A DNA stretch of 63,857 nucleotides, the filler included, from Olpidium bornovanus S191 (taxonomy: Eukaryota; Fungi; Olpidiomycota): assembly GCA_017911155.1 (NCBI GenBank). It is 30 parts of 30 records of this genome, joined end to end, with 100 filler letters (N's around TTAATTAATTAA, not from the genome) between each part and the next. Parts side by side here need not be neighbours in the genome. Positions count along the whole stretch, not along the records: positions 9,671 to 13,478 come from JAEFCI010003635.1; 29 more parts are not named here. One strand, written 5' to 3'. A model generated the notes under the pieces. It worked only from the letters and a program-made list of their open reading frames with translations, had not been told where the DNA came from and searched no databases. The translations under genes and the position numbers were made by a program. Positions within the stretch are counted from its first letter, which is position 1; the number at the start of each line of letters is the position of its first letter. Of the stretch, positions 1-63,857 are shown in pieces.

Positions 1-1332
1 CGAGTGACCCTGGCGTTGTTGGCCGTAGCGTCGAGCTTTCTTCTCGAGGAAAGATCATTTGCTTATTTACATAAGAAAAGGTGCGGGGCCCTTGGTCTTT
101 GGTCGTTCCCCTGGAGTCATGAACGAATATGATTTGAACACTGAAATCGTCCCGGAGCCAAACGTGGTTAATATCGTAATTTCCATTCCGCACTAACCAT
201 AATCAGTTCGCCAATCCATCTTCGTTCCTGCTGGGTGTCGCTTTTCAAGACTTCCAATTTTTTTTCGGCAAAGAACACCATCAAGCACCTCGCGTTCACG
301 AAGGGGGCTGCTGCGGCCGTGGCTAACCTAAGCCCAGAAGCCCTGGTCCCTGTCTCCCTTGTGCTTGTTCTTGGCTCTTCGCATTTCGGCTGTGACAGCG
401 GTGAACGTGTTGACACCATCGTTTTCAGGACGGCCGGGAACCGGAAACTGCGTACTAGTCGGCGAGAGTGGTGAAGTCAGGGACGTCCAGGCGGCGGTCC
501 TATCTCAGCCGTCCGCAGTCACCACAAACAAGAAAACGCTCTTCAAGCGACTGCCGCTTCCTTTACAGAAACTGATGGGTCCTTTTGGTGGTTTAGTTTC
601 TCGTAAATGGAGCTAATTTCAAAATGTATCATATCTGAACGAGTTGTAATTGGATTTGGATGGAATTAGGTATATTAGGACTGTCTTGTCATGTTCTCTA
701 TAGAACACTTTGTTTCAATTATGACAAATCCGAAATAGGCGGCTGGAAATAACCCATGCTAAGCACAACTCGGTTAACGCGTACACAGACGCCAGGAACG
801 CGCGGAATTTCTCAAACCGGGGGGCCAGACTCAGATGATGCTGAGCTGATGACGTTCGGTGAGGTAGTGGTGGGGAGGGGCGGTGTGGGTTGTGGGTTGT
901 GCGGGGCGTGGGGATTTCCCCTTTCGGCCGGCCGGAGGGCGCGCGTGGGATTCTCCCCACCACCCAAGAAATTTTTCTCTAACAACAAAAAAAAAAAAAA
1001 AAAAAACACGTGAAAAGGGGTCTAACCAAAACCCCCCACCCACGCCGCGGCAGCGCACGTTCACGCAAGCAAAAAAAAAAAAGAGATTGAAGGAAAAATA
1101 GAAAGAACCGCCTTTTTCGCAGTCAGGAGGAGCACGCTCGCCCCTGCGGGCCGGCCCGAAAGCAGGCCCCCCCATCGTCTCGTCCAGGAGAGCCAGGGCA
1201 CCTAGCGAGACCGTCCCGTTCTTACGCCATCGGTAGAAACCCGCACACATACACAGACACCCACACATCTCGCGGCAATACGTCATCTCCCCACGTCCCT
1301 CTCCCACTTCCCCATTCCAAAAAAAAAAAGAA

Positions 1333-2642
1333 ATGGCGCCAGCTCAAGGTCGCTCCTCTGTTTCGAGGCCAGTGCTCCCTCCCCTGGATCGGCGCCCGCC
1401 GCCCACCGGCTTGTTCACCATCGACACTCCCTACTTCCATGCTCCGAGGGGATTTTCGCCTACCGCTTTAGACGTAAGGACCTCCGGCATCCCTCCCGCC
1501 CCCCTCCACCCCCCTCTCCCTTCGGCGATGAACTGCGTTCCATCAGAATAAGCTCAAAAGCCCGGCGAATTCGTTTTCTCCAGGATGTGGCGGCATCGTC
1601 CGCTCTGCCGCCCCGGCCCCCGCGTCAACCCACGCAAGGCAACTCCACGAGCGCTGTTCGCGTAGGCCGCCCCCGGGTTCCCCCTCTCCACTGTTACCGA
1701 CCTTCGCAACGGCGTCCTCACCTCGATAGCCATCAATTATTTTTTGTTTTACAGGGCACGGCGCCGCCGACGGTTGCTGCCAGACCCATCCATCACTCAC
1801 CTCTTGGAACCAATCTGCGAAATGTGCGCGTACGTTTTCCCCCGGGGGGGAGGAGGGGGGATGGCGGGGTCCGGGGATGGGGCGCAGTGGTTCTGGTCTC
1901 TTCTGACCCTGTCAGCATTACCGTCCCCGTTTTTACGCAAATTCCAGGGGAACTCCGAGGTGGGCGGGCTATTCGCCTACGACGACAGGGGATGCAATAC
2001 CACCGCGGGATGGACGCTCAATGCGCCGCCGCCCCAGCGCAAGAACAGGTCGTCCGAACGCAATTGGTACGACGCGTTAGTGCAGGCGGGCACCGAGCGG
2101 GAGGCCGCCGCGAGGGGACAGCGGGCGGACGTCGAGCGCCGCGTCTGCGGCGGAGCGAAACGCGGAAAGCTAAACGTGAGCGTCTGGGCCCGGGCGAGCT
2201 CGTGGAACTTCCCGGTTTGTCCGCAACTTTTTTTTTTTCAGCACCCTGACACAAAAAGCTTCCCGCCCCGGTTTTCCCATCCCACAAGTACACTTTCCCC
2301 CAGCCGGCAAGAGTTGACCAAGGCACCGTCCTCCGGCAGAAGTATATCGAGGCCGAGCGCAGGAGGGCGCTGGATACGTTCCTGCAGCTGTTCAGGGGAT
2401 ACCAGGACACGCTGGCCAAGAAACGCAAGCGGGACCTCGACGGAGACGACGACGACGACAGCGACGAGATCGGCCGGAAAGTGCGCCGGACTTCGCCGCC
2501 CTCCGCCGGCAAAACGTGCAACGGACGCCCCGCGTGCGCCCGGCCGAAGGAGGCGGCATGCCAGCAGAGGCAGCGTCCGCTCGGTGGGGCCGGTACCGTT
2601 TCGAAGGACTCGAAATCCGCCGACGAAGGGAGCGCGCTGTGA
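1333..2642 (+). CDS. Hypothetical multi-exon protein, family not recognised; start uncertain
   Basis: GT..AG introns (GTAAGG 1473, GTACGT ~1830, GTGAGC ~2176). The last exon from 2304 reads QGTVLRQKYIEAERRRALDTFLQLFRGYQDTLAKKRKRDLDGDDDDD to TGA 2640-2642. Confidence 0.35.
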
Positions 2643-3027
2643 TGCGGCGGGCCGGGTCCACGCAAAACACGGGGCACCAACTTCTTGCCACGCCGTGCGC
2701 ACCCGATTGCGGCTGATATGTTAGCAGCCACATGTGTAGCCTCCTTCCTATCTTAGCTGCAGAAGACAACAGATCACCATCGAAAGACCAACCACCTCAT
2801 CTTCATTCCACCTCTCGGCAAACAGTTTCAGCGGCATCATCACCGGATGCATACACCCACCCTCCCCCCCCATCAAGCACTCGTTTTTTTTTTCGCCGTG
2901 CCACCGGCATGATCACCCCCCGGTACGGGATCCCGATCATCACGAGTATTCTTTTTCAAATCACACACCCATCAATAAACCATTAACAGGTTCTGGCGCT
3001 CACTTTTTTTTAATTTTTTTTTTCCCC

Positions 3028-3127
3028 NNNNNNNNNNNNNNNNNNNNNNNNNNNNNNNNNNNNNNNNNNNNTTAATTAATTAANNNNNNNNNNNNNNNNN
3101 NNNNNNNNNNNNNNNNNNNNNNNNNNN
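3028..3127. other. Artificial contig spacer (first of 29): N44-TTAATTAATTAA-N44
   Basis: The same 100-nt block recurs 29 times. TTAATTAATTAA puts stops in all six frames and explains the LIN/XXXX strings in the ORF track. Confidence 0.99.
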
Positions 3128-4634
3128 CATGCAGCTTACTCGGTTTGTTTCGCCGTTGTGGTTCTCCCGAAATAATCAAACCCGATGTCGAACCACTCAT
3201 ACGTTTCCTTGTGGATCGCGTAAAACTTGTCACAGAGCTCCTGACACGATACGTTCTCCTCGAGCGCTTTTGTTTCGGTTGCCGTGCCATACTCGTCCGT
3301 GCCGCAAATATAAAGAACGTTCATTCCCTTCCTCAACCGGTTGTACCTGTGGACGTTGCGTGAGCACAATGTCAGAGAGCTCATACGGACCGCCGCGTTA
3401 TACATACGTACCCGGTTCGTCGGTCTCACCTCGCGAACACGTCCGCACTCAGCGTGGAGCCAATAATGTTGCCAAGGTGAGGAACGTTGTTTACGTATGG
3501 GAGAGCGCTCGTAACGAGGACGTTCTGCTTATCGTTTGATGGCAACCTGCGGATTTTCCGAAGAACAAGATGAGTCGGTCGAAACTTGACTTCGCCCGCC
3601 AGTAAACAATGAGAAACAATAATAATGAAAAAGAGGAAACGCACTTCACAGATCCCGGGAAAGGCGTTTCCGCCACCGCCGACGGGTGCACTTTCCGCCC
3701 AGCGACGAGCTCCGGTGCGACCACTGGGGAAGGCTTCTTTCCCGGAACAAGGCCCTCCGCCTTTTCTACGCCGGCGCAAACCCTCCTGTCCGCAGCAACC
3801 TTGGCAAACCATGCGGAAAGTTTCGTGTACTTTCTGCTATCCAGGATGCAAGGCGAGCTTCTGACAACAACAGGGTACAAGATAGCAAACAGAATGACGT
3901 CCACGGGGCTCAGCTTCTCCTGCAAAATGAACCGAGTGTAAGTATCACTTTGGATTAAAGTAAGACAGAAGTCTAAAAAGGCCGCGCACATCTTGTGTAA
4001 ATGCATCTGCGCGCTTCTCCGCTTCCGCCAGAGCGGTCTCCACCGTAGCCTTGTCCACCACTGCTTTCTGCAAATAAAAGTTTGCCCATTCGATGACTGC
4101 GTTCTGTTTTGACTCCTCGTCAGGCAGCGGCAGCTTGTCCTTGGCTCTTAGCAAGTACCTGCAACATTTGGCCAAAGACGAGTTAGGCAGTTACTCATCG
4201 CGGGCCGGCCGGCCGTCATTCAAGGGCTTCGCGCGTTAAATTAAGAATTTACCGGACAGCAGCGTCCGCTTCGAAGAAAACCTGGTTCGTCTTCACTACC
4301 TCCAGCAGCGGGCGGCTCCCATAGCAAGATAGATCTACGGGCAAAAGGCCAAAGAAGCAGAATGGGCCATTACGCAATGCAGAAATTCTCAGTAACTTTT
4401 GCCGTCATGAGTGCACGCGAGCAGCACCGGAGCATCTACACGCAAGTGTCAACGCCCAATTATCCGCGGTGTCTGGCGTAAAAACTCACGCTCTGTTTGG
4501 GGCGACAGCTCCGAAGCGACCTGAGGATTGTACCCCGCGACCCACCCGGCGACGAGCAGCTTGAGCGCGGCCACGAACTGCGGCGTATCGCCGGGCGCGC
4601 ACGACCGGGCCACTACTCTTACTGCCGACGCCAT
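3128..4634 (-). CDS. MES1: Cytoplasmic methionyl-tRNA synthetase, 5' part (GST-like N-domain and start of the Rossmann fold); 3' partial
   Basis: Exons encode [31 protein letters not shown] (HIGH-type HLGN) and [19 protein letters not shown]. Upstream exons MASAVRVV.. and [20 protein letters not shown]|YLL fit a GST-like extension. Confidence 0.95.
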
Positions 4635-5039
4635 ATGCTGAGCAACGTTGGCCGGCCCTGAATGTCGTGGGCAGCGCGGGCTGGGAAGGCGAACTGTTCG
4701 GCGGGCGGCGGGTGGAGTGGCGTGCACGTGACCGAACGTGCCTGGCTCTGAAAAGGGAGGGCGAGCCGGCACAACCAAGGGTCACCCCAGATAAATTGAC
4801 AACATAGGCCAAGTTTCCAGGATCCAAACCGAACGACAAAGGCCGCCGGTGTCACTCTCTGCCATGCTGTTGGTCGACAGCTGCGGAAGGTGAAGCGACA
4901 AAGGGGGCCAGCCGTCATGGAGCGTTTGAGCTGCCTTATTCTCTACGCTCGAACGTCTTGTTAACCAGTAAACGAGGCGTGCGACGCTCCACGTAGACGG
5001 TGTGGAGGTTTCCAACTTGCGGCCGCTCGCAGTGTTACC

Positions 5040-5285
5040 TACCAATGGCTCTTGATGGCCTTTCGGAACCGTCACGTCCAGATCGTCGCAAAGCTGCTCA
5101 AAGACGGATGCGCAGAACTTGCAGCATGTGTGCTCGAATGTTCGTCTTTGCTTCTGAGAATGGTTATATATCGGGATTGTCAGAATGTTATCGGAAATGG
5201 CCGTGCAGGTCTTCCAGCAGGGATTGTGGAGCGTTCGTTGCGGCTTCGAAAACCGGACGCATCGGGATCGTCGGTTGGGGATAGG
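5040..5285 (+). pseudogene. Degenerate short ankyrin-like repeats (three, frameshifted)
   Basis: LMAFRNRHVQIVAKLLKDG, FASENGY/IGIVRML and FVAASKTGRIGIV recur at ~90-nt spacing in shifting frames, ending in a stop. Confidence 0.35.
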
Positions 5286-6219
5286 CGAGACAACGAGAGC
5301 TCGGTCACCCCTGTTCTCGCTCGCTGGTAGCCTGGTCCCTGAGCCGTGACAAACGTGTCGCAAATCCGCTCTTCGTCGCCTCTACACCGTATCACCACAT
5401 ATCTCGGCGCGTGGGATACCTTGGGAAACAAAACGTACCGATGCGCTCCTCGGCACGTGAACGTTTCGCGGCTACCCCTCCGTCAAATTCTCATCGAAGT
5501 CTGTTGGTTGTTGGAGGGAAGGGGGAGAAGGGAATTCCTTTTGCGGACAACTTAGTTTTGGAACGGGAGGAAATCTCTTTTTCCTTCGCTGATTCTGCCA
5601 AGCCCGAGGCTTTCTCTTCGTCGTTTGCCTCATCTGATGCCCGCACCGAGGTCATCGTCGTTGCAGGTGGATTGACTTCACATATTTTTTATCATGCGAG
5701 GTAGATTTCAGGCTTTCATCACATTGATATCTACTGATTTCAGTTGCGTACTACCTACTGCACCACCACGCATCCCGAGGTAACCATAAAATGTTGATGC
5801 ACAACATACGGCGCCAAAAATAAATGTGTATCTGAGAAACTATCCGTTAGCGGGCGGAGCGATATAAGTGAGCTCCATGTCCATCACGTGCTTGATGAAT
5901 TTATGTGAAAAATAGGAGGAAAGAAAAAACCAGAGCTGGCGCGCTTCGAGCCCGCCAATCGTACGTGCTGTTCTTTTTTTGTTGTGCCTTTTTTTTTCTC
6001 ATCCATTTATATATTTTCTTCTTAAAATTTTGGTTCGACGTCTGCCAGAACGCATAACGCTTGAGTACCCACCCACACACGGCCACTGTCACGTGACCCT
6101 GCGTGGTTCGCTGTCGCTGGCCGGGCGTCCTCATATCTTATTCCTTGCCCTCCATTTTGGCGCCACTGGGAAGTTTCCGGTCCACAAAGCTCGGGGAGCG
6201 CGAACGAAACGAAAGAAAG

Positions 6220-7293
6220 ATGCAGTTCGCCGCCTGTCCCGTTCGCCTCGCCGCGGATGCCCCCCGAATGTTGGCTTCGGCGGTCGCCTGCGCTCTGCCG
6301 CTGCTGTCCGTGGCCGCCGCGCAGGACGGCGGCGCGGCGGCAGCGGCGGTAGCCGACGCGGTGAACGTGTCGGTCTCCTCCGGGGTCGTCGGTGTGATCT
6401 GCATACTGTTCGGGCTCCTGTTCTGCTTTTTCGTAAGTCCGAACTTTTTCTCGTTTCGCTCCGGGTGGCCGCAGCCTGGTCTTTTCTTTCTAAAAAGACA
6501 TTAACAACATTTGGCGTTTGCGCGCAGGGTACTTCGATGTGGCGCATCACGCTGTTCGTCGCCGGGTTTTTTTTCTCGTTCGTGTTCGTGTACGGGATAC
6601 TTCTCAATCTTGAGGGACCGCTTGCCGGAGGGAGCTACGGCCCGAACCGAGACTGGATTATTTTCGGTGTGTCCATCGCCGGTGGACTGCTGGGCGCGTG
6701 CATCGCCGGATGGTGAGACTCGTTTTTGTGCCCGCCCAGTCTTTTTTTTTTTTTTTTTTGTTGTTTCTTGCGGTCGTCGGTGAATTTTCCCGGCTTACCG
6801 GCCGTCGGGACATCTCCGATCCCCCCGTAGCCTCTACAAAATCGGCATTTTCTTGATGGGAGCAGTGGGCGGGTTCCTCCTCGCCACCTGGATCGTGTCT
6901 TTCCTGGCCGGCGACGCGATAACCTCAGGCAGCGGGCGGGTCGCCTTCATCCTCGGCTTGGCGGTCGTGTTCGGCGTGCTGGCGTTGTTCGTTGAGAAGC
7001 ACATCGTCATCTTCGCCACGGCCTACGCGGGAGCATACGAGGTCGTGTACGGTATCGACCAATTTGTCGGCTCCGGGTTCAGCTCCGCCGCCGACGCCGC
7101 CCTCACGGACGTCAGGAGCAACGCGTCCTTGGACGGAGCTGTCGCGGGGCTGAGGAATGCCAAGTTCGCGAAACCCGGCGTGGCCTACGGCCTTGTGGTG
7201 GGGATGTTCGTGCTCGCGCTGCTTGGCATGGTCGTGCAGTACCGGCGTTACAGGCCGTTCGGCGGAAAGAGTTCCAAGTCCGGAAGCGTGTGA
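6220..7293 (+). CDS. TM7S3/TM198-like (DUF4203) multi-pass membrane protein, 3 exons, complete
   Basis: Signal-like N-terminus, then GVICILFGLLFCFF|GTSMWRITLFVAGF, IGIFLMGAVGGFLL, HIVIFATAYAGAYEVVYGIDQF and LGMVVQY. Canonical introns ~6433-6527 and ~6713-6830. Confidence 0.85.
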
Positions 7294-9498
7294 GGCAAGT
7301 TGCCCCCCGCAGCATGAACGTATCCTGCGTCCCCGCCCACCAACACACTTTTGAGAAGTTCCCAGCCGTGCATCCATCGGGTCTGGCCCCTGCCAAGATT
7401 CATGCTGTTTCTTATTTAAAGGGCTGCATCCCTTGAGTTCCATCTAGGCTCCCTGCGGAGCCCTGCTATTATATGTAACGAACCGCCCCTTCGCCATGGC
7501 CGTCAACCGCTTGGACGAGTGGCGACATTGCACTGCAACATTGTTTTTTTCTTTTTGCAACTCATCATATTCGCTGAGAGGCAATGTAAGAAATTGGTCG
7601 CCATAACGCTGGAGACTGTTCATTTTCGGCGACCCGCATGAACACATTTCAGGAGAGTCCCTGTCGAAGGTTTGCGTTCGGCATATCGCGTTAGGTCCGG
7701 TTCGAAGGAAAAAAAGTATGCGTACTTTTCCACTCATAGTCTGTTCATTCGCATAATTAGCTTGCATATGCAGTCCGCATATTCAGTGAATTTGGGAATG
7801 GCATTCAAACGAAGATGTGCAGTTCCTTTTGAAATAATTATATCGTTCCCCGATTTTGGGTGAAAGGGGTGACAGTAACTCGGAGGCCGGGGGAAGTTCT
7901 TTGGAAAGTTTGTGCTGCGACAATGAGACGGTGGAGACGAATGGATATACGAGGGCGGAAGATGCGTGAAAGCGGATGTTCGCAGAATATGAAACCTTTT
8001 TTTACGATAAGCCGTAAAAACCGAGCCCTTCGCAGATTTGGAAGGAATAACAAGCGGACAGAACAAAGTAAGTGCCGGAAAGAGCGGGTTGGGACACGTG
8101 GAGCGCTCTCGTTGTTGCTGATACGGCGGCGGCAAAGACGACTGGAGAGCGGCAACTAAAAACTACCGACGCTCTCCGCGAAAAAAAACGAAAAATCTAG
8201 CGCAGGCAATTCCCTTCCTCTGTGAAGCCGATTGATCCGGAATTCCAACTTCCATACTGGCTTCCCCTGGCGCAGGAGTATCCGGCCCATCCCGGAAATC
8301 GGCTCATCGTGCACGCCGGCGTTTCCGACCAAACGAAAATCGCACATATCTGGCCGGCTGTGTTGTGGCATCCGCGGGACCTGTCGTAGCGTCGCGGCTT
8401 GCAACAACGTGCCTTGGCGAAAAGTGCAGTCGCGATCGACCACTGCCAAGGGAGGTTCAAACAGGTGGGAGGCAATCGCAGCTTCCGTTTCACAGAGACA
8501 CCGGGCCGTCAAACACGCGGAAAAGGTAGTGAGCGATGAGGATGACGCCGGTCCATGCGAGAACCTGCGACGAACATGCTTGGGACGCCCAGCGCCGGGT
8601 CGAGGGGAAGCGCGGGTCTTTGTCCTGAAACGGCGAAAATTGGGCAAGGGAGCAGCGGGCGTAAGGCGGTTCAGGCGGTCAGTAAAAGTAAACAAGGAGC
8701 GACAGACTCAAAACTCCCTCGCCGCGTTCAGAGAGCCGGCGCTCTGGGATACGGCAGCCGGCCAGGAAACAAACTGAACGGGCACCACTCACAATGCTGA
8801 CCACCCTCCGCGTTCCTGTTTCGGTCGCCCAGCCGTTCGGATATACGAACGACGAGGCCCACGTCCCGCGTCCGTCGGCTTTGCCCTTGCGGCGAAACAG
8901 AAACGGAGCCGCCGGTCGATAAGTGAGGAGCGCGTCTTGGCCAGCAAAGGACGCCCGTTTGCGCCTGCCAAGAGCGATACAGCCGCGTGCGCGCGCGCTA
9001 GCGCGGGAGTCGACAAGCTGCTGCTCCTCCAGAAGGATGCCCGCAGCGGATCGTTCCGGTCGGCACACGGGCCCACCGTCTGGATCAGGGTTTCCTCCGT
9101 CCGCGCGCGCCGCCTCCGGGAAGAGACGCGTTCGCGCAACGGAGGCGTGGCAACGGCAGGTGGTCGACAAGCGGGGCAATATCCTCCTCGTCCCGAGCTC
9201 TCGTGCGCCGCCGTGTCGCCACCGCGTGTTTCTCTCTCACCTTGGCCGGAAACGGCTGGTACCTCAGCTTTGCGTCGAATACCACGGAGCCCATTTGGTT
9301 GCGGGACGCGGGCCGTGCGGGCGGGATATTCCCTTTCTTCGCCCGCGGAAGCGAAAGGCTCCGGGGGTCGGTGTTTCGGAGCGTTTTCGGCGAGTTGCTT
9401 GACTGGGGCCGGGCGAGGGGCGGCGGGGGGGGGAAGAGGGGGAAGCGGGGGGGACTGTTGTCGGGAACAAAGAGAGAGAAGAATACTATAGGTACCGG

Positions 9499-9535
<37 letters not shown>

Positions 9536-9670
9536 GCCGGGGGGGGGGGGGGGGGGGCCCGGGCCCCCCCNNNNNNNNNNNNNNNNNNNNNNNNNNNNNN
9601 NNNNNNNNNNNNNNTTAATTAATTAANNNNNNNNNNNNNNNNNNNNNNNNNNNNNNNNNNNNNNNNNNNN

Positions 9671-11727
9671 AACGCCACGGTACCCGTTCATCCCAGCCCG
9701 CAACAACGGCATTTTCCTCACCCTCGACAGCAAACGAATCCACCCTCCTCGACGCCAAGATGCCTTCGCGCAGCTTCCCTGTCGCAGCATGAAGTTCAAT
9801 CGTGGGATATCGCACCTCGACACTTCCCCTGGTAAAGCCAGTGCTTACGCATTGAATCGCTGAGAACGCAAGCCCGCCTGCGACGCTCGGCTTCGGAATT
9901 CCCGGTTGGCGCGCTGCATGATGCGCGGAATGATGCCAACTAGAATTCCGTGGATGTTAACGACAGGAACTGGCCGCAGGGCCACTTGGTCGCCATCGTA
10001 CTGTGCTGACCTCGTCCTTTATCCACGAAAACAGCTCCTCCTGAGTGTCATGATTAATCAAACTGCACATGTGAAATACTACGTCACGCCGAGTTTTCGC
10101 CGGACGGTGGGCACAACTTGTCTGTGGGCCTCGATAGTTCACTTACCTTTTATCACCATCTAAACCGCCCCTGCTGATGAGCCTGTGGGCCTCTCCGAGA
10201 CTTGAGGCTGATTTTGGCGATTTCATGACGCCGGTGAACGTGCGTGGGATGTTGCTATCTTTGGACAATTGGCCTCTTCGGGTTGCGGGCGACCAGGTCA
10301 ACGAGCGCGGCGACCCCCCAATCGTCGTCGTTTGGGGGCCAAGGTCGCCTCCGGGCAGCGACCCTGAATATCTTGGTCGCTGAGTTGACGTCCGCGAAGC
10401 TGGCTGACCGGAAGCGCCCATTGGTGCGGGTGAGACAACAGGACGGTAACATTGCCTCGATGCCTTCGGCAGCTCCCCCGTTAATCCCGCTTCGGTGGCA
10501 GAAGGACTCGCTGGAAGCTGTCCCGGAGGCGAAGGCGGAAAACGGCCAGCGGGCGACTTCTCGGGAACGGCAACAAATACCGGCTCCGTGATGTCTATTG
10601 GTTTTGCTCTTCCTGTCTTGGTCTCCAAATCCAGCAGTCGATTCGCGGCCGAGGAACCGGGACGCACGGAACTTTGGCCGTCTTCCTGCGCAGCAGAACG
10701 TTCTGTCGAATGGGAGGAATGACCAGTTGTCGCAGCAGAGAGCGGCAAATGCTGTTCTACTGTTTCCGATAAATTTGTGCGTGGATGGTCACGTTCGCCG
10801 TGTTCGGCAACAGCTGATATCGCTCCAGAGTCCGCCAGGACGTCACCAGGACGTCTCTGCGGAGTTGCGGTCAGGGCGATAGCGCCCTGAACTGGTCGAC
10901 TAGCTACTGAGGGTTTTGGGCGCTCGCGGATACTACTGTCTCCAACACATCTGTCTGCCGCCGACGACGCATGCTGGTGGCCATTTACGCCGCCAGTTCG
11001 GTCCGCCACCGCGGGCGCCCTAGGCGGCGGCGTTCTTTCCTACGCACCGCGACAGCGAGGTGGAGATGCCTGGCACGGTTATTCACCGAGAGAGCTGGTT
11101 CTGTCGGCGTCCGGGTTGTGCTCGTACTGCAAACGTTACCTTGGAGACACCCTCCGGACGGGAAGCCCGTCGGAAACTCGCGGCGCTGCTGCCCGGCCCG
11201 TCGCGTCCGTCGCCGTGCACGCCTGGTCGAACGCCGCCGCTTCCTCTCGGCCTCTCCAGACAAGCGTTGCCGCCCTCGTCCGAGTCGTGGTCGGGCGGTA
11301 GCGACATTCCGAATGCTGATAAATCCTCACTCCACCTGTGATCTTCACCAGTGCCAATTAAGGCAGGAGCGAAGCCGGCCGCCGGGGAATTTTTAGCGTT
11401 TTGCGTTCCCGCGGGGGGCGTATCAGGCTGGCCCGCAGGGACCGGAAACCGCCCGGAACTGCCGCGGCCGTTGTCACAATGCCTCACGGAGCGAGGGTTA
11501 GCCGGCGCCGACGCGGCGCGGGCGCGCGATTTCACGCTGGCTGCGGGACGCACGGCGGAAGCGGTCGCGCAGCCCGGCGCACGACAGACCGACGGGCTGC
11601 GCGATGCTTGCCGGAGAGACGTCTCCTCGGCCCGGCGGCGCCCAGGCCCAAACGACCTGCCGACACATTTATCGTAACAATGCAAAGCGCGGTGAACACG
11701 CCGCGGTGAAGTTGGTTGGTCAAGCAT
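9671..11727 (-). CDS. Hypothetical, largely disordered multi-exon protein; 3' partial
   Basis: A long S/P/A-rich exon (ORF 10143..11009) ends at a GTAAGT donor and is followed by spliceable exons SLINHDTQEELFSWIKDE and RANREFRSRASQAG. No family motif. Confidence 0.4.
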
Positions 11728-12009
11728 CTAAGTGATGCGAGGAGGGAAAGAGGGAGAGGGAGGGAAAGGGTCCGCGTTCGTCACCGCCGCTTCGGCGTTT
11801 CGCCATCTAAGGATTACCGACCCCGACCGCCCGGCGCCCCCCCGTGCGCCAAACACCCCCCCAACCGCGCCAACAACTTCCGCGGCCTGTAGTCCTTCCT
11901 GTTCGTATTACGCGTGCAGACACTTCCACTTCTGGAACCTGGAACCAAATCTAATCCAGCATCAAATCCAGCATCAAATAAGTTTATTTTCGTTACGCCT
12001 CGCGCTTCG

Positions 12010-12480
12010 ATGCCCTCGCCGCGCCGTCGGCGCCGCCGCTCACGCGGCCTGGGAGGTACTCCCGCCCCGCCTGCAACGACAGACGTGTTGTCTTTTGCGC
12101 CCGCTGTTGCACCGGTCGCGGCTCCTCTGCCTGTTGACGACGCCGTCGCTGTTCCGGCCGTCAACCCTGTCAATGCGACCGTCTCTTCGCTTATCGATGC
12201 CGCCGCCTTTGCTCTCCCCGCGTCACCATCTCTCGGTGCACACATGAGTATAAGCCCTCTACCGGTCACGGTACCATACATCGTGCCTGAACCGGCTGGG
12301 CTCGACGCCAGTTTTCACGCCCCAAACCGTTCGGGCCTGTCTGCTGAGCAAACCGCTGCTGAGCTTATTCTTTGTCAGCAGAAGGAAGCCGGCTTCGCCG
12401 AGTGGCGCGCCTCCACCGTTTGTCGTGTCGGTGAAGACGTCGCGGCCCGTCTGTTCGCTGATGTTGCTCTCGATTCGCGC
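12010..12480 (+). CDS. Orphan A/P-rich ORF, possibly transposon-derived, abutting the copia integrase in antisense
   Basis: MPSPRRRRRRSRG..ELILCQQKEAGFAEW..; many T-ending codons, unlike the host genes. It runs into copia-derived sequence at a CATG (12480-12483). Confidence 0.3.
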
Positions 12481-12483
12481 ATG

Positions 12484-13478
12484 ACGGAGCTTGCAAGGCG
12501 AAGGAGTTGGCCAAGTCGGTCGTGCCTGAGTCTGTCGCATGCTGCAGTTCCAAGGGAAATGGGAGGCGCTTGGGGCGGAAATACTGTTCGAGCTTGGCCG
12601 GGCAGGAAAGATTTGCGTGTGGTTCCCAAGTATTGTCTGTAGGAGCCTATCCTTTCCACTTAATGCGGAAGGAGTAGCCTTGCACAGGATCATAGCGGTG
12701 ATCGGTGATATGGTCGACAACGTAGATGTCATCCTTGTCGGCGTCAAGAGGAATGTCGGGGTCGGCCAGATCAGGCGAGCAGTCGCCGTGCACTGGAGAG
12801 GGTGGCCAGTCGGCGGGATCGTATTGGTGGGATTCGTCGACGGTCACATCATAGCGCTCGAGAATCTCATCGGTGATTGGGTCCCAAAGTCTGTACCCTT
12901 TAGAAGTGTCAGAGTAACCAACAAGAATGAGTTTCTCACCTGCAGGAGACAATTTGGTCTCACGCTGGTCCCGTGGTAAGTGTGAGTAGCAGGTGCTGCC
13001 GAGGATGCGGAAATGAGACCTATCTGGACGACTGTGATGTGCTGGATCAATCTCCGCGATGAGGAGCTTGAAGTTGATTCCAGAATGAGGAGAGTGGTTG
13101 TAAATCTTGACCGTAGCCAACCAGATTTCGGCCCAAAATCTGGAAGGAAGTCTAGTGGCAACGAGAGTTGCCCAGGTGCGTTCTTCCAACGTGCGGTTGA
13201 GGCGTTCGGTGACTCCGTTCTGCTCTGGTGTGCCGCGAATCGTTTGTTGGCGGACGACGCCGGAGTCGACGAGTTCCATGTCATAGGGGCCGGAGCAGTA
13301 TTCTCGGCCCCTGTCAGCGCGGTGTATCTTGAGAATGCGGCCCGTAACATTTTGGAGTAGATTCTGGGTTGCTCGGAATTTCTGTAGGGCTGTGTTGCTA
13401 TCCTTCATTGGAATTGCAAAAAATTTAGCGTAACGGCTACACTGTTCGCCTGAAAGTAATGACATATTTCTCATCATG
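12484..13478 (-). mobile_element. Ty1/copia element A fragment: integrase core, SH3-like domain and chromodomain (degenerate)
   Basis: HRADRGREY, TPEQNGVTERLNRTL and LVGYSDTSKGYRLWDP, then DIYVVDHITDHRYDPVQGYSFRIKWKG*APTDNTWEPHANLSCPAKLEQYF (12730-12578) with an in-frame TAG at 12647-12649. Confidence 0.93.
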
Positions 13479-13578
13479 NNNNNNNNNNNNNNNNNNNNNN
13501 NNNNNNNNNNNNNNNNNNNNNNTTAATTAATTAANNNNNNNNNNNNNNNNNNNNNNNNNNNNNNNNNNNNNNNNNNNN

Positions 13579-14328
13579 GCGACGCGGACTGGGCGGGTTG
13601 TCGCACAACGAGGGCATCGACGAGCGGCCTGCTCGTCATGTACCAGGAGGGCCCCATATCCTGGAGATCGAAGCGCCAGACGTGCGTAGCCACGTCCTCA
13701 TGCGAAGCGAAGTTCATCGCAGGGTCAGCTGCTGCTCAAGAGATAAAATGGCTGTGATCGATCCTGTCTACATTGGACCCGTCGTCAGTGAAAGCACAAA
13801 CAACGCTCCAGACCGATAACAATGGCGCTGCCGAATTGGCTGGTGATGCCAAGACCTCCAGGCGGTCAAAACACATCGACATAAAGTATTACCATCTGAG
13901 GTGGAGCGTCGCCGAAGGCACGATCAAGATTGAAAGGGTGTCATCGGCTGAAAACCCAGCTGATATCTTCACTAAGCCGCTGGACCGATTAAAGTTTGAG
14001 AAATTCCGCGGTCACATCGGTATGCGCGAGCGAACCGTCCAAACGTGAAACCGCCAGGGCCGCCAAGCCCGGAAGCCTCGGAAAGGTACTCCCCACGAAT
14101 TTGGAGTGACCATGGGCACGGTGCGCTTAGTGAAGAGGGGTGCAGAGAATAAAAGGGCAAAATAAAGGGGGAAGCTTAGACACTGCGCGCACCAGCCTGC
14201 GTTGCCCCTTTGTAGAATCCCCAGCTCCCGTGATATAAAATAGAGCTAGAGCAAACTAGTAAACAAACGCCCAGAACACAAAATAAAGTTCTCCTTTCTT
14301 CGTCTTCGTCTTCGGCCCGGCTCCAACA
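13579..14328 (+). mobile_element. Ty1/copia 3' end: RNase H, PPT (14129-14140) and 3' LTR (14141-14328)
   Basis: CDADWAG..STSG, SWRSKRQ..SSCEA, TDNNGA, RSKHIDIKY and NPADIFTKPL. AGTGAAGAGGGG is followed by TG..CTCCAACA containing TATAAAA and AATAAA. Confidence 0.92.
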
Positions 14329-14697
14329 TCCCCGCCCCCCCCCCCCCCCTTCCCCCGCCCCCCCCCGGCCCGCAATTGGCCGCCCGCCCTGTGCGTGTGG
14401 CCTCGCGCCCCCGCGAGCTGGGGGAGGAGACGCGCGAAAAAAAAAAAAAAAAACAGAAAAAAAAAAGGAAACAACGCAGCGCGGCGGGCGGCGGAAGACC
14501 GGCAGGGAAGCGAAAACCCAGGCGCGGCCCGTGACGGGTGTGCGTGTTGCGTGGCGTTTCGGAGCTGGACGGCCCGGGGGAAAGAGAGCGAGAGGGAGGG
14601 GCGGGCGCAGGTCCGCACCTGTTCTTCCCGCTCGCCGCGGGCGGTCCGGCAGGGGGGCCCGGGGAAAGCAAGGAGAAGGAGAGGGAGGGACGGGGTG

Positions 14698-14900
14698 TGT
14701 AGAAAAAAAAGGAGGGGGGGAGGCGGAGCCGTAAACGCACCCGCGTTAGCCCTGCGTAAATTCCTTAGTTACCGCCATATAAAATAGGGCCAGGGGAAAC
14801 TAGAAAAACAAACACCCCAAATACAGTTATCCTTTCCTTCCCGTTCTTTCGGGCTCGCGGTATACGCTGCGCCTTCGCCTTCTTCGGCTCGGCTCCAACA
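14698..14900 (+). repeat. 5' LTR of copia element B
   Basis: TGTAGA..CGGCTCCAACA. It shares ATATAAAATAG.GC.AG.G.AAACTAG.AAACAAAC.CCC and TCTTCGGC.CGGCTCCAACA with the LTR at 14141-14328 and is followed directly by a PBS. The left boundary is approximate. Confidence 0.8.
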
Positions 14901-14914
14901 GGTTATGAGTCCAG
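14901..14914 (+). promoter_or_regulatory. Primer-binding site complementary to the anticodon stem-loop of tRNA-iMet (half-tRNA priming)
   Basis: GGTTATGAGTCCAG directly after the LTR CA end. It is the reverse complement of the initiator-tRNA segment GGGCTCATAACC with one G-U pair. Confidence 0.85.
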
Positions 14915-16898
14915 GGGGACCGCCCTGACCACGAATCGCGGAGCTTACCGCCGAAGAAGCAGAGGACAAAAAGAAACTTTGCCGTCCGTCGGCAACTGCG
15001 CGAAAAAGTCCTCTCGCCTTTCGCCGCCCGTCGGTGGTGTCCACGGCACCATGAGCGCAAACAGCGCCCTCTTCCCAGTCCGCAGAAGCACGGGGAAATC
15101 ATCCACGTGCACTTCGTTGGCCCATTCCCGAGGCCATCCTCGGGAAACCGCTACGCGTTGACCTTCGAGAGGGGAGGTCACGCCACGCCTGGGCATATTG
15201 CATCCCAAACAAGCAGGAGGCAACTACCCATGCAGCGTTGATCGATTACCTCCCATACGTGGAGCGGCAACTTAACGCCACCCGTCAAAACTCATAGGTC
15301 GGATCGAGGCAGGGAGTTTGCGGGGGGGAATCCGAAAGAACCCGAAAAAACCCGAATCCGAAAGGGCCCGAAACCCGCGGGATCCGCCAAGAAACGACCA
15401 TACGTGAAACTCCCCAGCAAAACGGGATAGCTGAGAGGATAAACCGCACCCCTGGCGGAAAAATCGAGTGCGCTCCTTATGACGGCCAACCTGCCCGTCA
15501 AGCTCTGGGACGAAATGTGGAGAACCGCCGTATACCTTTAAACTGATCCCCCTCATTGCGGCATCGATGGTCAGATCCCGCGTCTGGTCTTCACCGGGCG
15601 TACCGACCTGAACTTCGGTCACCTCTGTTAGGTCAGGAACATGGCCTACGCGCACATCCTGAAGGCAAAAAGGGACGGGAGCGCAGGAAAATCGAAGCCC
15701 GCGGCGGAAAAGAGGGTTTTGGTGGGTTACCCGACCTCCAGCAAAGGGTATCAGCTAGGGGACCCATCCGGCAACTCAATCATTGAAAGGTATGAGGTGA
15801 CCATTGAGTCCAAGATGTACACGCTGCCGGAAGATGCCTCCGATGACTGACGAGGCGTGGCAATAATGGAGGAGGGTCCCAGTGCCCAAACAAGGACGGA
15901 GATCCTCACGCACATGTATGCGAAAGGAGGAGCCCCACGTTTCAAGGCAAAATGGACTGATGACACTGTCAGCTGGGAAGAAACACACACGCTCCCTGCC
16001 GAGATGGTCGGAAATTATTTCAAATTGTCAAGCCTCCCGACACCGCCGGATATCGAAGACTCCATGACTGGTTCTGTCCTGGAACAGGCGCTGGCCGCGG
16101 CGGCTGGCCTCGCCCAGGGTCAGTCTGTCGCTTAAAGCGAACCCTCTACGGGTTAAAGCAGAGTGGCCTGGTGTGGAATCAATGACTACACGAAGAGCTA
16201 ATGGCGCTCGGGTTGGTACAATCCCCGTTGGAACCATGTGTCTATACCCTTCGGGAAGGAACAACGACACAGCTTGTAATAGCCGTGTACGTTTGACAAT
16301 ATACTACTCACTGGACCAAGCGAAGAGGCCGTGTCAAAATTTGAGAACTCCTTGGCTGAAAAATTCAATATGACATACGGAGAGGATTTGACGTTCATCC
16401 TGGGAACCGCAGTGACCACAACCGCCAGTATGCGACTTCTTGACCAGAAACACTATATTACAAGTGCTCAAAAGGTTCGGCATGCTGGACGCAGAACCCG
16501 CCGTCACGCCGATGGAAAGCGGCATTATAGAGAAGCTGCAAAGGACCACAGACGCGGACGCGAGCGACCAAGCAAAATACGCCGAAGCTATATGGTCACT
16601 CCTGTGGATATCAATGATGACGCGCCCTGACATATCGTTTGCCACCTCGTTCTTTCCCCAATCATCACCAACCCCACCCATGGGCATTGGGCGGCAGTCA
16701 AAAGTGATGAGGTATTTGCGTGGAACAATTTGACTTGGGGATCACGCTTGAGGGAGGGCCACACCACTCCAATGAGCTCGGGACATTCTGTGATGCGANN
16801 NNNNNNNNNNNNNNNNNNNNNNNNNNNNNNNNNNNNNNNNNNTTAATTAATTAANNNNNNNNNNNNNNNNNNNNNNNNNNNNNNNNNNNNNNNNNNNN

Positions 16899-17378
16899 CA
16901 TGACTTCCACGGCGTCCTCTCCTGCCGGGAAAAGGTGCACGTTCGCTGCGGCGTTCACGCGGCAGCTGTTCAGGCACGCCGGACTGAAATCCGTCAGGTA
17001 CGTCCTGCTGGCCCCGCAGACGGCGGCCGCCAGGCCGGCCAAACCGGTGCCTGACCCAAGCTCGAGCACGACGCGTCCGCTGACCGGTATCTCGCCGTCG
17101 TCGAGGAGCCTGGGCCGACGTTGAAATCATTATTAGACGAGTTCGCCGAAACCGCGGGTGCGACCTTAAACCAGGCAAACGGGGAAGACTCCCGATACGC
17201 ACCTGGCCAGCGCCCGGGCGGCGCCCCAGGTCTTGAAGCCGATGTCGCCTTCGGCAAGTCCCGGCTCCTTGACAGACAGCCCGACGCCTCTCCGCGGCAG
17301 AGGCCACTCCCGCACAACGGCGCCAGTCGCCGCGCGGCCGCACAGGTGGGCTATGACGGCCGCGACCCTGTCCGGTAT

Positions 17379-17415
<37 letters not shown>

Positions 17416-17723
17416 GTGTCCCCTGCGCCGGTATTCTCCGCGACCGCCGCCTCCGCCTCGAGAGATCCTCCGCGCGGAGGATTGCCGACCACGGCGAGGA
17501 GCCAAGCGAGGGCGGGGCGCGGGACCGTCGCCGCGAACGCCGCCCTGCACTCGAGGAAAACGGGGTCGGTGGAGTCCGCCCCGGCGGGGTCGTAGAGGTA
17601 CATCCGCACGAGCGACTCGAGCTCTTCGAGCAGCGCTACCACCGCGGCGCGGCTGGACCTGTCGCAGTCCGCCAGGCGGTCCAGCAGTCCGTCGAACCGG
17701 TCGCCGCGCCCGGCGCACGCCAT
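16899..17723 (-). CDS. Seven-beta-strand protein-lysine methyltransferase, METTL21/Efm2-like; 3' partial
   Basis: EPGLAEGDIGFKTWGAARALAR|LLDDGEIPVSGRVVLELGSGTGLAGL (motif I), YLTDF and NAAAN; one GT-AG intron ~17112-17185. Confidence 0.85.
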
Positions 17724-18476
17724 GGCGAACGGCGGAGCGGCGGCGGGTGTTTGCCTGGCTTCGGTTCCGTACGCCTCTCCGCCGCCTCGGAGAGTTTCCC
17801 GGGAATTACGAGTGGCCCGCGCAGCGTGTTTCCAAATGCGTTTTTTTTTTTTTTTTTTTTTTTTTCCGTACAACAACTCTCCCCTCCCCTCCCCCCCAAC
17901 CAAACAACACCAACAGCAACAAACAACAACGACATCAACGACAACATCAACAAAAACATCCCTCCAAACTTGGCGGACGGGGAGATTTCTTGTTCCCCCC
18001 CCCCCACTCTCCGAGGGTTTTCTTTCTCCCTGGAGGAGAAAAGGGGAGCTCGTCTAACCCCTCCCCGTGGTGCTCCCTGTGCACCGCTCCCGGACCCAGC
18101 AGGGCCTGCTTGAGTTTGACTTCAGGTAGGCATCCCACGTCTTTGCAGCTGCGGCAGCAGCAGCAGCACGACTCCTCCGAGCGGGACGTCCGCCGAGGCT
18201 CGTTTGAAGTGGCGTGGTCAAGACGTGTCGCGTACGCGCCTTCGCTTGCAGCCGACAATTGAACCGCGGGCTCTTTTGATACGTGCATTTATGTTCTCAG
18301 ACACTCCCTGGTACCCCAATTTTGAGTCTCGCGCACATTGTAGGATTACAAGAACAAGAATCGAACACTCCCCATGNNNNNNNNNNNNNNNNNNNNNNNN
18401 NNNNNNNNNNNNNNNNNNNNTTAATTAATTAANNNNNNNNNNNNNNNNNNNNNNNNNNNNNNNNNNNNNNNNNNNN

Positions 18477-18860
18477 CATGCGAACTATGACGCAATTTCT
18501 CACAAAGCATCCAACGCAAATCTTTATGCAAACTCGGACACGGAAACCGAATCAAATTATCTATAAACCAGGAGCAGGTTCGGACGCGGAGTCAAGTACA
18601 GATTTAAAAGCAGAATCAGCCCCGGATTCACAGGCATAATGTGACGCAGCTTCAGAGGCAAAATCAGATGCGTATTCAGGGACAAAATATGAAACGGATT
18701 CAGAAGCAGAAACTGGCGCACATTCTGATTGCAGAATTCTGATAAAGACACAGATTCTGCAGTATTCAATGCAACAACCGACGGAGATTCAGATGCGGAA
18801 TACGTCGCAGATTCAGAGGCAGAAGTTGATGCGGATTCAGGCGCGGACTCCTACACGGAA
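18477..18860 (+). repeat. Degenerate ~12-nt periodic repeat encoding D/S/E/A-rich peptide, broken by stops and frameshifts
   Basis: Recurrent GATTCAGA(G/T)GC; translates as SDAESSTD.., TDSEAETG and DSDAEYVADSEAEVDADSGADS. Confidence 0.55.
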
Positions 18861-19466
18861 CGCGAACAAAAAGAAAAGTCCGCCGCCGGACCCCGTAGCG
18901 AAAGAGGAAAAACCACGGCCCGCCAATTTACCGACGCGCGAGAAATAAACGTTGAGAATAAGAACGCGCTCTTTAAGAAAGCTCCCGCCGGAGGGGAGGG
19001 GAGGGGGGGAAATTTAAAAAAAAAATCGGGATCGCGAGCGGGAGACCTCGGGGTACCGCCGTCGCCTTCCGACTTCGACCGCCGCCAGCGTCGCACCCTC
19101 TCTCGTGCCGGGACTCAATGATCCTCCCCGTGCACACTTCCCCACCTCCACTTCTTTCAAACCTCCCCGCCCCAACCCACTCCACACACACACACACCCC
19201 GCCGCCCGACCATGTTTCCCTTACCGTCATTCTTTCCCACTCGCCGATGCCGCGCGGCACACAACCCGCCCTTTGTCGCCCGCCCGCCGAATACCCGACA
19301 TTCCGCGGTGTACTCGGCCATCATCCCTTTGCCGACGAAGAAGCAAGCGATGTATCAGAAGTCCAATTTCATCGATGCAAGATAAAACGGACATCGCATT
19401 GCACATTGAATTGTAAAATTTGGTATATTTGTGTTTCGGGGACTATGAACCAAACAAATTGGATGC

Positions 19467-19653
19467 CCTTGGACTACGCTACTGGAGGAATTTCAGCTGG
19501 CTACAAAGGGAACGTAGTTCAAATGGGGGGAGGCCCTCGGACCTACGCTCCTACCGGAGTTTTGGCTGCCTACGCACCCGGTTTGCCGGGATCAGAGAGG
19601 ACGTAGTTCTAATTGGGGGGGGGGAGGCCCTCGGACCTACGCTGCTACCGGAG
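19467..19653. repeat. Three degenerate direct repeats with core CCCTCGGACCTACGCT..TACCGGAG
   Basis: Copies at ~19467, ~19534 and ~19628. The last two share ACGTAGTTC..ATTGGGGGGAGGCCCTCGGACCTACGCT. Confidence 0.75.
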
Positions 19654-19753
19654 NNNNNNNNNNNNNNNNNNNNNNNNNNNNNNNNNNNNNNNNNNNNTTA
19701 ATTAATTAANNNNNNNNNNNNNNNNNNNNNNNNNNNNNNNNNNNNNNNNNNNN

Positions 19754-22175
19754 GATTTCATTACCGCTTACCTAAATTCCCCTTTGGACCGACCCATCTA
19801 CATCCAACAGATCAAAGGCTACGAAGAATTTCCTGATGACGACACAAAGGGCTACCTCCTCCGCAAAGCCCTGTACGGGCTGAAACAATCCGCGCGTTGT
19901 TGGAACGCTGATTTGGACACTACCCTCCGCCGACTCGGCTTCCACCCCATGCGCGCCAAACCATGCTTATACATTCTACGAGGCGTGCCCCTCTCGACAC
20001 ACGGGGGGGCACAGACTCAGACTGGCGCTGATAGTGATGCCGAGAAACCCGCACCTCCCGATGAGTCCGATGACAACTCTTCTTTTCCTGAATTTGAATT
20101 TTCTGAATTTCCTGAATTTGGATGCACCGATCCCGAACTCCCACCCTTTTCTACTATTTCCTTTTTACTTTGCACATGGGTCGACGACATTGTGCTCACG
20201 GGTCCCGCTCCCACCATTCTCAATTCCGTCACTCGCGCACTCCATGACAGGTTTCCTTTGTCAGACGGCGGAGCCCTCACACACATCCTCGGGATACAAG
20301 TGCTCCGCGACTGCAACACCAACGTCTTCCTTGCACAGCGGCAGTACATCGAGCACATCCTCAACAGGTTCAACCACACCAGCTGTCATGCCGATCCCCT
20401 TCCATTCGATCCATCCGCCATCTCCACCCTAACACAGCGGACAGATGTCGCCCCGCCAACCGAAAAAGCACGGTATGCCGAACTAATCGGTTCCCTTATT
20501 TACCTGTCCACACGCACCCGTCCGGACATTGCAACCGCAGTCGGCTTCCTAAGCCGCTTCACCGCCAATCCGTCCGCCGTGCATTGGAACGCGCTGAAGC
20601 GCATACTGCACTACCTTCTGTAGTGGACACTCTGTTATTCCCTCATTCCTCCGCTCAACGCATTGCCTTCCATCAATGTACCGTTCGACCTTGATGCTTT
20701 CCGTTCGATTTCGATACCTCTCGCTCGACCTCGAAGCCCTTCACTCGATCCAGATGCTCTTCGCCTGACTTCGATACCCACCGCTCGAGCTTGATGTACC
20801 GCCCACTTCTCCTTATTGTTCGGGCCCCCAATCGAGGGGGGCCCAAGTACGTAAAACCCCTGGTGTCCCCTCTTCTAATAAACACAAGAAACCTTCGCCG
20901 GACACACCACCCACAACACTTCGCGGCACGGCAGAATTTGGACTCTGTTTTCCGCGGGAGCAATTCACCGACACCGCACCACACATTTGCGCGTACGTTG
21001 ACAGCGACTGGGCCTCAGCTGTCAACGACAGAAAATCAATTTTTGGATACATCATCCAGTTAGGCGCCCGCAACACAGACACCGACCGTCCACAAATCCG
21101 CCCGCAACACAGACCCCGACCGCCCAAAATTCTCCTGCGCAGCTGTCATTTGGCGCAGCGGCAAGCAGCCGTGTATCGCGCAGTCTTCAGCAGAGGTGAT
21201 CGCGGCGTCAGAGGCCTGTCGGGAAATCTCGTGGTTCCGGCATATCAGCAAAGACATCCTCGGCGATCGCAGCCCAGTCCCACTTTACATCGACAACCAC
21301 GGCGCGATTGACATCGCAAAAGACACGCGCAGAATTAATAAACGCTCAAAGCATATGGACGTCAGGCATCTTTACGTTGGTGAAGTCGCATCAGATGAAA
21401 AAATCCTTCCAATCGCCATCGCGTCAAAAGACAACGTCGTCGATTTGTTCACTAAAGGTCTCCCGCGCCCCGACTTTGAGCGCCATCGACTCGCCATCGG
21501 GGTCACCCCCGCACCATACAACGAGACCACGTGAGGCTCCGTCGTCGACAAGGTTCCATCATGCGAGACACGAGCCGGTGCACCACCAAACTGTTCCCTT
21601 TCTTCTTTTCTCTCTTCCCCTTCCTCCTTTTTTTTGTCATACACGATACGAACCGGAAGTACCGCAGAAATTTCCGAAATTTCTTCTCCTCTTTCTTTTA
21701 CCACTGAATTCTATTCTCCTTTTTTTGCTTGAGACACTTTTTCTCCCTCCCTGTTCTTTGGACTCGGACTTGAGGTGGGGTGTTGGTACTCAAGCCCTCT
21801 TCCCGCTACCCTCCGAAAGTAGTTGCCACAACCCGAACAGAAAATAAATCAAACACATAACCAAACCACATTTTCGGCTACCGTCTCCTTTCTTCGCCCA
21901 CGCGTCACGCGTTGTGGTCACGCGTTTAATTTCCGCTCCGCAGCTTGGTTCCGCGACGGAATGAGTCGATATTTTAGCCCCTTCTCCTTCTCGACACGTC
22001 CCCCTCTCAGCTCCTATCCGCTCGGTCCTTTCCTTCCTCGCCTATTCTGCCACTGCTACTGGAAATTCTTCCACAACGGGTCCGCTACCTGCCATCCTAT
22101 GCTTTGTCTCATTGAGCGCCATGTAACCCCGCCCCCTCGACATTGAGAGGGTCTCAAGGCGTTTCAACCCCAACA
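19754..22175 (+). mobile_element. Ty1/copia element C, 3' half: RT, RNase H, 3' UTR, PPT (~21772-21780) and 3' LTR (21781-22175)
   Basis: DFITAYLN, LRKALYGLKQSARCW, WVDD, TRPDIATAVGFLSRF, YVDSDWA, RSKHMDVRH and DLFTKGL. GAGGTGGGG precedes TGTTGG..CCAACA, a perfect 6-bp terminal inverted repeat. Confidence 0.93.
20619..20918 (+). mobile_element. Solo LTR (300 bp) inserted into the RT of element C, with 4-bp TSD CTTC
   Basis: TGTAGTGG..CCACAACA (7/8 inverted repeat) flanked by CTTC at 20615-20618 and 20919-20922, with an internal AATAAA. Removing it restores ILHYLRGTAEFGLCF. Confidence 0.9.
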
Positions 22176-22413
22176 ACACGCGTCAAATTTGACGGCTTTC
22201 TCCCTATTGACATAGAAGAAGGGAAGTTTGGTACCGTCCAGATAACGAACTGCTGTTCGCACCACCGGTAAAAAGCTTTCTTTCAAAAGGCGCTCGGCAA
22301 ACTGTGCCCGAACNNNNNNNNNNNNNNNNNNNNNNNNNNNNNNNNNNNNNNNNNNNNTTAATTAATTAANNNNNNNNNNNNNNNNNNNNNNNNNNNNNNN
22401 NNNNNNNNNNNNN

Positions 22414-23640
22414 CCATGCGTCTTCTCCCACGAACGCCACACGTTTCGAACCACCAGAGACCGGTGATCCTCTTCTTTCCACCTTGCAGCAATTCGCCGG
22501 GCCAAGGTCCGAACAGGCGTTCGCACTCAATAAGGCTGGTAATGGAAAATGGTCACGGACAGGATTGTCAAGCTTGAAGTTCGCCGTCTTGTTCACGAAT
22601 CTGTGAGTCCAGACAAGGCACCGGGTGCCACAGCCTTCGTGGCTCGTGACGTCAAACACCAGATTCAGATTTGTGCGGGAGGGAGCCACCTCCTTGCATC
22701 CGATTGAGAACGCGGACGCCCTGCAGTTTCCGGAGTCGCGGCTATGGGCCCGAAGCGGCACGAAGGACGGCGGCCGTAATGATTTGGGGGATGCGACAAC
22801 GCGACGGCCACTTGCGGGAGTGCGGCGACTATTTCGTTTGACCTGGGGGACAGTACCAGTCACTGGAAACTGTTTTGACCTCCCTGCCAGATAATTTCTT
22901 TCGACTTTACCAGTGTCCCGGGGGTTCCCGTTTGTTTTGCCGGCCGGGACGGTTTGCGACGCGGCACTCGATGCGGCAGTCGTTGGACGGGTTAGCGCGG
23001 AGAGAGTCGAAGCAGAAGCAGCCCGAGACGACGGACGTAACGAGACGCTGGTGACCTGCATTGTCGGCAAGCAGTACGGCTGATTCTCGGAATCGGAGAC
23101 GTTCCCAATGCCAACAACGTCCAAGAGCTGCGTGCCGGGCCGAGCTGATCTTATAAAGCCGATTTCCGCACTATTACGTGAACCGGGCGGACGCCAACGT
23201 TCAGCGGACACGGGCCGCCTGGGCAGCGAAAGGTCCCGAAAGCCGTCGTACACGTCGGCGACGGTGTAGCTCTTGCTGTACAGGGAAGAAGGATGTGTTC
23301 CGAGTGCGCCATTCCGTCCGACGCCAGCGTTGCTTCCCCTGGCAGATGCCGCCCTTCTTTGACCCCCCGTGCCTGCGATGGCGTGGCCCGACCGTGAGTG
23401 CGGGCGGTCGGCTGTATGAGGCCTTCGCTGGCTACCAAGGAAGTTGTGCACCCGGGCGATCCCGCCCGGCTTGCCCTCTGCGATCTTCACGTCTCCGACG
23501 GAGGCAAGGCTGTGGGCACTGAAATTGCTACCCCGAGCATTGTTCGCGCACGAAGCGTTTTGGAGCAGCATCTGAGATCTGCTCCGTGAATTGTCATCCG
23601 TGCTGGACGAAAGGTCCACGCCGTCGACACCGTAGGCCAT
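22414..23640 (-). CDS. Hypothetical disordered S/R/P-rich protein; 3' partial
   Basis: ORF of more than 400 codons (MAYGVDGVDL..) with RPHTA, RPVSA and RPTTA motifs; no domain recognised. Confidence 0.45.
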
Positions 23641-24989
23641 AAATGCTGTTTGCCCGAGGGAACGGCGGTGGAAACTCCGTGCACAAGCAGCAGCTGGAGA
23701 GAAAGGCAGTGTTGCCGAGGGTTCGTTCACAAAAGGAGGAGGTGTGGAGGAAGAGGGAAGGCAGGCATATTGGGGCGGCTCGCCTCGCCTTGAGGTCGGC
23801 TGCGATGTTTCTTTCGCGTTGCGGACTGGCAACGCGTCCGTAGCTGAGTCGTCGGCCAGTCCGCATTACTCCCGGCCGGCATGCTGCCCCACCGCTCTTT
23901 GCGACACCTCCGAATCCAATGCTTTCGCTTGTAGACCGGCGTCCCGGACATGGTCCCCCTTTAGAAGAGACGGGAATCACGTCCGTGGGGGGGGGTGGGC
24001 GGTGGGGTGCGTCCGCACGCCACAGCCCGAATTTTTTCTGAAACAGCCCTTCCCTCGGATAAGTTATCCACCTCACAAGTTAAATCCTGGGACAAGTTAA
24101 CATCTGCGGCCACCGGCCGCGTCCTGTGGTGTCTAGGCACCCATGGTAATTCTCTCCCTCATCGCGCCGCAACTCCCTGTCCTTGTGAGGGGTGGGAGGA
24201 GCCAACGGTGCGGCCGTCGCAGGGAGGTTATAGGATTCTGCCTATCTACCCTGATCCTCTCCGCGGTCCCAAACGAGAGGTCCTCACACTTCTTCCCAAA
24301 TGGAGGGGCCATGGGCGATTCCGACCACAGATCCTAATCCCTCAAGCGATGGAGTGTTATACATATCGTAGGATGCAATCTACGGTCACGTGAACAAATC
24401 TGCTTAATGGGGCGTTGCATCCGTCGCTGCNNNNNNNNNNNNNNNNNNNNNNNNNNNNNNNNNNNNNNNNNNNNTTAATTAATTAANNNNNNNNNNNNNN
24501 NNNNNNNNNNNNNNNNNNNNNNNNNNNNNNCCCCCCCTTCCTCCCCCTTTCACCCTTCACCCCGCCCAACCCAAAAAAGAACGCTGATCGCAGAGATAAC
24601 AGCCTGCCCCCGTGCGGCCACCAACGGGAAACAATAAAAAAAAAATGAAAACAAAAAAAAACAAAAATAAACGCCAGCCGTATCCCGTAGTTCTCCCCCC
24701 GGTTTAGTAGCTTATACGTATCTTTCGAAAATACATACCCGTTATCAAAGGGACTTTAAGGGGTCTTTTATCGTCAACGCCGTCCCGGGCGTGCGTTGCT
24801 GCGTCCCCGAGTCGCATGAAACTGGACTGAGCAAAGTAACCCCCCCGCACGGCCCCAAGCACAGATAATGCAAATCGGGGGACGGCCCAAAACATTGATA
24901 GACACGCAACATCGGCAGAGAAGGGAGAACACTAAAAAGAAAAACCACGATCGCGGCTTCATTTATTCCCGGAATCTCGGTGGTGTGGT

Positions 24990-25240
24990 TTAGACACTGC
25001 CTGACGGCGGCCCCGCGGTTTCCTCAAAACACATCGACATCTCATCGTAGATCTGGAAAACCGTCGGCGTGATCTTCGTTCCGGGCTGGCTGCCGTTGAA
25101 AAAGGAAAAAAAATGTGCGGTGAGGGAGGAGGCCGCCCGCCGAACGCCACCCATCATAGACCCCGACATGCTTATGTACTGATACCGCACAAACCCGATC
25201 TGCTTTTTCCTGCCTTCGACGTCGCGCATTGCGCCGCTCT
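24990..25240 (-). CDS. Hypothetical protein, terminal exons
   Basis: Spliceable as SGAMRDVEGRKKQIGFVR|QPGTKITPTVFQIYDEMSMCFEETAGPPSGSV*; no family assigned. Confidence 0.3.
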
Positions 25241-25495
25241 AACACTGTGTGCCAATTAGTTCTATGCATTGTGTGCGGTCGCTTCCGTGTGTCCACGGCT
25301 GTGTACAGTACGCGGCCGGGTGTGGCGCGTGCGAAGTGCCCTGGCACCGCCAGAGTTGCAGGTTGGCACAACTCCTCCCGCGTTTTCGATGTTTGCGCCG
25401 CGCGGCGGACGCGGAAATGACGCGGCGGAAACTCGCCCGTGACCAATCCCGTTCGGAGGGAAAATAAAAAAAATGACGCTAAACGTCTTCCGGAG

Positions 25496-26453
25496 TCACT
25501 TCAGCACCACGGCGGCGTTCCGAAGCAGCAGGTGCTCCTGCACCACGTTCTGGTTGAGGCCGCGTATGTGTTGGTAGACATCAAGGTTGTGGTACCGAAG
25601 CCGGGTCTTAGGGTCTGTGTACCTCCCCTGAAGGCGACGGAGAGGCGCTTAGCGGTGAGGAAAAAGCCCGACCGGACGAATAAAATGCTTTCTTTCGCGA
25701 ATAAGTAGCCGCGGGATCCCCCTTCCCCCCCCCCTCCCCGTCTCGCCGAAACTCGCGCACGCACACACACCTCGAGCCCGGTGATGTCGCAGTACCTTTT
25801 TTGGGGTCTCAACGAAGGGGGGGCCGAAATGCTAGTGTCTTGTAAATAAAAGAAACATTCAACGGCCAAACCGACGGCACAAAAGCGGGTCGCGTGTAAT
25901 AATTTCAACGAGAGAGTGTGAGTAGCGGGGGAGAAAAAACGGACCACAGCAACACCTCCCCCCTACTTCATCCTCCGCCTTCCCCGCAAGCTTTCGAGGG
26001 ACTCACGCGTCGGCACGTCGACGTTAACGGCGGCCTTTTCCGACGCAAGGAGCTGTTTGAGATTCTTGTGCTTTTTCGAAGCGCTGTACTTCAGAGTCTT
26101 GAACGGCTTCGGCACGTGCAACAGGTTCCGAATGACCGGCGGAATATGGTGGTGCGGCTCCCGCTCGGTTCCAGGCGCCCAGTCTTCCGCCTTAAATCCA
26201 ATGTTGGAAGAGGGGGTGTGGTGTGGGTGACTAAAGATATAAATCTCAAACAATCGGGAATCCACCACGCGGGCTGGGGGGTTGCAGGGTCATCTAAGCG
26301 GAACAAAGGGCCCAGGACTTAACTCCCGCCCACTTCACCCGCTGGATTACCTTGCGCTTTTGCGCGGGACCGGCGTGGGCCCGCTCTGTCCCGGCCGAGC
26401 TCACGCTCACCGCTGAGCCGCGCGAGCTTGACTTGCGGGCCTTTTTAAGCACC
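25496..26453 (-). CDS. IES6: INO80 complex subunit Ies6 (YL1 C-terminal domain); 5' partial
   Basis: PKPFKTLKYSASKKHKNLKQLL, TSISAPPSLRPQKRYCDITGL and YTDPKTRLRYHNLDVYQHIR..LLRNAAVVLK*. Confidence 0.93.
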
Positions 26454-26559
26454 CTGCGCAAAACGGAACAAAATTTACGGGATGAATACGAGGATGCTCA
26501 GGCGGAGGGGGGCGTGTGGGGGAAGGAAAGAAGCAGTTATCGTCCGACGGTTACATTTT

Positions 26560-26592
<33 letters not shown>

Positions 26593-26695
26593 CCCNNNNN
26601 NNNNNNNNNNNNNNNNNNNNNNNNNNNNNNNNNNNNNNNTTAATTAATTAANNNNNNNNNNNNNNNNNNNNNNNNNNNNNNNNNNNNNNNNNNNN

Positions 26696-27010
26696 CAGAA
26701 AAGTAAAGAAACCAAAACGGAAACGAAACGGAAAAAAAAGAAAGGGAAAAAAGAAACCAAAACGAAACAAAAAGTGAAAAAAGTAAAGGAACCAAAACGA
26801 AAACGAAACGGAAAAAAAAATAAGGGAAAAAAAAAACGAAACAAAAACTAAAAAAGGTAAAGGAACCAAAACGAAACAAAAACTAAAAAAGGTAAAGGAA
26901 CCAAAACGAAACAAAAAAAAAGATAAATAACGAAAAAAAGAAAAAAGTAAAATGGAGAACGGAATAAAAAGGAAAAAAAGAAAAGAGAAGAAAAAGGAAA
27001 AGAAATAAAG
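26696..27010. repeat. A-rich minisatellite with ~35-nt unit AAAAAAGGTAAAGGAACCAAAACGAAACAAAAACT
   Basis: Two exact adjacent copies of the core plus several degenerate copies, downstream of the I9 exon (probably intronic). Confidence 0.8.
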
Positions 27011-27134
27011 AAAACCGGCTGGTTGTCTTTCTGTTTGTAATTTGGAGGTCGCAAGTCTCGCCCCCGGTTTTTTTTTTTCTGTCTGGCGGGTCAAACACTC
27101 ACGTCGCGGAGGCTCGCCTGCACGGCGACGGAAC

Positions 27135-27664
27135 ATTCTGCGGGCAGCGACACGATGAAGACCAAGCCGTGCAGTATGGGCGTGACCGAGCCGTCTTTCC
27201 CGACCTCTTTCTTAAGTCCCGCCGACACCTCCGTGATCTCCTTCTCGCTGGCGTCTTTCTTCAACGTGACGAAGAAAGTCCGACCGCCTGTGCTCGCAAT
27301 TTTTTTTTTTTTTTTTTTTTGTGGAACGCCCGGAGGGGGCGGGCGGGGCGTTACAGGTCGTCGTCGGCGGAGGAGCTCTGGGGAGAGGCGAGGGGTGGTG
27401 GTTCTCGGGCAGGCCCGAGCGACGGCGCGGCACACCCGGACCGGGGCGGCGTTCCTCGGACGGACGCTCACCGGCGCCGATCGGCATCTGCTGCCGGTCG
27501 GGAAGAGGAGACGAGGCGCAGGCGGCGGGGTCCGGGGCGAGCAGGAGAAGCAGACTGAGGAGCAGGGCGGCGAGGCGGGCAAGAGAGGTCCGGCGGGGGG
27601 AAGGCGAGAGCAGCGGCGGCTGCGCGACGGGGGACGGCGAAGAAGCTGCGGCCGGCACGATCAT
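27135..27664 (-). CDS. Secreted protein with peptidase inhibitor I9 (subtilisin propeptide-like) domain; 3' partial
   Basis: Signal peptide LARLAALLLSLLLLLAPDPAACA; the next exon reads GRTFFVTLKKDASEKEITEVSAGLKKEVGKDGSVTPILHGLVFIVSLP. Confidence 0.6.
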
Positions 27665-27862
27665 GTTTTGACTCCCTCTCCCGCCCTCCCTCCCGCCGTC
27701 CTCTCTCCCGGTCCGCCGCCGCGTTGTGAAAAGCCGGGGGGGGGAGGGGGTTGTGCGCTGGGCGCGTTTCGTTTGGCGCAGAGGTTCGTTCGTTTACGGG
27801 CGCGCGGTCGACCGGAGAAACGAGGACGGGCAAAGAGAGGCACAGAGTGGAGGAGGCACAAA

Positions 27863-27894
<32 letters not shown>

Positions 27895-28034
27895 CCCTCC
27901 CCCCCCCCCCCCCCCACCCGCGGCCCCCTTTACANNNNNNNNNNNNNNNNNNNNNNNNNNNNNNNNNNNNNNNNNNNNTTAATTAATTAANNNNNNNNNN
28001 NNNNNNNNNNNNNNNNNNNNNNNNNNNNNNNNNN

Positions 28035-28116
<82 letters not shown>

Positions 28117-28249
28117 TTCCCTTTGTCGACCCCGTGAGGGTGGCGCTCTTCCCCCCCGGAACCCTCTCGCGCTCCCCGCCCGCACAACTTCTCCGCCCGC
28201 CATTCCGCGGCAGCGCGCGCGCGCGCGCCCCCGCCCCGCGTCTCCAGCC

Positions 28250-29653
28250 ATGACGCCGGAGGATCTCGTCTCGCGGTGGGGCCCTGTTGCCAAGATGGTG
28301 CTCAGGCCCGGCCCCTTCACCGGCCCGGCGCGGCCCTCGGCAGCAGAGGTGAGCAGAGGAAAAGGCGGGGTGGGGGGGGTTGACGTCCGCGCTTCCGCCG
28401 GAATCCTTCCCTCCTCTTCCCTCCTCAGCAAGTGCGCAGGACCCCTCCTGCGGCGCGGCGGGCAACACCACCTAACTATCCGGACCGGCCGGGCCCCCCG
28501 CCTTACCGGGCGGGGCGCGGGTGTTCCAGTTCGCCGGTTTTCTGAACGAGTGCAAAGTACTCGTCGTAGGGGCCGGCGGTCTCGGCTGCGAGATCCTGAA
28601 GAACCTCGCGCTCACCGGCTTCCGGCGGCTGCACGTCATCGACATGGACACCATAGACGTCAGCAACCTTAACCGGCAGTTTCTGTTCCGGTGCGGAAAA
28701 AAGGCTTTTGCGGCTTCGGAAGTCGAGCGACAAAAAAAAAAAAAAAACGGCTGTTTTGGCGGTCAGAGAAGTCACTCGGGGGTGGAGGGGAAAAGAAGAT
28801 GCGGAGCGGCGGGTCTAACTCGAAGAATTCCCGCCGGCTTTTTTTTTCTTTGCCGTGGACCACCTTCCCGCTCGTGCGTCGTCACACAGTCTCGAGGACG
28901 TGGGGCGGCCGAAAGCCGTGGTCGCCGCCGAATTCGTCAACAGGCGCGTGAAGGGCGCGCAAGTAGTGCCGCACTACGCGAAAATCCAAGACAAGGACGA
29001 GGATTTCTACCACGGCTTTGACATGATCGTGTGCGGGCTGGATTCCGTGGAGGCGCGCAGGTGGATCAACGCGACGCTGGTCAACTTGGCCGACCCCGGC
29101 GACCCGTCCAGCACGAAGCCGCTGGTGGACGGGGGCACGGAAGGTTTCGACTATTTCTTTTTTTTTTTCCAAAAGCCCAAGTTGACTGCGTGCAAGTGGT
29201 GCGGAGCCGCCTGACTCGGTTATTGATCGCGCAAAAAAAAAAAAAAAAAAAAAAAAAAGGATTCAAGGGTCAGACGCGCGTCATCGTTCCGGGTGAGACG
29301 TCCTGCTACGAGTGCTCGTTGGACATGCTCGGCAAGCCCACGACGTACCCGCTCTGCACGATCGCGCACACGCCCCGGCTGCCCGAGCACTGCATCGAGT
29401 GGGCCAGCGTGCTCGAATGGCCTCGGGTGTTCAACGGTCAGTGTTTTTTTCCTTTTTTTTTGTACTTCCGGCGGTCAGGTTTTCGCGACCTTGCCGTCTT
29501 AGTTGGCGTCTGCCCCGCAGAGAGTAACTCATCATGCGGGCGTCCCGGAAAGTAGACAAGAAGCTGGACGCGGATAACCCGGAACACCTCAGCTGGCTGT
29601 ACGAGACTGCGTTGTCGAGAGCCCGGCACTTCAAGATCGAAGGGGTGACGTAC
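28250..29653 (+). CDS. UBA3: NEDD8-activating enzyme E1 catalytic subunit; 3' partial
   Basis: [55 protein letters not shown]|GFKG and [19 protein letters not shown] (catalytic Cys). Confidence 0.97.
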
Positions 29654-29753
29654 NNNNNNNNNNNNNNNNNNNNNNNNNNNNNNNNNNNNNNNNNNNNTTA
29701 ATTAATTAANNNNNNNNNNNNNNNNNNNNNNNNNNNNNNNNNNNNNNNNNNNN

Positions 29754-30818
29754 CTTCATGCTCGCTCGTATAGCGGCAGCGAACTTTTCCACCTCGGGCG
29801 ATATGTTTTGCAACCGGATAGTGTTCCGTCGGGCGATAACCACGAGAGGAAAGATTGCCGCCCGCATGGCGAGTGTGGTCACGACAATGACGCACCAAAA
29901 GGGCAGACCAGTGTACACGTAAACAGCCTCCATCGCTCGCTCTACCAGGCCTGCGGGGGTCCAGCCACCTAGGCCCATCTCGGAGATGTCCCCGATTTTG
30001 TTAAGCACGTTCGGGCCAGCGTCCGACGCGAGGTCGGCAACGGCCGCGACCTCTTCTTCGGTGGCCACGCCCGCTCCCTCGGGCGCCAGAAAGGATTCCG
30101 CGGACACCTGTTCCAGAGCGAAATCATCGCGAACGGAAAGATCCGCGGCAGGATCTGCCGACACCGCGGAAGCCACGCCGAAAGACCGGAACGCCGCGGC
30201 GTCTAAGAACGCCGGCCGGCGCACGGGGGCGTCGCAGCTGACAGGCAGGCCGCTCCGCCGCTGCCGCCGTTCCGCTGTGGGGATGAGTCGCTGGAGGCTG
30301 TGGAAGTTTCCCGTGCTTCGCGACGGCGGAAAACAGCGCCTTTCGGGCGCAAGTCAGGGGAGGTCTCGTCGTCAGCACCGCCGTCGGTTCGGGACCTTCT
30401 GCGCGACCTGGGCAAACGGGGCGAGGGCGGCGGTTTTAAGGCGTACCCACCCCAATACGCCTACCCACGCCACGGAGGCGCGCAGCGGCGACCGTTGGGC
30501 GCGGGAAGCGCGCAACGAGCGAACTGTTCCAGGTGGTATGGTGCAGGCGATCGTTTTTCTTTGTTTTTTTCGTTTTTTTTTTTCGTTTTTTTTCGTTTTT
30601 TTTTTTTTTTTTGTTTCGGGAAGGTGGCGTCAGAGAACTTCAAGTTGGGCCACGCGGGAAACGCAGCAGGGAACCGCGCCTTTCGAGAGAGGCGGATGAC
30701 GTGCGCGGCGTGGGCGGGACTGCAACCCCGGGGGTGCGGAGGCAAGAGCACAAAGAGGTTTTTTTTTTTTTGCTTACGCCAACGCCGCCGCTGCGCGGGC
30801 TCCTGCTTCCGACGCCAT
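29754..30818 (-). CDS. OXA1: Mitochondrial inner-membrane insertase Oxa1 (YidC family); 3' partial
   Basis: Presequence-like exons (MASEAGARAAAAL..), then GLGGWTPAGLVERAMEAVYVYTGLPFWCVIVVTTLAMRAAIFPL..NISPE. Confidence 0.9.
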
Positions 30819-31060
30819 TCGCGCGTTATTTTAGGTTTCTGGGTGGGCGGGGTGCCCGGGGGGGAAGACGGGGGGGGGGGGGGGGGGGAGGAGGAAGAAG
30901 GAGGAGGGGGCGTGCTCTGAACGGGGCATAATCGTTTTGGCGGTGAAGGGTTTATCGCAANNNNNNNNNNNNNNNNNNNNNNNNNNNNNNNNNNNNNNNN
31001 NNNNTTAATTAATTAANNNNNNNNNNNNNNNNNNNNNNNNNNNNNNNNNNNNNNNNNNNN

Positions 31061-32476
31061 AGCGGTCTCGGCTTTAGTTCCGTGCTGGAGTCGTGCCTGC
31101 CCCGAAATCGACCTTTTTGTGCCGAAGCTGGGACACTCGGTTCGAGCTCTTGTGGATAACGGATCCGAAATTACCGTCATGGAGAGCTGGATAGCCAAGG
31201 AGGCAGGGCTCCCGTTCGATCCCCGGCCAGGTTGGACGATGGTGACTTATGCCGGTGAAAACCAACTGGCAGGGGCGTGTCCCGACGTGGAGTTCAAGTT
31301 TAGCGGGATACGTTTCACAGTGAATGTTTTCTTACAAGAGAAGCTGGGCTACAGTGTAATCTTGGGGCAAACGGGGCGTGCCCTGCTCCGTTGCGTTCAG
31401 GAATGTCGCACGGACGGTTCGGAAACCTTGACAATTCGGAGTCTAGACGATCGGGAGCGGCGGGAGGTGACGACGGTTCGAGTGTCTGATAGTCGACACA
31501 AACCGGATCTCAAGTCCGAAAAGGGCGAATATGCCGTGCGGGACACTTTAGGAGCGGAAGAGGACGAGGGGGTGGAGAATCCGGACGTTGAGCCGGAATC
31601 GGATTTTTGAGTTCGGCGTCGGTGGATCGGGGGCCGGTAGTCGTAACTCATAGCCCGAGTAATAGGAGCGGGCCTTCAGGCGCGAGATCTTCCGAAGTCG
31701 AGTTCCAGAAAACCAAAACGGGTGTGTCAAATTCCAAGATGTTTGAGGGCTGAAGTCGCGCGATGGTTTTGGCGGTTGCGGGACGACGCGCACCGGTCTA
31801 GCGGCGAACTTTACCAAAGAGGACATGACTCGGTCGGCACGGCGACGCGGTGGCGGGCAGGGAGAAAGAGCCTGCGGTGGCTATGAAGAACTCTGCTTCG
31901 AACCGCCGAAACTTATTGCCCAGAGTGTCGTGCAGGGAGCGGGGCGTTGTCATGCTGCTCGGCTGGCGGTGCCTTCGGTAGCCGCATACGAGCGGATACG
32001 GCAAGCGGTGGACGACATGGAAGGACGTGCAGCGGTCCGTACGATGTACAAGACTGTGGATAAGAAAGTGCGGCCGGCAGCTTCGGAGTTTCCAGCCACG
32101 GCTTGGGCGCAAATACAGGCGGCCAAGAAGGAGCCTGGACTGCGGCCGGTGGAGGGGATTGGACACCACTTCACCGAAGCCTCCTTGGCGAAAATTAAAA
32201 TTGGCGGTCCGGACGGGAGCAATTTGACCCGGGTGGAGCGGGCTGCATTTTTGGAGATGGTGGCGCGCTACGGGCATGCGTTTGCATTCGAAAAGGAGGA
32301 GATAGGCTGTGTGAATCCGGAAGTCATTGCGCCGATGGTGATTTTCACTGTTGACCATGTTCCCTAGAATCTCAAGCCTATTCAGGTTCCTAGGGCGCAC
32401 TTCGACAAGTTGCTGTCGCTCCTGCCTGACCGATTAAAAGAACGTGTCCTTGAGCCAGGCGCGGGGCCGTACGCGA
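31061..32476 (+). mobile_element. Ty3/gypsy pol fragment: aspartic protease, linker and pre-RT region (degenerate)
   Basis: VRALVDNGSEI..VILG (retropepsin), MYKTVDKKVRP, HAFAFEKEEIG and IFTVDHVP*NLKPIQVP..LEPGAGPYA. The order PR then RT is gypsy-type. Confidence 0.88.
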
Positions 32477-33046
32477 NNNNNNNNNNNNNNNNNNNNNNNN
32501 NNNNNNNNNNNNNNNNNNNNTTAATTAATTAANNNNNNNNNNNNNNNNNNNNNNNNNNNNNNNNNNNNNNNNNNNNCATGTTAATCACGCATATCAAACT
32601 CCGAAGAACCAAGAAAAGTCCTTTTTAGATTTCTATAGAAAATTCGGCTTTTTCGACCAAAAAAAGAATTGCATACCGGCAAGGCTACTCTGCATAATCT
32701 TCTCTAACTCAGGCAGACGTTCTTTCAACGGGCGTCCGACCCCCTTTTCGCCCGAACTCTACTCCTCCTCCTACTCTTCCTCCGTCACCCGACCCAACGA
32801 AAATTACGCACGCTGAGCCCGCGAGCCCTCCAGCGAGTCGTCCGTTCGGACGTCGCGATCTTTATCGCCCCCTTCTCCCTCTCTTTCCTCAAGGCCATTT
32901 TTTTTTGTTTTTCTTCTGCCGCGCGGAAAAGTTCCGGCCTGACCGGGCTTGGGGAAGAGGGGGCGCGAGGAGAACCAAAAGAGCTGCCCAGGCGGGGGGC
33001 GGGCGCAGCGTTCTGCCTTTTTTTTTTCCTCTCTCGCGCCCCCTTC

Positions 33047-33274
33047 TCAAACTCGGCACTTGCTGAGAAACTGGATGTAATACTTTCTGAACTGCTCCAG
33101 GTCCAGGTCTCGCAACGCTTGCAGGTACTCCTGCGCCGAAAATAAAAAAAAAAATAAAATAAAAAAATAAAGCAGGCGCCGGCAGCGATGGGATTACCCG
33201 TCTGGAATTGCACGGGCGGTGCGATGGGAGTGGGTGGGTGGGGAAAAAAAGCAAAACCTTTCATTCTCGGGAGG

Positions 33275-33310
<36 letters not shown>

Positions 33311-33790
33311 GACGAGCGCGGAAACCTTCCCCGCCGCTCCCTCGTGTTTCCAAACCTGCGCGAGCTCGGGCGGGCAGCGCAGCGACGGGAAGTAGCGCGC
33401 GGTCAGGTACTCGGCGAGGGCGTCGGGCATCCCGCCGTGGACGCACTTCTGCAGCGCGGCGACCTCGCCGGCCAGCAGGCGGGTCTGGGCGTCGGCGAGG
33501 TCGAACGACGGCCGGTGCGGCACCTGGAGGCACTGCGGGAGGATGTGGTCGACGACCGCCCGGTCGAAGCCCGGCAGCGGGTCCTTCTTCTTCTTCTTCT
33601 TCCTCGCAGTCTTCGCCGCCTCCTTGTCCTGCTGCTGCTGCTGCACCTGCTGAAGCTGCCGAGCGTGCCTCTGGGGCGCCTGCCCCTCCTGTCCGCACCC
33701 CATCCCCCCGAGCCGCAGCGCCTGCTGCTGCTGCTGCTCGGTGGCCGGTGCCGCTGACGGGTCCGCTTCCTCGCCCGGCTGGGGACGCCG
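33047..33790 (-). CDS. LOS1: Exportin-T (tRNA exportin), C-terminal exons; 5' partial
   Basis: LPGFDRAVVDHILPQCLQVPHRPSFDLADAQTRLLAGEVAALQK..YFPSLRCPPELAQ|EYLQALRDLDLEQFRKYYIQFL. Confidence 0.88.
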
Positions 33791-34066
33791 GTCCGGTCGG
33801 GGGGGGGGGGGGGAAAAGGAAGGGGGGAAAGCATTTTTTTTTTCCCCCTCCATCCCCCCTTTCCTCTCCCGTCACGTGCGGTAAAATAGAACCAAAAAAA
33901 ACAAAATCTAAACCGCGCAGGCAGGCACACAGCCCTGCGCGACACACTGTGAAATCCGACTCGCGCGGTCAGGCCCCCCGGACCTCCGTTACCGCTCCGC
34001 GGAGCGGCTCGCGGTTTTTGAGCGTCGATGGACGGTTTCGCCGTCGGAAAAGCAGCGTCGGAAACC

Positions 34067-34101
<35 letters not shown>

Positions 34102-34107
34102 AAAAAG

Positions 34108-34153
<46 letters not shown>

Positions 34154-34636
34154 GGGGGGGGGGCCGACAGCTGTACGCCGGTGTCGACGGAAACCTCCTT
34201 CCGAGACAGAACCCGGGGTCGTTAGTCAAACAATANNNNNNNNNNNNNNNNNNNNNNNNNNNNNNNNNNNNNNNNNNNNTTAATTAATTAANNNNNNNNN
34301 NNNNNNNNNNNNNNNNNNNNNNNNNNNNNNNNNNNCATGCCGAACACGGCGTCGTCGTCGCGCGAAGCGGTTGTCTCGAGGCTTACCTTTGTTAGGCGCT
34401 TTCACGCCATCGGCTTTCGTGACGCGGCGTCGGCTTCCCGTCCGATCCGCTCTCTGTGATTTACGACTTCGCTGATGAGTCGGAACGTGTTCTAAGTTCA
34501 TAACCCCCCAGCGCAGAGGTGATTCTCTTTGCACGCTGCGCTGTGCCAGTTCGCGGATTCAACGCAGGCGATCGGTTTTTTTTTTCCGGCTCACAGCTTT
34601 TCTCGTGGATTACGCTCTCTTTCTTTCTCTCTCTCT

Positions 34637-34670
<34 letters not shown>

Positions 34671-34944
34671 GTTTCCTTTGTTTGCCGTTGAAAAACGGAA
34701 GGTGCCCCCGCGTAAACGAAATTCCGCGTCGAGATATCCCCCCCCCGGCGAAAACTCGCGCTCTTTCCCAAAATGTCGTGCGCCGCATGCTTCCCCCCCC
34801 CCCGCTTCGTGCTCGATTTTGCTTTCGATCAGGGCAAGGCCGGGAAACCTGGTCGTTTTCAAGAGTGCCTTCGACGACGCAGCGGATTCCGTCACGGCTT
34901 TCCCGCTAAAGCGTGCGCACACAACTTTTCGCGCGACACAATTT

Positions 34945-35165
34945 TCCCGACACAACTTAGACCGACACAACTTCTACCGACACAACTTCTACCGACACAA
35001 CTTCTACCGACACAACTTTCCACAACACAGACACACTTTTTCCGACACAACTTTTCCCAACAAACTTTTCCCCACACACTTTTCCCGACACACTTTTCCT
35101 GACACACTTCTCCCGACACTCTTTTCCTGACACACTTTTCCTGACACACTTTTCCCGACACTTTG
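34945..35165. repeat. Minisatellite: 15-nt CCGACACAACTTCTA units grading into 14-nt GACACACTTTTCCC/T units
   Basis: About 14 contiguous degenerate copies with no spacers. Confidence 0.9.
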
Positions 35166-35174
35166 CCACTGTCG

Positions 35175-35726
35175 ATGGCGCGCGAAAACAGGGTCGGGAG
35201 GTCGATGGAGTGGCCTAAGCAGAAGCGGCCGCGCCGATCGGAGGATGAAACAGACCTGACCGTCGCTCCGGCGCTGGAGATCGAAGAGGCCGGAGCGACC
35301 GGAACGGCCACGGAGCCCGGGGACCGTGGCGCGGGACCGGCGGCGAAAGATGCGGGCGATGACCTCACGGTGGAGATCCTTCGAATCCTCGGGAGCCTGG
35401 TCCTGGCGCCCCTGAGTGCAGCGACGCTCGCGGAGGCAGGGAGCGCGACACCGATGGCGTTCGGCGGGCCCGAGGAAGGAGGTAGCGCTGTGGGAGCGGG
35501 GGGCGATGAGACCACCGAAGAAGGGGAGGAGATGGCAGAACCCGGCGCGGGAGGCTCGGGCGACAAACCGATTGATTCCGAGTTACCGGCAGACGATGTG
35601 CGGCCTGGGCGTCGGCTGTGGACCGAACAATACCGTCTGCGCCGAGCAGCCCGGTTCCAACACGAGCTCGAACAGATGACCGAGCCGAGACTCACCGGAA
35701 TCGATCGCGTTGTCGGCGCCAAATGA
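35175..35726 (+). CDS. Hypothetical acidic A/G/E-rich intronless ORF
   Basis: MARENRVG..LWTEQYRLRRAARFQHELEQMTEPRL..*, starting just after the minisatellite. Confidence 0.35.
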   Translation: MARENRVGRSMEWPKQKRPRRSEDETDLTVAPALEIEEAGATGTATEPGDRGAGPAAKDAGDDLTVEILRILGSLVLAPLSAATLAEAGSATPMAFGGPEEGGSAVGAGGDETTEEGEEMAEPGAGGSGDKPIDSELPADDVRPGRRLWTEQYRLRRAARFQHELEQMTEPRLTGIDRVVGAK

Positions 35727-36753
35727 TCGCTCAAGCGGGCGGGTCGACGACAGGCACCGCGTCGATGCTCCTTTCCTTTTGTTTGTTGCAAATCCATGNN
35801 NNNNNNNNNNNNNNNNNNNNNNNNNNNNNNNNNNNNNNNNNNTTAATTAATTAANNNNNNNNNNNNNNNNNNNNNNNNNNNNNNNNNNNNNNNNNNNNAG
35901 GGTGATGAGGTTATTGTGAAATGACTCGTACTCGACTGCTGAGCAAGACGAGTACAGCAAGGCGCACCGATTTTTAGTGAACGTTCTGGCGGACCTGAGT
36001 TGGCTTCTTCCGTTTCAAACCAAAAAAAAAAAAAAAAAAATGCGGAAGGCGCCTCGGCAGCATTGTTGACAAAAAGATTTAGCCTCGGAAAGGACGCCCC
36101 GCGGAAATATGTTTAGATATATTGGTTCAAATATCAATAATGGTATTGCTGATATAATTATTATTAAGCAGATATATATATATTATTAGATGATATTGTA
36201 GCATTGCAAATGCTTTGGCGTATCCGTCCCTCGTCCGGCTGTCGCCTGTGTGTGTGTGTGTGTGTGTTGGTAGCCGCAAGGTACAGAGCGGCCGACGGGC
36301 GGGAATATGCGTGCGGGCCGGCACGTTTTGCCCGATGCGCATTCCGTGCGCGACTTCCGCCCCATTGGCTGGCGCGACGCGAAAATTGCGCGTCGGCCCT
36401 GTAGCGCTCGGACACACGCGCCGGATCCCGGCATCCGCACCCCCGCACCGCGGCGTCAAAGCGCAGGTCGCAACGGCCCGCCGGCGAGGCTCGCGCGACC
36501 CTATCGCCCCCGGAGCCGAAGACCGGGACTTGGCCCCCTTCCCGCCCGTCGCGGCGAGCACGATTTCGTGGGAGGCGAAGGCTCCGCCGCGGCGTTATCT
36601 CTTGGGCTTGCCTCTGCTCAAGAACAAACGCCGAGCGCCTTCCCCCCACCTCTCTCCCCCCGCCTTCGAGAGCCTGGCGCCGCGTTGGTCCCCGCCCGGA
36701 TGCAGCCGAACGGTTACGCGCAGCACAGCTGCGTTTTCTCCTTTCAGATCGGC

Positions 36754-38326
36754 ATGAAGAGACCGGGCAAAGCCGCGTACCCGACGCCGGCCGTCGTAGT
36801 CGCGCTCCTGAGCTTCCTCCTGCTGTTTGTGACACCTACAGCAGAGGCAGGCACGCTGTGCGTGAAATCTGTTCGCGCGCCTTGACCAGTTCGCGTTCGT
36901 CCTGCAAGGTTATTTTTTTATGACAGATATGACCAACGTTGTCATCCGCCCGCCTGCCAGCTCACAACCCGCATTTAAGGACGTGTACGTGTCAGGGCGG
37001 CCTCTGTTACCGCGTCTGGCCCGCCGGCAAGCTCAGCGGCAGCGCGGCACGGTCAGGCGCCCGCAGTCCAGCGACAACGAGGGCGCCGACGTCGATAACG
37101 ACCAGACGGCCGCCAGGCAGGACAGGCAGGACGAGCAGGCGAACCTCGCCGCGGACCAAGGACTGGATGTCCAGGCGATAGGCGGCATCGGCGGCGTTGA
37201 TCCAGCGACAGGGGAGACCCTGCTTGCGCTTCCTCTACCGTCCGCTTTCTGTACCGCGTTGGGCCAGGACCTCGCGGACGGGACTCAAAAGCCCGACGGG
37301 TTCTGCTCGTCGATTCCTCAAGGTCAAATCCCTTCAGTGAAGAGGATGGTTTCGGTAAGGTCCTGTACGTCCGGCTAAGCACCTGATGCAAACCATCCGT
37401 GTTGACGGACCAGCTGCCGGCGTCGACCAGTCTTTGATTATTCAGCCGCAAAACAATGAGAATTTCGCGGTAGGCCAGGGCTTCACCGTTACCGTGCAGA
37501 TTAGGTAAGGTTGTATGGTTTTCCGTGGTACTGTGTTATTCTTTGCCTTTGACCGCGGGGCCGCTCTCCATCAACCCGGCAGCAATCTCCAAACCGGCTT
37601 CTTCACCGTTGCAGCAACTGAGTACTACACGCAGCCTCAGACACTCAATTCTGACGGGATCATCAAAGGTGCGGTACGAAGGCTGTTAACTCATACATGG
37701 CACCGTCTCCCGTGCGATGATTAACAGTGCCGGGGGCTGGAATAAACCAAGGGCACACGCACGTCACTATTCAACGATTGACATCCACGACGCAAGCACC
37801 GGATGCGAATCAGAAAGGTGAGCACCGAGGTGTCGTATTTTGATTCGGCTCGTCATCGCGGAAACCTCCGTCCGCAGTCCAAACTTTCCCTTTCCTCACA
37901 TCCTTGCCTCTGACATCATCTTGCTGCCGAAATCTCCTCCCACCTCCGCCGCATGCGCAACCAGATTTCTTCAAAGGTCAGCAATGTTCAACCAGTGTTT
38001 TCGCCTCGAGGGTGTGAAAACCCTTCCGACTGGACGACCTCGCTCGCGTTCCCGTTTTGTCTAACCCTACAAGTTGACCGTAGGACTCAACGACGCCGCC
38101 GGGGGCGACGGCAGGCTCTCGACCGACGTCCCGGCGAACACGCTCAACACCGCCGGAGTCTACCGTATTTGCACGATGGTTGGCGCGTTCTCGCACCAGC
38201 CTGTCGTCATGCCGATTGCACAACGCGGCGCGCAGGATGATTGCATCCGCATCAACGTCGGCGACAACAATGATGGCGGCGACGGAGGAAACGATAATGC
38301 TGGCGGCAACGGAAGAAACAACTATG
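36754..38326 (+). CDS. Conserved secreted fungal protein of unknown function (family often mis-annotated 'ribosomal protein S17'); 3' partial
   Basis: Signal peptide; FC..LADGTQKPDGFCSSIPQGQIP, GHTHVTIQ, GLNDAAGGDG and YRICTMVGAFSHQPVVMPIAQRGAQDDCIR match the family signature as I recall it. Confidence 0.8.
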
Positions 38327-38762
38327 NNNNNNNNNNNNNNNNNNNNNNNNNNNNNNNNNNNNNNNNNNNNTTAATTAATTAANNNNNNNNNNNNNNNNNN
38401 NNNNNNNNNNNNNNNNNNNNNNNNNNACCTTCGCCAGAATCACACCACCCACAACACTGACTTAAACATTGCGTGTCCTCTGGTACGCACCTGGTAGATT
38501 TAAAACATTTCCAATAATGGCTCAAAACGTTCGACGACGACATGAAGGTGGCAGTCATGGCATCATTATACGGTTTGTTCATGGCTTTTTTGGCGCGGTC
38601 GGTGGTTGTGGCCGACCGGAAACGTCCTTTGCCCGTTCTTCAAAAAAAAAACAAAAACCGGCGCGGATTCGCCGTCAGCGACGTATGGCTGTGATACATG
38701 CGACTGTTCCCGTTCGACAGGAGGAAGCCTGTTTGCAACGGGTCGCAAGGACGGCTGCAGAA

Positions 38763-40800
38763 CTAGGCCTCCAACGACAAGGCATCTTGCTGTCCGTGTC
38801 GGCCGTCCGGCAAAATCCTATTTGACGGGCACTGTGCGGCGGCGACATGCTCGTCGTCATACACCAGGAAATCTTTTCTGCCGGTGAACTTTTCCGCAAG
38901 GCGGCGCCCTTGCTTCGTTGGCTGCGAGAAGGCGAGCGACCGGCGCGGGATGATGTGGCCGTAAAAGAAATGACGGCTGCGAACGGGTGGCAAGATGTAC
39001 AAAAGAAAAAAGGCAAGTGAGCAGTTCATACCTTCCGCATGACAAAGGATTAAGCAAAAAATGTACCAGACAGTGTCCAGAAGCCTGGTCGCCACGCCGC
39101 GGCTTCGCTCACGCTTGGAAACCCATACCCTGCTGATCCCGCATGCGGCGGGCTCGGTCGGGGGCCTGCGTCCGTGTGGCAGCAACAAAGAGGTCAGTCG
39201 ATATCCCCAAAAAAAGCCTCCGTCGCGGGGACTATTCTGTTTGAAAAAAACACGCACGTTTGTGGCCCGGCGGATGCAACGCATGGCGTCTGCCTCAAAA
39301 TCCGTCCCGGACTCCGCGGCGGAGCTTCATCCGACTCGCCGTCCATGTACGCCTCAGCGTTTTGTGCATCCTCGCCGGCAGGAGTGTCCCAATCGACCCG
39401 CCGTGCACCGGCAATTGGCAACGCGACGCCACAGCCGACGACTTTCTGCTTGGCGTTGATGGCCAGAAACGTCTGGAACGGCGGTCATCGCGGACATTTT
39501 CAGCTCTTGCGCAAGATTCGCGTTGTCGCGACCGGCCGAGCAGTCATCATCATGACTAGACATACTCTTGACCGTTCGAGCTGCGCAGGCGACAGACGTA
39601 CGGCGCCCAGCTCCTGGTCGACCACTTCTAGAATGTCACTTATCTGTGTGAAGAATTCGCCGGTTAGTACGTTCTCGTCAGAAAATGCGGTGGCCCAACG
39701 CTCACTTGTCATCACCTTTTTTGCCGACGGGCAGGTTGACTTCCACGCAAGCATTACGACACGAATGGCATCGCGTTCAAAACCGGTCCCGATATCTCCC
39801 TGATCTTTGTAGCCCTGCCGAAATGAAGGCAACATAAGGGGGAGGTGGGGTCCGGGAGAAATAGAGCGGAAGAGTTAGAGAAAGAGAAAGAGAGATAAAG
39901 AAAGAGAGAAAAAAAGAGAGAGACAGAAAGAAAGGGGGAGGAAGACAAGGCGTAAATCACTTGAATTGTTGCGGGAAGAAAAAGACAGGAAGGAAACAAG
40001 TGCCGGAAGCCTTTGAACACGTTGTCTAGGAACGACAGGGGCACACAAGGACCGATCCCCCCTGTCCGTCTGCCCACGACGGTTTCAGAATTCGTTTTCC
40101 CCGCAACGGCGGCCCGCGGGAAACCGCGTTCCCGAGTGGGATTGCAGTGGGGGAGGGGCGTGTTTTGTTACCGGGTAAATGATGCCGGAAACCACGGTGT
40201 CGTGATACTTCTTGTGGACCTGCTCGTCGGCCTCCTGCGTGCGGTTGTAGGTCATGCCGCACTCCGCGCAGGTGAGGGCTCCGCGGCCGCGCTGGCCGAA
40301 ATCGAGCGTGAGCTGCTCCGCTTTTTCCGGGCGGCGCGCGGGCGCGGGCCGGGGCCGCTGCTCCGGCGCGCGCCGGCGCGGACGCGGCAGGCGATCGGGC
40401 GGCCCGCGCGGCCCGAAGAACCGGTCGAGAGGCGGCTGCAGCGCCGCCTTGCGCGCCGGCCGGCCGGGTGGAAGATCGCCGGGAGGTCTCGGGGCGGCGG
40501 CCGGGACGGAGTCTGCTCCCGGCGGGTCCCGGCCGGCGGAGATCTCGGCGTTCGACCACTCGGCGGTTCGGCTGTGCACGGAAACCGAAAGCAGTGTCAG
40601 CCGGTCCCGTCTCCATCGAGTTTCGCAAAAGAAGGAAACGGGAGGAGAGGAAGAGGCGCGGGGCGGGGTTCTCGCTTGGGCAGAACGGGGAGCACTACTC
40701 ACGCGGAGACGTCTCCAGCCGAGCCGGGCCCGCCGTCTGGCGCCGCCCGCTTCCTACCGTACGTGGCCCTCACCGGCGGTCTGACGGCGCGTAAAGGATA
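38763..40800 (-). CDS. ECO1: Cohesin acetyltransferase Eco1/ESCO; start uncertain
   Basis: TYGRKR, QLTLDFG and CAECGMTY..DEQVHKKYH (zinc finger); CGISRVWVS..RSRGVATRLLDTV|RSHFFYG..AFSQPTKQGRRLA. Confidence 0.93.
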
Positions 40801-41269
40801 GCGCGGGGAAGAGGGAGCAAGGACAAAAATCAGAGGACGTTTGCGGTGCGCTCGGCGCGCAAAGAAAAAAAAAACAAAAAGATTTTCCCGTCGGGCGCCG
40901 TTCCCAGAACGAGTTGGAAACATTCTGCCGCCGCAGAAAGCGAGCATCTTTCCCGTCGCCGGCGGGGAAAGGGGGNNNNNNNNNNNNNNNNNNNNNNNNN
41001 NNNNNNNNNNNNNNNNNNNTTAATTAATTAANNNNNNNNNNNNNNNNNNNNNNNNNNNNNNNNNNNNNNNNNNNNAATTCGTGGACGACTCGCCTTCGTT
41101 TTTGGCAAGAGATGTCATAGGTAGGTGCTGCCGTGCACGCATTGCGCAAAAGTGGCATCGCTTACTGGTAAAGCGGGTCAGGGCAAGACGTCATGCGACC
41201 GGCGTTCATGTGCGGAAAAATCTACCCACAATCGCTTCCGTGGAACATCCTGTGCCAAACCTATTGTAG

Positions 41270-41935
41270 GTGGACGAAAGTTTGGGTGAGGCGCCGGACT
41301 TGGGGCGATTTCCGTGGCTTCTGCTAAGTGCAGCTCCGGATCACGGGTTCCCAAACGCAGACAACAAGCAGATGCTCGACATACTCAAGCTCCTCATCTT
41401 CAGTGGCGACACTGTAGATGTGTTCGGCCACTACGGCGTACGTGGGCCAAGAACGGGCCATCAGGCCATTCCGGCATCTGCTTCCGGCCCGTCTTTCCCA
41501 ACCGAACCGTCCAACGCAAATTTCAAAGCCGCGGGTCGGGGTCTGCACCGTGCCTCGGGGTCGAACACTTCCCTCTCCTCTAGCGCGCCGCACACGGCGC
41601 GCGGGGGGGGGGTGTACCAAATCCCAGTGCCGGAGCGCATAGTGGGCCGCCCGTTTCGCGAGCTGCTCTCGTTCCTGACCCGCAAACACGGCGCCGTACC
41701 TTTTGCTCTGTACCGGACCGCCGAGCCCGACTACGACGAGAGGAGCAACCGCCCGCTGGAGGGACAACTGCCGCACTACGTACTCATCCACCCGGAAACT
41801 GATCTTGTTTTGAACCATCTGGACAGGGTCTTTGTCATCGGGCCTGAAAGCGTCGTAGACATCGAAGCGCAGGGGCTACCAGAGAGACTTCGCTGCAAGG
41901 GATCGCCCCAGACTACAGCGCACGCGAATATATGA
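41270..41935 (+). CDS. BK/Slo-type K+ channel, C-terminal RCK2 region; 5' partial
   Basis: NKQMLDILKLLIFSG..VYQIPVPERIVGRPFRELLSFLTRKHGAVPFALYR..YVLIHPETDLVLNHLDRVFVIG resembles the Slo-family RCK2 end (LYR..YVITNP..L..D.VF). Confidence 0.7.
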   Translation: MDESLGEAPDLGRFPWLLLSAAPDHGFPNADNKQMLDILKLLIFSGDTVDVFGHYGVRGPRTGHQAIPASASGPSFPTEPSNANFKAAGRGLHRASGSNTSLSSSAPHTARGGGVYQIPVPERIVGRPFRELLSFLTRKHGAVPFALYRTAEPDYDERSNRPLEGQLPHYVLIHPETDLVLNHLDRVFVIGPESVVDIEAQGLPERLRCKGSPQTTAHANI

Positions 41936-42452
41936 CGTAGATAGAACTCCCATTGAGTGTTCCGGAATGCGCATCTTCCTGGGCGGGACGTTTGAACTTT
42001 GGAGAGCTCCGGGAACCCGAAAAGTGCGCGCAGACGTCAGAAACGCGCACGGCGCACGAGACGTCTACCAGCAGTGCTGCCGACCAGGCGTGGGGCGGTT
42101 CCAGTTGACTTAGTCTGTCCTTTGTATTCGGCAGACCGGCGACTTCATCTGACGGCTTATAATCGGTCCACTTCCAAGATTTCCCAGTGTGTTGGCCAAC
42201 ACCGTACCTCCTGGCATACGCCCCCCTCCTGCATGATCAGACGGTGGTTCGGGCGTATAACCTGTTACCGCTCGAGCAAGTGGATGACGACACTGATGCT
42301 TCAGGTCGGTGGTTTAGATGATGCAGGGTCCTCCGAACTGAGTGCAACACGCNNNNNNNNNNNNNNNNNNNNNNNNNNNNNNNNNNNNNNNNNNNNTTAA
42401 TTAATTAANNNNNNNNNNNNNNNNNNNNNNNNNNNNNNNNNNNNNNNNNNNN

Positions 42453-54189: not shown

Positions 54190-55221
54190 TCAGGCGCCAC
54201 AGCGGTGAAGGACCACTTCCCCCAGTCGGACATCAGAAAGTCTCAGATCGTCAAGAAACTCTGCCGGGTGAACCCCCACACTCAGTTCTTGGAGAAACTC
54301 CGGCAAGCCCACCTGGTTGCCGCGAGGCTGCGTCAGAAAGGTTCGGCGAGGCGGCCAATCGTCTTTGCGTAGGCCTGCCCTGCTCCGAAAGAGATTGCCC
54401 TCAGATCGCACTTTTATGGTTCCGTCTGTAGCTCTCGAAGCAGTGAAAGCGGAGAACACGTACAACTGGGCGGAGATCAGGCGGTTCTCGAGGGACAACG
54501 AGTACGCCCGGTTTTTCCAGAACCTCGAGAACGAGACCGGGTAAGGGAAAAAGATTCCGCGGGTTGTTCAGCTTCTTTTTTTTCCGCTCTTGTTCTGGCT
54601 TTGTAATCAGCCAGGACCGCGGAATCCCGCAGAACAACCGGCGACGCCTTCTCCGACGTCGCGAACCAGGAGGTCCAACAACGACTCGTCAGAACCGCGG
54701 AGTCGACGACGGGTTCGTCCTGCGCCTCCGCGCCGCCGCATGGTTTCGGGGCCTCCGAATTCGCGCTGTCGGTCCACAAGGCCGACGGCGCGGACGGTCG
54801 GTTCGCGTCCGCAGATCCTCCCGCGGCGGCTGTGGCCGCCCCTGCGACGGGCGTCGCGTCGAGGTCTACCGGGATGCCACTGCCGGCGGGCTCGATGGCT
54901 CCGCCGCCGGCCGTGAATTTTGCGCACGGGTACGCGCCCCTGCCCCAGAGGTACTGGGCCGAGTTCGCCCAGAAGAAGCGGAGGTCCCTGAGGCCGCGGA
55001 AGCCGAATAACATACCCTGGGACGGCCTGCACGACGCGCCCGGGGGCTGGCAGCAGTCCGCGCCCGAACCGGACGTGGAGGCCTCCGAAGAGTACGGCAG
55101 GACGTACGAAGAGGTCATGGAGCTGAAGGGCCTGGTCAAAGAGAAAAGGCACGCCTGCGAGCGCGAATTCCGCAAGTTTGACCTCGAGACCACCGTCATC
55201 AAGCAGGTGAGCAGCGGACAG

Positions 55222-55252
<31 letters not shown>

Positions 55253-55664
55253 AAAGAGAATGATCAGAAGTTCTTAAAAGGGCCGTATCTGGATATCTTC
55301 CAGCTCGGGTCACTTGAGGAAAAATTATGCAGCGTTCTCCGTTGGTTTACAGGACGCGGCAAGCGTCGAGGAGGGCGAGCAGCAGATTCCCCGGGACGCC
55401 GTGCCCGAGGACGAACGGCCTTTGTCCGTCACCGCCCGCATAAACCCGGCAAAGAAGTGGCACGACGAATTTTCCTTGACGAGGAAAACGCAACAAATGC
55501 GGGCTCGCGAACTGCTGAGGCAGCGGTGCCTGAGCCGGACGCGGGTGTGCGAAGACAACGAGAGCCTGCTGATGGTGTTGGAAGCCGTCGAGTGCCACCT
55601 TGCAAAGATAGGTCGGCGGGTCGGCAAACCGCAGAAACAGGCCTGGCATAAAGATCTGTGGTAA
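54190..55664 (+). CDS. Hypothetical multi-exon protein with a helical/coiled-coil C-terminus; 5' partial
   Basis: Exons DHFPQSDIRKSQIVKKLCRVNP.., ALEAVKAENTYNWAEIRRF.., TYEEVMELKGLVKEKRHACEREFRKFDLE and ..QAWHKDLW*, joined by GT-AG introns. Confidence 0.5.
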
Positions 55665-56374
55665 CGTGTCGCCGATCTGGACCTTTTCATTGTTGGGGAA
55701 ACGGCCATTCCCCCTCCCCCGCCCCCCCCACCGTCCCCGCCAGCTCCTTTCTCCACAGGTTTAACAGTGGTCTTTTTGAACCCGCCTGCCGTCCTTTAAT
55801 GCCAAGGTCGGAGGGAAACGCCGTGCCGACAAAGGACGCTGCGAAGAATGGCAGGAATGGCAGGACCGGAAGCGAGGGCAAAGCGGGATCGGCAATCCCG
55901 CCTTTTGGCGACGGGGGAGGCCTGTCGTCGCCCTCTAACAGGGCCGCGCCCGAGGTCGCCGCCGCCGCCGCCGCCGCAGCCAAGGGACGCAGGCCGACGC
56001 TCGTACGCCAAAACGACGTCGCAAAACGGTTCGCCGCTTGGTCTGTCGGCGAGCCGGACGCGTCGTGGAAATCCGCGGCGCCGGGCAGGCCCCTTCCAAC
56101 CCGCGGTCTTCCGGGGAGGTCGTCCGAACGAGGACGCGCGCCGCGGCGCGGAAGCTGAAGGCCGTCGAGCAAGGGGCCGCCAGGAGATAGCTTTTTGCCC
56201 AACCTTCAGAATAAAATTCTAGACAAACCAATGTCTCAGGCTTGCGATCCCCGAGCAAAAAGTTTTTTTTTCTTTTTTTTTTCCTTTTTTCTTTTTTTTC
56301 CTTTTTTTTTTTTTTTTTTTTTTTTTTTCTTTTTTTTCCTTTTTTATTTTTTTTTTTTTTTTCGCCCCGGCCGC

Positions 56375-56411
<37 letters not shown>

Positions 56412-56905
56412 CGTAAAAGTTCAAGGTTTATTTTATAAAAAATTTCCTTTCCTATATGTGAGAAGCCAGGTTTTCGAATAGGCAAATTCTATCCGGCGCA
56501 CCCGTGCGCCGGATAACTAACCTGCGCACCCCTTAACGGTAGCCAAAGCTGAGCTCTCCGCCTCTCTCGCTTCGGTCTCAAATGCCGCAAAGAGAAAAAA
56601 AATCTTGTAGAACACGGCGCGCAGAAACTCGAAACCGCCACCTGGACCGCCAAAGAACTACGTTGCTGGCGGGGAGGTGGAAAGACACATGGCAGTACGC
56701 AACCCACCCTAGAGGTCCCGGTCAACATTTTACGCCGTGGTAAATCGATACTTTTGATGTTAATTTGGCGAGTTTCTTTTATCGCACAAAGTGTGCGCAG
56801 AAGACAAAGAAAAACAGGAAAAAAGCGAGAAAAAAACGGAACGGCCCACCGAATGCATTATAAAGATGACCTGCTTCTGCGATCTTTGCAATGCGCCGAG
56901 GCTTT

Positions 56906-57401
56906 TCATGACGTCACTGAATAAGCAGAAGCGCAGACAAGGCCAACAATTCGAGAGGAGAACAAGCCGGATCAAAACATTCCGAGCACCCGCAAGATTG
57001 GAGCAGTTGGCATTTTCGAACGATCAAACGTACTATACTGATTCGAGGCGATGTCCTCCGGCAGTATCGAAATGTTCACCTCGAACTTCTCCGGGACCTG
57101 GTTCAAGATTTCAAGGTCATCGGGCGTGCTCACGAAGGTGATCGCGAGGCCTTTCGTGCCAAACCGGCCGGCCCGGCCGACGCGATGAAGGTAGGTGTCC
57201 GCGCCGTCAGGCATGTCGTAGTTGAACACGATGTTTACCCTCTCAATGTCTATTCCCCGGCCAAACACGTCTGTCGCCACCATGATCCGCTTGTTGAAGT
57301 CCTTAAAGGACTTGTATCGCGCGATCCGCTCCTCTTGCGGCATCTGCAAGTGTATGCAAATTGACGGGAAGTTGCAATCCACCAACAGCCGGTTCAGCTC
57401 G
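56906..57401 (-). CDS. SUB2: DEAD-box helicase Sub2/UAP56, C-terminal RecA domain; 5' partial
   Basis: [67 protein letters not shown]; an 11-nt last exon gives ..QYMTS*. Confidence 0.95.
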
Positions 57402-57678
57402 NNNNNNNNNNNNNNNNNNNNNNNNNNNNNNNNNNNNNNNNNNNNTTAATTAATTAANNNNNNNNNNNNNNNNNNNNNNNNNNNNNNNNNNNNNNNNNNN
57501 NAGCGGAAATAGGGAACGACCAGACGCCACCAGTCGCCCAGGTAGGAACTCACGCTCTTCATGCAGGGAATCCTTTCGGGGCGGCACACTGCCCCAGACA
57601 GCGCGACGATGACAACGGCGCCCGCGGCGGCTATAGCGCCGCACGATGGATGCCACCCCCCTCGCTTCCCGCCGCGCT

Positions 57679-57711
<33 letters not shown>

Positions 57712-57972
57712 ACCGCGGAAGAGAGCGGAGAGCGCCGCCAGAGCGCGCGCGCGCGGTCGGCCGGAAGCGGACACGAGGGGTGGGCCCGGGCGTCCTCGGA
57801 ACGCTGGCCGACCCCCACCAACCGACCAACCAACGCGCCGGCGAAGGGGACGAAAAAAAATCGGGCTCCGCGGATCACGCCCAGCTCACGCCGGCGGCTT
57901 CGCGCGAAACCGGCCCCCCGCGAACGACAGAACGCGACCCCTGCCTGCGCGGACCCCGCGGGAGAGACAGTA

Positions 57973-58899
57973 ATGGTGGACGCCCCGGGCGGACAACGCG
58001 ACGCGGGCGCGGAGAGCGGGCCCGGGCCGCGTTTCCACCTGCCGGTCATCATCGACAATGCAGCGGGGGCTTGGGGACCCGCGCAGAACATGCTGCCCCG
58101 CGAGCTTAGGGACGTGCCGTACACTCCCTTCTCCAAAGGCGACAAGCTCGGGCGCATCGCTGACTGGGTCAATCCGGACGCTTCCACTATGAATTCCGCG
58201 GGCCAGGTCGGCTACGCGGGGAGTTTTGGGCGCGAGAGGGAAGGAGGCCGCCGCTATGGAAGGAACTACAAGGGGACCAGGGGGATGGACGAGCCTTGAC
58301 GTCTGGTTTTTCTGTCCAAGCGGCGCTTTCCCCTTTTAAGGCTCGTGGCTTATCTTTTCCCGCGCTTCGCGGGCCCACTTGAAAACCGCGTAGAATCCTA
58401 TCAGGCCTACGGATCCGCCTTTGCATCGACATTTGCGTATCACCATGACGAAGACGAGGCCTCTTTCAATGTTGTCGACACTCGCTCCGCAGCAGTGAGG
58501 AAGGGTGTCGACGGGCGTACCGCAGGCAGGGGACGCGGCCGAGGAGGCTTCCGCGGCGGCTTCCAACGTCTCGGCAGCGGGTGGGGCGGCCGCGGCGGCT
58601 TCTCGTCCCGCGGCGGCTTCTCGTCCCGCGGCGGCAGGAGGAGGTTTGGCTGGAAGGATTTTGACAAGGTGAGCTTCATGGTTCGCTTGCTCTTTGTGCC
58701 CACCTGCCAAACGGCCCTCACAAATCTACCTGGCTAAACTGCGAGTCAATTTGGCTCTTTCTGTTTCTGGCGCCTGGTAACAGCCCCAACGTGTTCGCGA
58801 CGCCTCCGTTGCGGTGGGTGCCGATTGGACTGTGCTTGAAGAAATGGACTTCGGCCGGCTTTCCAAGCTGTCTTACGAAGCGCCTGAGGCTGAAGACCT
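57973..58899 (+). CDS. eIF3d: Translation initiation factor eIF3 subunit D; 3' partial
   Basis: [35 protein letters not shown]-rich linker, [11 protein letters not shown]|PQRVRDASV and [15 protein letters not shown]. Confidence 0.96.
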
Positions 58900-59095
58900 G
58901 TAAGAGAATTGGGCATAGTCCGTTGTGATTCCCTGTTCAAACGGTGTTTATCGTTAACCATCAGGGCTGTGTGTTTTTAATGCGCACATGNNNNNNNNNN
59001 NNNNNNNNNNNNNNNNNNNNNNNNNNNNNNNNNNTTAATTAATTAANNNNNNNNNNNNNNNNNNNNNNNNNNNNNNNNNNNNNNNNNNNNCCCCC

Positions 59096-59142
<47 letters not shown>

Positions 59143-59340
59143 CCCTCTCCCGCCTCTCCCGCTGTCACTCATCTTTCCCAGCGACTGAAATCCCCGCCTC
59201 TCTTCTCTGATATCCCACCGAATATTCTTGAACTTATTTTTTCTTCGCTTTTCGTCGGGCCAACATAGAATTCGGGTAGGGCGGTTAGTCCCGCCCTCCT
59301 CCCCCTCCCCCTTTCTTAATAATCAAAACTAAACGGCAGC

Positions 59341-60115
59341 ATGGCTGCCGGATGTACGTCACGCGCGACGGCGCACGGGAACACCGGGGCGCGTTTTGGT
59401 CGGTGGTTTGCGCCGCGCCGAACGCACACTGCCGCAATGGGTTAAAAGCGCGCCCCCGTCGAGGGACACCCCGCTGTTGGCAAATCCCCCCGCGGTTTGG
59501 TTGCTATGACGACCACACATTTCACGTGGCCCCGCTGCCCGCGCTTTTGCCGCCAGCCGCGGCAAGGTCACGTATCGATGTACGCAACGCACGCCGCGGC
59601 AATCAACTGCTGCCATCCTGCGCGCACGCGGGGACGCTGCGGGTGGCCGATCTCCGCATCTGTCAAGTGTCCGCTCGCCACAGGTTTCCCCCCCCCCATC
59701 ACCCCCCTGTTCTCGTCGCTCTCCCGAAATTGTCCGCCTCGACAATGTTGTTATTCACCCGGTTCAACCGCCGTCACACTCCCCTTTTTTCTTCCCCCAA
59801 GTGGTAAATCCCCCAGCTGCCGCGGTGCAGCTGCACCACCGACTCCCACCGCCCCCATGGTATCTTTCAGGAGTGGAGCTCATCGAGGTCAAACCCGAAA
59901 ATGCGCGCTTCCGTTCCGCGGAGAAAATGCGAAATGCGGTGGGAAAAGGGAGGGAGAAGTGCGCCTCACCCCTTTCCCACCTGGAAGGGGGGGAGAGAGG
60001 GTGGGAAAGAGAGCAAAAAAGAACCAAAGAAAAAAAAAATTGCAGGTTCGCATCGCCCCAACTCTGCCGCGAAATGCGCGCCGAAGAGCTGCTCTCTTCA
60101 CGTACCCGCTTAACC
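59341..60115 (+). CDS. Hypothetical gene, first exons; 3' partial
   Basis: ATG followed by a GTACGT donor; exon GVELIEVKPENARFRSAEKMRNA flanked by canonical splice sites. Unidentified. Confidence 0.3.
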
Positions 60116-60449
60116 CAAAAAAAAAAAAAAAAAAAAAAAAAAAAANNNNNNNNNNNNNNNNNNNNNNNNNNNNNNNNNNNNNNNNNNNNTTAATTAATTA
60201 ANNNNNNNNNNNNNNNNNNNNNNNNNNNNNNNNNNNNNNNNNNNNAAACTCTTGCGGGAAAAAAAAAAAAAAAAAAAGAAAAAAGAAAAAAACACGTCTC
60301 TCCGGAATTATATGATGCACATCGACGTTCATCTCGTCCGCATCACCGACGATCGTACCGCGCTCTCGCCTGCAAGGTAGCGGCAGGGCAGGTCACAGAA
60401 AACCGGTGGAGGACAAAACAAAAAGAAAATCAATGACCGTGGCCCCCAG

Positions 60450-62567
<2,118 letters not shown>

Positions 62568-62667
62568 NNNNNNNNNNNNNNNNNNNNNNNNNNNNNNNNN
62601 NNNNNNNNNNNTTAATTAATTAANNNNNNNNNNNNNNNNNNNNNNNNNNNNNNNNNNNNNNNNNNNN

Positions 62668-63857
62668 CATGCGTTGCGCCTTGTTGCGAATCTTTTTGAC
62701 CTGCTCCAATTGCTGGGTTTTCGGAAAAGGAAACGGTTCATCGGTGTCTTTGCGGAAACAATAGAGCAAAATCCGGCCAGACAACGCAACTCCCTGCTCC
62801 TGTCCCCCTCGTTTTCTCAACGCGTATAAAAAACACTCGATGCAACTTCCTCACCTTTTCCCCGCGTAGTCCCCCCACGTCCCTGGCTCGGGACACGGAA
62901 CGGGGTCTCTTGTTCGCTGGCGCTGCACCGTTTTCAGCATCTTCCCCTTCCTCCACTCTTGCGATGTCCTCCCCGCGAGCGGCCGTGAACCTCCCGCGCT
63001 TACGTCCCACGCTGGCCACGGCGGCGCTGGCGTCCACGCCCAGCTCCGCCAGCCGGTCTGCCATCTCCGCAACATTCCGCTGCCGCGACACCGCAACCTT
63101 CTTGGGGAGCACGGGCCTGTTGCGCCCCTTCTTCGCTCGGTGTTCCGCCACTAATAGCGCCTGCTTATTTCGGATCTTAACTGCCTGCGCTTGCAGCTCC
63201 TCTTCCTCGGAATCAAGCTGGTGGCGGCCAGTGGTTGCGGTGAGAAAAGCAATGTCGGCAGACAGAAGTCACAAATTCGTTAACCAATAAAGTTTCAAAG
63301 ACGCGAACGCACCATCTCTTCTGGGTCGGAATCGTAAAAGCCCTCGGCGGCAAGCCTCTCCTCTTCCCTATCTAGCTGTTCGAGCTTCTCCTGGATATCC
63401 GGGTCGATGAAGTCAGCGATGTTTTTGCCCTCCCATATTTCGGGTATTACGTCGTGCTTCCATTCGTCGTTGGCCAGAAGGTATTTTTCTGCAACAAGGC
63501 ACAAAAAGTAAAACCGGCGTCAGCCGCCCATTGCGAAAACCTGCAAATAACATAGCTCGCCGAAGCTTACTCTTAAGATCCACGTTGTACACCCCCGCGC
63601 CACCGTTCTCCGCCTCGATGTCCTTTTCCAGCTTGGGCCGCATAGGGTCCGTCCGATCGTATTTGACCCTGTCGCGCGCGCTCTCGGGTATAAAGGCGGG
63701 GCGATCCTGGGGGAAAAAAAAGTCAAAAATACGCCGCGCATAAGGCTACCACGTTACAAACGACGGCGGCTGATAGGTGCGAGGCGACTTGTAAAACAAA
63801 AAATGACTACCTTCTCGTCGCGCGGCTTCGGTAGGGTGAGATGCAGCCGGTTCATGA
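62668..63857 (-). CDS. NOG1: Nucleolar GTP-binding protein 1, C-terminal half; partial at both ends
   Basis: [60 protein letters not shown] and KKIRNKAQR. Confidence 0.97.

Follow-up and report, generated by a model that had tools for sequence, protein, structure and literature searches.

In the literature, integration guided by a chromodomain counts as a hallmark of the Ty3/gypsy chromoviruses. These elements (MAGGY, Tf1-like elements, Tcn1, and the plant Del, Reina and CRM groups) have an RVT_1-type RT and an integrase at the end of pol, and a chromodomain is found at the integrase C-terminus, preceded by GPY/F. Type I chromodomains of chromoviruses resemble HP1 and have an aromatic cage of three residues. 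In surveys of LTR elements from fungi and plants, chromodomains come up for gypsy only. Copia-type elements can also direct integration via the C-terminal region of the integrase: Ty5 integrates into heterochromatin through a Sir4-binding motif in this region, and both Ty1 and Ty5 integrases carry targeting determinants at the place that a chromodomain occupies in the elements described below. However, these determinants are short peptides that bind host proteins, not a folded reader of a histone mark. For the chromoviruses, tethering of integration to heterochromatin has been proposed, and other papers, citing Gao et al. (2008), describe their chromodomains as guiding new insertions there.

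Within Ty1/copia, the CoDi-A elements of diatoms (for example, CoDi2.4 and CoDi3.1 of Phaeodactylum tricornutum) have a putative chromodomain at the integrase C-terminus, and the study that described it stated that other copia elements were not known to have one (Llorens et al. 2009, PMC2774666). There has been little follow-up since; literature on Ty1/copia chromodomains yielded diatom CoDi-A alone, and phrase searches gave nothing further. The initial annotation of the locus studied here spoke of at most sporadic mention of such domains in copia, which was too cautious, as the integrase chromodomain of CoDi-A had been described explicitly in 2009 (PMC2774666). A copia lineage of arthropods, CopiaMBD, has a captured host-type chromatin reader adjoining the integrase (de Mendoza et al. 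2019, PMC6673714), and this reader was proposed to steer insertions into silenced, repeat-rich DNA (PMC6673714). It differs in that the reader is a methyl-CpG-binding domain instead of a chromodomain, and the lineage is confined to arthropods.

We investigated a locus in a 63,857-nucleotide stretch of joined parts of the Olpidium bornovanus S191 assembly GCA_017911155.1 (hereafter, the window), within the piece that spans 9671–13478. On the minus strand, positions 12494–13478 contain a copia-type integrase remnant, then a linker of 32 aa and, after it, an HP1-like chromodomain. The features are listed below in the direction of reading; L004 and L005 are two other Olpidium copies, and P0002 and P0012 are relatives.
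13448–13450, minus strand: frameshift, one extra base compared with both paralogues (DNA alignment with L005 and L004; translations)
13037–13478, minus strand: C-terminal part of the integrase catalytic core, cut at the piece edge at 13478, with weak rve and rve_3 Pfam matches
12821–13036, minus strand: copia-type SH3-like integrase C-terminal domain (PF25597 SH3_retrovirus, 82.5 bits, E 2e-23, aa 148–219)
12725–12820, minus strand: acidic, proline-rich linker of 32 aa that joins the SH3-like domain with the chromodomain (translation)
12578–12724, minus strand: HP1-like chromodomain broken by an in-frame stop (PF00385, PDB matches, L005 model)
12647–12649, minus strand: in-frame TAG at the third aromatic-cage position, aligned with the F of human CBX KWKGF
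12494–12577, minus strand: post-chromodomain tail YFRPKRLPFP...TDLANSFAL, homologous to L005, L004, P0002 and P0012
12493–12494, no strand: 3′ truncation breakpoint, where similarity to other copies ends, with no RT or RNase H beyond

A 276-aa ORF (12650–13477, minus strand) opens at the piece edge, and its C-terminal part reads ...GYSDTSKGYRLWDPITDEILERYDVTVDE...DIYVVDHITDHRYDPVQGYSFRIKWKG. As had been remarked of the ORF track, it stops at the TAG inside the domain, and the same minus-strand frame goes on beyond the TAG as APTDNTWEPHANLSCPAKLEQYF / APTDNTWEPHANLSCPAKLEQYFRPKRLPFP.... The peptide quoted in the initial annotation was found on the minus strand in a single frame, and the distance of about 30 aa given there between the SH3-like tail and the chromodomain measured 32 aa; the length of this linker differs between aligned relatives. 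Within the range 12578–12900 to which the fusion had been assigned, only 12578–12724 is chromodomain, the rest being linker and part of the SH3-like domain. When the two halves of the chromodomain were scanned separately, PF00385 (Chromo) scored 16.1 and 18.7 bits, both under the gathering cut-off of 25.1 bits, and the 55-aa stretch joined with X at the TAG scored 52.3 bits (E 5e-14). Sequences in the PDB matched the window chromodomain with E-values down to 2e-10 (phmmer), the best being CBX5, CBX1, CBX3 and Drosophila HP1. The proposed fusion of a copia integrase and a chromodomain was thus recovered, with PF25597 at 82.5 bits and Chromo read through the stop, and we regard the observation as confirmed: it is real and far beyond chance. 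The catalytic core aligns to residues 696–830 of P0002, in and after the rve domain of that protein; the rve and rve_3 matches are weak because the core is truncated by the piece edge.

In intact relatives, the tail after the chromodomain runs on to the RT. Right after the chromodomain helix, at window 12557–12583, there is a basic, proline-rich motif, YF(R/Q)(R/P)(K/R)R(L/P)P(F/I/V)P, which is conserved at aligned positions in P0012, P0007, P0006 and L005 (alignment columns ~170–185). This motif could be a nuclear-localization signal, or could lie near an IN/RT protease site.

The aromatic cage had been called complete in the window copy, which did not stand: the copy encodes two of the three cage residues (Y252 and W274), and the cage is incomplete because the TAG occupies the third. 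The accompanying proposal that the TAG is a mutated Tyr codon was supported. Both L005 (92.6% nucleotide identity) and L004 (90.2%) have a Tyr codon at this position in a gap-free DNA alignment, and relatives carry Y or F there. The cage of L005 is complete (Y, W, Y; KWKGY), and most clade members retain a cage (Y or F, W, Y or F) together with the TWEP motif, those of P0140 and P0006 being degenerate.

We modeled the fold with AlphaFold from the SH3-like domain, linker and chromodomain of L005 (163 aa) with an alignment of eight relatives. In this model, the SH3-like domain is a β-barrel (pLDDT ~85), the linker is disordered (pLDDT ~50), and the chromodomain, predicted with pLDDT ~90, has strands at 107–116, 120–127 and 136–139 and a helix at 146–156, that is, the three-stranded antiparallel sheet packed on a C-terminal helix that characterizes the chromodomain fold. 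A Foldseek search of the PDB with the modeled chromodomain retrieved HP1, CBX1 and CBX5 structures with H3K9me2/3 peptides (1kna and 6d07 among them), and superposition on HP1/CBX1 structures gave TM-scores of 0.88–0.89 and rmsd of 1.0–1.2 Å at 36–41% identity. Cellular HP1 and CBX1/3/5 are the best matches in both sequence and structure, and have the TWEP..NL.C motif and a Y/W/(Y or F) cage in common with the element. They differ from the Olpidium element, which has neither chromoshadow domain nor hinge and in which the domain lies inside a retrotransposon polyprotein.

An exhaustive HMMER search with the 276-aa ORF gave 22,684 matches, of which the closest were three proteins annotated to Olpidium bornovanus in the same assembly, GCA_017911155.1 (KAG5459893.1, KAG5459819.1 and KAG5462474.1). 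P0001 was 87% identical to the window ORF, P0003 was also close, and P0032 was more distant. A separate homology search with the window ORF matched two Olpidium proteins only. At the nucleotide level, L005 (JAEFCI010006255.1) aligns to window 12494–13478 and L004 to window 12514–13467, with the identities given above, which point to the zoosporic fungus O. bornovanus, or a relative very near to it, as the most likely host. A three-way alignment of these copies showed the following lesions.
Window copy: TAG in place of the Tyr codon of the paralogues; extra base near 13448–13450 with a resulting frameshift
L004: private stop one codon upstream of the window TAG; 1-nt deletion
L005: chromodomain intact (KWKGYAPTDNTWEP); 2-nt deletion; separate stop in the integrase core

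By this alignment, the three are independently decaying copies of one family. The intact Chromo of L005 scores 56.5 bits (PF00385), and past the chromodomain L005 enters, with a frameshift, a typical copia RT N-terminus (...KWAYKTKLHPDRSIHKYKARYVTKGYLQRPGIDFEDTWSPV...). The dN/dS values between the three copies were 0.29–0.58, which indicates that part of their divergence arose under purifying selection, while the family was active. Across window 12536–13440, transitions at CpG predominated among the substitutions private to one of the three copies (0.092 per site and lineage, whereas other C/G sites had 0.027 and A/T sites 0.015), which suggests 5-methylcytosine deamination of transposon copies in the host genome.

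In addition, the GenBank model of L005, KAG5459819.1 (P0003), treats 48 codons (L005 ~732–929) that make up most of the intact chromodomain like an intron and leaves them out. As a result, only SH3_retrovirus and RVT_2 can be seen in the public protein, and the chromodomain of L005 is invisible to annotation-based surveys.

Olpidium bornovanus also has a second, divergent chromo-copia family, represented by L006 (JAEFCI010002080.1), whose protein identity with P0002 is ~50%; its product, P0032, shares 52% identity with the window ORF. The order in L006 is SH3-like domain, chromodomain and RT, and its chromodomain is frameshifted. On its 2.2-kb contig, the RNase H end of the element is inverted, owing either to rearrangement or to nesting of another copy. 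A complete, intact copy was not found in Olpidium, all four genomic copies seen being broken.

Intact relatives were taken from public Logan, ENA and JGI metagenomic records. Four of them, P0002 (1600 aa, 56% identity), P0004 (1701 aa), P0007 (1492 aa) and P0018 (1457 aa), share the Pfam order Retrotrans_gag, Pol_BBD, gag_pre-integrs, rve, SH3_retrovirus, Chromo and RVT_2; intact polyproteins with this full copia order plus Chromo thus measure 1457–1701 aa, and P0012 is a fragment. Every full-length or RT-bearing match that was scanned has RVT_2 (P0002, P0004, P0007, P0009, P0012, P0018 and P0138). RVT_2 and RNase H lie downstream of the chromodomain in relatives, not in the chromovirus order with the integrase last, and copia RT follows the chromodomain directly in both L005 and L006. 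The gag_pre-integrs domain was present in the full-length relatives only, the window copy being cut before it. A single-protein query placed a further SH3 and Chromo member, metagenomic contig L009, among 19 mostly chromodomain-less copia loci. Queries of other kinds were unproductive: residues 830–990 of P0002 matched nothing but P0002 itself, a search with a full-length alignment of six clade members returned ordinary copia lacking the chromodomain only, and no long direct repeats were found in the relatives' contigs L001–L003. Among the metagenomic loci, L026 (Ga0307388_10038770, ORF 1–1983) has four tandem chromodomain matches and is unrelated to copia.

We built an integrase-only tree from the core and SH3-like columns, excluding chromodomain columns, with 137 rows from the best 150 matches of one search. 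All 10 of the 10 chromodomain-bearing rows fell in one clade (SH-aLRT 97) of 13 rows, two of which are without the domain and one too short to tell, and the window copy was sister to P0002. The tree is compatible with a single origin of the chromo-copia fusion. The assignment to copia and not gypsy, which the initial annotation had also made, is borne out by the PF25597 tail, by RVT_2 after Chromo in relatives, and by the copia RT after the chromodomain of L005. The Pfam comparison that it had suggested gave weak rve in the window, RVT_2 in relatives, and no RT in the window piece. Because the window copy is without RT, RNase H and LTRs, its assignment to Ty1/copia, beyond PF25597, leans on the paralogues and relatives, which support it.

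The window copy itself is dead, a decayed relic of about 1 kb of a Ty1/copia element that bears four defects: loss of the 5′ part at the contig edge, a frameshift near 13448, a nonsense codon, and a 3′ truncation at 12494. Upstream of the frameshift, the true integrase frame (HDEKYVITF...) differs from that of the 276-aa ORF, and among contigs of public runs there was a deletion variant, along with loose contig ends, at 13447–13450. The blastn alignment to L005 stops at 12494. In the public runs X1–X3, contigs that belong to other copies part from the window at precisely 12494, as loose ends, and a contig of 678 nt from run X1 (X1#3) matches 11939–12616 with two mismatches, bridging the truncation point; the junction is therefore real in the sample. 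Neither tblastn nor a sensitive profile search (--max) found RT or RNase H in 9671–12600. A faint HDKRW likeness to the RT N-terminus below 12494 was set aside as chance, both searches being empty there. Long direct repeats of the LTR type were not found within the piece, where the element is cut at both ends, and the piece had no Rfam match.

Based on these results, we consider it likely that 12494–13478 on the minus strand is a decayed copia copy from a chromodomain lineage whose ancestors plausibly targeted heterochromatin. The polyprotein of this lineage has the order gag, PR, IN, SH3-like domain, linker, Chromo, RT and RH. In functional members, the chromodomain would stay on or next to the integrase C-terminus, or act with the integrase; its Y/W/Y cage would bind methylated H3 tails, most like H3K9me2/3, and the domain would tether the pre-integration complex to heterochromatin, thereby steering new copies away from genes. 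Ancestral heterochromatin-targeted integration is plausible in view of the sequence and the predicted fold. Depending on where the protease cleaves between IN and RT, the chromodomain could instead remain attached to the N-terminus of RT or come free.

An artificial or accidental juxtaposition deserves attention, as the contigs of the source assembly, a fragmented MAG, are short and the element is truncated close downstream, at 12494: a copia integrase fragment might abut the chromodomain of a host HP1-like gene or of a gypsy chromovirus. However, three separate contigs, each with mutations of its own, have this same junction in frame, as do the divergent Olpidium family L006 and, from other samples, at least six polyproteins or contigs that are unrelated, and no GPY/F or RVT_1 signal was found. 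Because the integrase runs uninterrupted into the chromodomain in three genomic copies, and likewise in six or more independent polyproteins, a chimeric join, which the initial annotation had named as a possible refutation, is effectively refuted, and we assign it a negligible probability. Just as little credence is due to the idea that the integrase of a Ty3/gypsy chromovirus was mistaken for copia. Its appeal is that an integrase chromodomain is the chromovirus hallmark in the literature, but PF25597 and gag_pre-integrs are copia-type domains, and the RT in relatives and in L005 and L006 is RVT_2, downstream of the integrase. A host gene in which an integrase–chromodomain fusion was co-opted for a chromatin function is slightly less remote, and still very improbable. 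X1–X3 contigs cover the region, the same runs hold spliced transcripts of the neighboring gene, and dN/dS between copies is below 1. Against domestication, the window copy is truncated, frameshifted and interrupted by a stop within the domain, stops or indels of their own are present in both paralogues, and there are several copies at 90–93% identity; the neighboring gene is also present unspliced in the same runs, so the coverage may come from DNA or pre-mRNA.

The alternative that carries the most weight accepts a genuine chromo-copia and disputes what its chromodomain did: recruitment of host silencing factors for self-regulation, binding of a methylated non-histone partner, or a role on the RT side once the polyprotein has been processed, rather than the choice of integration sites. 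Cleavage between IN and RT may separate the chromodomain from the integrase, and the cages of P0140 and P0006 are degenerate. On the other hand, most intact members keep the cage and the HP1-like peptide-binding fold, and the position of the domain matches that of the targeting determinants in Ty1 and Ty5 integrases. A parallel doubt was voiced by the authors of CopiaMBD, who noted that cleavage might detach the reader domain from INT (PMC6673714), whereas for the chromodomains of chromoviruses direction of integration to heterochromatin is described in papers that cite Gao et al. (2008). We regard a role other than targeting as unlikely, though well ahead of the alternatives above, and prefer a heterochromatin-targeted copia ancestor.

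Compared with the described systems, the Olpidium clade shares with CoDi-A the copia order (integrase after protease) and a chromodomain at the integrase C-terminus; the hosts differ, one being a diatom and the other a fungus, and the comparison is with the published description of CoDi. Atlas neighbors of P0012 labeled Bacillariophyta score <0.9, a weak lead only. With the gypsy chromoviruses, the clade shares the integrase C-terminal chromodomain and the proposed tethering of integration to heterochromatin, whereas its own chromodomain lies within pol, flanked by the copia SH3-like domain and RVT_2. As a chromodomain in copia was already reported for CoDi-A in 2009, Olpidium is an added case, and possibly the first fungal one. 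We give an even chance to the broader reading in which the Olpidium copies are part of one old chromo-copia lineage, with intact, probably active members elsewhere among eukaryotes; it would be the first documented in Fungi, and would be a distant branch of CoDi-A or have captured an HP1-like domain independently.

The locus is non-functional debris, and its direct biological importance is therefore low; the lineage that it reveals is of moderate interest for transposon biologists. To the earlier report, the present results add a supported copia clade with an HP1-like, cage-bearing chromodomain, two diverged chromo-copia families in an early-diverging fungus, and intact full-length relatives elsewhere. 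If the reading given above is correct, site choice by reading of H3K9 methylation, the chromovirus strategy, would also have evolved in Ty1/copia, with the reader placed between integrase and RT. Whether two LTR superfamilies captured a histone-mark reader convergently or share one capture is now testable.

The rest of the piece contains a spliced gene on the minus strand at window 9671–11401. X1–X3 contigs skip four stretches of it (70, 71, 84 and 100 nt), which read GT..AG, the first and last with the cut one base further right:
9778–9847, minus strand: skipped stretch
9940–10010, minus strand: skipped stretch
10063–10146, minus strand: skipped stretch
11039–11138, minus strand: skipped stretch

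The exons joined as listed leave one frame open over 475 codons, rich in S, P, A, G and R and running off the piece at 9671, and the large exon had no Pfam match. Unspliced forms of the gene occur in the same runs at about one-third of the depth. The flanking ORFs 10146–11009(−), 12010–12639(+), 11086–11727(−) and 11817–12281(−) had no Pfam match; the plus-strand one of these, which extends from its ATG at 12010 to 12642, runs antisense into the chromodomain tail. Read-contig depth was zero across 11449–11940, where GC content is 72%. The poly(A) run X13 contributed no reads, and its library may be devoid of the organism. An AATAAA lies on the minus strand ~40 nt before the end of the 678-nt contig of run X1. 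Finally, low-depth contigs of X2 and X3 skip 73–74 nt within the SH3-like domain (window 12863–12964); the skip at 12891–12963 reads GT..AG on the minus strand, and these skips reflect cryptic splicing in transcripts of the element or else a deletion that some of the copies carry.

Follow-up and report, generated by a model that had tools for sequence, protein, structure and literature searches.

In a contig of the zoosporic fungus Olpidium bornovanus we observe a decayed Ty1/copia retrotransposon, here called element B, in which a sequence that very probably belongs to the chromodomain superfamily lies between the integrase and the reverse transcriptase (RT). Element B is a dead, internally deleted copia copy that has suffered multiple deletions. 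The reading that we favour, and to which we give an even chance of being right, places it as a defective copy in a copia family of Olpidium that has a chromovirus-derived chromo-like domain after the integrase, the order in intact members being IN-CHD-RT-RH. With a single fossil copy behind it, this is at present a lead and does not establish a clade. Fusions of integrase and chromodomain are the standard example of retrotransposons that direct their insertion into particular chromatin, and to our knowledge they have several origins in Ty3/gypsy and only one in Ty1/copia, that of the diatom CoDi elements. Olpidium itself stands at a key node in fungal evolution, with a repeat content that is almost unexplored.

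The contig, JAEFCI010005980.1 (assembly GCA_017911155.1), is 3220 bases long and is identical, letter for letter, to positions 13579-16798 of the window, by which we mean the whole stretch of 63,857 nucleotides that was analysed and whose numbering is used throughout. Element B takes up ~14705-16798 and follows the pol tail of an upstream copia element, with its LTR-like repeat, and a low-complexity spacer (Table 1). The upstream pol tail is interrupted by one in-frame stop (13755-13757), terminates at a TGA (14046-14048) and matches copia, integrase and RNase H clusters by ESM features (0.95). The only annotated gene on the contig, BJ554DRAFT_8034 (protein P0007), corresponds to this retrotransposon RNase H tail, its model having an intron placed so as to skip an in-frame stop; P0007 and P0008 are both named as Olpidium 'Copia protein'. 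Contigs assembled from public runs bridge 14300 to 14879, and the two LTR-like repeats are therefore one LTR family; other LTR copies, seen at the loose ends of such contigs, have ~30 more letters in common ahead of 14740. A PBS-like GGTTATGAGTCC (14901-14912) stands directly after the 5' LTR of element B. The poly-C tract of the spacer has extreme depth in every public run, as is typical of low complexity, and neither tRNA genes nor Rfam families were found in 13579-16798.

Table 1. Features of contig JAEFCI010005980.1, in window positions.
Feature	Positions	Strand	Basis or remark
Copia pol 3' end (C-terminal part of RNase H, from DADWAG)	13581-14048	+	Translation; holds BJ554DRAFT_8034
PPT-like purine-rich tract, then LTR-like repeat ending in GGCTCCAACA (3' LTR of upstream element)	14142-14328	+	Alignment with 14705-14900
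GC-rich low-complexity spacer	14329-14704	.	Poly-C 14330-14366, poly-A ~14440-14470, GA/GGGA runs
Second purine-rich tract and LTR-like repeat (5' LTR of element B; LTR 14740-14900), ending in GGCTCCAACA	14705-14900	+	Alignment
Integrase core remnants (frames 1, 0, 1; RSDRGREF, TIRETPQQNG-IAER)	15090-15630	+	Translation; rve_3 E 4.6e-3
Copia-type SH3-like C-terminal integrase domain, frame 1	15644-15808	+	PF25597 SH3_retrovirus, E 6.4e-10
Module common to other copies	15808-16116	+	87-89% identity, ungapped; contigs from organism A runs and organism B run
Sole frame 1 stop (TGA) between integrase tail and chromo-like domain	15848-15850	+	Public-run contigs
Chromo-like domain (15899-16021 predicted strand-strand-strand-helix) and conserved tail LPxPPD....G	15899-16072	+	Homology to P0004, P0005 and P0006
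RT remnant (frames 0, 1, 2; LKRTLYGLKQ, TRPDIS)	16114-16700	+	RVT_2 fragments
RNase H start (...LGTFCDA), cut by contig end	16711-16798	+	Translation

Element B is of the Ty1/copia type, with the integrase ahead of RT and RNase H, an RT of the RVT_2 type and a copia SH3-like integrase tail. The initial annotation had inferred copia from the position of the integrase before RT and RNase H, and this is borne out by the SH3_retrovirus match (39.2 bits against a cut-off of 27, in a well-preserved domain), by the RVT_2 fragments and by the domain order. All the peptides that it quoted are present, in the order integrase, chromo-like domain, RT and RNase H on the plus strand: RSDRGREF (frame 1), TIRETPQQNG (frame 0), ERYEVT (frame 1, 15786-15803), EILTHMY...NYF (frame 1, 15899-16021), LYGLKQ (frame 0), TRPDIS (frame 2) and FCDA (frame 0). 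The decay of the element, with its three frames, its stops and its missing RT start, was absent from that account.

The integrase core, which begins ~190 bases past the LTR with gag, PR and the integrase zinc finger absent upstream, carries frameshifts, stops, a 26-nt internal tandem duplication (15328-15379) and an H at the first catalytic Asp position; other copies in the public-run contigs part from element B after 15087. The RT is frameshifted, and RVT_2 is therefore matched only as two sub-threshold fragments (16114-16182, E 1.3e-3, and 16295-16465, E 3.6e-4), which cover profile positions 110-132 and 169-225 of 244 and leave the first ~110 positions missing, while the YVDD box is broken to YV-stop at ~16285-16296. 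The short gap between the chromo-like stretch and LYGLKQ is due to the deletion that removed the RT start, so it is not the native spacing. Element B has neither gag nor PR and only one LTR on the contig, since its 3' LTR would lie past the contig end; this shortfall is that of a defective copy and is not an argument against membership of Ty1/copia.

With respect to the identity of the stretch between integrase and RT, the chromodomain proposed at 15899-16021 in the initial annotation gains nothing from direct searches and is supported by homology to other proteins, by a joint profile and by language-model features. When Pfam was run on all stop-free translated pieces of the contig, with Chromo (PF00385) sought down to E<=10, no Chromo match was obtained in 15851-16132, and a single-sequence search of PDB sequences with the 15851-16132 piece returned chance antibody (Fab) matches and no chromodomain. 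Both results favour the view that this piece is instead a fast-evolving copia linker between integrase and RT, or some other small fold, which merely resembles the KW...WE pattern. However, a phmmer search of 1.84e9 representative proteins retrieved one genuine relative of the chromo-like stretch, P0004 (E 8.7e-4), which together with its close kin P0005 and P0006 forms a tiny metagenomic family. Three proteins that scored above P0004 in that search (P0001, P0002 and P0003) were discarded as spurious, being long repeat proteins in which weak matches add up.

The layout of the metagenomic family is that of an integrase-chromodomain protein: the upstream rve core is followed by the GPY motif of a GPY/F-type integrase tail, by the chromo-like domain and at once by a stop. 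Its members match positions 2-52 of the 53 of the Pfam Chromo profile (E 7e-5 to 8e-4), essentially the whole profile and right after the integrase, with scores of 19.8-23.2 bits that lie just below the Pfam gathering score of 25.1, the shortfall counting for a linker and the near-complete match against it. The homology of element B to this family goes far beyond chance: against an HMM of P0004, P0005 and P0006 alone, the element B piece scores 34.8 bits over residues 27-74, compared with 5.8 bits for the best of 2000 shuffles, and none of the other six-frame pieces of the contig scores. The conserved tail after the helix, LPxPPD....G, is likewise found in these metagenomic integrase-chromodomain proteins. 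The segment PPDIEDSMTG within it had also been considered as the RT motif DVxxAFLxG; this was ruled out, as the ORFs of P0004, P0005 and P0006 finish with this very tail and the RT fingers are absent.

A four-sequence profile of element B and its three relatives, searched against PDB, gave chromodomains in 18 of 23 matches (best E 1.3e-3), the retrieved proteins including cpSRP43, HP1, CHD1, Clr4, MPP8 and CBX. By ESM features, the top three named clusters for element B alone are all Chromo (0.90, with 172-179 features in common), and the untrimmed piece still matches Chromo at 0.88. The check by predicted structure that had been proposed for the chromo fold came out divided. AlphaFold2 with the four-row alignment returns the E-E-E-H order that fits a chromodomain, but at a pLDDT of only 54.6 (45.7 on the single element B sequence), and fold searches with these low-confidence models (Foldseek against PDB, VIA and Atlas shape) produced nothing meaningful. 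By alignment, the Trp of KAKW is the only aromatic cage residue of the three to be kept in this decayed copy; a non-aromatic residue aligns with the first position, and the third lies in a loop that is shortened. The low structural confidence, the empty fold searches and the two non-aromatic cage positions add to the case for a linker or other small fold, which, set against the homology, the joint profile and the language-model matches, we nonetheless regard as improbable. From sequence comparison we conclude that 15899-16021 very probably belongs to the chromodomain superfamily as a divergent member. Given the incomplete cage, classic methyl-lysine binding is not to be assumed for it, and a ligand other than H3K9me is a real prospect.

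Frame 1 is open over 15632-16132 bar one stop, and the chromo-like domain is in frame with the SH3-like integrase tail. The exception is the TGA listed in Table 1, for which a related copy has CAA (15848 T>C, 15849 G>A). In element B and in the related copy alike, the frame continues for 14 codons beyond the ORF ends of P0004, P0005 and P0006. Other copies were sought among the contigs of four public runs aligned to JAEFCI010005980.1 at an identity of at least 85%, and the module 15808-16116 was recovered in three contigs from organism A runs and in one from the organism B run; it is thus multi-copy. Beyond both 15808 and 16116 the related copies diverge from element B, leaving 151, 208 and 565 letters unaligned at that threshold, and these two positions fall within 2 nt of where the SH3_retrovirus match ends and where the RVT_2 match begins. 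Of the 40 differences between element B and a related copy, the 28 listed comprise 18 non-synonymous and 4 synonymous codons, a ratio that looks neutral, with no sign of purifying selection, and fits an old fossil and is silent on past function.

These boundaries bear on a different reading of the same data, in which the remnants of a copia integrase and a copia RT enclose a ~300-nt piece that came from a chromovirus (Ty3/gypsy), namely from the 3' end of its pol, or from some other element with a chromodomain. Template switching, ectopic recombination or a nested insertion followed by deletions could have put it there, and a functional copia with the domain would never have existed. The coincidence of the module edges with the edges of the two copia matches counts for such a chimeric fossil; moreover, the closest relatives of the module are ORF ends in which a GPY/F integrase is joined to a chromodomain, the RT and the module are not in frame with each other, and element B has been broken elsewhere by many frameshifts and by two or more further large deletions. 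Several observations nevertheless speak against it. The module matches the integrase tail in orientation and in frame and sits where an integrase-attached chromodomain would function; neither element B nor the related copy has a stop at the end point of chromoviral pol; element B has no GPY/F remnant upstream of the module and no LTR-like sequence downstream of it; and the CoDi elements provide a natural precedent for the combination of copia and chromodomain. Taken together, we consider a chimeric fossil, the main rival reading, unlikely, though a good deal less so than a linker without any chromodomain.

Of the two boundaries, the right one (16116) is easily explained as a deletion private to element B, and the left one (15808) needs either a local identity below 85%, another rearrangement or a different context in the other copies. 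Exact pieces of element B occur in two independent 2025 runs (15160-15369 and 15881-16403), and the junction at 16116 is therefore real, as exact contigs cross 15881-16403. Across the junction at 15808, no exact independent contig was found in the four public runs, and the sequence around it is not of low complexity. An intact relative with integrase, chromodomain and RT was sought by metagenome scans, IMG/VR scans, a profile word-index search and a look-up of exact matches to the SH3 ORF, and none was found.

The same junctions matter for the integrity of the contig. Assembly GCA_017911155.1 derives from non-axenic zoospores from cucumber roots and was binned by tetranucleotide composition, giving 13,695 contigs in 29 Mb (PMC7865070), which leaves some room for a contig mis-joined through repeat copies or contributed by another eukaryote in the sample, and hence for a wrong architecture or a wrong fungal host. 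Moreover, the contig end (...GTFCDA) and the contig start (DADWAG, 13581) fall in one and the same RNase H motif, which gives the contig the look of a circular assembly path within a single family of elements, and the gap in exact coverage at 15808 points the same way. On the other hand, the exact contigs from the independent 2025 runs include the 16116 junction, low complexity is not an issue around 15808, and a related copia is also present on a second Olpidium contig. An artefact of assembly or binning therefore has, in our estimate, only a slight chance of being the explanation; it is partly orthogonal to the other readings. As the contig is short, consists only of repeats and comes from a binned non-axenic sample, Olpidium is its probable rather than its certain host.

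Integrase-chromodomain fusions are described from chromoviruses, from the oomycete element Chronos, from several gypsy lineages of Ectocarpus and from CoDi (PMC2774666, PMC5348765, PMC11541908, PMC12477816), and the Ty1/copia elements CoDi-A and CoDi-I of the diatom Phaeodactylum tricornutum carry a putative chromodomain at the integrase C-terminus (Llorens et al. 2009, PMC2774666; also cited in PMC5348765 and PMC11541908). Like CoDi-A and CoDi-I, element B is of the copia type. Its remnants follow one another in the order integrase, putative chromodomain, RT and RNase H, but with a deletion at the junction between chromodomain and RT, and the IN-CHD-RT-RH architecture of CoDi is a candidate one for intact copies. 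Unlike CoDi, it is found in a zoosporic fungus and as a dead, deleted copy only, and the nearest relatives of its chromodomain are gypsy-type integrase tails. As in chromoviruses, Chronos and the Ectocarpus lineages, the chromo-like module comes directly after the C-terminal domain of the integrase, and, as in P0004, P0005 and P0006 with their GPY motif, Chromo domain and ORF end, the tail after the helix is conserved. Element B differs from chromoviruses (RT-RH-IN-CHD, with GPY/F) in that its integrase lies upstream of an RVT_2-type RT and bears a copia SH3-like tail with no GPY/F, and in that its chromo-like domain is internal to the polyprotein frame, whereas theirs is terminal.

The initial annotation implied more novelty than there is: chromodomain-bearing copia elements have been described before (CoDi-A and CoDi-I), and an architecture of this kind is thus known. 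Full-text literature searches returned no account of a fungal copia with a chromodomain. If confirmed, element B would add a member from a new host group, probably one that arose by independent capture. For the incomplete aromatic cage there is a parallel in the Group II and CRM-type chromoviral chromodomains, which are given as having no aromatic cage residues in PMC3059260, as that work is cited in PMC11541908. Element B keeps, by alignment, only the central Trp, and the parallel to these domains, in so far as the cited account describes them, would be one of functional analogy alone.

According to the favoured reading of element B as a defective member of a chromodomain-bearing copia family, the chromo-like domain would lie ~30 residues past the SH3-like C-terminal domain of the integrase, between integrase and RT in the polyprotein, and a deletion in element B would have joined the end of the module (16116) to the middle of the RT. 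Intact members of the family would then read IN-CHD-RT-RH. The domain may have been captured from the 3' end of a chromovirus, because the tail that ends chromoviral pol is retained and is here read through. In active members of the family its role would be to hold the integration complex to chromatin, as the chromodomains of chromoviruses do.

A lineage-wide IN-CHD-RT order is plausible, at about even odds, but the further step, an ancestral acquisition by a copia clade as the initial annotation had proposed, goes beyond these data: there is one decayed copy, the other copies match it only over 15808-16116, and no intact relative came to light. Being a single decayed and multiply deleted copy, element B cannot show a lineage-wide architecture of fungal copia. 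Among the observations that count against the lineage reading are that the nearest chromo-like relatives are of the gypsy and not of the copia type, and that the match ends of the related copies coincide with the edges of the copia-homologous Pfam matches. We put forward only tentatively, and at somewhat less than an even chance, that an Olpidium copia lineage captured a chromovirus-type chromodomain independently, which would make it the first chromodomain-bearing Ty1/copia in Fungi and the second anywhere after CoDi; under that reading, copies are common to different Olpidium samples and the fusion would therefore have been transposition-competent.

Targeting by a domain of the element B type, if there is any, need not use methyl-lysine, to judge by the analogy with the CRM-type domains. 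A second, fungal case, if true, would mean that the same solution also works with the integrase in the middle of the polyprotein, and together with CoDi it would form a natural pair for comparing the targeting logic of chromodomain-bearing copia elements.

The 3.2-kb contig JAEFCI010005980.1 (window 13579-16798), which carries the degenerate copia copy element B, opens with the RNase H motif DADWAG (window 13579-13600) and terminates in …GTFCDA (window 16780-16798), the beginning of that motif. Because the same motif lies at both ends, the contig resembles a cyclic path taken by the assembly through a single LTR-element family (in the order 3' part, LTR, spacer, LTR, 5' part) more than a pair of independent neighbours. 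The spacer may be flanking DNA or assembly filler; depth at its poly-C tract is ~9,000 to 21,000 in all runs aligned, the soil metagenome among them.

Features along the contig and in the metagenomic relatives of the chromo-like domain
Feature	Coordinates	Remark
BJ554DRAFT_8034 (P0007, "hypothetical protein")	window 13748-14048; L004 170-470	NCBI gene model
Low-complexity GC-rich spacer	window 14329-14704	between two LTR-like repeats
Poly-C tract	window 14330-14366	in spacer
Poly-A tract	window about 14440-14470	in spacer
Imperfect 26-nt tandem duplication (GAATCCGAAAG…)	window 15328-15379	within integrase core
P0004-6 family	L001 42-404; L002 76-519; L003 2-1045	

The product of BJ554DRAFT_8034 is a copia RNase H tail, and its modelled intron takes out sequence after an in-frame stop, so that what has been annotated here as a gene is a piece of a transposon. 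Besides the tandem duplication, the integrase core is altered in one contig of the organism B run (a public run, unrelated to the label element B), with 15257-15358 (102 nt) swapped for 79 other letters.

When element B is compared with a related copy from a public run over 15808-16116, 15 of the 28 listed differences occupy third codon positions in frame 2 and not in frame 1, the chromo-like frame (codon-position skew, chi-square P about 0.07). Transitions account for 22 of the 28, and eight stand in CpG context; this pattern is probably mutational noise.

The metagenomic relatives P0004-6 share a layout of rve core, GPY motif, sub-threshold Chromo and conserved C-terminal tail (K-I/L-P-L-P-x-D-L-x-E-A-F-Q-G-stop), and form a very small family, with only three clusters among 5.8 billion proteins. 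Nextera adaptor sequence is present at both ends of L001.

Within Olpidium, a second contig (L005, JAEFCI010008655.1) encodes a related copia RNase H tail at 279-746 (61 to 66% amino acid identity), with the chromo-like module absent from all 3 kb. We observe an exact 230-nt match to 13826-14055 in a soil-metagenome run, as well as a 2.7-kb contig from a 2012 run that bears another organism's label; this contig shows 95% identity over 13580-14338 at a very high depth of about 660. The copia family is therefore abundant and present in other Olpidium-containing samples.
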